A DNA stretch of 64,000 nucleotides, from positions 41,174-105,173 of the forward strand of contig JAGBDZ010000043.1 in the NCBI GenBank assembly GCA_017937215.1, read 5' to 3'. The notes below the pieces were generated by a model, which was not told where the DNA came from, searched no databases, and worked only from the letters and a program-made list of their open reading frames with translations. The DNA is from Akkermansia sp. (lineage in GTDB: Bacteria; Verrucomicrobiota; Verrucomicrobiia; Verrucomicrobiales; Akkermansiaceae). Below are positions 1-64,000 of this stretch, one piece after another. Both the position numbers and the translations under genes were made by a program. The first letter of the stretch is position 1; the number at the start of each line of letters is the position of its first letter.

Positions 1-910
1 GAATCTCGGCTTCGGTGATGGTGCCATTGGCCAGGTCGCGCTCGAAGTAGATATCCAGGAAGGTGGATACGCGGCCCAGGGACATGGCGGCGCCGTTCTG
101 TTCCTTCACGGCAGCCAGGTAGCCCAGGTAGGTCCACTGCACGGCCTCGCGGGAGTTGGTGGCCGGGCGGCTCAGGTCGCAGCCGTAGCTCTTACCCATT
201 TCTGCCAGTTCGGCCAGGGCGCGAATCTGTTCGTTCATTTCCTCGCGCAGGCGGATGGTGGCATCCGTCATCACGCCGGCTTCGCGGTCCTTCAGGTCCT
301 TGCGGCGGGCGGCAATGAGCTTGTCCGTGCCGTAAAGGGCCACGCGGCGGTAGTCACCGATGATTCGGCCGCGGCCGTAGGCATCCGGCAGACCGGTGAT
401 GATACCGGCGGAGCGGGCGGCGCGGATATCGCTGGTGTAGGCATCGAACACGCCTTCGTTGTGCGTCTTGCGGATGCGGCCGAAGAATTCGGCGGTGTGC
501 GGGCACATCTGCAGCCCATAGGATTCCAGCGCCTTCATGGCCATGCGCAGACCACCGAAGGGCATGAGCGCGCGCTTCAGCGGGGCATCTGTCTGCAGAC
601 CCACAATCTTCTCGCGAGCCTGGTCGATGTAGCCGGGAGCGTGGGAAACAATGGTGGAAACCACCTCGGTGTCGGCGTCGAGCAGACCGCCGGCGTCAAT
701 CTCCTTCTTCATGAGGTCTTTCACCTCATCCCACAGAGCCGTAGTGTCTTCTGTAGGTCCGGCAAGGAAATCGCCCTCGCCGGTGTAGGGGGTGTAGTTC
801 AGCTGAATGAAATCACGGACGTTGATGGACTCGGTCCATACGCCGGTCTTGAAGCCCTGCCAGGGGTCTACCTGGCAGCCGCAATCCTGGGGTGTTGCTG
901 TGTCTGTCAT
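1..910 (-). CDS. pflB: Formate C-acetyltransferase (pyruvate formate-lyase), N-terminal ~303 codons; rest lies beyond window start
   Basis: Own translation of minus strand from ATG at 908-910: [34 protein letters not shown]...[14 protein letters not shown]...[11 protein letters not shown], matching PFL N-terminal motifs. Absent from ORF track because it runs off the edge. Confidence 0.9.
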
Positions 911-1067
911 AAAAATAGCTTGGTTTGGAGTTGTTCTTCGCCGGGAGGGCCTTCCCGACTCTCCACCAACATGGGTATTCTAACTCCCACAAGTGGATAA
1001 GTCAAGAGGCTTTCCTCCGAATTTCGCGGATTCAACGCGAACCCGACTTTCGTTCATAATAGTTATC

Positions 1068-1117
1068 TGGAATTATTCTAACGAAATGATAAGCTTTGTC
1101 AAGTGGAATCATTCTAA
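1068..1117. promoter_or_regulatory. Two 14-nt direct repeats TGGAAT(T/C)ATTCTAA, each containing a GAATnATTC dyad, 36 bp apart, upstream of pflB
   Basis: Copies at 1068-1081 and 1104-1117, read directly; located 160-210 nt upstream of the pflB start. Confidence 0.3.
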
Positions 1118-1130
1118 AAATAATCACAGT

Positions 1131-1163
1131 ATAAAAAAAGGCGCCGCCGTGCTGACAGCGCCT
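1131..1163 (-). terminator. Rho-independent terminator after M3 peptidase gene
   Basis: GGCGC...GCGCC hairpin (1140-1162) followed on minus strand by a T7 run (1133-1139). Confidence 0.5.
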
Positions 1164-1186
1164 GGTTTGAAATGATGCACCTTGGC

Positions 1187-3394
1187 TTATTTGCAGAGCC
1201 CCTGCACCTGGAGGAGGGCATCAGGGTTAGGGTCGCGGCCCATGAAGTTGCGGTAAATTTCAGCGGCGGACTGGCTGTCGCCCTTGGAAAGGATTTCGTT
1301 GCGGAAATCGGAGCCGGTCTTGCGATTCATCACGCCCTCGTTGCGGAATCGGGAGTAGGCATCGGCCGCGAGCACCTCGGCCCACTTGTAGGAATAGTAG
1401 CCGGCGCAGTAGCCGCCGGTGATGCAGTGGCGCAGGGTGCGCATGATGGAGTTGCCCGGCACGGTGTAGGCAATCTGCCAGTCGTTGAGCAGTTCGCGGG
1501 TGGCGGCATCCAGCTCCTTGCCCTTGAACTTTTCATCGTAGAACATGTGCATTTCGAGGTCGAGTTTGGCGATGCAGAGCTGCCCCATGTTGCTGGTAGC
1601 GGGCATGAAGAAGCGGCTGGCCTTGAGCTTGGCGGCCAGGTCATCGGGCATGGGGGTGCCGCTCTGGTAGTGGTAGCCGAAGGAGGCGATGCCTTCGGGT
1701 TCCCAGGCCCAGTTTTCGCAGATCTGGCTGGGGAGTTCCACGAAATCCCAGGCCACGCCGGTGCCGGCGTGGGCTTCCAGCTCGGTATTGCTGAGCATGC
1801 AGTGCATCATATGCCCGAACTCGTGGAAGAGCACCACGGCATCGCGGTGGCTGAACAGGGCGGGGCCATCGCCGCTGGCCGGGGTCATATTGCCCACCAG
1901 GGCTGCCAGGTGCGGGGCGCGGTGCTTGCCGTTTTCGCCGGATTTGCCATAGCCCAGGGGCATGACCCAGGCGCCTTCGCGTTTCATGCTCCGGGGGAAG
2001 AGGTCCATGTAGAAAGAGCCCATGTGCTGGCCGGTGCGGTCATCGGTCACGGCAAAGACTTTTACGGAAGGATGCCAGGTCTCAATGGCTACAGGATTGG
2101 GCTTCTCGCCGGGCTTCACGCACTGCGAGGGCAGCTCTGTGAAAGAGATGCCGTACAGGTTGGCGAAGATATCGAACATGCCGTCCACCAGCCGCTTGCT
2201 TTCCAGATAGGGGCGGATGCTGTCGGCATCGAAGCTGTACATCTCCTCTGCCATTTCGCGCAGGTAGAAACTGCGGTCCCAGGGATTCAGAGCGGTGGTT
2301 ACGCGGCCGGTGCGTTTCTCAACGAAGTCCAGCACCTGGGCGCATTCGGCATCGAAGGCCGGTTTCACCTTCTGCATCATGCCGTCCACAAACTGCAAGG
2401 CATTATCCCCGCTGCCGACCATGCGGCGGTGGGTGGTCAGGTCGGCAAAAGTCTTGAAGCCCAGCAGCCCGGCCAGCTCGCGGCGCAGCTCCATGATGCG
2501 AGCCACAATGGGGGCATTGTCGTACTGCCCGGTGCCGATGGTGCGGGTGCCTTCCCAACAGGCTTTGCGGGTGGCCTCCACCTTGCAGTGGCGCAGCACC
2601 TCGTAGGCGCTGGAGGCCTTCAGACCAATGCGCCAGGCCGGGGCCGCCTCATCGCCATGCACATGCTTGCGTGCATCCTCTTGGGCTTTATCCATCCAGT
2701 CGGCGCTCATGCCATCCAGCTGGGCCGGGTCGGTGATGATGAGTTCCCAGGCCTCGGTGGAGTCCTGCACATTCTTGCTGAACTCCAGCTCCAGCATGGA
2801 CATTTCGTCCTCAATCTCCTTCTTGCGTTCTTTCTGCTCCGGACTCAGGTCGGCGCCCTGGTCATGGAAGTTTTCGATGACTTGCTGCACGTAGCGCTGC
2901 CTGGCGGGGGAGAGCTCCTTCACCCAGGGCTGGGCGGCGGCGCTGCGCAGCACGGCCCAGAGCTTTTCGTTTGCCAGCACCTCGGCACCCAGTTCATTCC
3001 ACAGGGGCATGAGTTCTTCCTGCACCTGGCGCAGGCCATCGCTATCGGCCACGGTCTTGAGGTGGTAGATGCGGTTCTGTACCTTTTCGAGCTCATCCTG
3101 GGCGTGGGAGAGGGCCAGGAAGGTGTTTTCGAAAGTAGCTTCCTCCGGTTTGATGTTGCTGATAGCTTCCAGACGGTGACGCGCCATCACCATAGCGGCG
3201 GCGGAGTCGGTGCGGGCTTGTTCCGGGGTCAGCTTTGACCAGTCCGGATACATGCTCTTATTAAAAAACGGGTGTTCGCCGGCCTGGATGGCCTGCTGCA
3301 CTTCCTGCACCGCAGGCGGTGCTTCCTGTGCGAAAATCTGCGGTGAGCCCAGAAGGGCACAAAGAGCGGTCGTGATGATGGCCTGGGTCTTCAT
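1187..3394 (-). CDS. Secreted M3-family zinc metallopeptidase (peptidyl-dipeptidase Dcp / oligopeptidase A-like)
   Basis: 735-aa ORF, N-terminal signal peptide MKTQAIITTALCALLGSPQIFA, HEFGH zinc motif (LFHEFGHMMH). Confidence 0.9.
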   Translation of the reverse strand: MKTQAIITTALCALLGSPQIFAQEAPPAVQEVQQAIQAGEHPFFNKSMYPDWSKLTPEQARTDSAAAMVMARHRLEAISNIKPEEATFENTFLALSHAQDELEKVQNRIYHLKTVADSDGLRQVQEELMPLWNELGAEVLANEKLWAVLRSAAAQPWVKELSPARQRYVQQVIENFHDQGADLSPEQKERKKEIEDEMSMLELEFSKNVQDSTEAWELIITDPAQLDGMSADWMDKAQEDARKHVHGDEAAPAWRIGLKASSAYEVLRHCKVEATRKACWEGTRTIGTGQYDNAPIVARIMELRRELAGLLGFKTFADLTTHRRMVGSGDNALQFVDGMMQKVKPAFDAECAQVLDFVEKRTGRVTTALNPWDRSFYLREMAEEMYSFDADSIRPYLESKRLVDGMFDIFANLYGISFTELPSQCVKPGEKPNPVAIETWHPSVKVFAVTDDRTGQHMGSFYMDLFPRSMKREGAWVMPLGYGKSGENGKHRAPHLAALVGNMTPASGDGPALFSHRDAVVLFHEFGHMMHCMLSNTELEAHAGTGVAWDFVELPSQICENWAWEPEGIASFGYHYQSGTPMPDDLAAKLKASRFFMPATSNMGQLCIAKLDLEMHMFYDEKFKGKELDAATRELLNDWQIAYTVPGNSIMRTLRHCITGGYCAGYYSYKWAEVLAADAYSRFRNEGVMNRKTGSDFRNEILSKGDSQSAAEIYRNFMGRDPNPDALLQVQGLCK

Positions 3395-3465
3395 GTCTAC
3401 CCATTGGTACGCACGTGCGCGAGAAATTCTTTCAGGAAAAGTTAATTATTTCCAGGTGCTTCGCT

Positions 3466-4005
3466 TCACGCCGGGGGCAGCATGTGAGGTGGCAGGCTGC
3501 TGGTAGCGTGGGTGCATCTCACGCGAGTGTTGTCTTTCAGGTAGGGCTGCAGCTCCTGCTCCAGCCGGCGGATGTCCTGGGGGCTCTTGGTGTCGAAATG
3601 CACTCTGCCGACCCCGGGCCACAAGTCGGCCGGGATTTTCGCCGGGGTTGCGTACCGGGTGCCATTCAGCACGCAGCTGGAATCGGGGCTGATGGAGAGG
3701 CTCAGCCCCAGGAGTGCAGTCCAGGCATCGCGCCGCTTAGGGAACCAGCTGCGGTAGGGCATGGTTTCGTACGGGGCGTATATCTCTTCCGCCGTGCTGA
3801 TGCGGAAGCGCACATCGCGGGCCATTTCCAACTTGTGCTCGAAATAGTGGAACCGCGCATCGCTGCCCAGGTAATCCACGCCGCGGCTCATGCTCTGTGG
3901 CGTTTCGAGATAGTCCCTGGCCTCGGCCCAGGTGCAGGTCACCGGCTCCTGCTGGCAGGAGCAGAGCAGGAGGGGAAGCAACAGGAGAGCGGAACCGCGT
4001 TTCAT
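3466..4005 (-). CDS. Hypothetical lipoprotein
   Basis: 179-aa ORF with lipobox LLLCSC after a hydrophobic leader; no recognisable domain. Confidence 0.6.
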   Translation of the reverse strand: MKRGSALLLLPLLLCSCQQEPVTCTWAEARDYLETPQSMSRGVDYLGSDARFHYFEHKLEMARDVRFRISTAEEIYAPYETMPYRSWFPKRRDAWTALLGLSLSISPDSSCVLNGTRYATPAKIPADLWPGVGRVHFDTKSPQDIRRLEQELQPYLKDNTRVRCTHATSSLPPHMLPPA

Positions 4006-4013
4006 GGGGAAAA

Positions 4014-5492
4014 TCAGTCCTTGTTTTTCGGTTGGCGCAGCACTTTGTACATGGCTTTGCCCAGAGAGGCGCGGTGGCTGAGCTTCACATCCGTATCATA
4101 GGCCCAAATCATCACGCCGCCGAACTTCTCCTGCCTGGCCCAGCGGCATTTTTCTGCAATGAGGGCGGGGCCGTTGAAGGAATGCATGGGGCCAGGGCTG
4201 CCATCGGCATTCTTCGCCTGGAACTGGTTTTCGGTGGGCTTGATGCGGGGGTACCAGCTGAGGATCTGGGAATAGCCGTGCTGCACGGTCAGTTTGCCTT
4301 GTTCGTTGCTGTAGAAGGGCAGGCCGATGACCACGCGGGGTTTCGGCATGCGGAAATCATTCAGACATTTGTTGGCATCGCCCTGGAAACGTCCCATTGA
4401 GGAGTGCTGTGGCCCGATATCGTCGTACGACATGGTCATGAGGAAATCCAGCTGGTCGGTCACCATGAAGGTGGGCACCTTGTAGGTGACGGAGGCGGCA
4501 ATGCTCAGCGAGAAGCCGGACCCCGCGAGTTCCTCCCGCAAATCTGCTATAAAGAGCCCGAAGTTGGTCCACTGCTCGTTAGTGTCCGGGTATTCCCAGT
4601 CGATATCGATGCCATCGTACCCACGCTCGATGGCCCAGGTAGCCATGTTGCGGGCCAGCCGGCGGCGGGTGGCGGGGTCGGCCACGGCGGTGGTCATGGG
4701 GTCATCCATGTGGGCAAAGCCGGCCAGCAGCAGGGATTTTGCCTTGCCTTCCTTGTGCAGTCGTTTGATTTCCTCCAGGGCGCCATCGGCAATCTCCTTG
4801 GGTTCCACTCCTTCACCCGCCCATTGGTACACCACATCTCCCTGCGCGGAGACGGTATAGGCAAAATGCACCAGGTCGGTGAAGAGGTTGAAGTGCTCCG
4901 GCGTGAGATGAACGGCTTCCGTGGCATTGCCCCAGCCCTTCACCCAGCGCGGGCGGTAGTAGGGCACGATGCGGTAGGGGAAGGGATAGATGCGCCCCAC
5001 AACGCGCTTTTTGAGCGCCTTGGCGCGTTTCAGCTTCGGCTTCACAGTGCTGCCATCGGCCAGGGTCACCTTGGTGCAGAGCGCGTCAATGAGGTTGCCG
5101 CGCTTTGCCCCGCGCGATAAATCGTAACTCAACCAGTAATAGACCGGTTCCGACCCGATTTCAATGGGCGTTTCAAAGAAGAATTTGCCTTTTTTATCCG
5201 GTTTGGCCTTGTCTTTCTCCTGCACCAGGCGGTCGGTGTTCAGGGTGTAGCCGTTCCAGTTGCCGGAGGTGGAGAGGCGCGCCAGCTGGATATCGGCCGT
5301 CTGGGTGGTCTTGCCATCACTGAAATCGAGTCTGGTAATCTTTTCACCCGGCTCACCGGTGATTTTGAGCTGCAGGATACCCTGCTGCTTCAGCTCCGGG
5401 TAGAACACGCCGTGTGTGTGCCGCATCTCCACCGTCACTGCCTGTGCCAGTTGCAACACGCCGGTTGCCAGTATCAGCAAAAGCTTTCTCAT
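4014..5492 (-). CDS. Glycoside hydrolase family 18 (chitinase / endo-beta-N-acetylglucosaminidase-like), secreted
   Basis: GH18 catalytic motif DGIDIDWEYP; start moved to internal Met (MRKLLLILATGV signal peptide) at 5492. Confidence 0.85.
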   Translation of the reverse strand: MRKLLLILATGVLQLAQAVTVEMRHTHGVFYPELKQQGILQLKITGEPGEKITRLDFSDGKTTQTADIQLARLSTSGNWNGYTLNTDRLVQEKDKAKPDKKGKFFFETPIEIGSEPVYYWLSYDLSRGAKRGNLIDALCTKVTLADGSTVKPKLKRAKALKKRVVGRIYPFPYRIVPYYRPRWVKGWGNATEAVHLTPEHFNLFTDLVHFAYTVSAQGDVVYQWAGEGVEPKEIADGALEEIKRLHKEGKAKSLLLAGFAHMDDPMTTAVADPATRRRLARNMATWAIERGYDGIDIDWEYPDTNEQWTNFGLFIADLREELAGSGFSLSIAASVTYKVPTFMVTDQLDFLMTMSYDDIGPQHSSMGRFQGDANKCLNDFRMPKPRVVIGLPFYSNEQGKLTVQHGYSQILSWYPRIKPTENQFQAKNADGSPGPMHSFNGPALIAEKCRWARQEKFGGVMIWAYDTDVKLSHRASLGKAMYKVLRQPKNKD

Positions 5493-5572
5493 GCGCCCTA
5501 CTATAGCAGAATCAATTTCCGGTGCCAAGTAAGAACTTGATATCGAATGGCGCTGGTGCTACACTTGTGCGC

Positions 5573-6271
5573 ATGGCAAAGCAGGGCGAGAAAAAGAAAG
5601 TGCGGGAGGCCGGGCTGAAGAAAGGCTCTGCCAGTCCCGGGGCATTAGCTGCGGCTGCGGTGTTCCTGCATCGTATTGAGCGTTTGCGAAAGAATTACAA
5701 ACCGGATTTAATGCCTCTGACCCCCTTGCAGGAAAGGCTGGTGGAGGAGATTGAGGAGGCTTTTGCCGGGGTACAGTGCCTGAACGAACCCTATGTGCTG
5801 ATTTGCGGAGAAGCGATGGATGACTACCTGAGCCAGGAAGTGCTGGATGTGCTGGCTGCCCGCGAGGAGAGGAATGACTGGCACGCCATCCCCGATGATT
5901 TGCTTTTTGCCTGCTCGATATCCTTGTGCTTCGTCGGGCCCGAGGCGTACCGTTTCCTGATTCCCCGTTTCATGATTGGTGCGCTGCGCGGCGTGGTGGA
6001 AATATACCCCGGTCTGAGTCCCAAAAGTGAGCTGGAGGAACACATCCGCCAAAAGAAGAGCCTCCTGAACGAAGCCCAGCAGCAGTGCCTTTCTGATTTC
6101 CTGAGCCTGCAGAGCGTGGATGAGGAAACCGGCGAGTTCTATGGTCGCAACCAGTTCCTGCCCTGGGAGCTGGATGAATACCGCGCCCGCTACGCGGATG
6201 AGCTGACACCCCGCGAATATGGCGCCTTGCTGATGCAGCGCTATGCCGATCGTGTAGGTCTTAAAGAATGA
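5573..6271 (+). CDS. Hypothetical protein
   Basis: ORF 5522-6271; ATG at 5573 (MAKQGEKKK) preferred over the GTG at 5522; no motif recognised with confidence. Confidence 0.55.
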   Translation: MAKQGEKKKVREAGLKKGSASPGALAAAAVFLHRIERLRKNYKPDLMPLTPLQERLVEEIEEAFAGVQCLNEPYVLICGEAMDDYLSQEVLDVLAAREERNDWHAIPDDLLFACSISLCFVGPEAYRFLIPRFMIGALRGVVEIYPGLSPKSELEEHIRQKKSLLNEAQQQCLSDFLSLQSVDEETGEFYGRNQFLPWELDEYRARYADELTPREYGALLMQRYADRVGLKE

Positions 6272-6350
6272 CAGGGAATTGAAAATTGAAGAAATTCCGA
6301 TTAGAATTCAGTGACGCCGTTAATGATTCCAACGCGTATTTTGAGTTTTT

Positions 6351-6407
6351 TAGCAAATTTTGCATACAAAATTCAGAATTTCTTGATTAAGTATGCAAAA
6401 TTTGCTA
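6351..6407. promoter_or_regulatory. Perfect 17-bp inverted repeat (TAGCAAATTTTGCATAC / GTATGCAAAATTTGCTA), candidate AbiEi autoregulatory operator
   Basis: Arms at 6351-6367 and 6391-6407, 24 nt upstream of the abiEi ATG. AbiEi antitoxins are known to autoregulate through promoter inverted repeats. Confidence 0.5.
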
Positions 6408-6430
6408 TTCTGGGGTTGTCGGAAGAATTT

Positions 6431-7063
6431 ATGGAGACTACGTTGGAAAAGCAATTCGGTAGTGTGCCGGTGACAAGCGGAGAATTAAAGCAATGTCTGC
6501 GGGGGTACCGTGCACCGATGGCGCGCATTGCCATGCTGCACCGGCGGGGCGAGCTCATACCATTGCGGCGGAATCTATATCTCTGCAGCCCGGAATCATA
6601 TTCACGGGAATTGATAGCTAATCACTTACTGGCTCCGTCCTATGTGTCGTACGAAACCGTGCTTTCGGCCGAAGGGATTATACCGGAACGGGTGCACACC
6701 ATCCGCTCGTCATGCATGGGCCGCAGCCGTGTTTTTGAGAACAGCACCGGGCGTTATGAGTATATTGGCGTGGCTCGGAATTATTATCCGGAGGGCGTTG
6801 GCCTCAAGCGCACCACAGAGGGTATGGTATACCTGGCGGCGCGACCGGAGAAGGCTGTTTGCGATCTTATCCTGGCGACTCCCGGGCTCCGGTTGCAATC
6901 AGCCAAGGCTGCACGGGAATACCTGGAAGTTTATATGCGAGCCGATATGGATGCCGTGGCAGGGTGGGATGCAGACTTGATACACACCCTTGCCGGACTT
7001 GCGAAAAAAAAGAAGAACGATTTATTAAACCTCGAACGAATGCTCCGCCATGAATGTATTTGA
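6431..7063 (+). CDS. abiEi: Type IV toxin-antitoxin system AbiEi-family antitoxin / transcriptional regulator
   Basis: METTLEKQFGSVPVTSGELKQCL...RRGELIPLRRNLY winged-helix N-terminus typical of AbiEi; 14-nt overlap with downstream AbiEii gene. Confidence 0.8.
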   Translation: METTLEKQFGSVPVTSGELKQCLRGYRAPMARIAMLHRRGELIPLRRNLYLCSPESYSRELIANHLLAPSYVSYETVLSAEGIIPERVHTIRSSCMGRSRVFENSTGRYEYIGVARNYYPEGVGLKRTTEGMVYLAARPEKAVCDLILATPGLRLQSAKAAREYLEVYMRADMDAVAGWDADLIHTLAGLAKKKKNDLLNLERMLRHECI

Positions 7064-7880
7064 TGAAATGCTTTCTGCGTATGAATGCAGAACGGTTGAG
7101 GATAAACTGAACGCCATCCGTGAAGTGATGCAGCAGGTTGCCCTTTGCGGCCTGGCTCGCTCCGGCTTCTTTGATAAGGCAGCTTTCTATGGAGGCACAT
7201 GTCTGCGCATTTTTCACGGTCTGGATCGTTTCTCCGAGGATATGGATTTTTCCTTGCTGCAAGCGGATGCCGATTTTGATTTCAGACCACACTTCGCGGC
7301 GGTGGAAGAAGAGTTTGCCTCCATGGGGCAACGAGTGACCATTTCGCTTAAGAATAAGAGCAGGCAGAGCGCAATCCAATCCGCCTTTCTTAAGGGGGAT
7401 ACGGCTCAGTTCAACCTGTCTCTGGAACGAGGACGCCTGGTCAATATCAAGCTGGAGGTGGATACCCTGCCGCCCATGGCGTTTGAGACGGAACATAAAC
7501 TGTTGCTCCAGCCTCGTTCATTTTATGCGCGATGCTTTACACTTCCTTGCCTTTTTGCCGGGAAAATGCATGCGTTGATGTACCGCGCATGGAAGAACCG
7601 TGTAAAAGGACGCGATTGGTACGATTTTGAATGGTACGTTCGCAAGGGGGTGCAACTGGATTTTGCTCATTTCTGTGAACGTGCATACGAATTCGGCTCC
7701 GAGCCGCGCGGCAGCCTGACTCCTGATTCTTTCCTCTGCATGTTGCAGCGCAAAATTGAGAGCGTGAACTTTTCCGCAGCAGTGGAGGATGTGCGGCCTT
7801 TCATGCGTAACCCGGAGCATGCGGATTTCTGGTCCACAGACTATTTCCTCCAGGTTGCACGCATGATGAAGCTGCAATGA
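7050..7880 (+). CDS. abiEii: Nucleotidyltransferase AbiEii/AbiGii-family toxin
   Basis: 276 aa; FYGGTCLRIFHGLDRFSEDMDFSL matches the DUF1814/AbiEii NTase signature (GGTALR...RFSEDLDF). Confidence 0.85.
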   Translation: MNVFDEMLSAYECRTVEDKLNAIREVMQQVALCGLARSGFFDKAAFYGGTCLRIFHGLDRFSEDMDFSLLQADADFDFRPHFAAVEEEFASMGQRVTISLKNKSRQSAIQSAFLKGDTAQFNLSLERGRLVNIKLEVDTLPPMAFETEHKLLLQPRSFYARCFTLPCLFAGKMHALMYRAWKNRVKGRDWYDFEWYVRKGVQLDFAHFCERAYEFGSEPRGSLTPDSFLCMLQRKIESVNFSAAVEDVRPFMRNPEHADFWSTDYFLQVARMMKLQ

Positions 7881-7902
7881 GGCTCGAGAACGGTCTGCTG
7901 CT

Positions 7903-8751
7903 TTAGTCTGCAAGATAGGTCTTAATCTCCTCCAGCCGCTTTTCGGCGGCGGCTCGGCCTATGTTGTAGGTGGCGCGGAGCAGTGCGGGGTCCTTGGTGA
8001 GACGCTTGATGGGCAGCGGCTCCGTGGGACGGATGACGAGGGCCTTGCCGTCGGCTTCCTGGCGGTTCACATAGTCGCGCTGGGCGTTGTACATGAGGTG
8101 GCGCACCTCCATGGCCTGAATCAGGGCGGGGTATTTGCGGTACAGGAAGCGGATGAAGGGCATGGCGGCGCTTTCCTTCTTATCGTACTCCGCGTGCTGG
8201 GTCAGGATGACCACGTTGCGCGTGTAGCCTCGTTCCTCGAAGAACTTCAGCGGAATCGCATCGGCAATGCCGCCGTCCAGCAGCTTCTGCCCGTCTATTT
8301 CCACCATCTGCGAGACCAGGGGCATGGAGGCCGAGGCCCGCACCCAGTCGAACTGGTGGTCGGCATAGCTTTCGTATTTATGGTACACGGGTTTGCCGGT
8401 TTCCACATCGGTGCAGACCATGATGAACTCCATGGGGTTCGCCTCGTAGGCCTCAAAATCGAAGGGGTCGTGCACGATGGGGACCTCATGGTAGCAGAAC
8501 TGGGTGCTGTACAGGTTGCCCTCGCGGAAGAGGTTGCCCCAGCTGCAGTAGCGCTTATCGGCACAGAAGCGTTCGTTGTAGCGGATGGCGCGGCCAATCT
8601 GGCGCGATTTGTAATTGCAGCCGAATGCCGCCCCGGCAGAGACACCCACAGCGCCATCGAACTCGATGCCGTTCTCCATCATCACATCCATGACACCGGC
8701 GGTGAACATGCCGCGCATGGCGCCGCCTTCCAATATCAGACCTTTCTTCAT
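7903..8751 (-). CDS. Patatin-like phospholipase family protein
   Basis: GGAMRG oxyanion motif and GVSAG (GxSxG) serine motif; 282 aa. Confidence 0.85.
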   Translation of the reverse strand: MKKGLILEGGAMRGMFTAGVMDVMMENGIEFDGAVGVSAGAAFGCNYKSRQIGRAIRYNERFCADKRYCSWGNLFREGNLYSTQFCYHEVPIVHDPFDFEAYEANPMEFIMVCTDVETGKPVYHKYESYADHQFDWVRASASMPLVSQMVEIDGQKLLDGGIADAIPLKFFEERGYTRNVVILTQHAEYDKKESAAMPFIRFLYRKYPALIQAMEVRHLMYNAQRDYVNRQEADGKALVIRPTEPLPIKRLTKDPALLRATYNIGRAAAEKRLEEIKTYLAD

Positions 8752-9599
8752 TCTTTTTCCAGTAAGAGGTTGCGCAGCTCAGGCAGGGTGGTATAAAAGG
8801 GTTGCAGGGCTGCCAGCCGGGCAGCTGTGCGGCGGTGCTCCGGCAGCACGGGGCGGGGGAACGGACTCTCTTTCCCCAATGTGCGCAGCGCTTCCCGGAA
8901 TCCTTCTACCAGTCCGCTGACTCGCAGTAATTCCATTTCTCCACCCTGGCGGAAGTATTCCAGCACCTCGGCCTGCTCCCTCAGTTTCTCCAGGCAGGCC
9001 GCTTCGTCTTTCTCTGCTGCTGCGGCGCAGACCTCCTTGAAGAACCCCAGGGCCGTCTTGTAATCCTTTGCCCAGCGCTGCTGAAGAAGCATTCCGGGCA
9101 GCTCCAGGGCAGATTCGCCGCCGAACTCCTGCAGCAACATGTGCCAGGCTGCCTTTTCTGCCTCTGGCGTGGATTTGCTGTGCAGCCGTTTGCTGATGTT
9201 GTCGGTGTAGCTGTAAAGCAATTCGAAGCCGTAATCCATCCACTCAAACTCTATGTCGGGATTGATTTCCGTGCAGTATGTCACCTCTATCCAGCCTCTT
9301 TGCCAGAGAATGGCATCGGCCAGCAGACAGACCTGCTGCAACTGCTCCGGTGGCAGGACTCGGAGCCGCGCGATGCCGGGGCGGATTTCCTGCGTAATCT
9401 TCCGGATGTATTCCGCCTGAGGTTCATCGCCGTACATGTTCGAAATAATGCGGTTGAGCCCATCGTAAACCGTCATTACATCATTCAGCGCGGCCTGGGT
9501 GGTATAGGCTGCCTGTACTTGTGGTGCTGGGGCTTGCTGCACGGCGTCTGCGGAGCATGGGAGCAGGGCAAAAACAAGAAGAAAAGGAAGCAATTTCAT
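8748..9599 (-). CDS. Hypothetical secreted protein
   Basis: 283 aa, signal peptide MKLLPFLLVFALLPCSADA; stop overlaps the patatin start (ATGA at 8748-8751). Confidence 0.6.
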   Translation of the reverse strand: MKLLPFLLVFALLPCSADAVQQAPAPQVQAAYTTQAALNDVMTVYDGLNRIISNMYGDEPQAEYIRKITQEIRPGIARLRVLPPEQLQQVCLLADAILWQRGWIEVTYCTEINPDIEFEWMDYGFELLYSYTDNISKRLHSKSTPEAEKAAWHMLLQEFGGESALELPGMLLQQRWAKDYKTALGFFKEVCAAAAEKDEAACLEKLREQAEVLEYFRQGGEMELLRVSGLVEGFREALRTLGKESPFPRPVLPEHRRTAARLAALQPFYTTLPELRNLLLEKE

Positions 9600-9604
9600 A
9601 GCCG

Positions 9605-10549
9605 TCAGGGTGTCTTCTGCATCTCATCCAATTTCTGCTGCGCTCTGGCGTGGCCTTTTTCGGCGGCTTTTTTCAGCCATTTGGTGGCTTTGTCCTTGTT
9701 AGATTTGCAGCCGCGGCCATCCAGCAGCATGCAGCCCAGGCGGTAGCATGCCTCGGTGTTGTCCATGCGGGCGGCGCTCCAGTACCAGTCAAATGCCTTG
9801 TTCGCATCGGCCTGCACACCCAACCCGAGCTCGTAGCAGCGCCCCAGCTGCACCATGGCCGGTGCACTCAGGGCATCTGCTGCTTTCAACAGCAGTTGCA
9901 GGGCCTCCTCCTGTTTCCGCTCGGTGCCCACGCCGTGCAGCTTGCAGAACCCCAGCCAGAAGGTGGCATTCGGGTGGTGGGTGGCGGCGGCTTTTTCGAA
10001 AAGGATGGCGGCCTCGGCAAAGTTCTGCGCGCAGCCCACGCCTTGCAACCGGCAGAAGCCCAGACTGCACATGGCCTCAATATGCCCGGCGGCGGCAGAG
10101 CGCTCCAGCCAGGCGAGTCCCAGCTGCTCGCTTTTCTGCACGCCTTCGCCGCTGAGGTGAGCCATGCCCAGGCGGTACATGCCTTCCAGGTTCCCCTGGT
10201 GGGCCGCTTTGACCCACCAGCGGCAGGCCTCTGTATCGTTGCGCTCCACACCCTGGCCTTTTTTGTAGCACTCTGCCAGCAGGCACTGCGCATCGGCATG
10301 CCCCTGGTCGGCGGCTTTGCGCACCCAGTACAGACCCTTGTCTGTGGATTTTGTCACGCCGCTGCCGGTCAGGTAGCAACGCGCCAGCAGAAGCTGCGCG
10401 GCGGCATCGCCGGCCTCGGCGGCCTGTCGACTGTCTGCTGCCAGAGTGGCAATCTCCACGGCTTCTTCCACATCGGCTTCCGTCCATTCTTCCTGGGCGG
10501 GGAGCATGGGGCTGAACAGAAGCAGGACAATCAGGGTGCGGCGTATCAT
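9605..10549 (-). CDS. Sel1-repeat (SLR/TPR-like) protein, secreted
   Basis: Repeated ~36-aa units of the form GxGVxxxxxxAxxWxxKAAxQGxxxAxxxLGxxY; signal peptide. Confidence 0.85.
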   Translation of the reverse strand: MIRRTLIVLLLFSPMLPAQEEWTEADVEEAVEIATLAADSRQAAEAGDAAAQLLLARCYLTGSGVTKSTDKGLYWVRKAADQGHADAQCLLAECYKKGQGVERNDTEACRWWVKAAHQGNLEGMYRLGMAHLSGEGVQKSEQLGLAWLERSAAAGHIEAMCSLGFCRLQGVGCAQNFAEAAILFEKAAATHHPNATFWLGFCKLHGVGTERKQEEALQLLLKAADALSAPAMVQLGRCYELGLGVQADANKAFDWYWSAARMDNTEACYRLGCMLLDGRGCKSNKDKATKWLKKAAEKGHARAQQKLDEMQKTP

Positions 10550-10667
10550 ATGCTATACTGTAACTTCGACAAAACTCTAGCAGATTTTGTTGAATTTTAC
10601 AAGTGCGTTGACGCGGGATGGCGCGGTGCGCTTGACAGGCGGGGGGCTAAGTGGTAGAGTCGTGTGC

Positions 10668-11768
10668 ATGAGCAGTGAGAGTGCAGCGCGCGCGTGGGCA
10701 TGTGTGGATCTGGAAGCCATCGCGCATAATCTGGATATCGCCCGCCAGGCTCTGCCGGATACGGAGCTGATGCCGGTGGTGAAGGCCGGGGCCTATGGCC
10801 ATGGCCTGGAGCCGGTGGCCCGCCGTCTGGATAATCACGGTATTTCTTTCTTTGGCGTGGCAAATGTGGGCGAGGCCCGCCGCTTGCAGCGTGCCGGAGT
10901 GCGCACCACTCCCTTCATTCTGGGGCCCACCTTCCCGGAGGAGCGCGAGGAAATTGTGCAGAACGGCTGGTGCTGCACCATCTCCACGGTGGAGGAAGCC
11001 GCTCACTTCCAGAGTCTCGCGGCTCTCTATGAGAAGGAAATTGCCCTGCATGTGGCGGTGGATACCGGCATGGGCCGCGAGGGCTTTCTGCCGTCCCAGC
11101 TTGCAGAAGCCGCTGCGCAGATGAAGACCATGCCGAATCTCCGCATCGAGGGTATCATGTCGCATTTCCCCGCAGCGGATGAGGATGTGCCATTCACGCA
11201 GGATGAAATCGGTCTCTTCACAGATTGTGCCCAAACGCTGCAACAGCATTTTGACCTGCGCTATCGCCACATTGCGGCCAGTGCAGGGGAGCTGGGTTAT
11301 GAGGTGCCGGTGGCGAATCTGGCGCGCCCCGGTCTGTTGCTCTACGGAGTGGCGCCCATGGCTTCTATTTATGATGGTGTGCTGCGCCCCACGCTGAGCC
11401 TGCATGCTCGTGTGACCCTGGTGCGTGAGCTGCCCGCCGGCCACGGCGTTTCCTATGGCCGCACCCATATCACCAGCGCCCCCACCCGCGTGGCGACTAT
11501 CGGTATCGGTTATGCGGATGGCTGGAACCGCCAGATTTCCAATAAGGGCGCGCGTGTCTACATCAACGGGCACTACTGCCCCATGCTCGGCCGCGTGACC
11601 ATGGACCAGATTATGGCGGATGTGACCGCCGTGCCCGAGGTGAAATCCGGTGATGAGGTGGAGCTGTTCGGCACCCACATTCCCGTGACTGAGGTGGCAG
11701 AGAAAGCCGGCACCATCGTCTGGGAAATATTCACTGGCCTGGGCCCGCGCCTCCCCCGCATGTATTGA
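10668..11768 (+). CDS. alr: Alanine racemase
   Basis: VVKAGAYGHG PLP-lysine motif, VDTGMGREGF, SHFPAAD, GIGYADGW, VTMDQIM; ATG at 10668 preferred to the upstream alternative start. Confidence 0.9.
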   Translation: MSSESAARAWACVDLEAIAHNLDIARQALPDTELMPVVKAGAYGHGLEPVARRLDNHGISFFGVANVGEARRLQRAGVRTTPFILGPTFPEEREEIVQNGWCCTISTVEEAAHFQSLAALYEKEIALHVAVDTGMGREGFLPSQLAEAAAQMKTMPNLRIEGIMSHFPAADEDVPFTQDEIGLFTDCAQTLQQHFDLRYRHIAASAGELGYEVPVANLARPGLLLYGVAPMASIYDGVLRPTLSLHARVTLVRELPAGHGVSYGRTHITSAPTRVATIGIGYADGWNRQISNKGARVYINGHYCPMLGRVTMDQIMADVTAVPEVKSGDEVELFGTHIPVTEVAEKAGTIVWEIFTGLGPRLPRMY

Positions 11769-11777
11769 TGCAGCGGC

Positions 11778-12239
11778 TTATGGCAAGGGCAAATCCTTGC
11801 GGCGAACCCACTGCTCGCCGCCATTGCCGGTCAGGTAATCAAACACCTGCTCCCACCATTTTTTCGGGGGCTGGGGTGATATTTCGTAGTACGGCTGCCC
11901 GGCCAAGTCGGGTGGGTACAGTATATTGGAGCCGAAATGAAGTTCGAAGCCGTACTCCCAGGTGATTCCCGCGATGGCTAGTAAATCGTTCAGCTCATCG
12001 TGTAGCTGCCGGGGTGTCAGAAAATCCCAGATGAATTCACCATCTCCTTCAAATTGGAAAAAGATGTGGGCATTTTCATCGATGTCGAGGCTGTCTTCCT
12101 CCCACCACTCGACCACATAGCGGATCGCCCCGGAGCGGAGCATTTCTTCCAGTTCCGGCCGGTGCTGGCGAAAGAGCTCCATCGCCTGCCGCGCTGCAGG
12201 GCAGATTTCCTGTTCGTTTCCTTGAATGCTCCCAGCCAT
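11778..12239 (-). CDS. Hypothetical acidic cytoplasmic protein
   Basis: ORF 11778-12287; Met at 12239 (MAGSIQGNEQ); no recognisable domain. Confidence 0.45.
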   Translation of the reverse strand: MAGSIQGNEQEICPAARQAMELFRQHRPELEEMLRSGAIRYVVEWWEEDSLDIDENAHIFFQFEGDGEFIWDFLTPRQLHDELNDLLAIAGITWEYGFELHFGSNILYPPDLAGQPYYEISPQPPKKWWEQVFDYLTGNGGEQWVRRKDLPLP

Positions 12240-12332
12240 GAACTTCTGGCGAATTGTACAACGGAAAATCGCTGCGCACAAGCTCAATCATTGAACAGGG
12301 AGAGCGGCGGTGACATCTGACATGTTAGACTT

Positions 12333-12788
12333 ATGCAGCAAAAGACTTCTATCACAGCAACCTTCATCAGTATTCTGCTGGTGGCGAATTGTGCCTGGCT
12401 GCTGGTGCTGGCGCTTACTTTCCTATATGCCCTGGCGGAAGAGTTGTTCTCGCTGCCGGGGGAGTTTGTGGGCTCAGTTCCGGGGTTGCTGATGGGGATA
12501 GGCAGCACGCTGTTGATAGTGTATGTGCTCTGGCTGGCGGTGCTTGCGTTGCTGGGGCTCTCCGCCCTGGTGGAGAATAAGGTGAATACCCTGCGCTGGA
12601 GGTATCTCTGGCCCGCTGCGGGGGTGTGGGAGCTGGCTTTCCTGCTGCTGATGCTTGCGTTTCTGGGCGCTTGTATGCCTGGTGACCCCCGGTGGTGGGA
12701 ATGGGCTCTCACTGCGCTTTCCGGCCTTGTCGGGCTGGCCTCAGCATTCATGGCGGTTCGTTGTTACCGCCGGTTCTGTGTGCGCTGA
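12333..12788 (+). CDS. Hypothetical membrane protein (about 4 TM segments)
   Basis: 151-aa ORF with four hydrophobic stretches. Confidence 0.5.
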   Translation: MQQKTSITATFISILLVANCAWLLVLALTFLYALAEELFSLPGEFVGSVPGLLMGIGSTLLIVYVLWLAVLALLGLSALVENKVNTLRWRYLWPAAGVWELAFLLLMLAFLGACMPGDPRWWEWALTALSGLVGLASAFMAVRCYRRFCVR

Positions 12789-12848
12789 TGCTGCTTCCCG
12801 ATTGATGCCTTATCGGGCAGGATATCCGCGAGCCGGTGTGCGTGGACT

Positions 12849-15800
12849 TTACATGCTCTGGAGTAATCGCAGAGCCTCGTGGAGCTTGTCGTGCGGGCGG
12901 ATTTTCTGGAGGCGGGGGAAGCGCTTGTTATCCAGAATGTAATCGTTGTTGCGGGTGAGCATGAGTTTCTGCCCGCTGATTTCCACATTGGAGATATTGC
13001 GGCGCGTGGCAAGGATACGGATTTTGTGCACGGTGAGCAGGTGGCTCACCTCGCGGGGCATGGGACCGAAACGGTCGCGCCACTGGCGGTCCAGGTCGTC
13101 CACATCGTCCACCGTGCAGGCGCGTGCCAGCTGGGTGTATGCTTCCATGCGCGCCTTGGTCGATTCCATGTAGCTGGCGGGCAGGTAGGCGCCGAGCATC
13201 TTATCGGCATCGGCGCGGGTGGCCATGCTGGCTTCGCTCAGGCAGATGAAGTCCGCCTTGAAGGTGGCCTCGGCGCGGATGGTGGGCACCTTGCCCTGCA
13301 TGCGTTCAATGGACTGGCGGAGTAACTGACAGTACAGTTCGAAACCGATGGCCGCAATGTGGCCGCTCTGCTGGGTGCCTAAAAGGTTTCCTGCGCCGCG
13401 GATTTCGAGGTCGCGCATGGCAATCTTGAAGCCGCTGCCCAGCTCGGTATATTGTTTGATGGCCGAGACTCGCTTGCGGGCATCGCCGGTGCAGAGCGCC
13501 TGGCGCGGCAGCAGCAGGTAGGCATAGGCGCGGTGGCCGCCACGCCCCACGCGCCCGCGCAGCTGGTACAGATCAGCCAGACCGAAGCGGTCTGCGCGGT
13601 CGATGATGATGGTATTGGCGTTCGGAATGTCGATACCGCTTTCGATGATGCTGGTGGCCAGGAGCACATCGGCTTTGCCATCCACGAAATCGCGCATGAT
13701 AAGCTCCAGCTCGCCCTTGTCCATCTGGCCATGGCCGACTACGATGCGGGCCTTGGGTACGAGGCGCTGGAGCTCGTCCTTCATCTTCATGATGCTCTGC
13801 ACGCGGTTGTGCAGGAAGAAGACCTGCCCATTGCGGGCAAGCTCGCGCTCAATGGCATCGGCAATGAGTTTTTCGTTGTACGGGCATACCGCGGTCTGCA
13901 CCGGCAGGCGGTTCAGCGGCGGGGTTTCGATGGTGCTCATATCGCGCGCGCCCATGAGCGCCACGTAGAGTGTGCGGGGGATGGGGGTGGCGGAGAGGGT
14001 GAGCATATCCACCATGCGGAACATGCGTTTGAACTGCTCCTTGTGCCGCACACCGAAGCGCTGCTCCTCATCGATGACGGCCAGTCCCAGGTTCTTGAAG
14101 CTGATATCCTTGGAAATGACGCGGTGGGTTCCGATGACAATATCCACCGAGCCATCCGCAATCCCCGCCACGATTTCCTTGATTTTCTTAGCGGGTGTAA
14201 AGCGGCTGAGCAACTCGATGCGCACCGGATATTCACTCATGCGCGCGCGGAAGGTGCGGTAATGCTGCGCGGCCAGCACTGTGGTGGGGGCCAGAATGGC
14301 GGCCTGCTTGCCGCCGGTCACGCATTTGAACGCTGCGCGGATGGCCACCTCCGTCTTGCCGAAGCCCACGTCGCCGCAGATGAGTCGGTCCATGGGCCGC
14401 CCGCTTTCCATATCCGCCTTGGTCTGGGATATCGCGCGTAACTGGTCCGGTGTTTCCCGGTAGGGAAAGCTGGATTCAAACTGCCACATCCAGCCCGAGT
14501 CTGCCGGATGCGCGTAGCCGGAGTTGCTTTCGCGCTCTGCCTGAACCTCCAGCAGCTGGGCGGCGTAGTCCTGCACCGCCTTCTCTGCTGCCTGACAGGC
14601 TCGCCGCCAGCGTGCGTCGCCCAGCTTGCTTAATTCAGGTGTTTTAGCACCTAATCCTACGTATTTAGACACCAGGTGGCTCTGCTGCAGCGGAATGCGT
14701 AGCAGTACACCGTCTGCGTACTTGATGTGAATCTCCTCCTCGCCGCTCTTGTCATCGCGCACAATGCCGGAAAATTTGCCGAGGCCGTGTGAGGCATGGA
14801 TGACGAAATCGCCCTCTTCAATTTCACGCAGTGGGGCCTGGGCACGCTCACGACGCATGCGGTCGGTGCGGTCGTCCTGCTTGCGGCTGCGGGGCGCAGA
14901 GTAACGGCCGAAGATTTCCGCAGCGGAGAGAATGGCCAGTTTTGCGCCGGGGATGGAGAATCCCAGGGGGAGGTCACCATCGCGGCTCTGCACGCCGGAC
15001 CAGGCATCATCCTCGCCGCAGATTTCCTCGAAGCGTTCCTTTTCACCCTCGTGGGGGAAGAACATGACCACGCGCCATTTCTGCTCGCGCCATTTGCGCA
15101 GCTCCATGCCGGCCAGCTGGCGGCGGGCTTCCTGCATCACGAAGTCGCCTGTTTCGAAACTGCCCAGCGGAGTGCCGAACATGGCGGTATTGTCGCCGGC
15201 GTTCACCGTGTCGATATCCGGCAGCACCTCATCGCGGTCGGGCGGCAGCTCATAAACGAGCACATGTCCCGGAACGCCGCAGCCGGGGAGGCTCACTACC
15301 CAGTCATCCTTGGTAATCCATTCGGCCAGTGGTTTGTCGGCCTCCGGTTCATCCAGCACCAGGTCGGCAGATTCCAGCTTCTTGAAGGAGAGCTGGGAAT
15401 CGATATCGAACGCACGGATGCTTTCTACCTCATCGCCAAAGAATTCAATGCGCAGCGGCCAGGCAGATTGCAGGGGAAAGACATCCAGAATGCCGCCGCG
15501 GAGACTCCACTCACCGCGGCCGGTCACTTGCTCCACTCGCTCGAAATCGTGGTCGAGCAGGGCGGTGCACACGTCATCCAGCGGGTATTCGCCTTCCACT
15601 CGCAGGGTGAGGGTGAAGCCGCCGCCTGCGGCAAAACTGGGGGCCGCCTGCTGCAGCGCTGCTGCGGTGACGATGACCGCCTGTGTCTCCTTTGCCGGAC
15701 CTGAGATGGCGCGGAGGGCCTCCAGACGCTCGGCGGCCAGGTCGGGGTCGGAGATACCGTTGTTGATGTGGATTTCCTGCTCCGGCACAAAGACAGCCTG

Positions 15801-16046
15801 CGGCCCCTGCCAGAGGTTCCACTCCGCCGCCAGGCGTTCCTGCACGGGCAGGGCATCAGCCACCACCCAGACGCGGCGCGGGGAATCGGAAGCAGCTGCC
15901 ACCATGGCCGCCACAAAGGAAAAGGCAGCCGGGCTCACGCGTTCCAGCACCATCGGCTCATCTTTCGAGGCGCTGCGGCGCAGCCTCTCCAGCTCCCCGG
16001 CAAAGGCAGGGGATTTCGCAACAATCTCTGTGAGCGGCTTCGCCAC
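12849..16046 (-). CDS. mfd: Transcription-repair coupling factor
   Basis: 1065 aa; CarD/RID-like region, DVGFGKTEVA (Walker A), VIDEEQRFGV (DEEQ box), C-terminal TRCF domain. Confidence 0.95.
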   Translation of the reverse strand: MAKPLTEIVAKSPAFAGELERLRRSASKDEPMVLERVSPAAFSFVAAMVAAASDSPRRVWVVADALPVQERLAAEWNLWQGPQAVFVPEQEIHINNGISDPDLAAERLEALRAISGPAKETQAVIVTAAALQQAAPSFAAGGGFTLTLRVEGEYPLDDVCTALLDHDFERVEQVTGRGEWSLRGGILDVFPLQSAWPLRIEFFGDEVESIRAFDIDSQLSFKKLESADLVLDEPEADKPLAEWITKDDWVVSLPGCGVPGHVLVYELPPDRDEVLPDIDTVNAGDNTAMFGTPLGSFETGDFVMQEARRQLAGMELRKWREQKWRVVMFFPHEGEKERFEEICGEDDAWSGVQSRDGDLPLGFSIPGAKLAILSAAEIFGRYSAPRSRKQDDRTDRMRRERAQAPLREIEEGDFVIHASHGLGKFSGIVRDDKSGEEEIHIKYADGVLLRIPLQQSHLVSKYVGLGAKTPELSKLGDARWRRACQAAEKAVQDYAAQLLEVQAERESNSGYAHPADSGWMWQFESSFPYRETPDQLRAISQTKADMESGRPMDRLICGDVGFGKTEVAIRAAFKCVTGGKQAAILAPTTVLAAQHYRTFRARMSEYPVRIELLSRFTPAKKIKEIVAGIADGSVDIVIGTHRVISKDISFKNLGLAVIDEEQRFGVRHKEQFKRMFRMVDMLTLSATPIPRTLYVALMGARDMSTIETPPLNRLPVQTAVCPYNEKLIADAIERELARNGQVFFLHNRVQSIMKMKDELQRLVPKARIVVGHGQMDKGELELIMRDFVDGKADVLLATSIIESGIDIPNANTIIIDRADRFGLADLYQLRGRVGRGGHRAYAYLLLPRQALCTGDARKRVSAIKQYTELGSGFKIAMRDLEIRGAGNLLGTQQSGHIAAIGFELYCQLLRQSIERMQGKVPTIRAEATFKADFICLSEASMATRADADKMLGAYLPASYMESTKARMEAYTQLARACTVDDVDDLDRQWRDRFGPMPREVSHLLTVHKIRILATRRNISNVEISGQKLMLTRNNDYILDNKRFPRLQKIRPHDKLHEALRLLQSM

Positions 16047-16134
16047 GTGCGCTTATCGTAGCAGCTGACTCGCCATATGTCAAATAAAAGCTTGCCAAGG
16101 CTTGGGGCGGGTGGTAGGATAGGCGCGCATTACT

Positions 16135-16208
16135 GCTCCGGTAGCTCAGTTGGATAGAGCACGAGCCTTCTAAGCTTGGGGTCCCGCGTTCGAGCCGCGG
16201 CCGGAGCG
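16135..16208 (+). tRNA. tRNA-Arg (anticodon TCT)
   Basis: Manual cloverleaf: acceptor GCTCCGG/CCGGAGC, D arm GCTC-AGTTGGATA-GAGC, anticodon arm CGAGC-CTTCTAA-GCTTG, T arm CCGCG-TTCGAGC-CGCGG. Confidence 0.9.
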
Positions 16209-16222
16209 GAACAGTAAAAAGG

Positions 16223-16255
16223 CCCTGCGCACTTCGCTGCGCAGGGTCTTTGTTT
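16223..16255 (+). terminator. Rho-independent terminator after tRNA-Arg
   Basis: CCCTGCGCA-loop-TGCGCAGGG hairpin followed by TCTTTGTTT. Confidence 0.6.
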
Positions 16256-16306
16256 GATAGGCGTTGCCAGTCCCGGAGATATGTGGTATAAGGGTGCGAC
16301 GCGGAT

Positions 16307-17104
16307 ATGATGAGGAGTCTTGTTATTACATTATGTTGTGCTTTCGTGTGCGGGGTGCCGCTGCAGGCCGCCACTCTGTGGGCTGCCGGAGTTTCGGGTG
16401 AGACCGGGTGGTATGATTTCAACAAGACCTTCAAGCGCGGTGATTCCGGGGATGACTTGCTCTGCTGGGCGGTGGCTGCCTCCAATCTGCTGGCCTGGTG
16501 GCAGGACCAGAATGCGAAGCTCGTGCCCCAGGGCACACCCACTGGAGAGAAGGTGTGGTCCACCTTCCAGGAAGCATTTGAAAACGAAGGAAGCGACCCC
16601 GACCAGGGAATCCGCTGGTGGTTCAGCGGGCAGTATGTGCAGCAGAATCCCGGCGGTGGTTTGCGCTGTGCCGCAATACGCAATGAGGCGCTCGGCGGTT
16701 TTTACCGCGGCGCAGGCCTTGAGCCGGAGCAGTTGCTGTACAATGGCCGAGGCTCGGATGTGACCGCCGATTCACTCACGGCTGTGCTGCTCCGTGGTTT
16801 CGGCAGGGGAGATGCCTTCTGGCTGGGCGCCTCCTGCCGCCGCCCGAATGGCAGCCGCTTCATGCATTCCATCAATGTGTGGGGCATTGATGTGGAAACG
16901 GGGGCAGATGGCCAGCCGCAGATAACTGCCATCTACATGTGCGATTCCGATGACCGCACCCGCCAGCTCCACCGCATCCCGATTCAGCGGGAGCAGGGAA
17001 TGCTGGCCTTTCATTGCCCGGAGCATCCCCTGTATGGCCGCCTGGGCCTGGTGACCCTTGATACCTATACCGGTATGCGGGTGCAGCCCGTGGAGCGCAA
17101 TTGA
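16307..17104 (+). CDS. IdeS/Mac-1 family (peptidase C66) cysteine endopeptidase homolog, secreted
   Basis: GWYDFNKTF..GDDLLCWAVAASNLLAWWQDQN matches S. pyogenes IdeS GWYDITKTFNGKDDLLCGAATAGNMLHWWFDQN (catalytic Cys). HSINVWGID...AIYMCDSDD matches HVINLWGADF...AIYVTDSDS (catalytic His/Asp). Signal peptide present. Confidence 0.8.
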   Translation: MMRSLVITLCCAFVCGVPLQAATLWAAGVSGETGWYDFNKTFKRGDSGDDLLCWAVAASNLLAWWQDQNAKLVPQGTPTGEKVWSTFQEAFENEGSDPDQGIRWWFSGQYVQQNPGGGLRCAAIRNEALGGFYRGAGLEPEQLLYNGRGSDVTADSLTAVLLRGFGRGDAFWLGASCRRPNGSRFMHSINVWGIDVETGADGQPQITAIYMCDSDDRTRQLHRIPIQREQGMLAFHCPEHPLYGRLGLVTLDTYTGMRVQPVERN

Positions 17105-17108
17105 TGCC

Positions 17109-17861
17109 TCAGGGCAGGTTCCAGCTCTTGCGGCGGCGGGCGTATTCGCTGCGGGGCAGGAGGATGTAGACCGGCTTGCGGTCGGCGCGCAGGCGTGCGA
17201 TGAATTGGCGCAGGTGCTGCTCATTCATGCTGGTGCAGCCGGCGGTGGGGGCAGCGCCGTCCCGCCGCCAGATGTGGAAGAAGATGGAGGAGCCGGAGCC
17301 CACAATGGGTTTGCCCACGCTCTCGGGTGTGTTGTGATGCACCAGCAGCTTGATGCTGTGCGGGTAATCTGTCTGGCGCATCTGCTCATGCAGCTCCCAG
17401 GGAGTGGTGGCGGGATGGTCCAGCCGCAGGTGGCGGTTGTAGAGATGCGGCAGCCGCGGGTCGCTTATCCATAAATCATTCGGTCCTACCTGCACATAGG
17501 GAATGGCGGGATCATGCTGCACCGGGGTGGGGTTGTTCACCCAGAGCCCGCCCAGGGAGAAGATTCCGGCGGGGGAGCGGCCGTCGCCCTCTTTCTTGAT
17601 GGTGGCACCGGTGGGGTTGCTGTGCATGCCCAGCCCCCACACGCAGCCGTTGCGGCCCAGGCGGCCGGGGTAGGGCCCCAGCACCCGCTGCCATTTGCCG
17701 GCGGCGTTCTTTTCCACCAGGGTGAGGGTCACATGGGAAGAGTTCCAGTCATCCGCTATGCCCACAATGGCCTGGGTACTGGCCGGGGGTAACTGGGAGC
17801 AGGCCGTGAGCCCCAGCAGGCAGAAACAGAGCAGAAACAGCAGTGTCAATCGGGTGTGCAC
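17109..17861 (-). CDS. L,D-transpeptidase catalytic-domain family lipoprotein (YkuD-like)
   Basis: GTG start; lipobox LTACS; EGDGRSPAGIF and SSIFFHIW...PTAGCTSM (His...Cys catalytic pattern). Confidence 0.7.
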   Translation of the reverse strand: MHTRLTLLFLLCFCLLGLTACSQLPPASTQAIVGIADDWNSSHVTLTLVEKNAAGKWQRVLGPYPGRLGRNGCVWGLGMHSNPTGATIKKEGDGRSPAGIFSLGGLWVNNPTPVQHDPAIPYVQVGPNDLWISDPRLPHLYNRHLRLDHPATTPWELHEQMRQTDYPHSIKLLVHHNTPESVGKPIVGSGSSIFFHIWRRDGAAPTAGCTSMNEQHLRQFIARLRADRKPVYILLPRSEYARRRKSWNLP

Positions 17862-17977
17862 TCACCCAGCATAGCTTTTGCCCGCAAATTTGGCAAGACC
17901 ACCGGGCGTCAGCGCTGCAAAATACGCCGAATTCGGCTAAAAATAAGGAAAAAAGCTAAAAAACTTCAGCTGACATC

Positions 17978-18006
17978 TTGAAAAATATCTTTTAGTATGC
18001 TAATAT
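17978..18006 (+). promoter_or_regulatory. Sigma70-type promoter TTGAAA-17-TAATAT upstream of SNF2 helicase gene
   Basis: Hexamers at 17978-17983 and 18001-18006, 83 nt upstream of the ATG. Confidence 0.4.
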
Positions 18007-18088
18007 TCCACCATGCACGCGTTGCGCGCGGTGAGGTGGACTGTATACTCCCGCCTGGCGCAAGCGTACCAAATCTCCCATCATCATT

Positions 18089-21000
18089 ATGTTAAGTTCT
18101 GCACTCAATCCCGACCGCGCAACGCTTAATTTCCTGAACGCCTATTCCGAACAGGTGCGCAACGCGGGCGAAAAGCTCCAGAAGGATGGAGCCGTGACGC
18201 AAATTTTCGGTAACCACCTCTACATTCAGGGGCGCGTTGAAACGAGAGTGGGCGTCTTCCGCACGAGTCTGCGTCTGCAGGGTAACCGCTGGTTCGGTTC
18301 CTGCTCGGCAGAGGACGAGCGTGTTGCCGGTGCCTGTCTCATTGCAACCATGGTGGAGCGCATGTATCGCGGTGCCAACATGCCGGAGAGCCCGAATGAA
18401 CTGAACGAAGTCCCCCTTTCTGACCTGCTGGAGGAAAAGTTGAACCGCGACCTGGACGACCGTGAGTCCGACTACGTGACCAAGCTGGAGAAGCGCTACC
18501 GCCGCTTCGCCATCGAGCAGGAAATACATGACCATGACCTGGTGCGTCTCAACCCCCGCTGGGAGATTACGGGGTATGAGGCACTGGAGCTCTGGCCCAC
18601 GCCGCCGCGCAACATCCTGGAGTTCTGGAACTACATCGCCTATGCCTTCACCAAGAAGCGCATTGCCTACCCGGAATTCATGAATGTGGTGACGGACCTC
18701 GAGAAGGTTCAGAAGCGCATTTCCGAGTGGGAGCGAGAGAAGGAAGTCGGCACTTGGTACGAGCGCATCCAGAGCGTGAACGAGCGCCCGCCGCAGCCTC
18801 CCCGCCACCCGCTTTATATGCGTCTGGTTTCCACCATCAACGAGGCTCATTTCGAGTTCCGCCTGGAGGAAAAGGAGGACTGGACCTCCATCCGCGACCG
18901 CAATACGCTGGATGAACTCATAAAGGAATTCCTGAATGGCGCTCTCAAGTGCGATCCCCAGACGGAGATTCTGCTCAATGTGCTGCGCGACTACGCGGAG
19001 CGACAGGATTCTGTGGTGCTCGACCTCGATGACGAGGCCGCCTGTCGCGTGATGAATGTGCTCTTCCACCAGCCGGCTCTGAAGGGCTACCTGGTGAACC
19101 TGGATGAGTGCTACTTCAAGGTGGTGCGCGAGCCGCTCAAGTGGATTTGTATCGATGACCCCATTGTGCCGGATTGCTACGGCCTGCAGCTCGTCACGGC
19201 TGCTGGCGTGCACGTGACCCACTCGGTGCGTCAGCTGCCGGGCCAGGTGGAGCTCTACCAGTCCGACGAAACCGTGTTCCCCGGCCCGCCCCGCTGGCTG
19301 GAAAGCACAGAAGTGGAGCCCCGCTACTCCATTCCCAAGACCGTGATTGACAGTCTGGACGGCGTGGAGTTCCTGCGCAAGATTGGTGCCACCCTGCCGC
19401 CGAGCATGGAGGAGCGCGTCATCGACATTGAGATGAAGCCCACCTTCAGCATGAAGATTGTGCGCGGCCTGACCAGTGCCGATACCGAGCACGTGCTGCT
19501 GGAGGTGAATGCCCAGGACGACCCCGGCCGCCGTCGTGAGCGTCTGGGCAAGGACGATTGGGAACTCATCGAGCAGCAGCCGGTGAAGGACCACACGCTG
19601 CTCCGCTTCATCCGTGATTATCTCTACCCCATCCCCGGTCTGCTGGAGGAGATGAACTTCACCTACGACACGCAGATGGAGGCCTTCAAGAGCCGCATCA
19701 CCAAGCAGTTCCCCGAGAAATTTGCCGAATGGGCCAAGAATATCCCGGAGACCATCAATGTAGAGATGGACGAGAATCTGAAGTCTCTGCTGGCTGATCC
19801 GGTGGCTGCTGCCATCCGCTTCGAGGTGGTCAATCAGGAAATCGACTGGTTCGACCTGCGTGTGGTTATCGATGTGGAGGGTGTCACCCTCACCAAGGAG
19901 CAGATCCGTTCCCTCGTCTCTGCCCGCGGTGGCTATGTACGCATGGACGATGGCCGCTGGATGCGCCTCGAAATCAAGCTGGACGATGCCCAGCGCGATG
20001 CCGTTACCAAGCTGGGTCTGGATCCCTTCGACCTCTCCGGCGAGACGCACCGCATGCATGCCCTGCAGCTGGCCGACCCGCGTGCGGCCGAGGTATTCGA
20101 CCCGAAGGCCTGGCAGCGCATCAAGGAGCGCACCGCTGAAATTAAGATTGATGTGAAGCCGGATGTGCCCTCCACCTTGCAGGCTACGCTCCGTCCCTAC
20201 CAGATTGAAGGTTTCCACTTCCTGGCCTACCTCGCAGAAAACGGTTTCGGCGGTATTCTGGCCGACGACATGGGTCTGGGTAAGACCATCCAGTCCATCA
20301 CCTACATGCTGTGGCTGCGCGAGGATTATATACGCCGCAACAAGCAGGGCCGCAAGAAGGTGGTCATTCCGCCGGTGCTCATCGTGTGTCCCAAGTCCGT
20401 GTTGGACGTCTGGGCCAGCGAAACCGAAAAATTCGCCCCCGGCGTGCGCGTCATGGTCATCCGCAACAAGGAACAGGCGGATGTGGAGAACATCCTGGCC
20501 AACTATGATATGGTGGTCATCAACTACGCCCAGCTCCGCGTCTGCGGCGAGCAGATAAACGCCATCAAGTGGCTCACCGTCATTCTGGACGAAGGTCAGC
20601 AGATCAAGAACCCGGACTCCAAGGCCGCCAAGGCTGCCCGTGAAATCAATGCCTATAACCGCCTGGTGCTCTCCGGTACGCCTATCGAAAACCGCCTGCT
20701 GGATATGTGGTCGCTCATGGCCTTTGCCATGCCCGGCGTGCTCGGCAGCCGCGCCTACTTCAAGAAGCGTTTCGACAAGCGCAAGGACTCCCAGAGCCAG
20801 AACCGTCTGGCTGCGCGTCTCAAGCCCTTCCTCCTGCGCCGCACCAAGCAGCAGGTGGCCAAGGACCTGCCGCCGCGTACCGAAGAAGAGGTATACGCCA
20901 AGATGGAAGGCATTCAGCGCCAGCTCTACAAGGCCGAGCTGCGCCGCATCCAGAAGGCCCTCCTTGGCGTGGATTCCGACGAGTCGGTCAAGAAAAACTC

Positions 21001-21631
21001 CTTCGCCATTCTGCAGGGCCTCATGCGTCTGCGTCAGATCTGCTGTCACCCCGGTCTTGTCGATCCCAAGTACGCCAAGGAAGACAGCGCCAAGCTCACC
21101 GCCCTCTTCTACCTGCTCGACCAGCTGCGCGAGGAAGGTCACAAGGTGCTGGTGTTCTCCCAGTTCGTCTCCATGCTTGAGATTATCAAGGCCAAGCTCG
21201 AGGAAAGCAACTATCCGTACAACTACCTCACCGGTCAGACCAAGGACCGTAAGGCTGAGATTGAGAAGTTCCAGACCACCAAGGAACCCAGCGTGTTCCT
21301 CCTTTCCCTCAAGGCCGGTGGCGCCGGTCTTAACCTCACCTCCGCCTCCTACGTCATCCTGTACGACCCGTGGTGGAACCCCGCTGTGGAAAGCCAGGCT
21401 ATCGACCGTACGCACCGAATCGGCCAGAAGAACAAGGTTATCGCCTACCGCCTCCTCACCCGCGATTCCGTGGAAGAGAAGATTCGTGTGCTCCAGCACC
21501 AGAAGAACCAGCTCGTCACCAATGTGCTCGGCGATGAAGGCTTCGCCTCCAGCCTCGACCTCAATGACCTGCAGTTCATCCTGGCTCACGGCGGCGAGGA
21601 TAACGACGACGACGTGGTCATCGACGCTTAA
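18089..21631 (+). CDS. SNF2-family DNA/RNA helicase with long N-terminal SNF2-associated region and degenerate SWIM-like segment
   Basis: 1180 aa; ILADDMGLGKT, DEGQQIKN, LSGTPIENRL, DPWWNPAVESQAIDRTHRIGQ helicase motifs. Confidence 0.9.
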   Translation: MLSSALNPDRATLNFLNAYSEQVRNAGEKLQKDGAVTQIFGNHLYIQGRVETRVGVFRTSLRLQGNRWFGSCSAEDERVAGACLIATMVERMYRGANMPESPNELNEVPLSDLLEEKLNRDLDDRESDYVTKLEKRYRRFAIEQEIHDHDLVRLNPRWEITGYEALELWPTPPRNILEFWNYIAYAFTKKRIAYPEFMNVVTDLEKVQKRISEWEREKEVGTWYERIQSVNERPPQPPRHPLYMRLVSTINEAHFEFRLEEKEDWTSIRDRNTLDELIKEFLNGALKCDPQTEILLNVLRDYAERQDSVVLDLDDEAACRVMNVLFHQPALKGYLVNLDECYFKVVREPLKWICIDDPIVPDCYGLQLVTAAGVHVTHSVRQLPGQVELYQSDETVFPGPPRWLESTEVEPRYSIPKTVIDSLDGVEFLRKIGATLPPSMEERVIDIEMKPTFSMKIVRGLTSADTEHVLLEVNAQDDPGRRRERLGKDDWELIEQQPVKDHTLLRFIRDYLYPIPGLLEEMNFTYDTQMEAFKSRITKQFPEKFAEWAKNIPETINVEMDENLKSLLADPVAAAIRFEVVNQEIDWFDLRVVIDVEGVTLTKEQIRSLVSARGGYVRMDDGRWMRLEIKLDDAQRDAVTKLGLDPFDLSGETHRMHALQLADPRAAEVFDPKAWQRIKERTAEIKIDVKPDVPSTLQATLRPYQIEGFHFLAYLAENGFGGILADDMGLGKTIQSITYMLWLREDYIRRNKQGRKKVVIPPVLIVCPKSVLDVWASETEKFAPGVRVMVIRNKEQADVENILANYDMVVINYAQLRVCGEQINAIKWLTVILDEGQQIKNPDSKAAKAAREINAYNRLVLSGTPIENRLLDMWSLMAFAMPGVLGSRAYFKKRFDKRKDSQSQNRLAARLKPFLLRRTKQQVAKDLPPRTEEEVYAKMEGIQRQLYKAELRRIQKALLGVDSDESVKKNSFAILQGLMRLRQICCHPGLVDPKYAKEDSAKLTALFYLLDQLREEGHKVLVFSQFVSMLEIIKAKLEESNYPYNYLTGQTKDRKAEIEKFQTTKEPSVFLLSLKAGGAGLNLTSASYVILYDPWWNPAVESQAIDRTHRIGQKNKVIAYRLLTRDSVEEKIRVLQHQKNQLVTNVLGDEGFASSLDLNDLQFILAHGGEDNDDDVVIDA

Positions 21632-21638
21632 TTCTCAA

Positions 21639-21696
21639 CCAAACCTCACAAAAAGCCCCATTCCCAGCACGGAATGGGGCTTTTTGTAAGGTTTGG
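21639..21696. terminator. Long bidirectional hairpin terminator after SNF2 gene
   Basis: CCAAACC..ACAAAAAGCCCCATTCC-loop-GGAATGGGGCTTTTTGT..GGTTTGG, about 26-bp arms. Confidence 0.65.
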
Positions 21697-21698
21697 CT

Positions 21699-21732
21699 GA
21701 TGTTTCTATTGCTAACAAAATCTTTGGGACAC
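21699..21732 (+). repeat. 34-bp repeat unit GATGTTTCTATTGCTAACAAAATCTTTGGGACAC, left arm of a perfect inverted repeat
   Basis: Exact reverse complement present at 22086-22119; third copy (29/34) at 61470-61503. Confidence 0.9.
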
Positions 21733-21777
21733 ATGTGACACACGTATGGCGTGTGGTTTGCGTGTCATCCTTTTTGC

Positions 21778-21806
21778 TTGCATTTGCCGGTGGAATGTGG
21801 TTGAAT
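21778..21806 (+). promoter_or_regulatory. Candidate tRNA-Leu promoter TTGCAT-17-TTGAAT
   Basis: Hexamers at 21778-21783 and 21801-21806, 14 nt upstream of the tRNA 5' end. Confidence 0.35.
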
Positions 21807-21820
21807 TCAACCCGCAACGC

Positions 21821-21904
21821 GCTACAGTGGCGGAATGGTAGACGCAGGAGACTTAAAATCTCCCGATGGATGACATCGTACGGGTTCGAGTCCCGTCTGT
21901 AGTA
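21821..21904 (+). tRNA. tRNA-Leu (anticodon TAA), type II with long variable arm
   Basis: Acceptor GCTACAG/CTGTAGT (G1-U72), TGGCGGAATGGTAGACGC D region, anticodon arm GGAGA-CTTAAAA-TCTCC, variable arm CGATG-GATGA-CATCG, T arm ACGGG-TTCGAGT-CCCGT. Confidence 0.9.
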
Positions 21905-21917
21905 GTTGAAAAATAAA

Positions 21918-21952
21918 GGGTTATGGCTTTTTTGCCGTAACCCTGTTTTTTT
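21918..21952 (+). terminator. Rho-independent terminator after tRNA-Leu
   Basis: GGGTTATGGC-TTTTTT-GCCGTAACCC hairpin followed by TGTTTTTTT. Confidence 0.6.
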
Positions 21953-22085
21953 GCCCTGATGCCCGGAAAACACCAGAATACGACCATATGTGGCGAGGAA
22001 ATACTCACCAAACACTCACCAGATGCGTGCTGCCGGGCAAATCAACAGTACAAAAATCTTTGGGTGACACGAGGCAAGACCACAC

Positions 22086-22119
22086 GTGTCCCAAAGATTT
22101 TGTTAGCAATAGAAACATC
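22086..22119 (-). repeat. 34-bp repeat unit, right arm of the perfect inverted repeat around tRNA-Leu
   Basis: GTGTCCCAAAGATTTTGTTAGCAATAGAAACATC is the exact reverse complement of 21699-21732. Confidence 0.9.
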
Positions 22120-22150
22120 AACAACATTTGTGAAGAAGCCTCCCCTCTGC

Positions 22151-22265
22151 TCGATAAATTGGAATTTGCGGGGGAGGAACTTTGTCGAAGCACGGGACTT
22201 TAGTCCCGATTAAATGCACCGTGATTTCGGGACTGAAGTCCCGTGCTCCGATAACGATAAACATC
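22151..22265 (+). repeat. Nested-hairpin interspersed repeat, copy 1 (tail + 64-nt core + CGATAAACATC)
   Basis: Core 22187-22250 GAAGCACGGGACTTTAGTCCCGATTAAATGCACCGTGATTTCGGGACTGAAGTCCCGTGCTCCG with two GGGACTnnAGTCCC palindromes; near-identical to 61335-61443. Confidence 0.9.
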
Positions 22266-22382
22266 AATTTACCGAGCTCTTCTTTCAAACTTTGGGACAC
22301 GTGTGAGGCAAGACATGCGTAATGTCTCCACAGGCTTGACTCTCTAACAGGTGTGCATTATACTCCTGCTGCAGTGAATCAG

Positions 22383-23363
22383 ATGAATATGAAATGGATG
22401 ACGGGCCTGCTGCTCTGTGTGGCCGGGCAGGCAGTGGCGGCTACGGAGCCGACTCCCATGCCGGAGTATGCGCAGCATGTATTTCTGGGCGAGCTGGGAA
22501 CTGCTGCCCTGGTGCTGGTGGTGCTGGGGTTTGTGGGGCTGCTGATTGCCACGGCAAACAAGATTAATCTGCACAACGGCCTGGGAGATATATATCTGTC
22601 GGCCCCGGTTTCTCTGGTGTGCTGGGCGGGTGTGGCCTGGTTGTTTTACATGGGCTACCGCGGGGATGATCTGCTGCCTTATCTGGAGGCGCGTCTCTGG
22701 TGCGCCGGGAGCATGGTGGGTGTGCCGGCCGTGTATTCATTCTTTATGGTACGCCGCTGCAACCCCGGGCGAGGCCTTTTCGCTATTCTGTCCGGTACGC
22801 TGGCGCGTCTGTTTGCGGATATGCTTTACCAGCTCTGCTCGCTGCTGCTGGTGCTGTGCACGCTGCTGCTCATTCTGGGCGGGCGTAAGAAGGAGGGGGA
22901 TAAATCCGGTCTTATCAATATGCTGATTACGGTGCTGGGCATTGGTCTGCTCAACAAGTGCGTGTGGGGCACCATACGCTCCACTTCTCGTGAACCGATT
23001 TCCGGGAATGGCTACCTGGTGGCCATTCTGCACCTGCTTTGCTTCGGTGGTGCTATTTATGGGGTGTATACCTATGTGCAGCACAACCCGCAGAAGGATG
23101 CCAGCGCGCTGGTGCAGGCGGTGCATGCGCACCAGCCGGAGCTGGTGCTGGAGCTCATGGCCAGAAATCCTATGATGGGGCTTGAGGCCGGGGTGCAGGC
23201 CGCTGTCGAGTCTCGCAACCTGGTGATGCTGAATCACATTGTGCGCGGCTCTGCGGAGCTGGAGGTGGCTCTGGCCCATGCGAAGGCCCGCAATCTGACT
23301 ACTGTAGTAAGTTTCCTGGAGAAAAAAGCGAGACTTTCTCTCCCTGAAGCACCGGCGAGGTGA
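22383..23363 (+). CDS. Hypothetical polytopic membrane protein with C-terminal helical-repeat (ankyrin-like) tail
   Basis: ORF 22353-23363; ATG at 22383 (MNMKWMTGLLLCVAGQAVAA); multiple hydrophobic segments. The ankyrin-like call is weak. Confidence 0.55.
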   Translation: MNMKWMTGLLLCVAGQAVAATEPTPMPEYAQHVFLGELGTAALVLVVLGFVGLLIATANKINLHNGLGDIYLSAPVSLVCWAGVAWLFYMGYRGDDLLPYLEARLWCAGSMVGVPAVYSFFMVRRCNPGRGLFAILSGTLARLFADMLYQLCSLLLVLCTLLLILGGRKKEGDKSGLINMLITVLGIGLLNKCVWGTIRSTSREPISGNGYLVAILHLLCFGGAIYGVYTYVQHNPQKDASALVQAVHAHQPELVLELMARNPMMGLEAGVQAAVESRNLVMLNHIVRGSAELEVALAHAKARNLTTVVSFLEKKARLSLPEAPAR

Positions 23364-23425
23364 GCCTTCCTCGCCGGAGCGGCGTGCCGCCTTTCCATCT
23401 TGTCCATGGGGGAGTATGGGTATTT

Positions 23426-23522
23426 CCGAAGCACGGGACTTCAGTCCCGATTGAATGCACCGTGATTTCGGGGCAGAAGTCCCGTGCTCCGACAAAGTTT
23501 CCTCCGCCAATTTCCAATTTGG
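23426..23522. repeat. Nested-hairpin interspersed repeat, copy 2 (core + inverted tail)
   Basis: CCGAAGCACGGGACTTCAGTCCCGATTGAATGCACCGTGATTTCGGGGCAGAAGTCCCGTGCTCCG followed by ACAAAGTTTCCTCCGCCAATTTCCAATTTGG, which is the reverse complement of the copy-1 tail. Confidence 0.9.
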
Positions 23523-23576
23523 CGCGCATATGGCACAAGCTTTGGAAGAAGAGTCCGGATATTCGTGGGCATGCGC

Positions 23577-23614
23577 AAAAAAATCCCCGCCGCTCCGGTC
23601 GGGAGGGCGGGGAT
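23577..23614 (-). terminator. Rho-independent terminator after glycoside hydrolase gene
   Basis: ATCCCCGCC...GGCGGGGAT hairpin with a T-run on the minus strand (A-run 23577-23583). Confidence 0.6.
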
Positions 23615-23636
23615 GAAGAAAGCAGTGTGCAGATGA

Positions 23637-26207
23637 TTACTTGGCTGCGGGAGCGCCTTCCATCACAATAATCTCCATGGGCTCCAGTGAGATGCTGATG
23701 GGTGTATCAACATCCACGGCCTTGTCCATGATGCCGCTGAGCACGCGCTGGTCAGCAAAGGAGCTGCGCAGGATGATGGAGCCGGTCACCTTGGGAGGCA
23801 CATCGAGCATCTGGCGCAGGGTGGTATTCAGCGTCTTGGGGTTGGCGGAGGAGTTGCGCAGGGTCAGGGTGCACTTGGTGGGAGACCAGGCAGCCCAGCC
23901 GTAGATATCGCCGTCCTTCTTGGCCTTGTCCCAGGGATTGCCGCCCACCCAGTGGGTATCGGCCAGCACGTCAGCGTTGCGGCGCACCCAGGCAATGCAC
24001 TTGGCGAGTTCGTCCCAAAGCACGCCGCCATCCTTGTTCAGAATATCAGAATCCGCATAGATCTCCTGGAGGCTGGAGCCACTGGCAAATGCTGTGCGCA
24101 TTTCCTTGATGCAGTTGGCGGGATCCTGGCTCATGACGCGGGGCGGACCATTCTTGGTGATGATGGTGCCGTGAATCATGACGGAGTTGATGGGGAAGAG
24201 CGGGGCGCCCTCCACGAATACCTCGTGCACGAGGCGGTCGCGGTAGGTAATCCAGCGGTCGCGGGCGTCGCCCATGTTGCCCATCTGGTCAAAGTCGTTC
24301 TCCTGGCGCCAGACGCAATCCGAGTGGAAGAACCAGAACGGACTGGCCCAGGTGCCCACCGTGGTGTTGAGGTAGATGTCCGGGCGGGCTTTGCGCAAGG
24401 CGGCGAGCACGTTCAGAATACCCTCACAGTCTTCCAGCGCGCCGGGGCCCTTGGCGTGGAACTTGGTGGAGATGCCGTCGAACTTGAAGTAGCGCATGTC
24501 GTAGTTCTTCACCATGTCGGAGCAGCGGCCCACAAAGGCGTTGAAGTATTCCGGGTTGGAGAGCTCGAAGTTGGCAATGCGGTTATTGGGGTGCGTCTTA
24601 TTCCAGTAGCCGATGCGCATGCCCTTGGCAGCGCCGTAGCCGCCCACCGGGCCGAGCCAGGTGCCCATACCGCAGTCCATGCTGGTGGCTACCTCGTTCA
24701 GCTTGGAGAAGCCGTTCGGGAAGCCGACGTGGAAGTCCCACAGGCTGTTGAAATCATCCCAGCCATCGTCGAGGATGTAGGCATCGAGCTTGACGTTGCG
24801 CTTTTCGAAGAGCTCTTTTTTCCAGGTGTTGAGGATGTTCAGGGAAAGCTCTTCATTGCTGCGCTTTTTCGGGTCTACCTCGAAATTGCGGGTAATGCCT
24901 ACTTCGTACCAGTCGTTGTAGTGCACAAAGGGACGATAGGGGACTGCTCGCTCTCGCTCGATGTAGCGCAGGAAGGAACGACGATGCTGTCCCGGCTGGA
25001 AGAGACCGATGACGGAGTTTACCTTCCAGGGGAACTCCTTGGTCAGATTGGTTTTGCGCACCCAGGTGCCGCGCACCATGTCCTCCGGAACCGGCGCTGT
25101 GGTTTCTTCCGGGTTGCCCATGGCCAGGGAGAGGGAGATACGGCCGCTGCTGGTGATGGGTTCGGTCTTTTTCTCCACCCAGTAACGCAGGTGGTACGTG
25201 CCGGCCACAGGAACGACCATGCGGTATTCGGCGTCCTGGGAATTGTGGCCGGTGTAGCCGGGGTGAATATCCTCTGCAATAACCTGACCAGCAGATGTGA
25301 CCAGCTGCACACCCACCATGTTCAGGCGGTGATTGCCGCGTTCGTACTCAAAGTCAACGACGAGCTCGCCGGGTTCCAGGAAGTTCACCGGGCCTTCGGC
25401 CACAGCGAGATCACGCAGCACGGGGCCATTCTGGGCGTTGTACTTAGTGCCATAAACCGGAATGAAGCTTTCCGGCACGTTAAAGGCACTGCCAAACATG
25501 CCCGGGGTCCATGCTTCGGGGGTCCATGTGTCTTCCTGAGCCGCGCCGTGCTGCCCCACTGACATGACGGACATGGGCGTTTCCAGTCCCATGAAGAGCT
25601 TTTCGGTGATGGCCACGGTTCCGTGCGTGGTGTTGCCGGAGATAGAGGGAATGCCACCGGCCTCCGTGGGTACTACCTGCAGGGCGGTGATGTTGTTGAA
25701 GGGAACCGGCTTGTCGGTTGCTTTCAGGGTGAACTCCTGACGCAGGTAGGCAGAACCGTCGCGCAGCACGGCTTTCCAGTCGATGCTGAATGAACCGTCC
25801 GGGGCGGTGAAGGTGGCGGTAATGGCCTGGCCCGGCAGCTGAGCAGAGACGCGCAAGTCATTCTTATCGGGGGTGAGCTCTTCCAGCTTGAGCTCTGAAA
25901 CTTTCATATCAGTGGAGCTCATCTGCTTGCCATCTCCCAGGGTCAAGGAGAATACCGGGCCGCCGCTTTCGAGGAGCAGGGTGCCATCCGGACCCTTAAA
26001 ACCGCCAAATTCCACGCCTCCATCCTTGCTGATGAATGTGGCTGTCAGCAGTTTGTTGCTCAGGGTGTATTCATTCGCTGTTTGTGCGGCCTTGCCCTCG
26101 CCAATGGGGTTTTTTGCGGAATCATCATTGCAGCTGACCAGGGAAAGTCCGAGTCCTGCTGCGGCAATGGACGCCAGAAGTGTATGAAGAAAAATATTTT
26201 TACGCAT
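23637..26207 (-). CDS. Secreted lipoprotein glycoside hydrolase, clan GH-D-like TIM barrel (alpha-galactosidase / alpha-GalNAc-ase-like)
   Basis: Lipobox LSLVSCN from the Met at 26207. YILDDGWDDFNSLWDF...GMGTWLGP...MRYFKFDGIS resembles GH27/36 DDGW and KWD-type motifs. The exact family is not resolved by eye. Confidence 0.55.
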   Translation of the reverse strand: MRKNIFLHTLLASIAAAGLGLSLVSCNDDSAKNPIGEGKAAQTANEYTLSNKLLTATFISKDGGVEFGGFKGPDGTLLLESGGPVFSLTLGDGKQMSSTDMKVSELKLEELTPDKNDLRVSAQLPGQAITATFTAPDGSFSIDWKAVLRDGSAYLRQEFTLKATDKPVPFNNITALQVVPTEAGGIPSISGNTTHGTVAITEKLFMGLETPMSVMSVGQHGAAQEDTWTPEAWTPGMFGSAFNVPESFIPVYGTKYNAQNGPVLRDLAVAEGPVNFLEPGELVVDFEYERGNHRLNMVGVQLVTSAGQVIAEDIHPGYTGHNSQDAEYRMVVPVAGTYHLRYWVEKKTEPITSSGRISLSLAMGNPEETTAPVPEDMVRGTWVRKTNLTKEFPWKVNSVIGLFQPGQHRRSFLRYIERERAVPYRPFVHYNDWYEVGITRNFEVDPKKRSNEELSLNILNTWKKELFEKRNVKLDAYILDDGWDDFNSLWDFHVGFPNGFSKLNEVATSMDCGMGTWLGPVGGYGAAKGMRIGYWNKTHPNNRIANFELSNPEYFNAFVGRCSDMVKNYDMRYFKFDGISTKFHAKGPGALEDCEGILNVLAALRKARPDIYLNTTVGTWASPFWFFHSDCVWRQENDFDQMGNMGDARDRWITYRDRLVHEVFVEGAPLFPINSVMIHGTIITKNGPPRVMSQDPANCIKEMRTAFASGSSLQEIYADSDILNKDGGVLWDELAKCIAWVRRNADVLADTHWVGGNPWDKAKKDGDIYGWAAWSPTKCTLTLRNSSANPKTLNTTLRQMLDVPPKVTGSIILRSSFADQRVLSGIMDKAVDVDTPISISLEPMEIIVMEGAPAAK

Positions 26208-26328
26208 AACGGCAGTATTACGATAATTACCAGTTAGAAATCTACCATAACCAGAGCGCGATGACAAGCCGAAAATGCCGCATGTCTGCTGTTATTTGAT
26301 AAACTTTCTGATATCAGACTGTTTGTAG

Positions 26329-26375
26329 AAAAAAACGGCAGCCGGTCCAGAAGCGGACTGACTGCCGGGTTTTTC
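26329..26375. terminator. Bidirectional hairpin terminator downstream of GH2 gene
   Basis: A-run, CGGCAG...CTGCCG hairpin, then T-run (GGGTTTTT). Confidence 0.5.
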
Positions 26376-26394
26376 GAATGGGATGAGGAGTGGG

Positions 26395-29373
26395 TTACTT
26401 CATTGGCTTGATGGTGACCGGAACCTTGATTTCCGGAAGCCCCTCGGCCTTGATGGTGACGGTAGCGGTACCGCTTTCGCCGCGTTTGCCGCGCACCACG
26501 GCCAGCAAGCGTCCATTGAAGAAACGCTGGTTGTAGTCCTGCATGCAGGTCCAGTCGGTGGGGTCGCCGTTGCAGAAGCCGGCCAGCTCTGCCGGGCCTT
26601 CGATGCTGAAGCTCACCTTGCGTCTGTCGGTGGGTACTACGTTGCCGGCAGCATCGGTCAGTGCCAGCTCCACAAAGGAAAGGTCGCGGGCATCGCCGGT
26701 GATGGTGGAGCGGTCCACCTTGGCTGCCACAGCAGTGGATTCTCCGGTGGTCACGCGTTTGGCAGTGGCCCAGGGCATGCCGCCCTTCTTCACCACGACC
26801 TCAACAGTGCCGGGTTCGTAGACAACATTTTCCCAGGTGAATCGGAACTGGTTCTTGCTCACGGCCAGCGAGCGGTCTTTCTGGGTGAAGGTGGGGCCTT
26901 CGCCGCGGCGGCGCACGCCCTGGCTCTTGCCATTCACAAAAAGCTCCGCTTCATCGCCACTGGTGAAGACCATGACCGGGGTGACCTGGCCCTCGCGGCC
27001 CTGCCAGTTCCAGTGCGGCAGGATGTGGGCCTGGGCCTTCTCCGGGTTCCACTGGCTCTGGTAGAGGTAGTAGATATCCTTCGGGAAACCGGCAAGGTCG
27101 ATGATGCCGAAGTAGGAGCTGCGGCTCACGGCGCGGCTGCCCATGGCTTCGTATTCGCGCATGATGGCCTCGCGCTGGGCCTTGGGCAGGTGCTTGATGT
27201 TATTCTCAATGGAGGCATCCTGGTTGTAGGGGGTGGGCTCGCCGATGTAGTCGAAGCCGGTCCACACATATTCACCGGCAAGGTCCGGCGCTTTGGTGTG
27301 GGCATACATTTCTGTATCCGGGCAGCTGCCCCAGTGCGTGCTGGCCAGACCATAGGCGCTCACCTGGTGCGGCACGGCACCGGGCTTGAAATAGCCACCG
27401 CCCACGCTCCAGTCCAGCGGGAAGTTGTATGTGTCGCGTGTGCCCACGCAGGAGCAGGTCTCGGAGCCGTAGAAGGGCTTTTCCGGGTGAGTGAGACGGA
27501 ATTTTGCGTACAGGTGCGGCTTGTAGTTGAAGCCGTAGATGTCCATGGTATCGATGAATCCGTTGGTCCAGGCATTCTGGTCGTTGCAGCCCACGGTGTA
27601 GGGGCGGGTCATGTCGTACTTGCGGATTTCATCGCGCAGACCGTAGGCGATGCGGAAGTTGAAGTCGTTCCATGCCTTGTCGTGCTTGCTCATGGTCTGC
27701 TCCATGATTTCGTTGCCACCGCTCCAGGCTATGATGGAGGGGTGGTTGCGGTCGCGCTGCATGAAGTTCTTCACGTCTTTCTTCCACCATTCATCCCAGT
27801 AGATGTGGTAGCCGTTCACCTTTTCGTACTTCTGGCGCTTCCATATATCGAACAGCTCATCGATGACCAGGATGCCGTGCTTGTCGCAGAGGTCGAGCAC
27901 CTCCGGGGCGGGCGGGTTGTGGGTCATGCGGATGGAGTTGCAGCCCATTTCTTTCAGCTTCTCAATCTTGCGCTCATAGGCCCGGGTGTGGAAGGCGGCA
28001 CCCAGCGCACCCAGGTCGTGGTGCTCGCAAACGCCCTTGAGCTTCACTCGCTTGCCGTTCAGGAAGAAGCCCTCCTTGCGCCACTCAGCGCTGCGCACAC
28101 CGAAGGTAGTGGTGCGGGAATCGATTTCCTTGCCGCCCATGGCGACCTTGGTCTGCAGCTGGTAGAGGTTCGGATTCTCGCAGCTCCAGAGGCGGGGATT
28201 GGGGATGCGCAGTTCCTGCTCCACCACACCCTCCGTGCCGGGGGCAATGGTGAGGGTGGATTCCTGCGCAGAGGTGCCTTCCACTACCTGGCTGACCGTG
28301 ATTTCTGCCGGGGTGCTGCCGGTGTTGGTCACGGTGGTTTGCACCTTGACCAGGGCGGAATCTGCCGTAATTTCCGGGGTGGTCACATAGGTAGGCCACT
28401 GGGTCAGGTGCACCGGGCCAGTCTTCTCCAGCCACACGTGGCGGTAGATACCCGCACCGGGGTACCAGCGTGTGGAAAGCTCCAGGTTGCTGGCCATGAC
28501 CGCCACCAGATTCTGCTGCCCCGCTTTCAGATAGGGGGTGATATCCACGCGGAAAGAATTATAGCCGTAGGCCCATTCGCCGGCTTTCTGCCCATTCACA
28601 TAAATCTTCGGTTGCGACATGACGCCGTCGAAATCCAGATACCAGCGGTCTTTTTCCGGGTTGAAGTTGGCCGGCACCTCGAAATTCTTGCGGTACCAGC
28701 CCCAGCCTTTCCACGGCAGCTTGCCGGTTTCATTGGGCTCTTTCTCCAGGAAGGGACTTTCAATAGCCCAGTCGTGCGGCAGCTGCACCGGCTTGTAGCC
28801 GGTTTCGTCGGCATCTACGGCGCCGTGCACCAGGGCTCCCGGTCCACGGCGAACTTTAAGCGGTTTGTCATCTGCCCCGGTGAAGAGAATTTCGCGGATA
28901 CTCATCCACTGGGTCATGTCTGTTCCTTTGGGAACGCACACCTCCACGTAGCGGATGGCGGTGGGCTCCGGCATCATCACAAAACTGGCCGCCTGACCGC
29001 CCTGCTTGAAAGAAAGGGAGAAGTTTTTGCTTTCATCCCAGCAGGTGACCTTGATTTCCACATCGAAGGTGCTCGGCTGTTCCCAGTATATCAGGAAAAG
29101 CTTCACCGGGTCCTTGAAGCCCGGCGCCACGATGAAACGGTGCCCTTCCTCCTCGTTGGGCGCGCACCAGCGGGTTTCCATATTGTTATCGATGGCGTGT
29201 GCTTCCGGGTGGTCGCCCTGGTGACCCGAACTGGCGGTGGGTATGCCGGCATTGGCAGGATCATAGGACCCGAAGTACTTGAATTTCCAGTCAAAATCAA
29301 AAGACTCGCGCTCGCCGGCATAAGCTGCTGCTACGCCCAGAGCCATGAGAGAAAAGAGATATTTGGCGTTCAT
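26395..29373 (-). CDS. Glycoside hydrolase family 2 beta-galactosidase-like enzyme with N-terminal F5/8 type C (discoidin) domain
   Basis: NHPSIIAWSGGNE acid/base region; sugar-binding, Ig-like and TIM-barrel order; AIDNNMETRWCA discoidin-like N-terminus; signal peptide from the Met at 29373. Confidence 0.85.
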   Translation of the reverse strand: MNAKYLFSLMALGVAAAYAGERESFDFDWKFKYFGSYDPANAGIPTASSGHQGDHPEAHAIDNNMETRWCAPNEEEGHRFIVAPGFKDPVKLFLIYWEQPSTFDVEIKVTCWDESKNFSLSFKQGGQAASFVMMPEPTAIRYVEVCVPKGTDMTQWMSIREILFTGADDKPLKVRRGPGALVHGAVDADETGYKPVQLPHDWAIESPFLEKEPNETGKLPWKGWGWYRKNFEVPANFNPEKDRWYLDFDGVMSQPKIYVNGQKAGEWAYGYNSFRVDITPYLKAGQQNLVAVMASNLELSTRWYPGAGIYRHVWLEKTGPVHLTQWPTYVTTPEITADSALVKVQTTVTNTGSTPAEITVSQVVEGTSAQESTLTIAPGTEGVVEQELRIPNPRLWSCENPNLYQLQTKVAMGGKEIDSRTTTFGVRSAEWRKEGFFLNGKRVKLKGVCEHHDLGALGAAFHTRAYERKIEKLKEMGCNSIRMTHNPPAPEVLDLCDKHGILVIDELFDIWKRQKYEKVNGYHIYWDEWWKKDVKNFMQRDRNHPSIIAWSGGNEIMEQTMSKHDKAWNDFNFRIAYGLRDEIRKYDMTRPYTVGCNDQNAWTNGFIDTMDIYGFNYKPHLYAKFRLTHPEKPFYGSETCSCVGTRDTYNFPLDWSVGGGYFKPGAVPHQVSAYGLASTHWGSCPDTEMYAHTKAPDLAGEYVWTGFDYIGEPTPYNQDASIENNIKHLPKAQREAIMREYEAMGSRAVSRSSYFGIIDLAGFPKDIYYLYQSQWNPEKAQAHILPHWNWQGREGQVTPVMVFTSGDEAELFVNGKSQGVRRRGEGPTFTQKDRSLAVSKNQFRFTWENVVYEPGTVEVVVKKGGMPWATAKRVTTGESTAVAAKVDRSTITGDARDLSFVELALTDAAGNVVPTDRRKVSFSIEGPAELAGFCNGDPTDWTCMQDYNQRFFNGRLLAVVRGKRGESGTATVTIKAEGLPEIKVPVTIKPMK

Positions 29374-29581
29374 CTTGTTCTGTTTGCTGTCCAATAGATA
29401 AGCTGATTGTGCGCATTCTAGCAAATTCTCTATGCCGTTGCAAGGATAAAGAAATGCCGCCCCATTTGAAGCCACGCGTCCCAAAGATTATTGTAGTCGG
29501 GATACGCGGGAGCCCGTATTTCGTTGTTTTTTGCGGTGCAGCTTGACCAATGGTCCATGTTGTATTATAATCCGGGGCCGT

Positions 29582-30022
29582 ATGATAGCAAGCACCCCTA
29601 TGTTCAAGATGTTCTTTTCGGCTGTGTTGCCGTTGGCGTCTCTGGCGTGTTTGTGGTTTGCTGTTCTTTTTGTATACAGGGGCTTACGAGGCCTGTTGCT
29701 TCGTGGCGGGGCTCTGGTGAGTGGGTTGCATGCCAGCAGCACACTCTGCCGCCATGGCGAAAATGGTTCCACCCGCTATGTGCCGGTGTTCACATATACA
29801 ACGGCTCATGGTGATGAGGTGGATATACTCGGGGCGGTTGATTTCCGGACTGAGGCCGAGGCTATGCAGGCGCGGCGGCCGTTGGTGTATTCCCATGAAC
29901 GCCCGGATGCCGCCGTGGCGCGCAACGCGGTGGTATTCATGGCTGTTCCTTTTGTTTACCTGCTGGCGGCGGTTGTGCTGGCGTGTGTGTCGCACTGGCT
30001 GCTGGGCTGCATGCCGGATTAA
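29582..30022 (+). CDS. Hypothetical membrane protein (DUF3592-like)
   Basis: TM-soluble-TM architecture with RYVPVFTYTTAHGDEV segment; start uncertain (29531 / 29582 / later Met). Confidence 0.45.
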   Translation: MIASTPMFKMFFSAVLPLASLACLWFAVLFVYRGLRGLLLRGGALVSGLHASSTLCRHGENGSTRYVPVFTYTTAHGDEVDILGAVDFRTEAEAMQARRPLVYSHERPDAAVARNAVVFMAVPFVYLLAAVVLACVSHWLLGCMPD

Positions 30023-30061
30023 GCGGTTTACATGCCCGGCTCATGGTGCTAGACTGGGCTC

Positions 30062-30604
30062 ATGAACACCATGCCTGCCGGATTCTCCATGCGCCTGGCT
30101 GCTGAGAACGATTTTGCTGCCATTCGAGCCTTCTATAACCAGTTGATTGATGACCTGGTGCGTCGCCCCTACCACCCCCTGTGGGCGCGGAATGGCCACC
30201 CCTCAGATGATTATTTGCGCAAGGCTATAGCGGAAAATGAGCTCTGGGTGGCCGAAAATTCCGGGCAAATTGTGGCGGCTGTGGTGGTGAACAGCGAGGT
30301 GAACGAGGGATACAACGAAGTGACCTGGCAGGTGCAGGCCGGTCCCGGCGAGTTTACCTGCATTCATGCTTTCGGGGTTTCGGCTCGCTTGCAAGGGCAG
30401 GGCATTGGCAAGGCTATGATGCAGGGCATCATCGATATGACCCGCCGGGAGGGGAAAAAGGCCATCCGCCTGGATTTGATTGACTTCAACCGCCCCACCG
30501 GCAAGGTGTATGAGAAGTTCGGGTTCTGCAAGTGCGCGGAGCTGAAGCTGTACTACCCCGAGGTGGGCTGGCAGCTTTTCCACATGTACGAGCTGGTGCT
30601 CTGA
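30062..30604 (+). CDS. GNAT-family N-acetyltransferase
   Basis: FGVSARLQGQGIGKAMM acetyl-CoA binding motif (Q/RxxGxG/A). Confidence 0.85.
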   Translation: MNTMPAGFSMRLAAENDFAAIRAFYNQLIDDLVRRPYHPLWARNGHPSDDYLRKAIAENELWVAENSGQIVAAVVVNSEVNEGYNEVTWQVQAGPGEFTCIHAFGVSARLQGQGIGKAMMQGIIDMTRREGKKAIRLDLIDFNRPTGKVYEKFGFCKCAELKLYYPEVGWQLFHMYELVL

Positions 30605-30610
30605 TGAACT

Positions 30611-30646
30611 AAAAGCGCACCCGGGAATGTCCCGGATGCGCTTTTG
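30611..30646. terminator. Bidirectional terminator between convergent GNAT and DUF2147 genes
   Basis: AAAAGCGCACCCGGGA-ATG-TCCCGGATGCGCTTTT. Confidence 0.65.
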
Positions 30647-30667
30647 CGTCTCTCTCATTATCGCTCT

Positions 30668-31117
30668 TTACAGAGCAGGCTTTTTCGGGGTCGGAGCAGC
30701 GTCCGTGCCCTTGAAGGTCTTGTTCGGCAGCCATGTCTGGTTGCGGCCCAGGAAGGCAATCTTGCCGCGCACGATGAGTTTCTCGCCCTCGCGCCACATT
30801 TCGCAGCCGTATACCTTGCCCTTCTGCGGGTCAAGAATTTCGCCGCCGCTGTAGGTCTTGCCGTCCTTCTCCAGATCCCAGATGATGGTGAGACCCTTGA
30901 TGGAGGGACTGCCCTTAATCTTGGCCTTGGCTCCGGGGTTCTTCAGAAGCTCGACCACGCGGCCGTAGTACTTGCCCTGGTATTCGTACACCTGCACCAC
31001 GCTCTTGGCTTCCTTGGTCTCATCGTCAATCGTGGTCCAGTAGCCGGTGATGTTGGCCGTGGCCTGGGCGCCCAGAGCGCAAAGTGCCATGCCGGCTGTC
31101 AGTAAGAGTTTCTTCAT
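30668..31117 (-). CDS. DUF2147-domain secreted protein
   Basis: GYWTTIDDETKEAKSVVQVYEYQGKYYGRVVEL...GGEILDPQKGKVYGCEMW typical of DUF2147; signal peptide from the Met at 31117. Confidence 0.75.
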   Translation of the reverse strand: MKKLLLTAGMALCALGAQATANITGYWTTIDDETKEAKSVVQVYEYQGKYYGRVVELLKNPGAKAKIKGSPSIKGLTIIWDLEKDGKTYSGGEILDPQKGKVYGCEMWREGEKLIVRGKIAFLGRNQTWLPNKTFKGTDAAPTPKKPAL

Positions 31118-31388
31118 GTCTGTGTGTGTTTCTATGGTTTGGTTTTCTGCCCCCCATTCGAGAGAAAAGCTAGAGTGGGGTCTAGGTGGAGTGTACTCTA
31201 TCTTGTTGAGCCGGTCAAGCAAAAATTAGAGAAAAAATGGTAGGAGAAGCTTCTCTTCTGAGAGATATTGTTCTTACGCCCCCCGGGGCTCAAAGCTTCG
31301 CTCGCTACTACTCGCAAATGAGCCAACACTCTTGCTTTCGTGACTTATTAGAAGTCCCAAATTCCAATTTTCCGCACAGGCGGGAGGA

Positions 31389-32747
31389 TTACTCTTGCTC
31401 GTTGCGGCGTTTGACCATGTGGTGCACGAAGTAGAGCGGCAGCCCGAAAATGAGGATGAGGAGCAGGGGGGCAAAGACGTAGAGATAGAGCCGCAGGTAA
31501 AGGGTGCAGGTCTCATCCCCGGAATCGGCTCCGAGTTTCCACCAGTGGTAGGTGGCGGTGGGGTTCCAGGTGAGGCCGGAGGTGGGGTCCAGATGCAGCA
31601 GACCTCGGCGGGCCATGGCGGCGGGGTAGCCGCGGTTGCTGGCGGTGATGTAGTATTCATCGGCCAGGGCGCCTTCGCCTACGCTGTCGTAGTAGCGCCC
31701 CAGTTCGTAGGGGGCAAAGGGGCTGTCCAGTGCACCGCTGGCATATTGCAGAATCTTGAGACCTTCTGCCGCATCGGCTTCCACTCCTTCACCGAAGATG
31801 AGCATGGAGCCGGCCTTCACCGCGGCGTCTGCGTGGCCCTGCTGGGCGGCAGCCTGGTAGGCAGCCAGTGCTTCCTGGTGCTTGCCTTGCTCCTGGAGCA
31901 TCCAGGCTTTGTGATAAAGTGCTGCGGGCACCTGGGCGGCCACGGCTTTTTCGAGGTACTGCAGGCCTTTGGCTTCATCCTTCGGCACGCCTTTGCCTTT
32001 CAGGTAGGCATCTGCCACCACATAGGCCATCTGGGCGTCTTTGCCCTGGTCGGCCAGCTGCGTGGCGTAGGCGAGGGCCTTGGCTTCATCTGCCGGGGTG
32101 CTGAGCCCTTTGGTGTAGACTTTGAAGAGCTGGTAGGCTGCGGGAACAGCGCCGGCCGCTGCGGCTTTTTCGAGCTTCCCGATGCCACCGGCTGAGTTCT
32201 GGGGCACCCCCAGGGCATTCAGCTCCATGTAGCCCTGCCAGTAGAGGGCTTCGGTATCGCCCTTGGCGGCCATATCGCTGTAGATGGTGTAGGCCTTGGC
32301 ATAGGCAGACTTTGCGGCTTCTGGGCTGTTCTGCTTGGTATACAAATCTCCCAGAATGAAGGCGGCAGAGGGTTCTCCCGCTGCGGAGAGCCGGTTGAAC
32401 CACTCCACGCTGCGCACCATATCTGCCGGGATGACCTCGTCCCCCGCCAGGAACAGACGGGCCAGCATCCACATGGCCTTCTGGTCGCCAGCCTGGGCCT
32501 TCTCCGTGAGATTTTCGATAAGCTTATCGGCCCACGCTGCGGCTTGTGTGCGGTGCCCTTTCAGGGCATAGCGCAGGTAGAGCTGCCGCTGGGAGTAGGC
32601 ATCGCCCTTGGCGGCTTCTTCCTTGAGCTGGGCCACGCTCTGCTCCATGCGTGCATCGTCGCAGGCGAGGGCGGGGGTGCCGGGAGTGGTTTCCTGCGCC
32701 AGCAGGGGCAGGGCAAGAAGGGCGGCGAGAATCCAGGAGGCTTTCAT
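31389..32747 (-). CDS. Sel1-repeat protein with signal peptide and C-terminal TM anchor
   Basis: Multiple Sel1-like units; MKASWILAALLALPLLAQ leader; C-terminal LYLYVFAPLLLILIFGLPLYFV hydrophobic segment. Confidence 0.8.
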   Translation of the reverse strand: MKASWILAALLALPLLAQETTPGTPALACDDARMEQSVAQLKEEAAKGDAYSQRQLYLRYALKGHRTQAAAWADKLIENLTEKAQAGDQKAMWMLARLFLAGDEVIPADMVRSVEWFNRLSAAGEPSAAFILGDLYTKQNSPEAAKSAYAKAYTIYSDMAAKGDTEALYWQGYMELNALGVPQNSAGGIGKLEKAAAAGAVPAAYQLFKVYTKGLSTPADEAKALAYATQLADQGKDAQMAYVVADAYLKGKGVPKDEAKGLQYLEKAVAAQVPAALYHKAWMLQEQGKHQEALAAYQAAAQQGHADAAVKAGSMLIFGEGVEADAAEGLKILQYASGALDSPFAPYELGRYYDSVGEGALADEYYITASNRGYPAAMARRGLLHLDPTSGLTWNPTATYHWWKLGADSGDETCTLYLRLYLYVFAPLLLILIFGLPLYFVHHMVKRRNEQE

Positions 32748-32842
32748 ATGGTTATGAATCTGACGAAAATGGGATGCTGGTGGTTGAAAGAAAAACCGGT
32801 GCTGACGATGTACAATCAGCACCGGTAAAGGGATTGCGGTCT

Positions 32843-34237
32843 TTACTCGCCGCGGCGGAACCCGCCGGAGCTGCGCCCACCGCCGTTGCGGTTGAAGGGC
32901 TTGCGGCCTCCAAAGGATGGCTTGCGGTCGCCGAAACTGCGGCGCTCACCATTGAAGGAACGGCGCTCGCCGCTGAAGCTCTTGCGCTCACCGAAGCTGC
33001 GGCGCTCGCCATCGAAGGAGCGGCGCTCACCGAAGCTCTTGCGCTCGCCGAAGCTGCGGCGCTCGCCATCGAAGGAACGGCGCTCACCGAAGTTCTTGCG
33101 CTCGCCGAAGCTGCGACGCTCGCCATCGAAGGAACGGCGCTCACCAAAGGGCTTGCGGTCGCCAAAGCTCTTGCGTTCGCCGAAGGACTTGCGGTCGCCA
33201 AAGCTCTTACGGTCGCCGAAGGAACGACGCTCGCCAAAGGGCTTACGGTCGCCGAAGGTGCGGGAGTCATCGCGGCGGTTGCGCGGGGCGCGGCCGAAGG
33301 GACGGCGGGAATCCTCGCGCTCGGGCTCATAGGCTTCACCCTCTGTGAACTTGGTGGCAAGGCCCAAGGCTTCTTCCTCTGTTTCGAAATCGGCAGGATT
33401 GAACACGTAGTTATCGTCCTCATCCTCGTCGGTCGGTTTGCCGGCGGCCGGGGTGGGACGCGGTTTGAACACCTGCTTGGCACCCATGAGCCCCTTGCGG
33501 CGGCGCGGGTTGGTGCCGGCCAGGGCAATCTGCTCCTCACTCATGAGCTGGCAGTGCCCGGGCTCCAGATCGCCACCCCACAGGGAGCCGATGCGCACGC
33601 GCACCAGCTTTTTGACGCGCAGGCCGAGGCAGGCAAACATCTGGCGCACCTGGCGCTTCAGTCCTTGCTCCAGCACCACGCAGGCGCGGCGGGCAGAGAG
33701 GCGGGATACGTACTTGGCCTTGGCCTGGCCTTCCGGGATGCGCACACCCTTGAGCAGCTGGATGAGGACGCTGCTGTCGAACGCCTGATCCAGCGTGACC
33801 CAGTATTCCTTTTCTACACCGCCACTGGGGTGGGCCAGGTTCTGGCTCATGCTGCCATTGTTCGTAAAGATGAGCAGACCCTCGCTGTCGGCATCCAGAC
33901 GCCCCACGTAGTTCGCGTGGCGGTACTTGACCGGCAGCAGGTCATACACGGTGCCGATGGCTCCCTGGGCCTCGCGGCTGCACACGTAGCCACGCGGCTT
34001 GTTCAGCAGGATGACCACTTCCTCCTGCGGCACGGCGCGGCGGCCATCCACGCGCACAAAATCGGTGGGCATCACTCGCAGACCGGGGGTGTCTACGGCC
34101 TTGCCATTCACTTCCACTCGCCCCTCGGCAATGAGGCGGTCCGCGGCGCGGCGGCTTTCGTAGCCGCACATGGCCAGAAACTTATTCAGGCGCACGCTGC
34201 CCTCCGGGGCTGCGGGGTAGCCATTATCTTCAGACAT
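32843..34237 (-). CDS. RsuA/RluB-family 23S rRNA pseudouridine synthase (RluB-like) with long repetitive basic C-terminal tail
   Basis: S4 domain RLNKFLAMCGYESRRAADRLI, catalytic GRLDADSEGLL, then about 165 aa of (E/D)R(R/K)SFG repeats. Confidence 0.9.
   Translation of the reverse strand: MSEDNGYPAAPEGSVRLNKFLAMCGYESRRAADRLIAEGRVEVNGKAVDTPGLRVMPTDFVRVDGRRAVPQEEVVILLNKPRGYVCSREAQGAIGTVYDLLPVKYRHANYVGRLDADSEGLLIFTNNGSMSQNLAHPSGGVEKEYWVTLDQAFDSSVLIQLLKGVRIPEGQAKAKYVSRLSARRACVVLEQGLKRQVRQMFACLGLRVKKLVRVRIGSLWGGDLEPGHCQLMSEEQIALAGTNPRRRKGLMGAKQVFKPRPTPAAGKPTDEDEDDNYVFNPADFETEEEALGLATKFTEGEAYEPEREDSRRPFGRAPRNRRDDSRTFGDRKPFGERRSFGDRKSFGDRKSFGERKSFGDRKPFGERRSFDGERRSFGERKNFGERRSFDGERRSFGERKSFGERRSFDGERRSFGERKSFSGERRSFNGERRSFGDRKPSFGGRKPFNRNGGGRSSGGFRRGE
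32886..33330 (-). repeat. In-frame tandem coding repeats (18-nt hexapeptide units organised in 57-nt higher-order units)
   Basis: DNA unit GCCATCGAAGGA.CGGCGCTCACCGAAG.TCTTGCGCTCGCCGAAGCTGCG.CGCTC repeated at least 3 times around 32990-33130; protein ERRSFGERKSFGERRSFDG. Confidence 0.85.
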
Positions 34238-34334
34238 AGTAGATTTCTCTAAACTTGTAGTGTATAAAGAAGCCCCGCGGTTGCCACAACCGGGGGGCTC
34301 CAGAAAATGTGAGTTCCCTCTCGTGAGGGGCCTA

Positions 34335-34490
34335 TTAAGCTTCGAACTTGGTCTTGGGCAGGCCGATGGGGCTCTGGCCTTCCTTCCACTGACCGCGTTC
34401 CTTCATGAGCTTCACGCGCTCGAAACGCTTGAGAACAGAACGCTTACCGCCAACGGTACCAGTAGCCTTGAGTGTGGAGTGCTTAGACAT
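34335..34490 (-). CDS. Small basic protein (51 aa), PVC-type
   Basis: Own translation: MSKHSTLKATGTVGGKRSVLKRFERVKLMKERGQWKEGQSPIGLPKTKFEA. It resembles the small basic protein family as I recall it (KRxVLKRFERV...GLPKTK). Below the ORF-track length cutoff. Confidence 0.6.
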   Translation of the reverse strand: MSKHSTLKATGTVGGKRSVLKRFERVKLMKERGQWKEGQSPIGLPKTKFEA

Positions 34491-34749
34491 ATTTCGTGTG
34501 TTTTGTAAAGGTTAGCTCCGCATCACTGCGGAAATGTGGTGGCCACTTATACAGCAGAATAGCCTGAATTGCAAGCCAAATTTACGACTTTTTTTCATTT
34601 CTTTACGTCAACATCCGGCACTCATGCGCTTGTTTGGTTGAGAACAGTGTGTCAGAGTGCGCAAATGCGCTTGACGCCACCCTCCCCTCTGGAGTAACAT
34701 GTAAGCGTACCCCGGAACACTTCATTAACGTAAACCATTCTATACGCAT

Positions 34750-35235
34750 ATGAAAATGAACTACATCATTACGGCTCTGGCAGTAGGTTGCACCCTGCTG
34801 ACCACCTCCTGCTCCACCATGGTGGACGGCAACAACGTGTCCGCCAACAAGGTGGGTTACGGCGCTCAGGCTTTCCCCGCTACGGTGGTGGCCGCCAAGA
34901 ACGTGAACATTGAGACCACCAGCACGGCCAAGAACCTTGGCACGGGCGTGGGTGCCGTGCTCGGCGCCGGTGCTGGCCAGCTGCTGGGCGGTGGTTCCGG
35001 CCGCGTGGTGTCCGCTCTGGGCTTCGGTGCTGCTGGTGCTCTTGCCGGTCGCTACCTGACCGACTCCATGGGCAACACCAAGGGGCAGACCCTCACCGTG
35101 CAGATCGATGGCTCCAGCCAGCTCTACTCCGTGACCCAGCCGGTGTCCCAGCAGTACGGCTATATCCCCGTGGGTGCTCATGGTATGTACTACCACGGCA
35201 CCAACAACAGCCGTTTCGAACCCGATGGCATGTAA
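34750..35235 (+). CDS. Glycine-zipper outer-membrane lipoprotein (SlyB/Pcp-like)
   Basis: Lipobox LLTTSCS; GTGVGAVLGAGAGQLLGGGSGRVVSALGFGAAGALAG glycine zipper. Confidence 0.75.
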   Translation: MKMNYIITALAVGCTLLTTSCSTMVDGNNVSANKVGYGAQAFPATVVAAKNVNIETTSTAKNLGTGVGAVLGAGAGQLLGGGSGRVVSALGFGAAGALAGRYLTDSMGNTKGQTLTVQIDGSSQLYSVTQPVSQQYGYIPVGAHGMYYHGTNNSRFEPDGM

Positions 35236-35264
35236 GCCGCTATCAGTTTGAGCCTTTTACTAAT

Positions 35265-35297
35265 CCCTGTCTGGCCTGCCAGACAGGGGTTTTTTTT
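35265..35297 (+). terminator. Rho-independent terminator
   Basis: CCCTGTCTGG-CCTG-CCAGACAGGG followed by a T8 run. Confidence 0.8.
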
Positions 35298-35402
35298 AAT
35301 TTTGCGCTTTTGCACACCGCTTCGGGGCTGATTTCCCCCACACATCATACGCATGAGCGAAGCGATAAATTGGAATTGATCGGGCAGAGCGGCGTTATTT
35401 CG

Positions 35403-35455
35403 CTGCGGCATTCTGCCGCAGTTGTTGCTGCGGCATTTTGTGCATCTGCGGCATT
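35403..35455. promoter_or_regulatory. Three CTGCGGCATT repeats, the first part of an 8-3-8 dyad CTGCGGCA-TTC-TGCCGCAG; candidate enhancer (UAS) for the downstream sigma54-type promoter
   Basis: Copies at 35403-35412, 35428-35437 and 35446-35455, 110-160 bp upstream of the -24/-12 element, separated from it by an AT-rich tract at 35489-35543. Confidence 0.35.
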
Positions 35456-35564
35456 TTGTCTCAATCAAGGCGTGCCAATGTTGCCTTGATAAATATATAT
35501 GACAATGCGCTATTTATTTAAATATAAACGTATATGATTATTGTTGGTGTCTGTGTGGCGGAGT

Positions 35565-35580
35565 TGGCACGTGATTTGCA
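35565..35580 (+). promoter_or_regulatory. Sigma54 (RpoN)-type -24/-12 promoter element TGGCACGTGATTTGCA upstream of dnaK
   Basis: Matches consensus TGGCACG-N4-TTGCW at every conserved position; 89 nt upstream of the dnaK ATG. It was the only such match I noticed in the window. Confidence 0.5.
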
Positions 35581-35665
35581 ATCACAGAGGTAAAGGACGT
35601 CTGCGCGAGTGCAGACCGACCCATTTCTAAAAAATCAAAACAAACAAAAAATAGAAAGACAATAA

Positions 35666-37591
<1,926 letters not shown>

Positions 37592-37682
37592 ACTTTAACC
37601 CTCCCGGGGGCAGGGGAGTGCAGCTTCCCGCCCCGGGGGAACCCGATAACAATTTTCAACAACACAAACATACTACATTATT

Positions 37683-37967
37683 ATGATCAAACCATTAGGA
37701 AATCGAGTGCTCGTGGAGCGTGTGGAAGCTGAGACCAAGACCGCAGGTGGCCTGTTCCTGCCCGACACCGCCAAGGAGAAGCCCCAGGAAGCCATCGTGC
37801 GCGCCATCGGTACCGGCGGCCGCGACAAGGACGGCAACCTCATCCCCTTCAACGTGGCTGTGAACGACAAGGTGCTCATCACCAAGTACGGCGGCACCGA
37901 GGTCACCTTCAACGGCACCACCTACACCATCCTCAGCGAGTCCGATATCCTCGCCATCATCGACTAA
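37683..37967 (+). CDS. groES: Co-chaperonin GroES
   Basis: [37 protein letters not shown]; 94 aa. Confidence 0.97.
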
Positions 37968-38007
37968 TACGCGACTATTCACTATTAATTATTCACTATT
38001 CACTTAA

Positions 38008-39663
<1,656 letters not shown>

Positions 39664-39762
39664 GCGCCCCGCACAACCATCTCACATAACAAAGCAGGGG
39701 AGCCATAACCAAAGCTCCCCGAAGTCAGAGTAAAACCTACTCATAACAGCCCCAACTACCCC

Positions 39763-39803
39763 GGCGGCGGGTTCCGACCAACGGAACCCGCCGCTTCATC
39801 TTT
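39763..39803 (+). terminator. Rho-independent terminator after groEL
   Basis: GGCGGCGGGTTCCG-ACCAA-CGGAACCCGCCGC followed by TTCATCTTT. Confidence 0.7.
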
Positions 39804-39825
39804 GCCGCCAGACGAAGATTTCATT

Positions 39826-39859
39826 GCTTCCAACAGAAGCGATTTCATGCGGCCCCGCC
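39826..39859 (+). repeat. Imperfect direct repeat A (GCTTCCAACAGAAGCGATTTCATGCGGCCCCGCC) upstream of Abi_2 gene
   Basis: Related copy at 41270-41304; the 23-nt core GCTTCCAAC.GAAGCGATTT.AT differs at 2 positions and contains a GCTTC/GAAGC hairpin. Confidence 0.6.
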
Positions 39860-39971
39860 AATCTGCCGTATGAGTGGTGATAACGGCTTGTGCCGCAGAT
39901 AATAGGCAATTCTCAGGTCTTTGTTTTCACGCGAAATCGTGTACCCACCTCAATTTTTTTAGATTTTCGAG

Positions 39972-40000
39972 TTGACTTTGGCGTGGTAACAATGTTTAAT
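39972..40000 (+). promoter_or_regulatory. Sigma70-type promoter TTGACT-17-TTTAAT for the Abi_2 gene
   Basis: Hexamers at 39972-39977 and 39995-40000. Confidence 0.4.
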
Positions 40001-40069
40001 GACCTTAGCAAGGTGATTTCCCGCAAGGGCGCCAAAAAGGCTTGGCGTTAAATATCACGATTTTATCTT

Positions 40070-40110
40070 CGACCCACCCTGCCAGTTCAGGGTGGGTCGT
40101 TGACTTTTCT
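40070..40110 (+). promoter_or_regulatory. Perfect 11-bp stem hairpin plus T-rich tract immediately before the Abi_2 start codon (attenuator-like)
   Basis: CGACCCACCCT-GCCAGTTC-AGGGTGGGTCG then TTGACTTTTCT; ATG at 40114. Confidence 0.4.
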
Positions 40111-40113
40111 ACG

Positions 40114-41184
40114 ATGCCCGTTTATCCTGCACTAAAACCGTTTAAAACATTCCATCAACAAGCTCAACAACTTGTACGGCGTGGAATGTCGAGTTCTTGC
40201 GGCTTGTCGCAGAGTGACTTGGTGCAGCAAATTGAGCAGGATTTAACATACATCAACTACTATCGTCTGTCTGCATATTGGTATGCGTATCGTAAAAAAC
40301 GGCAATCTGGAGAATTGACAGATGATTTTAAGGCGAAAACATATTGGGAGACGGTTCGAGGCTTATACATGTTCGACCGTCGGTTGCGGGGGATGATTTT
40401 TGATGCGATATCAAGAATTGAGATTGCTTTACGCACCCAGATTGCCCATATCTGGGCAGAAGATACAAAACAGTCTGCGCCTCAAAGCGACACAAATTGC
40501 TACAATTATTCGTATACTGTATCAAAGATAGACAAAAAGACCAATCAGTCGAAACCCAGCGATTATGCAACCTTATTGTCGAAAGTAGATTCATACTACA
40601 AGAAAATCAATGATGATGTCGCCAGACATCACAAGAAGGTGTATGGAATTAAGAAAGCTGCGGATTTGCCAGTATGGGTATTTGTTGAGTATTCTACTTT
40701 CGGGAATCTGGCATCGCTGTTATCTGGTGGATTGCCTCAGGCGACCGTGGACACTATAGCAAAACACTTCGGCTTCTCGGATCCTTCATTTTTTGTGTCC
40801 TGTGTCAATTTACTGAACGATGTGCGCAATACTTGTGCGCATCAGGGGCGTATCTGGAACAGATACTGGTTGACAGCAAAGGGCGCTCATTATCTCAAAT
40901 CTCCCAATAAGAGTTTTCCCGCATGGCTGATGGAATATTGTGCTGCGTCGCAGGAATGGAAAGTGAATGCCCAGATGTCTCTCGGAACGTTAACTGCCAA
41001 TAATTACCAGACATCTTCTGTTCTGACCGTATGCAATATTTTATTGCGCACCGTAGCGCCTCAAAGTCTGTGGAAAAACAGACTTCTTGCTCTGATGGCA
41101 AATCCGGATAATCCCTTACCTGATATATATCGTTATATCGGGTTTACCAATTCCCGCTGGCATGAGCATCCTCTGTGGAAATAG
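40114..41184 (+). CDS. Abi_2-family (AbiD/AbiF-like) abortive infection protein
   Basis: YINYYRLSAYWY...YMFDRRLRGMIFDAISRIEIALRTQIAH...NDVRNTCAHQGRIWN motifs typical of Pfam Abi_2; ATG at 40114 preferred to the TTG at 40042. Confidence 0.85.
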   Translation: MPVYPALKPFKTFHQQAQQLVRRGMSSSCGLSQSDLVQQIEQDLTYINYYRLSAYWYAYRKKRQSGELTDDFKAKTYWETVRGLYMFDRRLRGMIFDAISRIEIALRTQIAHIWAEDTKQSAPQSDTNCYNYSYTVSKIDKKTNQSKPSDYATLLSKVDSYYKKINDDVARHHKKVYGIKKAADLPVWVFVEYSTFGNLASLLSGGLPQATVDTIAKHFGFSDPSFFVSCVNLLNDVRNTCAHQGRIWNRYWLTAKGAHYLKSPNKSFPAWLMEYCAASQEWKVNAQMSLGTLTANNYQTSSVLTVCNILLRTVAPQSLWKNRLLALMANPDNPLPDIYRYIGFTNSRWHEHPLWK

Positions 41185-41269
41185 CTCGTTCGCCCTCTTT
41201 TTACAGTTCGCAAGAGGTTCTTATTCAAACGTCTACCACTTCATCTTAGCCTGGAGATAAAGATGAATA

Positions 41270-41304
41270 GCTTCCAACGGAAGCGATTTTATATGGCTCG
41301 GCCT
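41270..41304 (+). repeat. Imperfect direct repeat B (GCTTCCAACGGAAGCGATTTTATATGGCTCGGCC) downstream of Abi_2 gene
   Basis: See repeat A at 39826-39859. Confidence 0.6.
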
Positions 41305-41429
41305 ATTTTTATAAGCGTGCCAGTTGTGCTGCCGTAAGGAGCCTGATAATTTTACCACAGGCAAAATTTAAATCTTAAAAAACGAAGTAGATCATTATAA
41401 TCTTCTTCGCGAAAAGGTGGTAAAACGCC

Positions 41430-42062
41430 ATGCAAAAAACAGAAAATAAGATGTATAGCTCTATTAGAGGTAAGGGTGCAGGGTGTGTTATTACCAACAG
41501 TGACTTTTACCATCTGGCAGCAAGGGGGACGATAAACCGTTGTTTGACCTCTTTGCGTGAGCGTGGAATTATTCGTTCCCTCATAGTCGGCATTTACGAT
41601 TATCCCATCTACAGCGAGCTTTTGCAGGAGCTACTGGCCCCTGATATCGACTTGGTAGCTCAGGCGATTGCCCGGAAGAATCAATGGCATATTCAGATTA
41701 CGGGAGACGCGGCGTTGAATTACCTTGGCCTGAGCACGCAGGTCCCGGGCCGCTATGTGTACCTGAGTGATGCGCAGAGCAGGGAATACCAGATCATGAA
41801 CCGCACCCTCGAATTCAAACGCGCACCGCTCAAGCAGACAAAATTTCAAAGCCGTCAGACCGAGATCATCACCCAGGCCCTTCTCGCTCTGGGCGAAGCC
41901 AACACCAATGAGACCACACTTGCTAAAATTGCAGCCTATATCAAAGACAAGGAGAGACCTCGCATTCTGAAAGATAGTCGCTATGCTCCCGCCTGGATTG
42001 GTGAGTTGCTCAGAAAAATTATTACCGAAGTTACCGTTATAAAGAATGAGACTGCCACCTGA
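41430..42062 (+). CDS. DUF6088-family protein (AbiEi-like winged-helix antitoxin/regulator), no cognate toxin gene adjacent
   Basis: ITNSDFYHL...LRERGIIRSLIVGIYDYP...ITGDAALNYLGLSTQVPGRYVYLSD pattern typical of DUF6088/AbiEi_3-4. Confidence 0.75.
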   Translation: MQKTENKMYSSIRGKGAGCVITNSDFYHLAARGTINRCLTSLRERGIIRSLIVGIYDYPIYSELLQELLAPDIDLVAQAIARKNQWHIQITGDAALNYLGLSTQVPGRYVYLSDAQSREYQIMNRTLEFKRAPLKQTKFQSRQTEIITQALLALGEANTNETTLAKIAAYIKDKERPRILKDSRYAPAWIGELLRKIITEVTVIKNETAT

Positions 42063-42290
42063 ATAGAAATGGCGCATCCACTGTAGTAGATGCGCCACAT
42101 TGCGGGGCTTTCGGTTGCTGCTGAATTATCTTCAGCGCATCGGCCAGTAGTTGCGCTACCTGTTCATCGATGGTGAAATTAACAGTAGCGGCACAGGAGT
42201 ATAGCAGGGGAACCGCTCTCTTCCTCTCCCATGTAAACTGTAGTTCAGCTTTTCATGATTGCCGTTGCTGCGCATGTAGAAAAATTAGAT

Positions 42291-44093
42291 CTAATCTTTT
42301 CTGCATATGCATGATATAGCATCTTGCAACCCCGATTCTTTTCTGTTATAGATTCTCCATAATTTTTTCAGGATGTCTTTATAGTAGTTGCTGTCACTTT
42401 TTAGATAGTTGGAGGGAATAAGCGTGTCTTGATTTCTTTCTGCTAAATCGAGAGCATTATCAAAACATGCTCCGAGGACATCCTCCCCAATGATGCTGAA
42501 TATTTTGAAAAATAGATTTTTCTCATCAGACATATTGTTGCACACAATATTCGTCATATCTCCCGTTTGTTTGAGGATGCGTTTGAGTTCGTCGGTGTTA
42601 TTCAAAAGACCCGCTATGGTATCATATGAAAAAACACCGTGTTCTAACTTGCATAGAAAAGATATACAGGCAAGTTGGAAAGTTTTTCCATTACGTATCA
42701 TGGGCAATGTTGTACGTTCATCGTAGCCTGCATTCTTAATATCATGTTTTACGAACAGGTCGTAATAGTGAGCAATTCGTAAGGTGTCGGCAATTATACC
42801 CGCTTGGGCACTGTCGCCGAAGAGGGAGTAATAGTATTCATCTTGGTACATTTTTGATGACTGACTCCGTGCTGTACCTGGCATTTGCAGTACTGTTGCG
42901 AATCCGAGCTTTCCTACCTGTTCGAGTGTAGCATAATGGTATGGCTCAGAATATTGCTTGGGAACGCGGTCACCCTTTTTCGTTATATAGTATACGTGTT
43001 TTGCATAGAGCTTCTCTTTCAACCTATATTGTTCTTTGGTGTTCGATTTAAGGTCAGCCTTTTTAATGGTTTTCTGGGAATTTGATGCTTCGGCAATTTG
43101 AAGAGTAAACTCATCTTTATGTGATCGTGATTCTCCTTTGGTTTTAACTACTTTACATTGTAAATAAAAATCTCTTTCAATATCCAGATGTCCGAGTTTG
43201 TGTGTTGTTTGTCCTCCGTTTACAATGGAAAAATTGTGTAGTTTCAGAGTTCTTCCATCAAGTTGATAATTTTCACATACAATTATGATGCCGTTGTTTT
43301 TATACCAGAAATTATCCGGTTCCTTTCTTACTGTTTTTGAAATTCCTTCATCAACAGTTTTTTGCCGTATGTAGTACCGCAGATTCATACCAAGAAGACC
43401 GTTTCTTCTCCTGTTTTGCAAATCTTGCAATGATTGTGCGGATATATTTACAATGATGGAATCTTCGTAGCTAAGAAAATTGTCCGTTTTGTCAATCGTT
43501 AACTTGTCGTAATCTACAAATAGTTTTCCGTTGTCAATGGATTCGATTTGAGCTTCAATGTCAGCGCAAAATGCCATTTCGACATCAAAAAGATTAAATA
43601 ATGAAGCGTTGGCTTTTTCTATCTTATTTTGTTCTCGTTTTGTTTTGGGTGCATATGATGTGCAGAAGAAAATCCTGATACATCCCGTATCTTCCATTTG
43701 ACTTTTTGCATTTCTATATGCGGTCAGAACTTTTTCATTGTAACCTTGTGTTTTGTATCTGTCGATGTTCTTGACGGTCTCCGCAATCTTGTATAATTCA
43801 CCAGCAACGTCTTCCCCTGTCAATTTAGTGTTTTCATAGTACTTGCTTTGAACGATGATCATATCGTTACCTTCACTATTAGGGTCATTGAAAATAGCGT
43901 CTATTCCTCCATCATTTGCTCCATCCGTATGATATTCCAAGCACGTATCTGGGTCGAAACGGATCCCATCGCTAAAGAAGAAGTATTTTATACAGAGCAT
44001 TGTGAAAATATGACAATCTTGCATATCGCGTAAGATTGCATATTCGCTTTTCAATGTATTAATTCGTTCGGATATAAAATTTTGATTTGTCAT
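42291..44093 (-). CDS. AIPR-family abortive infection phage resistance protein
   Basis: 600 aa. N-terminus ...DGANDGGIDAIFNDPNSEGNDMIIVQSKY... and central ...IVNGGQTT... are characteristic of Pfam AIPR. This is the most AT-rich gene in the window. Confidence 0.85.
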   Translation of the reverse strand: MTNQNFISERINTLKSEYAILRDMQDCHIFTMLCIKYFFFSDGIRFDPDTCLEYHTDGANDGGIDAIFNDPNSEGNDMIIVQSKYYENTKLTGEDVAGELYKIAETVKNIDRYKTQGYNEKVLTAYRNAKSQMEDTGCIRIFFCTSYAPKTKREQNKIEKANASLFNLFDVEMAFCADIEAQIESIDNGKLFVDYDKLTIDKTDNFLSYEDSIIVNISAQSLQDLQNRRRNGLLGMNLRYYIRQKTVDEGISKTVRKEPDNFWYKNNGIIIVCENYQLDGRTLKLHNFSIVNGGQTTHKLGHLDIERDFYLQCKVVKTKGESRSHKDEFTLQIAEASNSQKTIKKADLKSNTKEQYRLKEKLYAKHVYYITKKGDRVPKQYSEPYHYATLEQVGKLGFATVLQMPGTARSQSSKMYQDEYYYSLFGDSAQAGIIADTLRIAHYYDLFVKHDIKNAGYDERTTLPMIRNGKTFQLACISFLCKLEHGVFSYDTIAGLLNNTDELKRILKQTGDMTNIVCNNMSDEKNLFFKIFSIIGEDVLGACFDNALDLAERNQDTLIPSNYLKSDSNYYKDILKKLWRIYNRKESGLQDAISCICRKD

Positions 44094-44112
44094 ACTGCCC
44101 GTAGTTTGCCCT

Positions 44113-44140
44113 ATGCTAACACTTGTGCATTATAAGTCAA
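44113..44140 (-). promoter_or_regulatory. Sigma70-type promoter TTGACT-16-TAGCAT for the AIPR gene
   Basis: Minus-strand hexamers at 44135-44140 and 44113-44118, about 20 nt upstream of the ATG. Confidence 0.4.
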
Positions 44141-44297
44141 GTAAATTGTGTTGAGTTTGGATTGAACGGAAATGACGATGAGTCATTGATCTCTTCTCAT
44201 GTTAATACGCCGACCTAGAACATAACTTTGAATTGTAATGACAAAATATGTTTTTGCTTAAGTGATTTCACGTGTTTGTAAAATTGAGGATTATAGG

Positions 44298-44552
44298 TCA
44301 TATTGATATTGTCATCTCCTCGATATGCGACTGCAATTCAGTCAGCAGGCCGGCATAGGCGAGGCGGTGGAAGGTGCCGTGGTGTTCTTGTATTTCGTGG
44401 GCTGAGAGATGGTGGTGGGTGGCTTGGAAGGTGGTGATGAGGGCGGTCTGTTGTTTCCGGGCGGTTTCCTGGGTTGGGAAGGGGCCTTGGCAATCGATGG
44501 AGAGGTGACCTTCGGCATCGATGGTGGCGTAGTGGAGGATATAGAGGGGCAT
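44298..44552 (-). CDS. Hypothetical 84-aa protein, 3 nt downstream of and co-oriented with the DpnI-like gene
   Basis: ORF MPLYILHYATIDAEGHLSIDCQGPF...; composition like the DpnI-like gene; no recognisable domain. Confidence 0.45.
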   Translation of the reverse strand: MPLYILHYATIDAEGHLSIDCQGPFPTQETARKQQTALITTFQATHHHLSAHEIQEHHGTFHRLAYAGLLTELQSHIEEMTISI

Positions 44553-44555
44553 AGG

Positions 44556-45324
44556 TCAGTTGGTTTTACGGTAGACGCCGGGGGTAAGGAATTCGATGAG
44601 TCCTTTATCGCGGAGCATCTGGAGTTGCTGGCGGATTTTGGCTTCGACGTTGTTGTTGCGGGGATGGCGGGCTTTCAGTTGGTCAACAAAGGAGTACATC
44701 TGCTCCAGGGTGAAGGTGGAGCTTAGTTTTTCGGTGCATTGGAGGACATCGAACAGCCAGCCGCGGCTTTCGATGCTCCTGGATTGCAGGGCGTAGACCT
44801 TGTTATATTTCCGGCAGACTTCATCTTTATCCAGCACCTCGCCATTGCGGATGATGGGGATTTTGGCAGAGTCCGGGACTTTACCCAGCAGAATGTTGCA
44901 GCCCTCCCACCCCGCGCGCGGCGGTCTCTTTCAGCTGCTTGCGTTTCTGGATGATATCCGGGATGAAAAAGCACCTGGGAACGATGATGAGGTTGTTCAC
45001 CTGGTAGCGGTCGTAGTGCAGGAAGAAGAAGCTGGGGTTATCCAGCGAGGTGATGCGCTGAATCATGGTGCGGTATACGCCATCGACGACGCTGCTCATG
45101 AATCGGGCGGTGGTGGATTTTTTGCTCTTCAATTCATACTGGGCGCGGCAGTTCTGACAGACGTAGTCTTTGACCGGGGCGTTGGGTTCGGCGGTCTGGA
45201 TGGATTCGGCGCCGCAGATAGGGCAGTACATGTTGCGGGCGAGCCAGTCTTCGGTGAGACGCCGGGCAATCTGGGCGGGGCTTTTGTAGCCTTGTATCAG
45301 GGCGGTGTTGAACGTTAAATTCAT
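44556..45324 (-). pseudogene. DpnI-family (Dam-replacing protein family) methyl-directed restriction endonuclease, disrupted by a frameshift in a (CG)4 tract
   Basis: N-terminal part MNLTFNTALIQGYKSPAQIARRLTEDWLARNMYCPICG...KRKQLKETAAR (frame A, stop at 44881). It continues in another frame as AGWEGCNILLGKVPDSAKIPIIRNGEVLDKDEV...winged-helix C-terminus to 44556. Combined length is about 257 aa, close to the DpnI length as I recall it (about 250 aa). The shift lies in CGCGCGCG at 44913-44920. Confidence 0.75.
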
Positions 45325-45415
45325 AGGCGGGGGAGGCGAGTCTGCTGTCATTCTAGCAGAATGAAGACTGCTTGCAAGTTCGGAAGTAAGATTGGCTGCG
45401 AAAAAACGAGGGCGA

Positions 45416-45537
45416 TTCAGTCCCGAAATCACGGTGCATTTAATCGGGACTTCCGTCTTCGCCCTGCGGGCTACGCCGAGACAAGAAAGTCCCGTGCTTC
45501 GACAAAGTGCCTCCCCCGCAAATTCCCATTTGTCGGG
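45416..45537 (-). repeat. Nested-hairpin interspersed repeat, copy 3 (reverse orientation, ~33-nt insertion, one outer arm missing)
   Basis: TTCAGTCCCGAAATCACGGTGCATTTAATCGGGACT...insert...AAAGTCCCGTGCTTCGACAAAGTGCCTCCCCCGCAAATTCCCATTTG is the reverse complement of the copy-1 layout. Confidence 0.85.
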
Positions 45538-45590
45538 GCTAATTATTCCAATGCGTTTATTTTGAAGCGTTTTTCGTTCAAGCCTCGCAT

Positions 45591-47324
45591 TCATTTACAA
45601 GGCTGCTGTATTATGCTTTTGACGTTCAGAACACCCGCGGCCATTTCGTTGGGGTATGCATCAGGCCTGTCTTTCAAATCTGATCTTCTTATGAGCCCGA
45701 GCGAATCTTCTGGTGTTTCAGGGTAGGCAGCTGGTAACACAATAGACTGATTCCCTTGCTCTTTTTGCCTGGTAATTTCCTTAAACCTTGCAGCTTCGTA
45801 AGGCTTATACTCCCATGCTTCTATACCTGCGGGAACCGTGTGGTATAGAGCAATGGCCAGCATGAGAAAACTTAATACTTTCAGTTGAATCTGCGGGATG
45901 TTACAGTTCCAGTACAGGTAGGCAATCGCTCCTATAAGGGACAGGGTGGCAGGAGCAAAGCTCATGGGCGTGGGAATGCAGCTGTAGAGGTAAGCGCATG
46001 CGCCAAATAATGAAACACAAAGGGTTCCGCAGATAACGCTTATCGCAGTTCGAGATGCCTGTTTGTTAATGAAACAGAGAAGAGTACAGATTAGAAGTGC
46101 TGCCATGACATATGCGCTACACGTCACGTACCGTTCCAACAGGTATGGAAGAAAATGAACATGTTGCCACAATGGGATGCCTTCCAAAACGATTACGGAA
46201 CTGCCGCCTTTCAGTAGATTCACCTGCTCCCAGTTCAGGTTGTCGATGAAAAGGTTTATTTGTTCCTGACTCATCCCTGAAATGTCGAGCGCTCTGGCTT
46301 GTGCATCCATGATGGTTCGGGATTTCAGAGCTGGTGCTGCAAACAGTGCCGTGGCTCCCAGTACTGCACCGATACTGCCCAGCCAACAGAAGGGCGGTAT
46401 GGGAAGCCGGTTGAGCATTCTGTATAGAAACCATGCAATCAACAGTGTGAGTACGATGAGAGATAGTGATTCGCCGCCCCAACACACATATATCCCCAGA
46501 ATGAAAAGAACGAGGCTCCTGCCAATATCCGTTCTGGATACATACGGATCTGTCAAGGACCATCTCCTGGGATTATAAAATGATAGGAAGAGGACTGCCA
46601 GCAAACTTGGAAAAAGGTAATTCATGCTGGCGGCAAAACAATAGAAAATCCTCCATGCTTTCATTTGTGTAGATAGTATCAGAATGGAGAGGCACAAAAC
46701 GTAGAAAACGCGCCCTTTTCCGGAACTGAGCCGTTGTGTTTTTGATGAAACCATCCTGAAAAAAAGCGCAGGAGCAAAAACAACCAATAAAGGGACCAGT
46801 ATGAAAACCTGCCATCGATTCTGAGAAATTCCCAAGAGGTGAGCTACGAGCTCACCGCTTCGAGATACCCATTTCAGGTATGATTGCCACCACATTTCTA
46901 TTCTCCCTCCAATTCCGCAATCATGAATAAATGCGTAATCATCCCCTTTGAGCCAGGCGCAGTACAGGAGCAGAGCCAGTCCTGCATAGCATGCAACGCC
47001 AATGCCAAGTAGTTTTATCTGGTCAAGTCGTTCCGTCCGTGTTGCTTCGCCTTGCTGTGGCGTGGCGGTGACTTGAGAATGGGTCTGGTATTTATAGGCG
47101 ATGACTCCTATGGCGTATGCTATCGCAAAACCTATCAGATAAAATGGTATGCGTGGTAATAGAAGACCTCCTTCTCTCATCCAGACCCATATGCTCACCC
47201 CTACGCAAAGCACCAGAAACCACATTAATGCGGGGTATGATAGCACAATCCTGAGTATGTTGCGAAGAAAGGTAAGCTTCATGGAGTGGTGCAAATCCAT
47301 GCCCTGCATGGTACAGCATTGCAA
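45591..47324 (-). CDS. Hypothetical polytopic membrane protein (~12+ TM; GT-C / DUF6056-like glycosyltransferase fold suspected)
   Basis: 577-aa ORF, many hydrophobic segments, AT-richer than the core genome. The family assignment is a weak recollection of a WxSRSGE-type loop motif. Start codon uncertain. Confidence 0.6.
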   Translation of the reverse strand: MQCCTMQGMDLHHSMKLTFLRNILRIVLSYPALMWFLVLCVGVSIWVWMREGGLLLPRIPFYLIGFAIAYAIGVIAYKYQTHSQVTATPQQGEATRTERLDQIKLLGIGVACYAGLALLLYCAWLKGDDYAFIHDCGIGGRIEMWWQSYLKWVSRSGELVAHLLGISQNRWQVFILVPLLVVFAPALFFRMVSSKTQRLSSGKGRVFYVLCLSILILSTQMKAWRIFYCFAASMNYLFPSLLAVLFLSFYNPRRWSLTDPYVSRTDIGRSLVLFILGIYVCWGGESLSLIVLTLLIAWFLYRMLNRLPIPPFCWLGSIGAVLGATALFAAPALKSRTIMDAQARALDISGMSQEQINLFIDNLNWEQVNLLKGGSSVIVLEGIPLWQHVHFLPYLLERYVTCSAYVMAALLICTLLCFINKQASRTAISVICGTLCVSLFGACAYLYSCIPTPMSFAPATLSLIGAIAYLYWNCNIPQIQLKVLSFLMLAIALYHTVPAGIEAWEYKPYEAARFKEITRQKEQGNQSIVLPAAYPETPEDSLGLIRRSDLKDRPDAYPNEMAAGVLNVKSIIQQPCK

Positions 47325-47503
47325 ATGCTTTATTCTTTCATCGCTGTCTGTAAAAGTTTTAGCGTTTTTTTGTGAAAAACTGTTCCCTGTGGAGACTTAT
47401 TATCGCTTTTAATGTAAAGACGGTATAGTTTGGTGTGCAGGTAAATAACAGTTGCATTGGGCTATTAAGCTTGACGCAGCATTTGCAATGCTTAACCACC
47501 ACT

Positions 47504-48499
47504 ATGAATACAAGACTGATAAGCGAACTAATGAAGGGGTGCAATCTGCATGGGGCGGATGCAGCTCGCCTGGTCCTCGAGTGTATAGAAAGTTTAGGGG
47601 AACGAGCAGCGGGTGCACCGAGGGATAGATTAATGAGACTGGTGCGGCGGGTCATATCGGCTGGTGTGGCTGTCATCCTGGCAGAGGAGCGGACAGAATG
47701 CTTTGAAAAGGCTGCATGGGAGAGTGTGGAAGCGCGCTCAGGACGACGAGCAACAACAACACGAGACCTGCGTTATTATGTGCGACGGATGTTGCGGGTG
47801 GAAGGTGTGGCTCATCTTCCGCTGCGAGGCATGACAACATCACAGTGCCGGATTATTCTACAGAAAGCATTTGGCAACAGTGTTCATAGTTACCGTAAGG
47901 GACGAGTAATTCTTCATAGTATTTTTGCTTATGGAATAAAGCAGGAGTGGTGCGATACAAATCCTGTGTCCAGAATAGATAATCCAATGGTGCAGGAAAG
48001 AAGTATTGCACCGTTGAGCAATATGGAAGTGCAGGAGTTGAAGAAAACGGCAGAGGAACGCCGCTTCAGAGACATGCGTTTTTCATTGAGCTTGTTGTTG
48101 TACAGCGGTGTGAGACCGGCAGAGGTGGAACGAATATCGCCGGAAGATGTTTGCTGGGAAGAGAGGCAGGTTATCATCCGCTCTCAAAACAGTAAGACCG
48201 GAGGCGGAAGAGTTGTGCCTTTGCGCGTGTTGCCGGGCATGCGCCGGCAGGATTGCAGCGTGCCGCCGAACTGGCAGAATCGTTGGTTGTTGTTAAGAAG
48301 AGCCGCAGGTTTTCGTCATTGGGTGCCTGATGTGTGTCGACATACTTTTGCAACGTATCATGCTGCTTATTTTCGGAATTTGCCGGAATTGCAGCTGGAA
48401 ATGGGGCACCGGGATGTATCGCTGTTGCGTAGCCGGTATATAGCACCGACTCTACAGAAAACGGCGGCTGAATTCTGGAAACCGGTATTGAGAAAATGA
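47504..48499 (+). CDS. Tyrosine site-specific recombinase / integrase
   Basis: GVRPAEVERI (Arg I), CRHTFATY (His-x-x-Arg), GHRDVSLLRSRYI (His...Tyr nucleophile); ATG at 47504. Confidence 0.85.
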   Translation: MNTRLISELMKGCNLHGADAARLVLECIESLGERAAGAPRDRLMRLVRRVISAGVAVILAEERTECFEKAAWESVEARSGRRATTTRDLRYYVRRMLRVEGVAHLPLRGMTTSQCRIILQKAFGNSVHSYRKGRVILHSIFAYGIKQEWCDTNPVSRIDNPMVQERSIAPLSNMEVQELKKTAEERRFRDMRFSLSLLLYSGVRPAEVERISPEDVCWEERQVIIRSQNSKTGGGRVVPLRVLPGMRRQDCSVPPNWQNRWLLLRRAAGFRHWVPDVCRHTFATYHAAYFRNLPELQLEMGHRDVSLLRSRYIAPTLQKTAAEFWKPVLRK

Positions 48500-48500
48500 A

Positions 48501-48534
48501 CCCGGGCTTGCAGTGGTGGTGCTGCAAGCCCGGG
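48501..48534. terminator. 13-bp stem hairpin between convergent integrase and 3D-domain genes
   Basis: CCCGGGCTTGCAG-TGGTGGTG-CTGCAAGCCCGGG; T-rich trailer on the minus strand. Confidence 0.55.
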
Positions 48535-48559
48535 TAGAAAAAACAAACAGTTGGGGAAA

Positions 48560-49192
48560 TCAGCGCTTGGCGGTGTTGCGGTGGCGGCTCTGCTCCTGCA
48601 GGGCGGCATACATCTGGCGGCAATGCTTGTAGCCACGGCGGTCAGAGAGCTTCTCCATGCTCAGGCGGGAAGACCCCCACTCAATCACTTCAATCTCCAC
48701 CACGCGGCGGCCCCACTGGCGCATGAGTGCCTTGCTGGGCTGGTAGATATCAATGGTGGCGGTGCCCACCAGGGCGCTGCCGTAGTCGTCTACCACATAG
48801 ATGTAGGGCTGGCCCTTAATCTTGAATTTGGTGCCCAACGGGTACACGGACCAGTCGGCTGCGGCGCTGCGCACGCGGTCGCCGTACTTCAGGTAGGTGC
48901 CGATGGCGTTCTTGGGACCATAGCCTACGTGGTCACTCTCCGAGTGGGTGTAGGCGGTGGTGCGCACCACGCGGTTCATCTGGCGCGGGTGGTAGAACGG
49001 GAATGAGTGCTTGTCGCGGCCGAGGTTGGGCAGGCGGCGATCCGGCATGGCGGAGCGGCGCGGGGCCGAGGGCGACACGAAACCACGGCTGGTGGCGTTC
49101 GGGTTGTAGGCCGCCTGGGCCTCCGGCATTCCGACCAGAGCCGCCAAAGTCAGAGCGGCCAGGGTGAGTGCCTTTTTGAAGATGTTATTCAT
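48560..49192 (-). CDS. 3D-domain (MltA-like) protein, secreted
   Basis: TAYTHSESDH...AADWSVYPLGTKFKIKG...YVVDDYGSALVG..IDIY typical 3D domain; signal peptide. Confidence 0.8.
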   Translation of the reverse strand: MNNIFKKALTLAALTLAALVGMPEAQAAYNPNATSRGFVSPSAPRRSAMPDRRLPNLGRDKHSFPFYHPRQMNRVVRTTAYTHSESDHVGYGPKNAIGTYLKYGDRVRSAAADWSVYPLGTKFKIKGQPYIYVVDDYGSALVGTATIDIYQPSKALMRQWGRRVVEIEVIEWGSSRLSMEKLSDRRGYKHCRQMYAALQEQSRHRNTAKR

Positions 49193-49259
49193 GAAATTTG
49201 AGGTGAAGGTGATACGTGACTCTGAGTGCCCGCCGAACGGTTAAGTGCGGCGTGGGGGC

Positions 49260-49289
49260 ATACTACCACACAAACAGGTGCTTTGGCAA
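49260..49289 (-). promoter_or_regulatory. Sigma70-type promoter TTGCCA-18-TAGTAT for the 3D-domain gene
   Basis: Minus-strand hexamers at 49284-49289 and 49260-49265, 68 nt upstream of the ATG. Confidence 0.35.
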
Positions 49290-49563
49290 GCGTTTTATGC
49301 GCCAATGGCAGAGCTTCTTGTCAAGATTTATTAATGTTATGCAGTTGCTTTTGATAAAAAGATGACGCAAAATAGGTATTGCGCGCGTGCGCGCGAGCCG
49401 CTTTGTATCCTGAATTGCTTGCTCTGATGCGGATTGTGGGCAATTTTGTTAATAAAAGTTTAATTTTATGCCGACGGGGTGATTTTGCAGCTGATGACAA
49501 AATGCGCCTGAAAGAAAAAGCGGGCAGAATTTAGTTAGGCTTTCCTGAATTTTCGTCCTTGCA

Positions 49564-50445
49564 TCAATTAGCGCGAGCGCATGCGAGGGCGAGGTGGAAA
49601 GCGCGGATGGTGCTGGCGGGGTTGGCCACGCCCTTGCCGGCGATGCCGAAGGCCGTGCCGTGGTCAGGGCTGGTGCGGAAGCGAGGCAGCCCCAGGGTGA
49701 CATTTACAGCGTTGTCAAAATCAAGCAGCTTGAGGGGGATGAGAGCCTGGTCGTGGTAGGGGGCCAGGATGGCATCGAAAGCGCCCAGGGCGGCATCGCG
49801 GTACACGCAGTCGGGCACGCAGGGGCCGGTGAACTGCACCCAGGGCAGGGCCGCCTGCAGCTGCAACACCGCGGGGGAGATGATGCGCTGCTCTTCGTCG
49901 CCGAAAGCGCCGTTTTCGCCATTGTGCGGGTTGAGACCGGCCACGGCAATGCGCGGATTCTTTTTACCGCTGCGGCGCACAAAATCGGCCAGCAGGGTGC
50001 CGATGCGCACGAGCTCAGCCGTGGTGAGCAGGCGGGGTACATCCGCCAGGGCGGTGTGAATGGTGCCCAGGGCCACCGTGAGGCGCTGCCCGGTCAGGCA
50101 CATGGCGAAATTGCTCACGCCCAGACGGTCGGCAAAGAACTCGGTCTGCCCAGGGAAGTGGAAGCCCACGCTGTGCAGCGCCTCCTTGCATACCGGGGCG
50201 GTGACCACGGCATCGATGCAGCCCTCGCGCAGGGCAACAGCGGCGGTTTCAAGCTGGTCGAAGGCGGCGCGGGCGGTCTCGGTAGTCGGGCAGCCGGGCG
50301 TGGCGCATATTGCCGGGCCCATGGGGCGGAACTCAGCATTTTCGCCGGCCATGACAGCCAGGGCCGCGCGCATGATTTCGGGGCCGATGCCCGCCTGGTC
50401 TCCCAGGGTGTAGCCGATGACCGGACTCTGCAAGGCGGAGCTCAT
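49564..50445 (-). CDS. pdxA: 4-hydroxythreonine-4-phosphate dehydrogenase
   Basis: 293 aa; AVVTAPVCKEAL, FPGQTEFFA, GLNPHNGENG, SPDHGTAFGIAGKG motifs. Confidence 0.9.
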   Translation of the reverse strand: MSSALQSPVIGYTLGDQAGIGPEIMRAALAVMAGENAEFRPMGPAICATPGCPTTETARAAFDQLETAAVALREGCIDAVVTAPVCKEALHSVGFHFPGQTEFFADRLGVSNFAMCLTGQRLTVALGTIHTALADVPRLLTTAELVRIGTLLADFVRRSGKKNPRIAVAGLNPHNGENGAFGDEEQRIISPAVLQLQAALPWVQFTGPCVPDCVYRDAALGAFDAILAPYHDQALIPLKLLDFDNAVNVTLGLPRFRTSPDHGTAFGIAGKGVANPASTIRAFHLALACARAN

Positions 50446-50459
50446 AGCACGAAGTTCAA

Positions 50460-50738
50460 TCAGACCTCCTCGGCCACATCGTCATCCATAAGCCCCGGCA
50501 CGGCACCGGCGGGCGCGGGGGAATCCTTGCTGTCCTTGGTCGGGGCAGGGGGCGTGACCGCCGGTTTTTCCGGTTCCTTAATCTGCGGGCGGTAGGAGCG
50601 GGCGGTGTTGATGTACTGGGCGTTGGTATCGCGCTGCTCAAACTGCAGCTCCGAATTGACCGATGTATGGTACACCGCCGTAATCACCAGCGCGAGTATT
50701 ACGGGAACCAACAGCAGACTGCCCAGACACGTTTTCAT
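50460..50738 (-). CDS. Hypothetical small membrane-anchored protein
   Basis: 92 aa, one N-terminal TM segment, Pro/Lys-rich tail; 14 nt upstream of pdxA. Confidence 0.5.
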   Translation of the reverse strand: MKTCLGSLLLVPVILALVITAVYHTSVNSELQFEQRDTNAQYINTARSYRPQIKEPEKPAVTPPAPTKDSKDSPAPAGAVPGLMDDDVAEEV

Positions 50739-50898
50739 ATTGCTGCACCTATTCTACTCACTGCCGTATCGAAATGCAAGCTTCAAAAGACTGCATGCCG
50801 GAATCATGGGGTTTGAAACTTGTGTAAGTAAAAAAACTCAATGCTTAACAATAATAATGCTTGCTCTGCGCGGTGCGCTGTGCTATAAGGGTGGGCGT

Positions 50899-51081
50899 AT
50901 GAAGATTACACCCCACACACAGAAGGGTAAGCTGCTTTACCCTGTGGCCACTGCCGTGGTGACCGGTGTGCTGCTCGCTTCCTGCCAGCAGCAGCAACAG
51001 CAGCCGCAGGTTTGCGCCGGAGCCCCGCTCCCGACTCCGATTTCGGATAAGGCGGCTGCCAAGGTGGCACCTGAAAAATAA
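50899..51081 (+). CDS. Putative 60-aa lipoprotein with poly-Q stretch
   Basis: MKITPHTQKGKLLYPVATAVVTGVLLASCQQQQQQPQ...; lipobox LLASC; TTGCTC-17-TATAAG promoter-like hexamers just upstream. Confidence 0.35.
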   Translation: MKITPHTQKGKLLYPVATAVVTGVLLASCQQQQQQPQVCAGAPLPTPISDKAAAKVAPEK

Positions 51082-51339
51082 TTTATTCCCTCGGGAAATC
51101 AGGCGCATCGGGTATCTATAATGATTCTCGATGTGTTCTTTTTTTATCTTAAAAACGCCGATATGAGGCAAAAATGGAACAAAAGTTGACATTTTGGCAG
51201 AAAAGGCTTGCTAAGTGAGGCAATTAGCTGTATTCTTTGCGCCGCGCGGGTTTATTAAAAAATCCGGTCGTTGGTCCTCCCTTTCCGCCAGGAAGCAGAG
51301 CCCGCATGGAGGGGAACCCGGCCACAAAAATACACTAAT

Positions 51340-52467
51340 ATGTCTGACGAAATCATTCAGGAGCAGGGGCCCATCAAGCTGGCCCATTTCGAGATTCCGA
51401 ACACGCTTAAGCGCATTGCTGACCCGGAGGATCCCAACCACGTGACCTTCATTGCCGAGCCCATCGAGACCGGTTTCGGTCACACTCTCGGTAACTCCCT
51501 GCGCCGCGTGCTGCTCAGCTCCCTGGAGGGTGCTGCCATCACCAGCGTGCGTATCGCCGGTGCCCAGCACGAGTTCACTTCTCTGCCCGGCGTGGTGGAG
51601 GACGTGACTGAAATCATCCTCAACCTCAAGAAGGTCAAGTTCAAGCACTACGGCAAGGAACCCCGCACCCTTTCCCTTCGCGTGACGAAGCAGGGCGTGG
51701 TGACCGCCGGTGATATCCAGGACGACCACATCTACTCCGTGGTGAACAAGGACCAGGTTATCTGCCACCTTGACCAGAGCACCATCTTCGACTGCGACTT
51801 CGAGGTGAACGTGGGCCGTGGTTTCCACACCGCCGACGACAACAACGACAAGGACCGCCCCATCGGCGTGATTCCGATTGACTCCATCTTCTCCCCGGTG
51901 ACCCGCGTGAAGTACGCTGTGGACAACGCCCGTGTGGGTCAGATGACCGAGTTCGACAAGCTCGTGCTCGATATCTGGACCGACGGCCGCGTGAGCCCCG
52001 GCGATGCCATGCTGCAGGCCGCCAGCATCATGCGCCACCACCTGGACGTGTTTGTGGACGCCGACAGCCGCCGCGTCGAGTTCGACAAGGCCAACGGTGG
52101 CGAGCAGGACGCCAACACCGCCCAGCTCCGCAAGCTGCTCAACATGAGCGTGAACGAAATCGAACTCTCTGTCCGCGCTGCCAACTGCCTGAACAACGCC
52201 AACATCACCACCGTTGGTCAGCTGGCTATGAAGACCGAGAGCGAAATGCTCAAGTACCGCAACTTCGGTAAGAAGTCCCTCAACGAGATTAAGGACAAGC
52301 TCGTGCAGCACGGTCTGTCCCTGGGTATGCAGTTCGACGCCAAGCTCCTCGCGTCCCCCGCTCCGGCTTCCCGCCTCCGCGACAACAGCGATGAGACCCG
52401 CGCCACGGACTTGCAGGCCCTCATCTCCCACAACATCGACGCCTTCGGTGACGACGACGACGAGTAA
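51340..52467 (+). CDS. rpoA: DNA-directed RNA polymerase subunit alpha
   Basis: GFGHTLGNSLRRVLLSS, NTD/CTD architecture, ELSVRAANCLNNANI; acidic C-terminal extension; ATG at 51340. Confidence 0.95.
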   Translation: MSDEIIQEQGPIKLAHFEIPNTLKRIADPEDPNHVTFIAEPIETGFGHTLGNSLRRVLLSSLEGAAITSVRIAGAQHEFTSLPGVVEDVTEIILNLKKVKFKHYGKEPRTLSLRVTKQGVVTAGDIQDDHIYSVVNKDQVICHLDQSTIFDCDFEVNVGRGFHTADDNNDKDRPIGVIPIDSIFSPVTRVKYAVDNARVGQMTEFDKLVLDIWTDGRVSPGDAMLQAASIMRHHLDVFVDADSRRVEFDKANGGEQDANTAQLRKLLNMSVNEIELSVRAANCLNNANITTVGQLAMKTESEMLKYRNFGKKSLNEIKDKLVQHGLSLGMQFDAKLLASPAPASRLRDNSDETRATDLQALISHNIDAFGDDDDE

Positions 52468-52515
52468 AGATTCCAAAAAAACAACACATTAACCCACTAA
52501 ACACAATATAAGACT

Positions 52516-52938
52516 ATGAGACACGGCGTCAAGAAAGCCAAGCTTCAGCGTACCGCTTCCCACCGCAAGGCCCTGCTTGCCAACCAGGCTTGCAGCCTCA
52601 TCAGCCACGGCCGCATCACCACCACTCTGGCCAAGGCCAAGGCCCTGCGCCCCTACGTGGAGAAGCTCATCACCCTCGGTAAGAACGGTTCCCTGCACGC
52701 TCGCCGTCAGGCCCTCGCTACGCTGCCCCAGCCCAAGGTTGTGGCCAAGCTGTTCAGCGTGGTGGCCGAGGCTACCAAGGACCGTCAGGGTGGTTACACC
52801 CGCATCGTGAAGCTCGGCCAGCGCATGACCGACAGCGCCCCCATGGCACTGATTGAGATCATCGACCTGCCCCAGCTCACCGCTCCGGTGGCTCCCACCA
52901 CCACCACCGCTACCGGTTCCACCTCCGAGGAGGCCTGA
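52516..52938 (+). CDS. rplQ: 50S ribosomal protein L17
   Basis: MRHGVKKAKLQRTASHRKALLANQACSLISHGRITTTLAKAKALRPYVEKLITL. Confidence 0.95.
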   Translation: MRHGVKKAKLQRTASHRKALLANQACSLISHGRITTTLAKAKALRPYVEKLITLGKNGSLHARRQALATLPQPKVVAKLFSVVAEATKDRQGGYTRIVKLGQRMTDSAPMALIEIIDLPQLTAPVAPTTTTATGSTSEEA

Positions 52939-52964
52939 GCCGAAGCTCTGAGCAAGTAAGCTTA

Positions 52965-53011
52965 AAACCCGCCGCAGTTGCACAGGCAGCTGCGGCGGGT
53001 TTGTGATTTTT
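52965..53011 (+). terminator. Rho-independent terminator after rplQ
   Basis: AAACCCGCCGCAG-loop-CTGCGGCGGGTTT followed by GTGATTTTT. Confidence 0.75.
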
Positions 53012-53058
53012 GCCCTGCCGGCGGGGAAGGACAGGCAGGCGGGGGCTTTGCGGGGTGG

Positions 53059-53742
53059 TCAGACCTCCTCGTGCATCATGCCGGTGGCGAGGTAGAAGCT
53101 CAGCCACTCATCGAAGACCTGGGCCGGGGCAAAGAGGTTGCCGGCGTAGCAGAGGGTGAAATCCTCGGTGCTGGTGTAGGGGTAAACCTGCATTTTCTCC
53201 CCGGTGCACCAGGCAATGCCGCTCACAGGCAGGTCGCTGTATTTCTGCACCAGTTCCTGGGCTACCGGGTGGCCGGCAAAGGGTGAATCCGCCACGGCGC
53301 GCTGCACCAATGGGGCTTCCAGGTTGAGTTCTCCATCATGCAGCAGAAAAAAGGCAAGCCAGCCCCGGTCGTTGAGCACCAGCTCAATGGATTGGTCCAT
53401 GTTGTACCAGAAAGCGTAGTCCGCCTCCAAGGTCATTTCCGGAGAATCCGGGCCGAGCGCTTCGTGCAGCTTGCCGAGGTTCCGGCGGAAATCCGGAGCA
53501 AAGGCACCGTTGAACTCGGCCGGGGCAGCGGGCAGGGCGGGTTTCCGGCCGGCGCGGGCCCGGCGGATGCCGTTCACGGCGATAAACAGCCCACCCAGTG
53601 CAAATAGCACGCCGAGTTTGAAGATGAAGGAATCCCCCAGGGCCTCGCCGGCTTTCCATGATTGCCAGGCCACGATGAAGCCCAGCAGGGCAATGATGAG
53701 GTAGGGCTTGATATTCGTCTTCTGCGGCGTATTGTCGTTCAT
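53059..53742 (-). CDS. Hypothetical protein with two N-terminal TM segments
   Basis: ORF 53059-53754; Met at 53742 (MNDNTPQK); no recognisable domain. Confidence 0.5.
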   Translation of the reverse strand: MNDNTPQKTNIKPYLIIALLGFIVAWQSWKAGEALGDSFIFKLGVLFALGGLFIAVNGIRRARAGRKPALPAAPAEFNGAFAPDFRRNLGKLHEALGPDSPEMTLEADYAFWYNMDQSIELVLNDRGWLAFFLLHDGELNLEAPLVQRAVADSPFAGHPVAQELVQKYSDLPVSGIAWCTGEKMQVYPYTSTEDFTLCYAGNLFAPAQVFDEWLSFYLATGMMHEEV

Positions 53743-53901
53743 GGCTGAGCGCATTGTATTACTTTTGCCTCACCGGGGCAATATCATAATGCGCCACCGG
53801 CGGCGGACTCCCGGGGCTGGAGGGGGAACTCCGGAAATAGAGTTGTTTTTACGCACTCGGGGATTGCAAAAAGGTCCGAAGTGTGGTACGCTGCGCGCGT
53901 T

Positions 53902-54483
53902 ATGGCAAATACGTCCCTTACCCCTGAACTGGCAAAGCTGGCCGGCGAGCTGGCCGCTGCATTTGCAAACAGCCAGAAAGTAGTGGCCGCCAAGGCCCGC
54001 ATCGGCCTTTTCTACCAGAACCCCGAAGCCACCGATTTGTTCCGCAAGGTGAGCGAATATGGTGAAACCCTGCGCAACAAGCACATGGAAGGCATGCCCC
54101 CCTCGGAAGAAGAGCTCAATAAGTTTGACCAGCTTCGCTCCGCCGTGGTGGAGAATGAGCTGTGCAAGGGCTTCCTGGAGTCCCGCCAGCTGCTGGATGA
54201 CATGCTCTCCGTGGTGAACCAGTACCTCTGCCTCGCCATTGAGAAGGGCGCTGCCCCCAGCGACGAGGAAGTGGCGGATTCCATGAGCCAGCAGATGAGC
54301 TCCTGCTCCTGCGGTGGTGGCTGCCATGGCGATTGCGGCGACTGCGAGAACGAGTCCTGCAGCAAGCACGAGTGCAAGTGCGGCCACGGCGATGACCACG
54401 AATGCTGCGGCGGCCATGGCGATGGCCACGAGTGCTGCGGCGGCCATGGCGATGGCCACGAGTGCAAGTGCGGCAAGCATTAA
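53902..54483 (+). CDS. YlbF/YmcA-like (UPF0342) protein fused to a Cys/His-rich metal-binding-like tail
   Basis: Helical N-terminal part resembles YlbF-family proteins (weak call). C-terminus: CSCGGGCHGDCGDCENESCSKHECKCGHGDDHECCGGHGDGHECCGGHGDGHECKCGKH. 30-nt tandem DNA repeat around 54403-54462. Confidence 0.6.
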   Translation: MANTSLTPELAKLAGELAAAFANSQKVVAAKARIGLFYQNPEATDLFRKVSEYGETLRNKHMEGMPPSEEELNKFDQLRSAVVENELCKGFLESRQLLDDMLSVVNQYLCLAIEKGAAPSDEEVADSMSQQMSSCSCGGGCHGDCGDCENESCSKHECKCGHGDDHECCGGHGDGHECCGGHGDGHECKCGKH

Positions 54484-54495
54484 TTCCGTACATCT

Positions 54496-56274
54496 ATGTT
54501 CCGCTGGGTGAAATCGCGCATTCTGTTCCTGGTGCTGGTGCTGCTGGCTGCGGCATTCATGGCCTGGAAGGGTGCGTACACCTGGCGGGTGGATTTTGAA
54601 TTTCCCTGGTGGGGGTATGGCGCGGTGGTGCTGCCCCTGCTGGCGGCGGGCGGCATGCTGCTGGCCCGGCGTCTGAAAAAGGATGCACTGCCCGGAGCTG
54701 CTGCGCTCTGGGTGGTGCTCCTGCTTTCCTTTGCGGTCGACAGCGTCTGCAATCTGTATGCCTACTCTACCCCGTGGCAGCTGCATCTTTCGGTGCTCAT
54801 GAGCATGGGATTCATGCTGCTGCTCTGGGCAGTGCTGCGCTCGGGTGCCATTGTGTTCTGGGTGCTTTTCCTGGTGCTGGAAATCATGCAGATATGCGGG
54901 TACGAACAGTATGGCTCCCGCATCAATTCCCTGGTGGTGGCGGAAATCATCGAGGCTTCGTGGGAGGAGGCCCAGGCATACCTGACCCCCATCAATCTGG
55001 GGATGCTCCTGCTTTCGGTGGTGCTTTCCGTGCTTTTCTGCTGGGGGCTGCACCGCACGCTGCGTAAGCAGCAGAGCCTGGCTATGTTCAATGCCGCCTG
55101 CCTGTTTGCCGGTGCTTCGCTGGCCTTTGGCCTGCTGGTGCCGCCTAATAAGCAGAAACAGGATTTCTACTGGCCGGTGCCTGAGCTGCCGCTTCTGTAT
55201 TCCGCTGCCATTGAGGCGCTCACCATCAACGAGGCCACCATTAATCAGATGGAAATGCTCACCTCGCCGGCGGAGCAACCCTCCACTCTGCATACGCTGA
55301 AAGGCGGGGAAGGAGTGGTGCTGGTGGTGCATGTGGGCGAGAGTATCCGCGCTGACCGCATGAGCCTGAACGGCTACGAACGCGATACCACCCCCTGGCT
55401 GCGGCAGCAGCAGAACCTCATCAATTTTCCTACCTGCATCTCTGCCGCCTGCGATACCTGCAAGGCTGAGATAGCTATTCTGACCGATGGCCGCCGCGAT
55501 ATCATGACGGCCACGCCGGAGATGCTGCCCAGGACCGGGTCGGTGCTGGAGCTTTTCACCGCGAATGGTTTTGAGATGTATTCATTCTTCGGTCGCCGCT
55601 GTGCCCAGAAGCTGAAGTACGACCGAGTGGTGCTCATGCTGACCCGCCGCTCGAAACAGAAGTTCAATGCCCCCGGCAGTCCGTGGACCTCGGTGCCGCA
55701 GATGCAGGAGGTGCTGCAGCGCGTGCCTGCCAACCAGAATCTGCTGTTCTTTGTGAATAACGAGGGCAGCCACACTCCCTTTGAACACTACGACCGCCAG
55801 AATACTCCCTTTGCCCCGGCCGCCGTACATTTTCAGAATCCCGCTGCCCAGGCGGAAGAAGTGAATAATGCCTACGACAGCTCCATCCACTACACAGATG
55901 AATATTTCCGCCGAGTGGCCGAGACAATCGGGCACCGCCCCTTCGTTTATCTGTATGTGAGCGACCATGGCGAGTACCTGGGGCACGATGGTATGTGGGG
56001 ACGCGCTGCTCTGGGGGAAAATCACGCCAGATACCACAGCTCCACCGGTTGTAAGGTGGGCATGTTTGTGCTGTATAATGAGGCCTTTGCCCGCCTCCAC
56101 CCGCATTTTGCAGAAAAATTGCAGCAGCTGCGCGCCAATGCCGGGCTGACCGTGGCTCACGAACATATTTTCCACACTCTGCTGGGCTTGTTCAAGCTGG
56201 AGACTCAGCATTACAATCCCTCGCTGGACCTGTGCTCCCCATCGGTGCAGGCATACGACGGCCCTCAACCCTGA
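54496..56274 (+). CDS. Phosphoethanolamine transferase (EptA/LptA-like, sulfatase superfamily)
   Basis: N-terminal TM bundle + VVHVGESIRADRMSLNGYERDTTPWL and YVSDHGEYLG motifs. Confidence 0.85.
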   Translation: MFRWVKSRILFLVLVLLAAAFMAWKGAYTWRVDFEFPWWGYGAVVLPLLAAGGMLLARRLKKDALPGAAALWVVLLLSFAVDSVCNLYAYSTPWQLHLSVLMSMGFMLLLWAVLRSGAIVFWVLFLVLEIMQICGYEQYGSRINSLVVAEIIEASWEEAQAYLTPINLGMLLLSVVLSVLFCWGLHRTLRKQQSLAMFNAACLFAGASLAFGLLVPPNKQKQDFYWPVPELPLLYSAAIEALTINEATINQMEMLTSPAEQPSTLHTLKGGEGVVLVVHVGESIRADRMSLNGYERDTTPWLRQQQNLINFPTCISAACDTCKAEIAILTDGRRDIMTATPEMLPRTGSVLELFTANGFEMYSFFGRRCAQKLKYDRVVLMLTRRSKQKFNAPGSPWTSVPQMQEVLQRVPANQNLLFFVNNEGSHTPFEHYDRQNTPFAPAAVHFQNPAAQAEEVNNAYDSSIHYTDEYFRRVAETIGHRPFVYLYVSDHGEYLGHDGMWGRAALGENHARYHSSTGCKVGMFVLYNEAFARLHPHFAEKLQQLRANAGLTVAHEHIFHTLLGLFKLETQHYNPSLDLCSPSVQAYDGPQP

Positions 56275-56292
56275 TTTTTATCCTCCCCCCCT

Positions 56293-57501
56293 ATGAGCTT
56301 TGTATATTTCTTTTTAACCGCATTGGTGAGCCTGGGCCTGGGTGCCCTGGTCGGTTATCTGGTGGCATCTCTGCGCCGCAAGGATGCCGATGCGCAGATT
56401 TCGACCCTGCTGCAGCAGAATGAGTTTCTGAAACAGCAGAACCGGATTGAGGAAACTCGCTGGCAGGAGCGCCTGCAGCAGCAGGAAGAGCGATTCGAGC
56501 AACTCTCCCGCCGCATCCTGGACCAGAATACCAGCCAGCTGAAAGCCAGCAGCGTGGAGCAGCTCGGCCATGTGATTCAGCCGCTCCGCGAGCAGTTGGA
56601 AGGCCTTCGCAAGTCCGTGACGGAGACCAATACCGGAAATGCTACCGCCCGCACCAGCATCGAAACCCTGGTGAAACAGCTCATGGAGCGCGCCGACGGT
56701 ATCAGCAAGGATGCAACGAACCTGACCCGCGCCCTCAAGGGCGACTCAAAAATGCAGGGCGACTGGGGCGAAATGATGCTTTCGCGTCTGCTGGAGAGCA
56801 GCGGCTTGCGTCCAGATGAGGAGTTCTGCACCCAGCTTAGTTTCAAAGATAAGAAAGGCAACATCTTCCGCCCTGATGTGGTGGTGAATCTGCCGGAGAA
56901 CCGCACCATCATCATCGACTCCAAGGTGTCGCTCACTGCCTATGCCCGCTGGGTGGAGCTGGATGCCGATGCCGCCCCCGCGGAGCGCGAGTCTGCGCTC
57001 AAGGCTCATGTGGAATCGGTGCGCAAACACATACAGGAACTGGCGGATAAGGACTACGTTTCCATCGTGCCCGGTTCCATTGGCCACGTGCTCATGTTCA
57101 TGCCGAATGAGTCGGCCTACATCGCGGCAGTACAGGCGCGCCCGGAGCTCGTGCGCGAGGCCTACAGCCGCGGCGTGCTGCTCATCAGCCCCACCAACCT
57201 GCTCATGGCGCTGCAGCTGGCATACAACCTGTGGCAGAAGGAGCGCCAGTCCCGCAATGTGCAGAATATCATCAGCCGCGCAGAATCGCTTTATAAGAAA
57301 TGCGTGACCGTCGGTTCCAGCATGGAGAAAATCAAGCGCTCCATCGATACCCTGAACAATGCCTATGAACAGGCCGAGGGGCAGTTCCGCTCCGGTCGCG
57401 GCAGCCTGTGCCGCCAGATTGACCAGCTCTGCGAGTTCGGTATCACTCCCGCCCGCCGCCTGGAACTCGAAGACCCCGCAGAAGAAACGACAGAAGCGTG
57501 A
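56293..57501 (+). CDS. rmuC: DNA recombination protein RmuC
   Basis: N-terminal TM + coiled coil, MQGDWGEMMLSRLLESSGL...RPDVVVNLPENRTIIIDSKVSLTAY. Confidence 0.9.
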   Translation: MSFVYFFLTALVSLGLGALVGYLVASLRRKDADAQISTLLQQNEFLKQQNRIEETRWQERLQQQEERFEQLSRRILDQNTSQLKASSVEQLGHVIQPLREQLEGLRKSVTETNTGNATARTSIETLVKQLMERADGISKDATNLTRALKGDSKMQGDWGEMMLSRLLESSGLRPDEEFCTQLSFKDKKGNIFRPDVVVNLPENRTIIIDSKVSLTAYARWVELDADAAPAERESALKAHVESVRKHIQELADKDYVSIVPGSIGHVLMFMPNESAYIAAVQARPELVREAYSRGVLLISPTNLLMALQLAYNLWQKERQSRNVQNIISRAESLYKKCVTVGSSMEKIKRSIDTLNNAYEQAEGQFRSGRGSLCRQIDQLCEFGITPARRLELEDPAEETTEA

Positions 57502-57633
57502 AATAACACCGCTTTCTGCGCTCTTTTGAGCCGATTTTGCTTGTTTACCCGCGAAAAAAAGGGTAAGGTGGTTCTGCACGATGATTGTTAGACGTCATGC
57601 GCAACATCGGCTTTTCATTTCCCTCGTATCATC

Positions 57634-58236
57634 ATGAATATCGGAAAATATCTCGATTGGCAGTTCCGCCCCACCACGTGGACCACGCTGGTGGTTGCGC
57701 TGGTGTGTCTCGTCTGTGCTTTTGTACTGCCGGATTCGTTCGGTAACAAGAACAGCCCCATCGAAAACGTGCAGATGCTGGTGGTGGCCATCGGCCTGTT
57801 TGTGACCTGCACAGCCCGCGACCGCAAGTGCCTGTACGTCTTTGCCTCTCTCTGCCTGTTCTTCATCCTGGCTCGAGAGGTGAATTACGGCCGCACCCTC
57901 TTCATCTTTGCCGACCCGGAGAACGCGAACAAGTACCCGAAGTGGAAGGATTTGGAATACGGCTGGCTGGCTCACGTCTGCGTGGGTATCTACATGCTGT
58001 GGCTGGTGGTGTACTTCGTCTGGCGCAAGGTGTGGAAAGAAGCCTGGGAGGTGCTGCAGACCATCCGCATCCCCGCCAGCGATGTACTGCTCGCTGTCCT
58101 GGGCATGGCTGTGGGCGTGGCATTTGAGTCACTGCACAACTGCCTGAGCGAGGAACTGGGCGAAGTAGTGCTTTACGTCGGCGGCGTGGGCATCCTTTAC
58201 CTGTACTCCCGCAATAAGCTGAAGCGTGTTGAGTAA
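57634..58236 (+). CDS. Hypothetical membrane protein
   Basis: 200-aa ORF, about 5 hydrophobic segments. Confidence 0.5.
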   Translation: MNIGKYLDWQFRPTTWTTLVVALVCLVCAFVLPDSFGNKNSPIENVQMLVVAIGLFVTCTARDRKCLYVFASLCLFFILAREVNYGRTLFIFADPENANKYPKWKDLEYGWLAHVCVGIYMLWLVVYFVWRKVWKEAWEVLQTIRIPASDVLLAVLGMAVGVAFESLHNCLSEELGEVVLYVGGVGILYLYSRNKLKRVE

Positions 58237-58242
58237 GCGGAA

Positions 58243-59157
58243 ATGAGGGCATTTCTGGCCATGTTGCTGGTCGGTGTGGCCGGTGCTGCCGAGTGGCTGA
58301 CCCGGCTGCCGGATGCACAGGCCGTCGCGCACCGGGAAAACAAGCTGATATTGGTGGATTTCACCGGTTCGGACTGGTGCGGCCCCTGCATTCAGCTGCG
58401 TCGCCAGGTGCTGGATACGCCCGCCTTTGAGAAGTATGCGGCAGATTCTCTGGTTCTGCTGGAGGTGGATATGCCCCAGCGGAAGAATTTTGATGCCGCA
58501 CTGAAAGCCCGGAATGAAGCGCTTTGCAAGCGCTTCGGTGTGCGTGGTTTCCCCACGGTGATGGTGCTGACACCCGGGGGAGAGGTTGTTGGCGGTTTTC
58601 CGCCTGGTTTGAAGTCAGTGGCAGATGCCTGTAAGGCGCTGGATCAGGCAAGGGAATCCGCCAGTGTGCTGCAGAAAGCGGATGCAGCCGGGGGAGCGCA
58701 GCGCGCGGCTCTTCTGGCTCAGGTTTATCGGGCACTTCCTGCCGGCAAATCCTTTGATGCCGCGCGCGCTGCACTGCGGGAACAGATTCGCAAGGCTTCT
58801 CCCCAGGACGTAACCGGTCTCCTGGCTGCCGGTGAGGTGCAGACGCAGGCGGAGCGTTTTGACAAAGAACGTTGCGCTTTCGCACCGAACGACCCCCGCC
58901 TGGCTCCGATTCTGGAGCGCCAGCTGGCTGAAGCTCTGCCGGAAAACCGCCCCGACGTGCTGCGCGCCAAGGTGCAGTATGGCATGGCTGTGGCTGAGAG
59001 TGTGGAGGAGCTGGAGGTGGTCCGCCGCCAGCTTCAGGAGCTTATTCCCCAGCTGCCGCCGGATGATGCCGCCGCAGACCAGCATCTGCTGGACCATTTC
59101 TTCCAGGATTTACCCACTCTGCTCAATACGCTGCGTCGCAGTCGTCAGGGATACTGA
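58243..59157 (+). CDS. Secreted thioredoxin-family protein with helical C-terminal domain
   Basis: DFTGSDWCGPCIQL (WCGPC active site); signal peptide. Confidence 0.8.
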   Translation: MRAFLAMLLVGVAGAAEWLTRLPDAQAVAHRENKLILVDFTGSDWCGPCIQLRRQVLDTPAFEKYAADSLVLLEVDMPQRKNFDAALKARNEALCKRFGVRGFPTVMVLTPGGEVVGGFPPGLKSVADACKALDQARESASVLQKADAAGGAQRAALLAQVYRALPAGKSFDAARAALREQIRKASPQDVTGLLAAGEVQTQAERFDKERCAFAPNDPRLAPILERQLAEALPENRPDVLRAKVQYGMAVAESVEELEVVRRQLQELIPQLPPDDAAADQHLLDHFFQDLPTLLNTLRRSRQGY

Positions 59158-59209
59158 GTTGGTACAGAAATTGAACGATAACGGACTAAACTGTTTCTAA
59201 CTATTTGTT

Positions 59210-60751
59210 ATGAGTACAAAGATGAGTGACCCGACCTGGTGGCGACTGGGCTGGGTGCCGTATGTGGTGCTGATGATGGTGGCCGCAGCGGCAGATTTGT
59301 GTTTTCCTTTATGGCGGGATTCTGCCTTTGATTCCCATGGCATCGGCGCCGGTATCGGCGTGTTGTTGTTCATTGGTGCCATTCTGCTGTTGCGCCGCGA
59401 TTTTACGTGTCGCGAGCTGGTCTTTCTTGTGTTGCTGGGGGTGATTGGTTTTGCCGGGCTGCTGGTGAGCGGTAATTCTGTCTGCTGGCTGGTGGCGCTG
59501 ACCTTGCCATTTTTTGTGATTATGTTTGGTTCCGGCAAGGAATTGCCGGAGGAGCAGGGGGTGGAATACCGCAGCTGGTGGGGCTTCTGGCGCGACCGCC
59601 GCGGGCAGTTGAATGGCAGCTTCTGGCGCCGCATTCTACCCTCTCTCATCAGTGTTCTGGTGGGTGTCGTCTGCTTTGTGGCCTTCCTCTGCATTTTTGC
59701 CAGCGGTAACCCGGTGGTCCAGCTCGTGTGGGACTTCATCACGACCTGGTGGAACCGCCTCATGGAGTATCTGCAAATCAGCTGGGATTTCTGGCTCCAT
59801 GCCATCGTGTGGGCGCTGGGCATCCTGGGCTTCGGTATCTTCACCGTGCAGCGCCCGCCGGTGGATGTGACCCGCCTGCCGGAGGTGCCGGAGGACACGG
59901 AATCTCGTGGCAACAGCATGCTGCCGCACCTTCCGCTCATGATTCTGCTGGGCGTGAATCTGGCCTTCCTGGTAGCCACCGGCACAGATATTGCCTTCCT
60001 CTGGTTCCGCCGCGTGCCGGAGGGCATTTCCCAGACCGCCTACCTGTACGAAGGTGCCGAATCTATCGTGTGGGCTTCGCTACTGGCTGCTGTGCTGCTT
60101 ATTTATTTCTTCCGCCGCCGAGGCAGTGTGCGCCACACGGTGGTGGCCCGCTCTCTCGGTTTTGTGCTGGTGGGGCAGACTTTCCTGCTGGCCGCCAGTG
60201 TGTATGTGCGCCTGTATAACCAGATTCTGGCCTATTCATTTACGCCGCGCCGCGTGCTGGCGGCGGAGGCCCTGCTGCTGGGTGTGGCGGGCTTGGTGAT
60301 TCTGCTTTGCTACATGCTCAGCTGTGGCGGTTTCCTGCGCCATTTCCGCATTTGCATCGGCACACTGGGGCTCATGGGGCTGACCTTTGCCATCTGCTCA
60401 CCTGCATCCCTCTCCGGCGATTTGAACCTGCGTTACGCTGCTCAGAATCCGCAGTGGAAGTTCTCTACGGCTGATTTCAAGAATGGCTGCTTTGAAATGG
60501 AGGAAAACCTGGGCTTTGCTCTGTATGTATATGAGCAGCAGAAAGCTCGATTCAAAGAATCCTTGGACCTCAACTCGGATGAGTACAAGCTTTCGGGATT
60601 CCAGGCCCGTCTGAAGATGGCTGCACTTGCGCTGGAGCAGCGCCAGCATTCCTGGACCACCTGGACGCTGCGTTCCTACTGGGACCGCCGCGCGGCAGAG
60701 TACATCCTGGGGCGCCCCATTGCCGCACAACCGGTGGAATCGACGCATTGA
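59210..60751 (+). CDS. Hypothetical polytopic membrane protein (DUF4153/DUF4173-like)
   Basis: 513-aa ORF with >10 hydrophobic segments; the family name is a low-confidence recollection. Confidence 0.55.
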   Translation: MSTKMSDPTWWRLGWVPYVVLMMVAAAADLCFPLWRDSAFDSHGIGAGIGVLLFIGAILLLRRDFTCRELVFLVLLGVIGFAGLLVSGNSVCWLVALTLPFFVIMFGSGKELPEEQGVEYRSWWGFWRDRRGQLNGSFWRRILPSLISVLVGVVCFVAFLCIFASGNPVVQLVWDFITTWWNRLMEYLQISWDFWLHAIVWALGILGFGIFTVQRPPVDVTRLPEVPEDTESRGNSMLPHLPLMILLGVNLAFLVATGTDIAFLWFRRVPEGISQTAYLYEGAESIVWASLLAAVLLIYFFRRRGSVRHTVVARSLGFVLVGQTFLLAASVYVRLYNQILAYSFTPRRVLAAEALLLGVAGLVILLCYMLSCGGFLRHFRICIGTLGLMGLTFAICSPASLSGDLNLRYAAQNPQWKFSTADFKNGCFEMEENLGFALYVYEQQKARFKESLDLNSDEYKLSGFQARLKMAALALEQRQHSWTTWTLRSYWDRRAAEYILGRPIAAQPVESTH

Positions 60752-60752
60752 G

Positions 60753-61280
60753 ATGATTGTTACCCGAATCCGGTCTTCCGCGCATCCGCTGGCTGGGGAG
60801 TGGTGGCAGTTGTATGAATCTGCCTTCCCCGCCTGCGAGCGCCGCGGATATAAGCGGCACGCCGAAGCACTGGGCGATGCCGCCTTCCATTGTCTGCACC
60901 TGGCCGATGCGGCGGGCTTTGTCGGGCTGCTGAGTTACTGGATGCTGGATGGCCTGGCCTATGTGGAGCACCTGGCTATTGCGGCAGCGCGCCGGGGGCA
61001 GGGGCTTGGTCACCGGGCCCTGCAACTGGTGCCGGAACCGTTCATTCTGGAGATTGAGCCGGTGGTGGATGCGGCCACGGCCCGCCGGCTCTCCTTTTAT
61101 GAATCCTGCGGACTGGTGCGATTGCCCCAGCCGCATGTGCAGCCGGCCTACCAGAGCGGCCAGCCGGATGTCCCCCTCTGGCTGCTCAGCCGCCCGGCTC
61201 TCGATGCCGCCGCCGTGGCCCGCTTCGAGGAAATGTTCCTTACCGTTCCCATGCGTTACCGTGACGCGGACTCGAGGTAG
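60753..61280 (+). CDS. GNAT-family N-acetyltransferase
   Basis: VEHLAIAAARRGQGLGHRAL motif; ATG 1 nt after the upstream stop. Confidence 0.75.
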   Translation: MIVTRIRSSAHPLAGEWWQLYESAFPACERRGYKRHAEALGDAAFHCLHLADAAGFVGLLSYWMLDGLAYVEHLAIAAARRGQGLGHRALQLVPEPFILEIEPVVDAATARRLSFYESCGLVRLPQPHVQPAYQSGQPDVPLWLLSRPALDAAAVARFEEMFLTVPMRYRDADSR

Positions 61281-61334
61281 AAACAAAGGGAGCAATTTGC
61301 TCAGGATGCCCCATCGTTAGCGTGATGCGTTTGA

Positions 61335-61443
61335 AAAATTGGCAGTTGTCGGGGCAACTTTGTCGAAGCACGGGACTTTAGTCCCGATTAAATGCACCGT
61401 GATTTCGGGACTGAAGTCCCGTGCTCCGAAAACGATAAACATC
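61335..61443 (+). repeat. Nested-hairpin interspersed repeat, copy 4
   Basis: AACTTTGTCGAAGCACGGGACTTTAGTCCCGATTAAATGCACCGTGATTTCGGGACTGAAGTCCCGTGCTCCGA.AACGATAAACATC is identical to copy 1 except one base. Confidence 0.9.
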
Positions 61444-61469
61444 TTTATCGAGCTGAAAGGGGGGCTGTT

Positions 61470-61503
61470 GGTGTTTCCGTTGCTTACAAAATCTTTGAGA
61501 CAC
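61470..61503 (+). repeat. Third copy (29/34) of the 34-bp unit that brackets tRNA-Leu
   Basis: GGTGTTTCCGTTGCTTACAAAATCTTTGAGACAC versus GATGTTTCTATTGCTAACAAAATCTTTGGGACAC; 76 nt upstream of ilvD. Confidence 0.8.
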
Positions 61504-61578
61504 CCGCGTGATGGGTGCAAATTACTGCAAAAATTTTGGCTGGTAATTTGATTAGAATTATGATAAGGTCGCCGCGCT

Positions 61579-63246
61579 ATGTTATCAGATCGTACCAAGG
61601 CAGGTATTCAGCGTGCGCCGCATCGTAGTCTGATGCGCGCCACGGGCATGACGGATGAGGACATCAAGAAGCCGTTTATTGCCATTTGCAACTCTTTCAA
61701 CGAGGTGATTCCCGGCCACGTGCACCTCAACAAGGTGGCTGAGCTTATCAAGGACGAGGTGCGCAAAGCCGGTGGCACTCCCATTGAGTTCAACCTCATC
61801 GGCGTGTGCGATGGTATTGCCATGGCGCACCAGGGTATGAAGTTCTCCCTGGCCAGCCGCGAGCTGATTGCTGACAGCGTGGAGACCATGCTCTCCGCCC
61901 ACGCGTTCGATGCCTGCATCTGCATTCCGAACTGCGACAAGATCGTGCCCGGTATGGTGATGGGGGCGCTGCGCTGCAATATCCCGACCATTTTCTGCAG
62001 CGGTGGCCCCATGGCTGTGGGCAAGGGCCGCAATGGCGAGGCCCTGGACCTCAACAGCGTGTTCGAGGCCGTGGCTGCCTGCACCGCCGGTAAGATTACG
62101 GAAGACGAGCTGCACTACGTGGAGTGCCACGCCTGCCCGAGCGCCGGTTCCTGCAGCGGCATGTTCACGGCCAATTCCATGAACTGCCTGTGCGAGGTGC
62201 TGGGTCTGGCTCTGCCGGGCAACGGTACGCTGCTGGCGCTTTCCGAGGAACGCAAGGAATTCTGGCGCGCTGCAGCCCGCCGCGCCGTGGAGATGGCCAA
62301 GCAGGGCGGCCCGCTGCCCCGCGACCTCATCACCGAGGCCGCCATCGACAACGTGTTCACCTGCGACATGGCCATGGGCGGCTCCTCCAACACTGTGCTG
62401 CACACCCTGGCATTCGCAGCCGAGGCCGGCTTTGAGTATGACCTGAAGCGCATCGACGAGATTTCCCGCCGCACCCCGAACATCTGCAAGGTAGCCCCCA
62501 GCTCCCGCTACCACATGCACGACGTGCTGCGCGCCGGTGGCATCATGACCATTCTGGCCGAAATCAACAAGATTCCCGGTGCCCTGAACACCAATGTGCC
62601 CACCGTGAGCGGCAAGACCCTGGGTGAGCAGATCGAGGGCCTTTCCACGCAGGACCCCGCCGTCATCCGCACGCTGGACAACGCCTACTCCAAGGATGGC
62701 GGCCTGGCTGTGCTCTTCGGCAACCTGGCAGAGCAGGGCGCCATTGTGAAGAAGGCCGGCGTGCTGCCTGAGATGATGGTGCACCGCGGCCCGGCTGTGA
62801 TTTTTGAGAGCCAGGAGGAAGCCTGCGCCGGTATTCTGGCGGATAAGGTGAAACCCGGCGATGTAGTGGTCATTCGCAACGAAGGCCCGAAGGGCGGCCC
62901 CGGCATGCAGGAAATGCTGGCCCCCACCAGCTACATCATGGGCAAGGGCCTGGGCAACTGCGTGGCTCTCATTACCGATGGACGATTCTCCGGCGCCACG
63001 CACGGCGCCTGCATCGGCCACGTTTCCCCGGAGGCTGCCGAGGGTGGCCTCATCGGTCTGCTGAAGGATGGCGACATCATCAGCATCGACATTCCTGCCC
63101 GCAGCATGAATGTGGAGTTGAGCGACGAAGAAATCGCCGCCCGCCGCGCCGTATGGCAGCCCACCATGCAGGAAATCCCCAGCAAGTGGCTCAAGCGCTA
63201 CCGCAAGCTTGCCACCAATGCCAGCAAGGGTGCCGTCCTCGCATGA
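61579..63246 (+). CDS. ilvD: Dihydroxy-acid dehydratase
   Basis: 555 aa; [54 protein letters not shown] motifs. Confidence 0.97.
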
Positions 63247-63274
63247 CACTGACACACGACCCCGAAACCAAATT

Positions 63275-64000
63275 ATGAGTGATACCAAACAGAACTTCAT
63301 CGTCAAGTATTTCTCCGAATTCGGAGTGCTCCGCGAGTGTGGTAAGAACTTCTGGCTCACGAACTTCATCCAGTTCTTCGACGGCCTGTCGTACTTCACG
63401 CTCATCATCGTGTTCTCCCTGTTCCTGAACAAGTACTGCGGCTTCCGCGATGCGGACGCCCCGTACTGGGTGGGCATGTACACGCTGTTCATCTCCCTGT
63501 TCGTGTTCGCAGTGGGTACCATCTGCGATATCATCGGTCTGCGCCGCACCTACCTCATCGGCTTCACCCTGCTTATCGGCGGGCGCCTGATTCTGGGCAT
63601 GGGCACGGACTTCGGCACCGAGGTGCTGCAGCTCAGCCAGGATGCCTCCCGCTACTTCGTGATGGCCGGTATCGGCATCATGTCCTTCGGCACGGCCTTC
63701 ATGAGCCCCTGCATCACAACCTCCATCCGCCGCTTCACCACGCTGCGCGCCCGCCCCACCGGGTTCAACTTCTATTACCTGTTCATGAACATCGGTGCTC
63801 TGCTGGCCGGCTTCGCCATCGTGGACCCGCTGCTCAAGTGGCAGGGCGATATCGATGGCCTGCTGTGGGTCATCAACTTCGGCACGGCCTGCAACTGCAT
63901 TGCTTTCGTGTTCACCCGCTTCATTGATGAGGACTTCTTCGCCGTGCCGGAGGAACGCATTGTGAAGACGGAGAAATCCGCCCAGCGCCCGCTGCAGCTC
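63275..64000 (+). CDS. MFS transporter (possibly POT/peptide-type), N-terminal 242 codons; continues beyond window end
   Basis: Own translation MSDTKQNFIVKYFSEFGVLRECGKNFWLTNFIQFFDGLSYFTLIIVFSLF...GTICDIIGLRRTY: successive TM helices with an MFS-like loop motif. Confidence 0.7.
   Translation, partial: MSDTKQNFIVKYFSEFGVLRECGKNFWLTNFIQFFDGLSYFTLIIVFSLFLNKYCGFRDADAPYWVGMYTLFISLFVFAVGTICDIIGLRRTYLIGFTLLIGGRLILGMGTDFGTEVLQLSQDASRYFVMAGIGIMSFGTAFMSPCITTSIRRFTTLRARPTGFNFYYLFMNIGALLAGFAIVDPLLKWQGDIDGLLWVINFGTACNCIAFVFTRFIDEDFFAVPEERIVKTEKSAQRPLQL

Follow-up and report, generated by a model that had tools for sequence, protein, structure and literature searches.

The window analyzed in this study is a 64,000-nucleotide stretch of an Akkermansia contig, in which the interval 39805-48540 lies between groEL (GC 0.64, GC3 0.88) and a gene encoding a 3D-domain protein (GC 0.64, GC3 0.85; domain confirmed by profile). 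The interval carries genes for an Abi_2/AbiD protein, an AbiEi-like protein, an AIPR/AbiU protein, an ORF of 84 amino acids (p84), a DpnI-type endonuclease, a GtrC-like membrane protein and a tyrosine recombinase. Its description in the initial annotation as an AT-rich island agrees with a GC content of 0.458 against 0.591 in the remainder of the window, the lowest value of any other 8.7-kb stretch being 0.572. The modules also differ from one another in composition, as had been proposed: the AIPR gene is the most AT-rich (GC 0.37, GC3 0.37), followed by Abi_2 (0.44, 0.45), the glycosyltransferase (0.47, 0.49), AbiEi (0.49, 0.56) and the integrase (0.51, 0.49), while DpnI (0.53-0.57, 0.69-0.78) and p84 (0.56, 0.69) are nearest to the host. 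The variable region is bounded on the left by the intrinsic terminator hairpin of groEL (39763-39795, plus strand), which has a 14-bp stem and a T-rich tail, and on the right by a bidirectional terminator hairpin with a perfect 14-bp stem (48500-48535), which separates the integrase gene from the 3D gene converging on it and lies within sequence common to strains lacking the glycosyltransferase and integrase module. The interval was compared among about 40 related Akkermansia contigs (labelled L001 etc.), which are mostly metagenome contigs or MAGs, some with doubtful taxonomic labels; homology to these relatives stops at about 39852 and restarts at 48491.

The first gene of the island (40114-41184, plus strand) encodes an Abi_2/AbiD-type single-gene abortive-infection protein of the HEPN type, matched by PF07751 (E 9.5e-42; 143.8 bits against a curated cut-off of 25.6) and by the PADLOC AbiD model (4.4e-43), and the HEPN Rx4-6H motif is present at residues 107 (RTQIAH) and 238 (RNTCAH). 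This gene is flanked by the only long repeat of the island, an imperfect direct repeat of about 75 nt that occurs twice in the window for an expectation of 0.01 matches. Copy R1 (39791-39866, plus strand) contains a GCTTC-N5-GAAGC hairpin and was also found downstream of groEL in L023-25 and L028-29, and copy R2 (41236-41310, plus strand), approximately 78% identical to R1 and with a terminator-like hairpin at 41270-41284, was seen solely in the window clone. The AIPR/AbiU-like gene (42291-44093, minus strand) matches the PADLOC AbiU model over residues 4-456 (4.3e-32) and PF10592 (E 4e-30, 106 bits, cut-off 25), the latter match being partial (profile positions 4-205 of 308), and its closest plasmid relatives are AIPR genes of Enterococcus (34% identity). 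Both proteins share a strong profile match and a stand-alone organization with the lactococcal AbiD/AbiF (Abi_2) and AbiU proteins, but differ from them in host, here a verrucomicrobium, in being known here from sequence alone and, for AIPR, in the partial Pfam coverage. By family analogy, Abi_2, as a HEPN-type RNase, and AIPR would each act alone as abortive-infection effectors.

Between these two genes lies an AbiEi-like antitoxin/regulator (41430-42062, plus strand) that matches DUF6088 (E 2.7e-32, 112 bits) and, end to end, the PADLOC AbiEi model (7.8e-55). AbiE is a type IV toxin-antitoxin defence composed of the AbiEi antitoxin/regulator and the AbiEii nucleotidyltransferase toxin. In the sister strains L028, L029 and L026, the AbiEii gene overlaps the AbiEi stop codon by 4 nt, and the window AbiEi is 86% identical to that of the complete same-locus pairs of L028/29. 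Homology to these strains breaks at 42022, inside the 3' end of AbiEi, and restarts at 42126. The reading of this gene as a regulator without a toxin was correct, since no credible AbiEii (PF08843) match was found in the 64-kb window by tblastn with the L028 AbiEii as query, and the region 42063-42290 is empty. The toxin is missing, and therefore there is no working AbiE system here; the toxin-less AbiEi is, to judge from this comparison, a leftover of the complete pair kept in the sister strains, and would at most repress or neutralize incoming AbiEii-type toxins.

On the other side of AIPR lies the gene for a DpnI-type methyl-directed restriction endonuclease (44556-45324, minus strand), in which both the PD-(D/E)XK catalytic domain (PF06044, E 2.6e-52) and the C-terminal winged-helix domain (DpnI_C, PF17726, E 4.7e-32) were matched and the D...ELK motif is kept. 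Nevertheless, of the three defence genes first recognized (Abi_2, AIPR and DpnI), all confirmed by profile, this one is frameshifted rather than intact: its 769 nt are not a multiple of 3, and a 2-nt deletion in a GC tract (about 44910-44921) brings a premature TAA (44881-44883) into frame, splitting the gene into two ORFs (44881-45324, 147 aa; 44556-44837, 93 aa). The identical lesion is present in the independent assemblies L002 and L003, while the intact allele of L021, 80% identical in nucleotides to that of the window, is homologous to R.DpnI (4ESJ, E 2e-75) over its full length. DpnI is thus a pseudogene in the window strain, inactivated by the 2-nt deletion, and its small partner gene is intact. 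Upstream of DpnI, a conserved block of 141 nt (45416-45556) is kept in strains with different neighbours and is 98.6% identical in L001, L007 and L008, where it abuts the 3D gene.

The remainder of the island is a 2.93-kb glycosyltransferase and integrase module (45557-48490) that is present or absent as a unit, being replaced by 13 nt (ATGTACGTACCAA) in L001, L007, L008 and L009, which encode an identical 3D protein; no direct repeat or target-site duplication was found at 45556/45557 or 48490/48491. Its first gene (45591-47309, minus strand) encodes a GtrC-like polytopic membrane glycosyltransferase of about 572-577 aa, intact in L006 and L010, that covers positions 25-438 of 442 of PF19528 (DUF6056, since renamed GT_STM0557_N; E 4.3e-27, 95.4 bits, cut-off 27), a family named after STM0557. 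The initial annotation had left this 577-aa protein and p84 unassigned and counted both, together with the unusual gene pairings, as the best candidates for an undescribed defence function. This view is partly borne out for p84, which is conserved, linked to defence nucleases and the one ORF that still lacks an assignment, but not for the GtrC-like protein. The second gene (47504-48499, plus strand) encodes a phage-type tyrosine recombinase (PF00589, E 3.9e-9) related to those of Akkermansia temperate phages, its best phage match being the integrase of Akkermansia phage Chambord (31% identity, 96% coverage, E 2e-43). The divergent intergenic region (47315-47492) holds two AGCATT-N3-AATGCT palindromes (47315-47329 and 47478-47492), each directly upstream of a start codon. 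An invertible promoter was rejected at this position, as no inverted orientation was observed and all five independent contigs (the window, L002, L003, L006 and L010) are collinear; the 6-3-6 palindromes look more like an operator. GtrC-type O-antigen glycosyltransferase modules (gtr) next to int/att are known from serotype-converting phages of Salmonella and Shigella. The module described here shares with them a GtrC-family glycosyltransferase beside a phage-type integrase in a strain-variable segment, but the gtrA flippase and gtrB bactoprenol glucosyltransferase genes are absent from the module, which holds the two genes only, and from the island, as are other prophage genes and att repeats, and no relative was found in the phage collections searched. 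By analogy with prophage gtr genes, the glycosyltransferase may alter a surface glycan and so block phage adsorption.

The comparison among related contigs revealed that, far from being the same in all relatives, the content of the interval differs widely, with at least seven different contents in the slot between groEL and p84 and at least three in a second slot, bounded by DpnI and the 3D gene. The former is empty in L012-13, L015, L017-20 and L034, and elsewhere it holds Abi_2, AbiEi, AbiEii and a 255-aa gene (L028/29), AAA_14/DUF4143 with AbiEi and AbiEii and then the DpnII genes together with a pair of methylase genes (L026), a 750-aa Mrr_cat-nSTAND3 protein classified by PADLOC as PDC-S73 (L031, L033), an HNH gene (L030), or a 40%-identical AIPR allele that truncates the p84 gene (L023/24). 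The latter slot is occupied by the glycosyltransferase and integrase, by Sel1 together with a 201-aa gene, or by a 199-aa gene with additional genes. Across strains, the defence genes of the locus comprise AbiD, AbiEi/AbiEii, AbiU/AIPR, a methyl-directed type II restriction endonuclease, DpnII restriction-modification, PDC-S73 (Mrr-STAND) and HNH. Compared with L021, the nearest relative, the window shows nucleotide identities that jump between 59% and 99% from module to module (Abi_2 59%, AbiEi 92%, AIPR cassette 97-99%, p84 77%, DpnI 80%). The AIPR cassette (42020-44297), which includes a hairpin (42069-42098) and a conserved 85-nt piece (42126-42210) matching L028 7568-7652, is nearly identical even in strains with DpnI genes that are 20% apart, which shows its recent exchange between lineages.

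We conclude, with a probability of roughly 85%, that the interval represents a phage-defence hotspot in the chromosome of an Akkermansia species from animal guts, made of independent modules and not of one system. The successive insertions into one hotspot that had been suggested are supported by the variation in gene sets and in identity, except for the DpnI/p84 block, which is the ancestral resident beside groEL in several Akkermansia lineages. Foreign AT-rich cassettes, in the window Abi_2/AbiD, AbiEi and AIPR/AbiU, have been swapped in between groEL and this old operon of host-like GC, at the spot where sister strains keep AbiEi, AbiEii and the 255-aa gene, and beyond DpnI the 2.9-kb integrase and glycosyltransferase module is an insertion/deletion of its own. 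Neither att sites nor target duplications turned up at any junction. Homologous recombination in the conserved flanks may have mediated these exchanges. An undescribed multi-gene system, formed by the island genes together or by an unusual pair such as AbiEi with AIPR or Abi_2 with AbiEi, has in its favor the adjacency of the genes, the recurrence of the order Abi_2 - AbiEi - AIPR in the window, L002 and L021/22/32 and the lack of a PADLOC model with this gene set; however, each module can be found where the others are missing (AbiEi accompanied by AbiEii but not by AIPR in L028 and L026, no Abi_2 in L026, the divergent AIPR allele in L023), the identity mosaic shows separate module histories, and AIPR is convergent with AbiEi, so that these two do not form one operon, all of which makes such a system very improbable. 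Scarcely credible is the arrival of the whole interval as one mobile element carried by the tyrosine recombinase: although the integrase stands at one edge and the entire interval is AT-richer than the host, the outer junctions lack direct repeats, no tRNA was found in or beside the interval, the integrase travels with the glycosyltransferase only, and the DpnI/p84 core resembles the host in GC3 and keeps its synteny with groEL in lineages without the integrase.

Two further alternatives concern the resident operon itself. The p84 gene (44298-44552, minus strand) had no match in Pfam, PADLOC, NCBIfam, PHROGs or PDB sequences, and a whole-library profile search returned essentially only proteins of 42-144 aa, in 33 representative clusters. 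The family evolves under purifying selection (dN/dS 0.14-0.44), conserves His7, Cys21, Glu72, Gln74 and His76, and has a confident predicted fold (AlphaFold2 pLDDT 93). Its neighbours in two phyla (Verrucomicrobiota and Bacteroidota) are mainly DpnI-type endonucleases, and also AbiL (RloB) and another restriction-enzyme-like protein. These data indicate that p84 is a genuine protein, conserved though so far without annotation, and that it is linked to defence nucleases. We tentatively suggest that it belongs to a new small-protein family with a beta-beta-alpha-beta-beta-beta fold, which might act as a portable accessory or modulator subunit for defence nucleases, DpnI-type enzymes among them, and be the positional counterpart of pneumococcal DpnD, with which it was compared by gene position alone. 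An obligatory antitoxin or immunity role, shielding the cell from DpnI, would fit the tight coupling of the two genes (from a 4-nt overlap to a 3-nt gap), the retention of p84 where DpnI is broken (the window, L014/16) and a weak resemblance of its fold to the YfjZ/YeeU antitoxins; this role is unlikely, given that DpnI is intact in L023/24, L038 and L039 with the p84 gene cut to 15-26 codons, that the DpnI homologue of Neisseria has no p84-like neighbour and that Foldseek TM-scores to PDB structures reach just about 0.3. Also against it, hhalign showed no profile-level similarity to CbeA/YeeU or YeeT (probability 0.1-0.2%). The other alternative is that DpnI could still be in use, its frameshift being a phase-variable switch or bypassed in translation: two lineages have independent frameshifts within the same few codons of the GC-rich tract (the window -2 nt, L014/L016 +2 nt), and the frame would be regained by a +1 shift on GGG-G. 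We regard this as improbable, because the tract, (CG)4 followed by G3-4, is short and unlike a typical contingency repeat, the three assemblies of the window clone all carry the same off allele, of which no on variant was seen, and the frameshift site has no slow codon or stimulator; moreover, the L014 gene has also lost its 5' end, which looks like decay.

Defence islands at hotspots flanked by core genes have been described in Pseudomonas, E. coli and Vibrio. The Akkermansia locus shares with them the fixed housekeeping flanks, the strain-variable and almost entirely defence-related content, the foreign composition and the mosaic identity, and differs in the host genus, in the flanking genes and in the old restriction operon residing in the middle of the hotspot. 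The hotspot is thus real but of an ordinary type, and its one new lead is the small unnamed protein travelling with DpnI, whose family offers a defined and testable candidate for a small partner gene of DpnI systems. Our literature search found no description of a groEL/3D hotspot for Akkermansia, and its mapping is relevant because this gut genus is of interest for therapy and little is known of its phage biology. In the window strain, the modules likely to work would be Abi_2, AIPR and perhaps the glycosyltransferase, while DpnI and AbiEi are relics.

In Streptococcus pneumoniae, dpnC is followed by a small gene, dpnD (PMC4471560, PMC4120201). Here too DpnI is followed by a small gene, and, as in the alternation of dpnC-dpnD with dpnM-dpnA-dpnB, other Akkermansia strains carry DpnII and methylases in the same interval. 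The apparent mutual exclusion of DpnI and DpnII is drawn from two incomplete contigs with inferred recognition specificities: L001 and L026, which hold DpnII with a D12 and an N6_N4 methylase, DpnI being truncated in L001 and not visible in L026, whose contig ends inside DpnII. Along with a five-fold depletion of GATC and the repeated knock-out of DpnI, the occurrence of DpnI or DpnII at one locus suggests that the conflict over GATC methylation seen in pneumococci and Neisseria extends to a distant gut phylum. The likeness extends to the alternation of dam and the dam-replacing gene in Neisseria, although the neisserial locus lacks the small gene, and, unlike in the pneumococcal locus, the DpnII genes of L001 were added beside a truncated DpnI rather than cleanly exchanged for it.

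The AT-rich interval at 39805-48540, described in the initial annotation between groEL and a 3D-domain gene, is real, with a GC content of 0.458 by windowed computation against 0.591 in the remaining window, all other 8.7-kb stretches of which have at least 0.572. The fall in GC starts just 3' of the groEL terminator hairpin (39763-39795) and stops where the integrase and 3D-domain genes converge on a perfect 14-bp hairpin (48500-48535). The proposed differences in composition from module to module were also borne out by GC3, which rises from 0.37 in the AIPR gene to 0.45 in Abi_2, 0.49 in the glycosyltransferase and integrase genes, 0.56 in AbiEi and 0.69-0.78 in the 84-aa ORF and DpnI, against 0.85-0.88 in groEL and the 3D gene. 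Rfam and tRNA searches of the island returned no match, and a promoter scan gave 16 sites compared to 14.4 expected from shuffles, which is chance level. According to the source names of the records, the organism is a species of Akkermansia that is known from metagenome-assembled genomes of animal guts.

Comparison with about 40 related loci, found via contigs encoding the same or related proteins and annotated with one local tblastn panel, shows an ancestral restriction operon lying between two exchange slots, with independent histories of the modules. In several Akkermansia lineages (L012-13, L015, L017-20, L034) groEL is followed just by the 84-aa gene, intact DpnI (256-258 aa) and housekeeping genes, so that the DpnI/84-aa pair, whose GC3 is nearest that of the host, is an old resident and the ancestral core of the locus, and not an insertion as had been suggested for this block. 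The first slot, from groEL to the 84-aa gene, which holds nothing in these loci, is filled by Abi_2, AbiEi and AIPR in the window, L002 and L021/22/32; by Abi_2, AbiEi, a 107-aa gene and another AIPR allele (40% identical) truncating the 84-aa gene in L023/24; by Abi_2, AbiEi, AbiEii and a 255-aa gene in L028/29; by AAA_14/DUF4143, AbiEi and AbiEii, with two methylases and DpnII further on, in L026; and by an HNH gene and unknown genes in L030. In other Akkermansia species it contains a gene for a 750-aa protein with Mrr_cat and nSTAND3 domains (L031, 6323-8575; L033, 6453-8705), which matches the PADLOC candidate system PDC-S73 (E 1e-108). The second slot, which separates DpnI from the 3D gene, carries the glycosyltransferase and integrase in the window and L002/3/6/10, Sel1 and a 201-aa gene in L001/7/8 and L031, and a 199-aa gene with others in L021 and L023.

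The initial interpretation is thus partly supported: that of a hotspot with successive insertions is retained, while that of an undescribed multi-gene system is not, since the modules vary independently across the loci. The island is of a known kind, a hotspot defence island with core genes on either side, and the residual novelty lies in the 84-aa family, the repeated knock-out of DpnI at one codon, and the GATC-centred DpnI/DpnII dynamics in Akkermansia. Cross-phylum transfer was considered for close homologues labelled Oscillospiraceae (L023-25 and the library protein P0025) or Faecousia (L038), but these Firmicutes-labelled contigs bear an Akkermansia-type groEL (98-99% identical) or an Akkermansia-type DpnI, and the labels are probably binning errors.

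The coordinates first assigned to the genes all stand; the 769 nt noted as DpnI-like (44556-45324, minus strand), though, encode the catalytic domain (44881-45324) in one frame and the winged-helix domain (44556-44837) in another, and the gene is broken. Pneumococcal R.DpnI (4ESJ) and the intact DpnI of L021 align over their full length (E 2e-75). The window allele is 2 nt short at about 44910-44921, in the GC tract ACCGCCGCGCGCG^GGGTGG at the conserved ARAGW codons, and a stop lies at 44881-44883. The identical lesion occurs in two independent assemblies of the same clone (L002 and L003), which rules out a sequencing error as the source of the frameshift, and the window DpnI is a relic. In a different lineage (L014/L016), a 2-nt insertion, a GC duplication, affects the same ARAGW codon (about 9625-9640 in L014 and 5620-5640 in L016), and the L014 gene additionally lacks its 5' end. 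These independent frameshifts at one codon could be due to a mutational hotspot or to repeated selection against DpnI.

In L001-type strains, only about the first 105 codons of DpnI remain, and DpnII, a D12 methylase and an N6_N4 methylase come next. The set of DpnII and both methylases at 13117-19238 in L001 and 8283-10618 in L026 is accompanied by unannotated genes of 192, 325 and 443 aa, and the strains carrying it encode an identical 3D protein. Among described loci, the pneumococcal Dpn locus is the nearest specific parallel: dpnC (DpnI) is followed there by dpnD, whose function is still unknown, and the pair alternates with a DpnII cassette (PMC4471560, PMC4120201, PMC3573125). The Akkermansia locus resembles it by position in having a small gene 3' of DpnI and differs in that the DpnII genes of L001 were added beside a truncated DpnI, with no clean swap. 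The Pfam name "Dam-replacing family" echoes the same alternation in Neisseria. GATC occurs 48 times in the window compared to 227 expected under a Markov model (ratio 0.21), making it the second most avoided tetranucleotide, behind only CTAG, and the six related Akkermansia loci checked (L001, L012, L017, L021, L026 and L028) all have it at between about a fifth and a third of the expected frequency. This depletion is consistent with long-standing restriction directed at GATC; homologues of Dam and DpnII are absent from the window.

The 84-aa ORF (44298-44552, minus strand), which had no library match, is a real gene, as indicated by its dN/dS of 0.14-0.44 across Akkermansia, 18 close homologues, 33 clusters, nearly all of 64-92 aa, when 1.84 billion representatives were searched in full with HMMER, an AlphaFold2 model with pLDDT 93 and beta-beta-alpha-beta-beta-beta topology, and the conservation of particular residues (Cys21 and Glu72 invariant, His7 and Gln74 nearly invariant, His76 well conserved). 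The protein had no match in Pfam, PADLOC, NCBIfam, PHROGs or PDB sequences, and the family was not found in viral contigs, phage genomes or JGI metagenomes. The fold did not assign a function: Foldseek against the PDB gave nothing at E <= 0.001, and the hits in a viral structure library were all small phage proteins without characterisation (TM-score 0.55-0.78). A relationship to YeeU/CbeA or YeeT was suggested by the best PDB match (YfjZ/YeeU, E 0.035, TM-score about 0.3) and by the position of the family gene in L044, where it follows RadC on an element carrying RepL, but hhalign rejected this relationship.

In Akkermansia, the 84-aa gene lies directly downstream of DpnI, the two overlapping by up to 4 nt or lying up to 3 nt apart. 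Alistipes (L041-43, 1-nt overlap) and another organism (L045) share this order, while in L040 the family gene is upstream of DpnI. Further evidence of this neighbourhood elsewhere comes from P0166, a 144-aa library protein in which the first 68 or so DpnI residues are fused to the 84-aa family domain, a natural fusion that probably arose by internal deletion. Family members also follow AbiLi-AbiLii (RloB) beside a type I HsdR gene in Bacteroidales (L035/36) and, in L037, a 239-aa protein that weakly matches REase_II in PADLOC. DpnI is intact in L023/24, L038 and L039 although the 84-aa gene is down to 15-26 codons, the 84-aa gene is intact although DpnI is broken in the window and L014/16, and the Neisseria DpnI homologue has no 84-aa-type neighbour; on this genomic distribution, neither gene obligatorily needs the other. 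The 84-aa protein may modulate or assist the co-translated nuclease.

The PADLOC search proposed initially gave AbiD, AbiEi and AbiU matches for the Abi_2 gene (40114-41184, plus strand, with two Rx4H motifs), the DUF6088/AbiEi gene (41430-42062, plus strand; model matched end to end, E 7.8e-55) and the AIPR gene (42291-44093, minus strand), respectively. Judging from their families, Abi_2 (HEPN type) and AIPR would act as stand-alone abortive-infection effectors, and the orphan AbiEi would be only a repressor or would protect from incoming AbiEii-type toxins. The window differs from AbiE systems in the missing AbiEii toxin, which was searched for throughout its length. Comparison with L028 explains this absence, since homology extends through AbiEi to 42022, skips the AbiEii and 255-aa genes, and picks up again in an 85-nt piece (42126-42210), and AbiEi is likewise a relic. 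In the sister strains, the 255-aa gene 3' of AbiEii (L028, 6660-7427) matches HEPN_Apea only weakly (E 0.003) and nothing in PADLOC, and may be a third component of the L028 AbiE locus.

Nucleotide identity between the window and L021 is 59% in Abi_2, 92% in AbiEi, 97-99% in 42063-44297 including AIPR, 77% in the 84-aa gene and 80% in DpnI. The near identity of the AIPR segment against the values of the DpnI/84-aa pair shows a recent exchange of the AIPR cassette between lineages with long-diverged residents, and the sharp identity steps together with the lack of att sites suggest that cassettes are exchanged by homologous recombination in conserved flanks. Abi_2 is flanked by an imperfect direct repeat of about 75 nt (39791-39866 and 41236-41310, about 78% identity), each copy containing a GCTTC-N5-GAAGC hairpin and the second being present in this clone only. 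In addition, the Abi_2 start codon is preceded, at a distance of 15 nt, by a strong 12-bp hairpin (40070-40099) that ends in a T-rich tail and may insulate the gene against groEL read-through.

The membrane protein described as unassigned and 577 aa long has 572 aa counted from the ATG at 47309 and matches PF19528 over almost the entire profile (E 4e-27), a family formerly called DUF6056 and now GT_STM0557_N, after a Salmonella GtrC glucosyltransferase. Its neighbour is a tyrosine recombinase (47504-48499, plus strand) that, among phage proteins, is closest to the Akkermansia phage Chambord integrase (31% identity over 96%, E 2e-43). Lysogenic-conversion genes arrive with phage-type integrases; the GtrC-like gene may have arrived in this way and, by analogy with its family, would change the surface glycan and block phage adsorption. 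The module differs from gtrABC in that gtrA and gtrB are missing, and no glycosyltransferase relatives were found in viral contigs or phage genomes. Strains with an identical 3D protein have 13 nt (ATGTACGTACCAA) in place of the module (45557-48490), with no target duplication. An integron or att-bounded element was rejected because junction repeats were looked for and not found, and an inverton between the two genes because all five contigs show one orientation and its inverted repeats have short palindromes as arms. The palindrome AGCATT-N3-AATGCT occurs in two exact copies (47315-47329 and 47478-47492) just 5' of the divergent start codons, which look like a shared operator or 5'-UTR hairpin. 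The odd gene calls that suggested a disrupted glycosyltransferase in L010 are a contig-end artefact, the gene being intact. Lastly, a 141-nt non-coding block upstream of DpnI (45416-45556), with no match in Rfam, is 98.6% identical in strains with different neighbouring genes and could be the site of the DpnI promoter or of a regulatory element.
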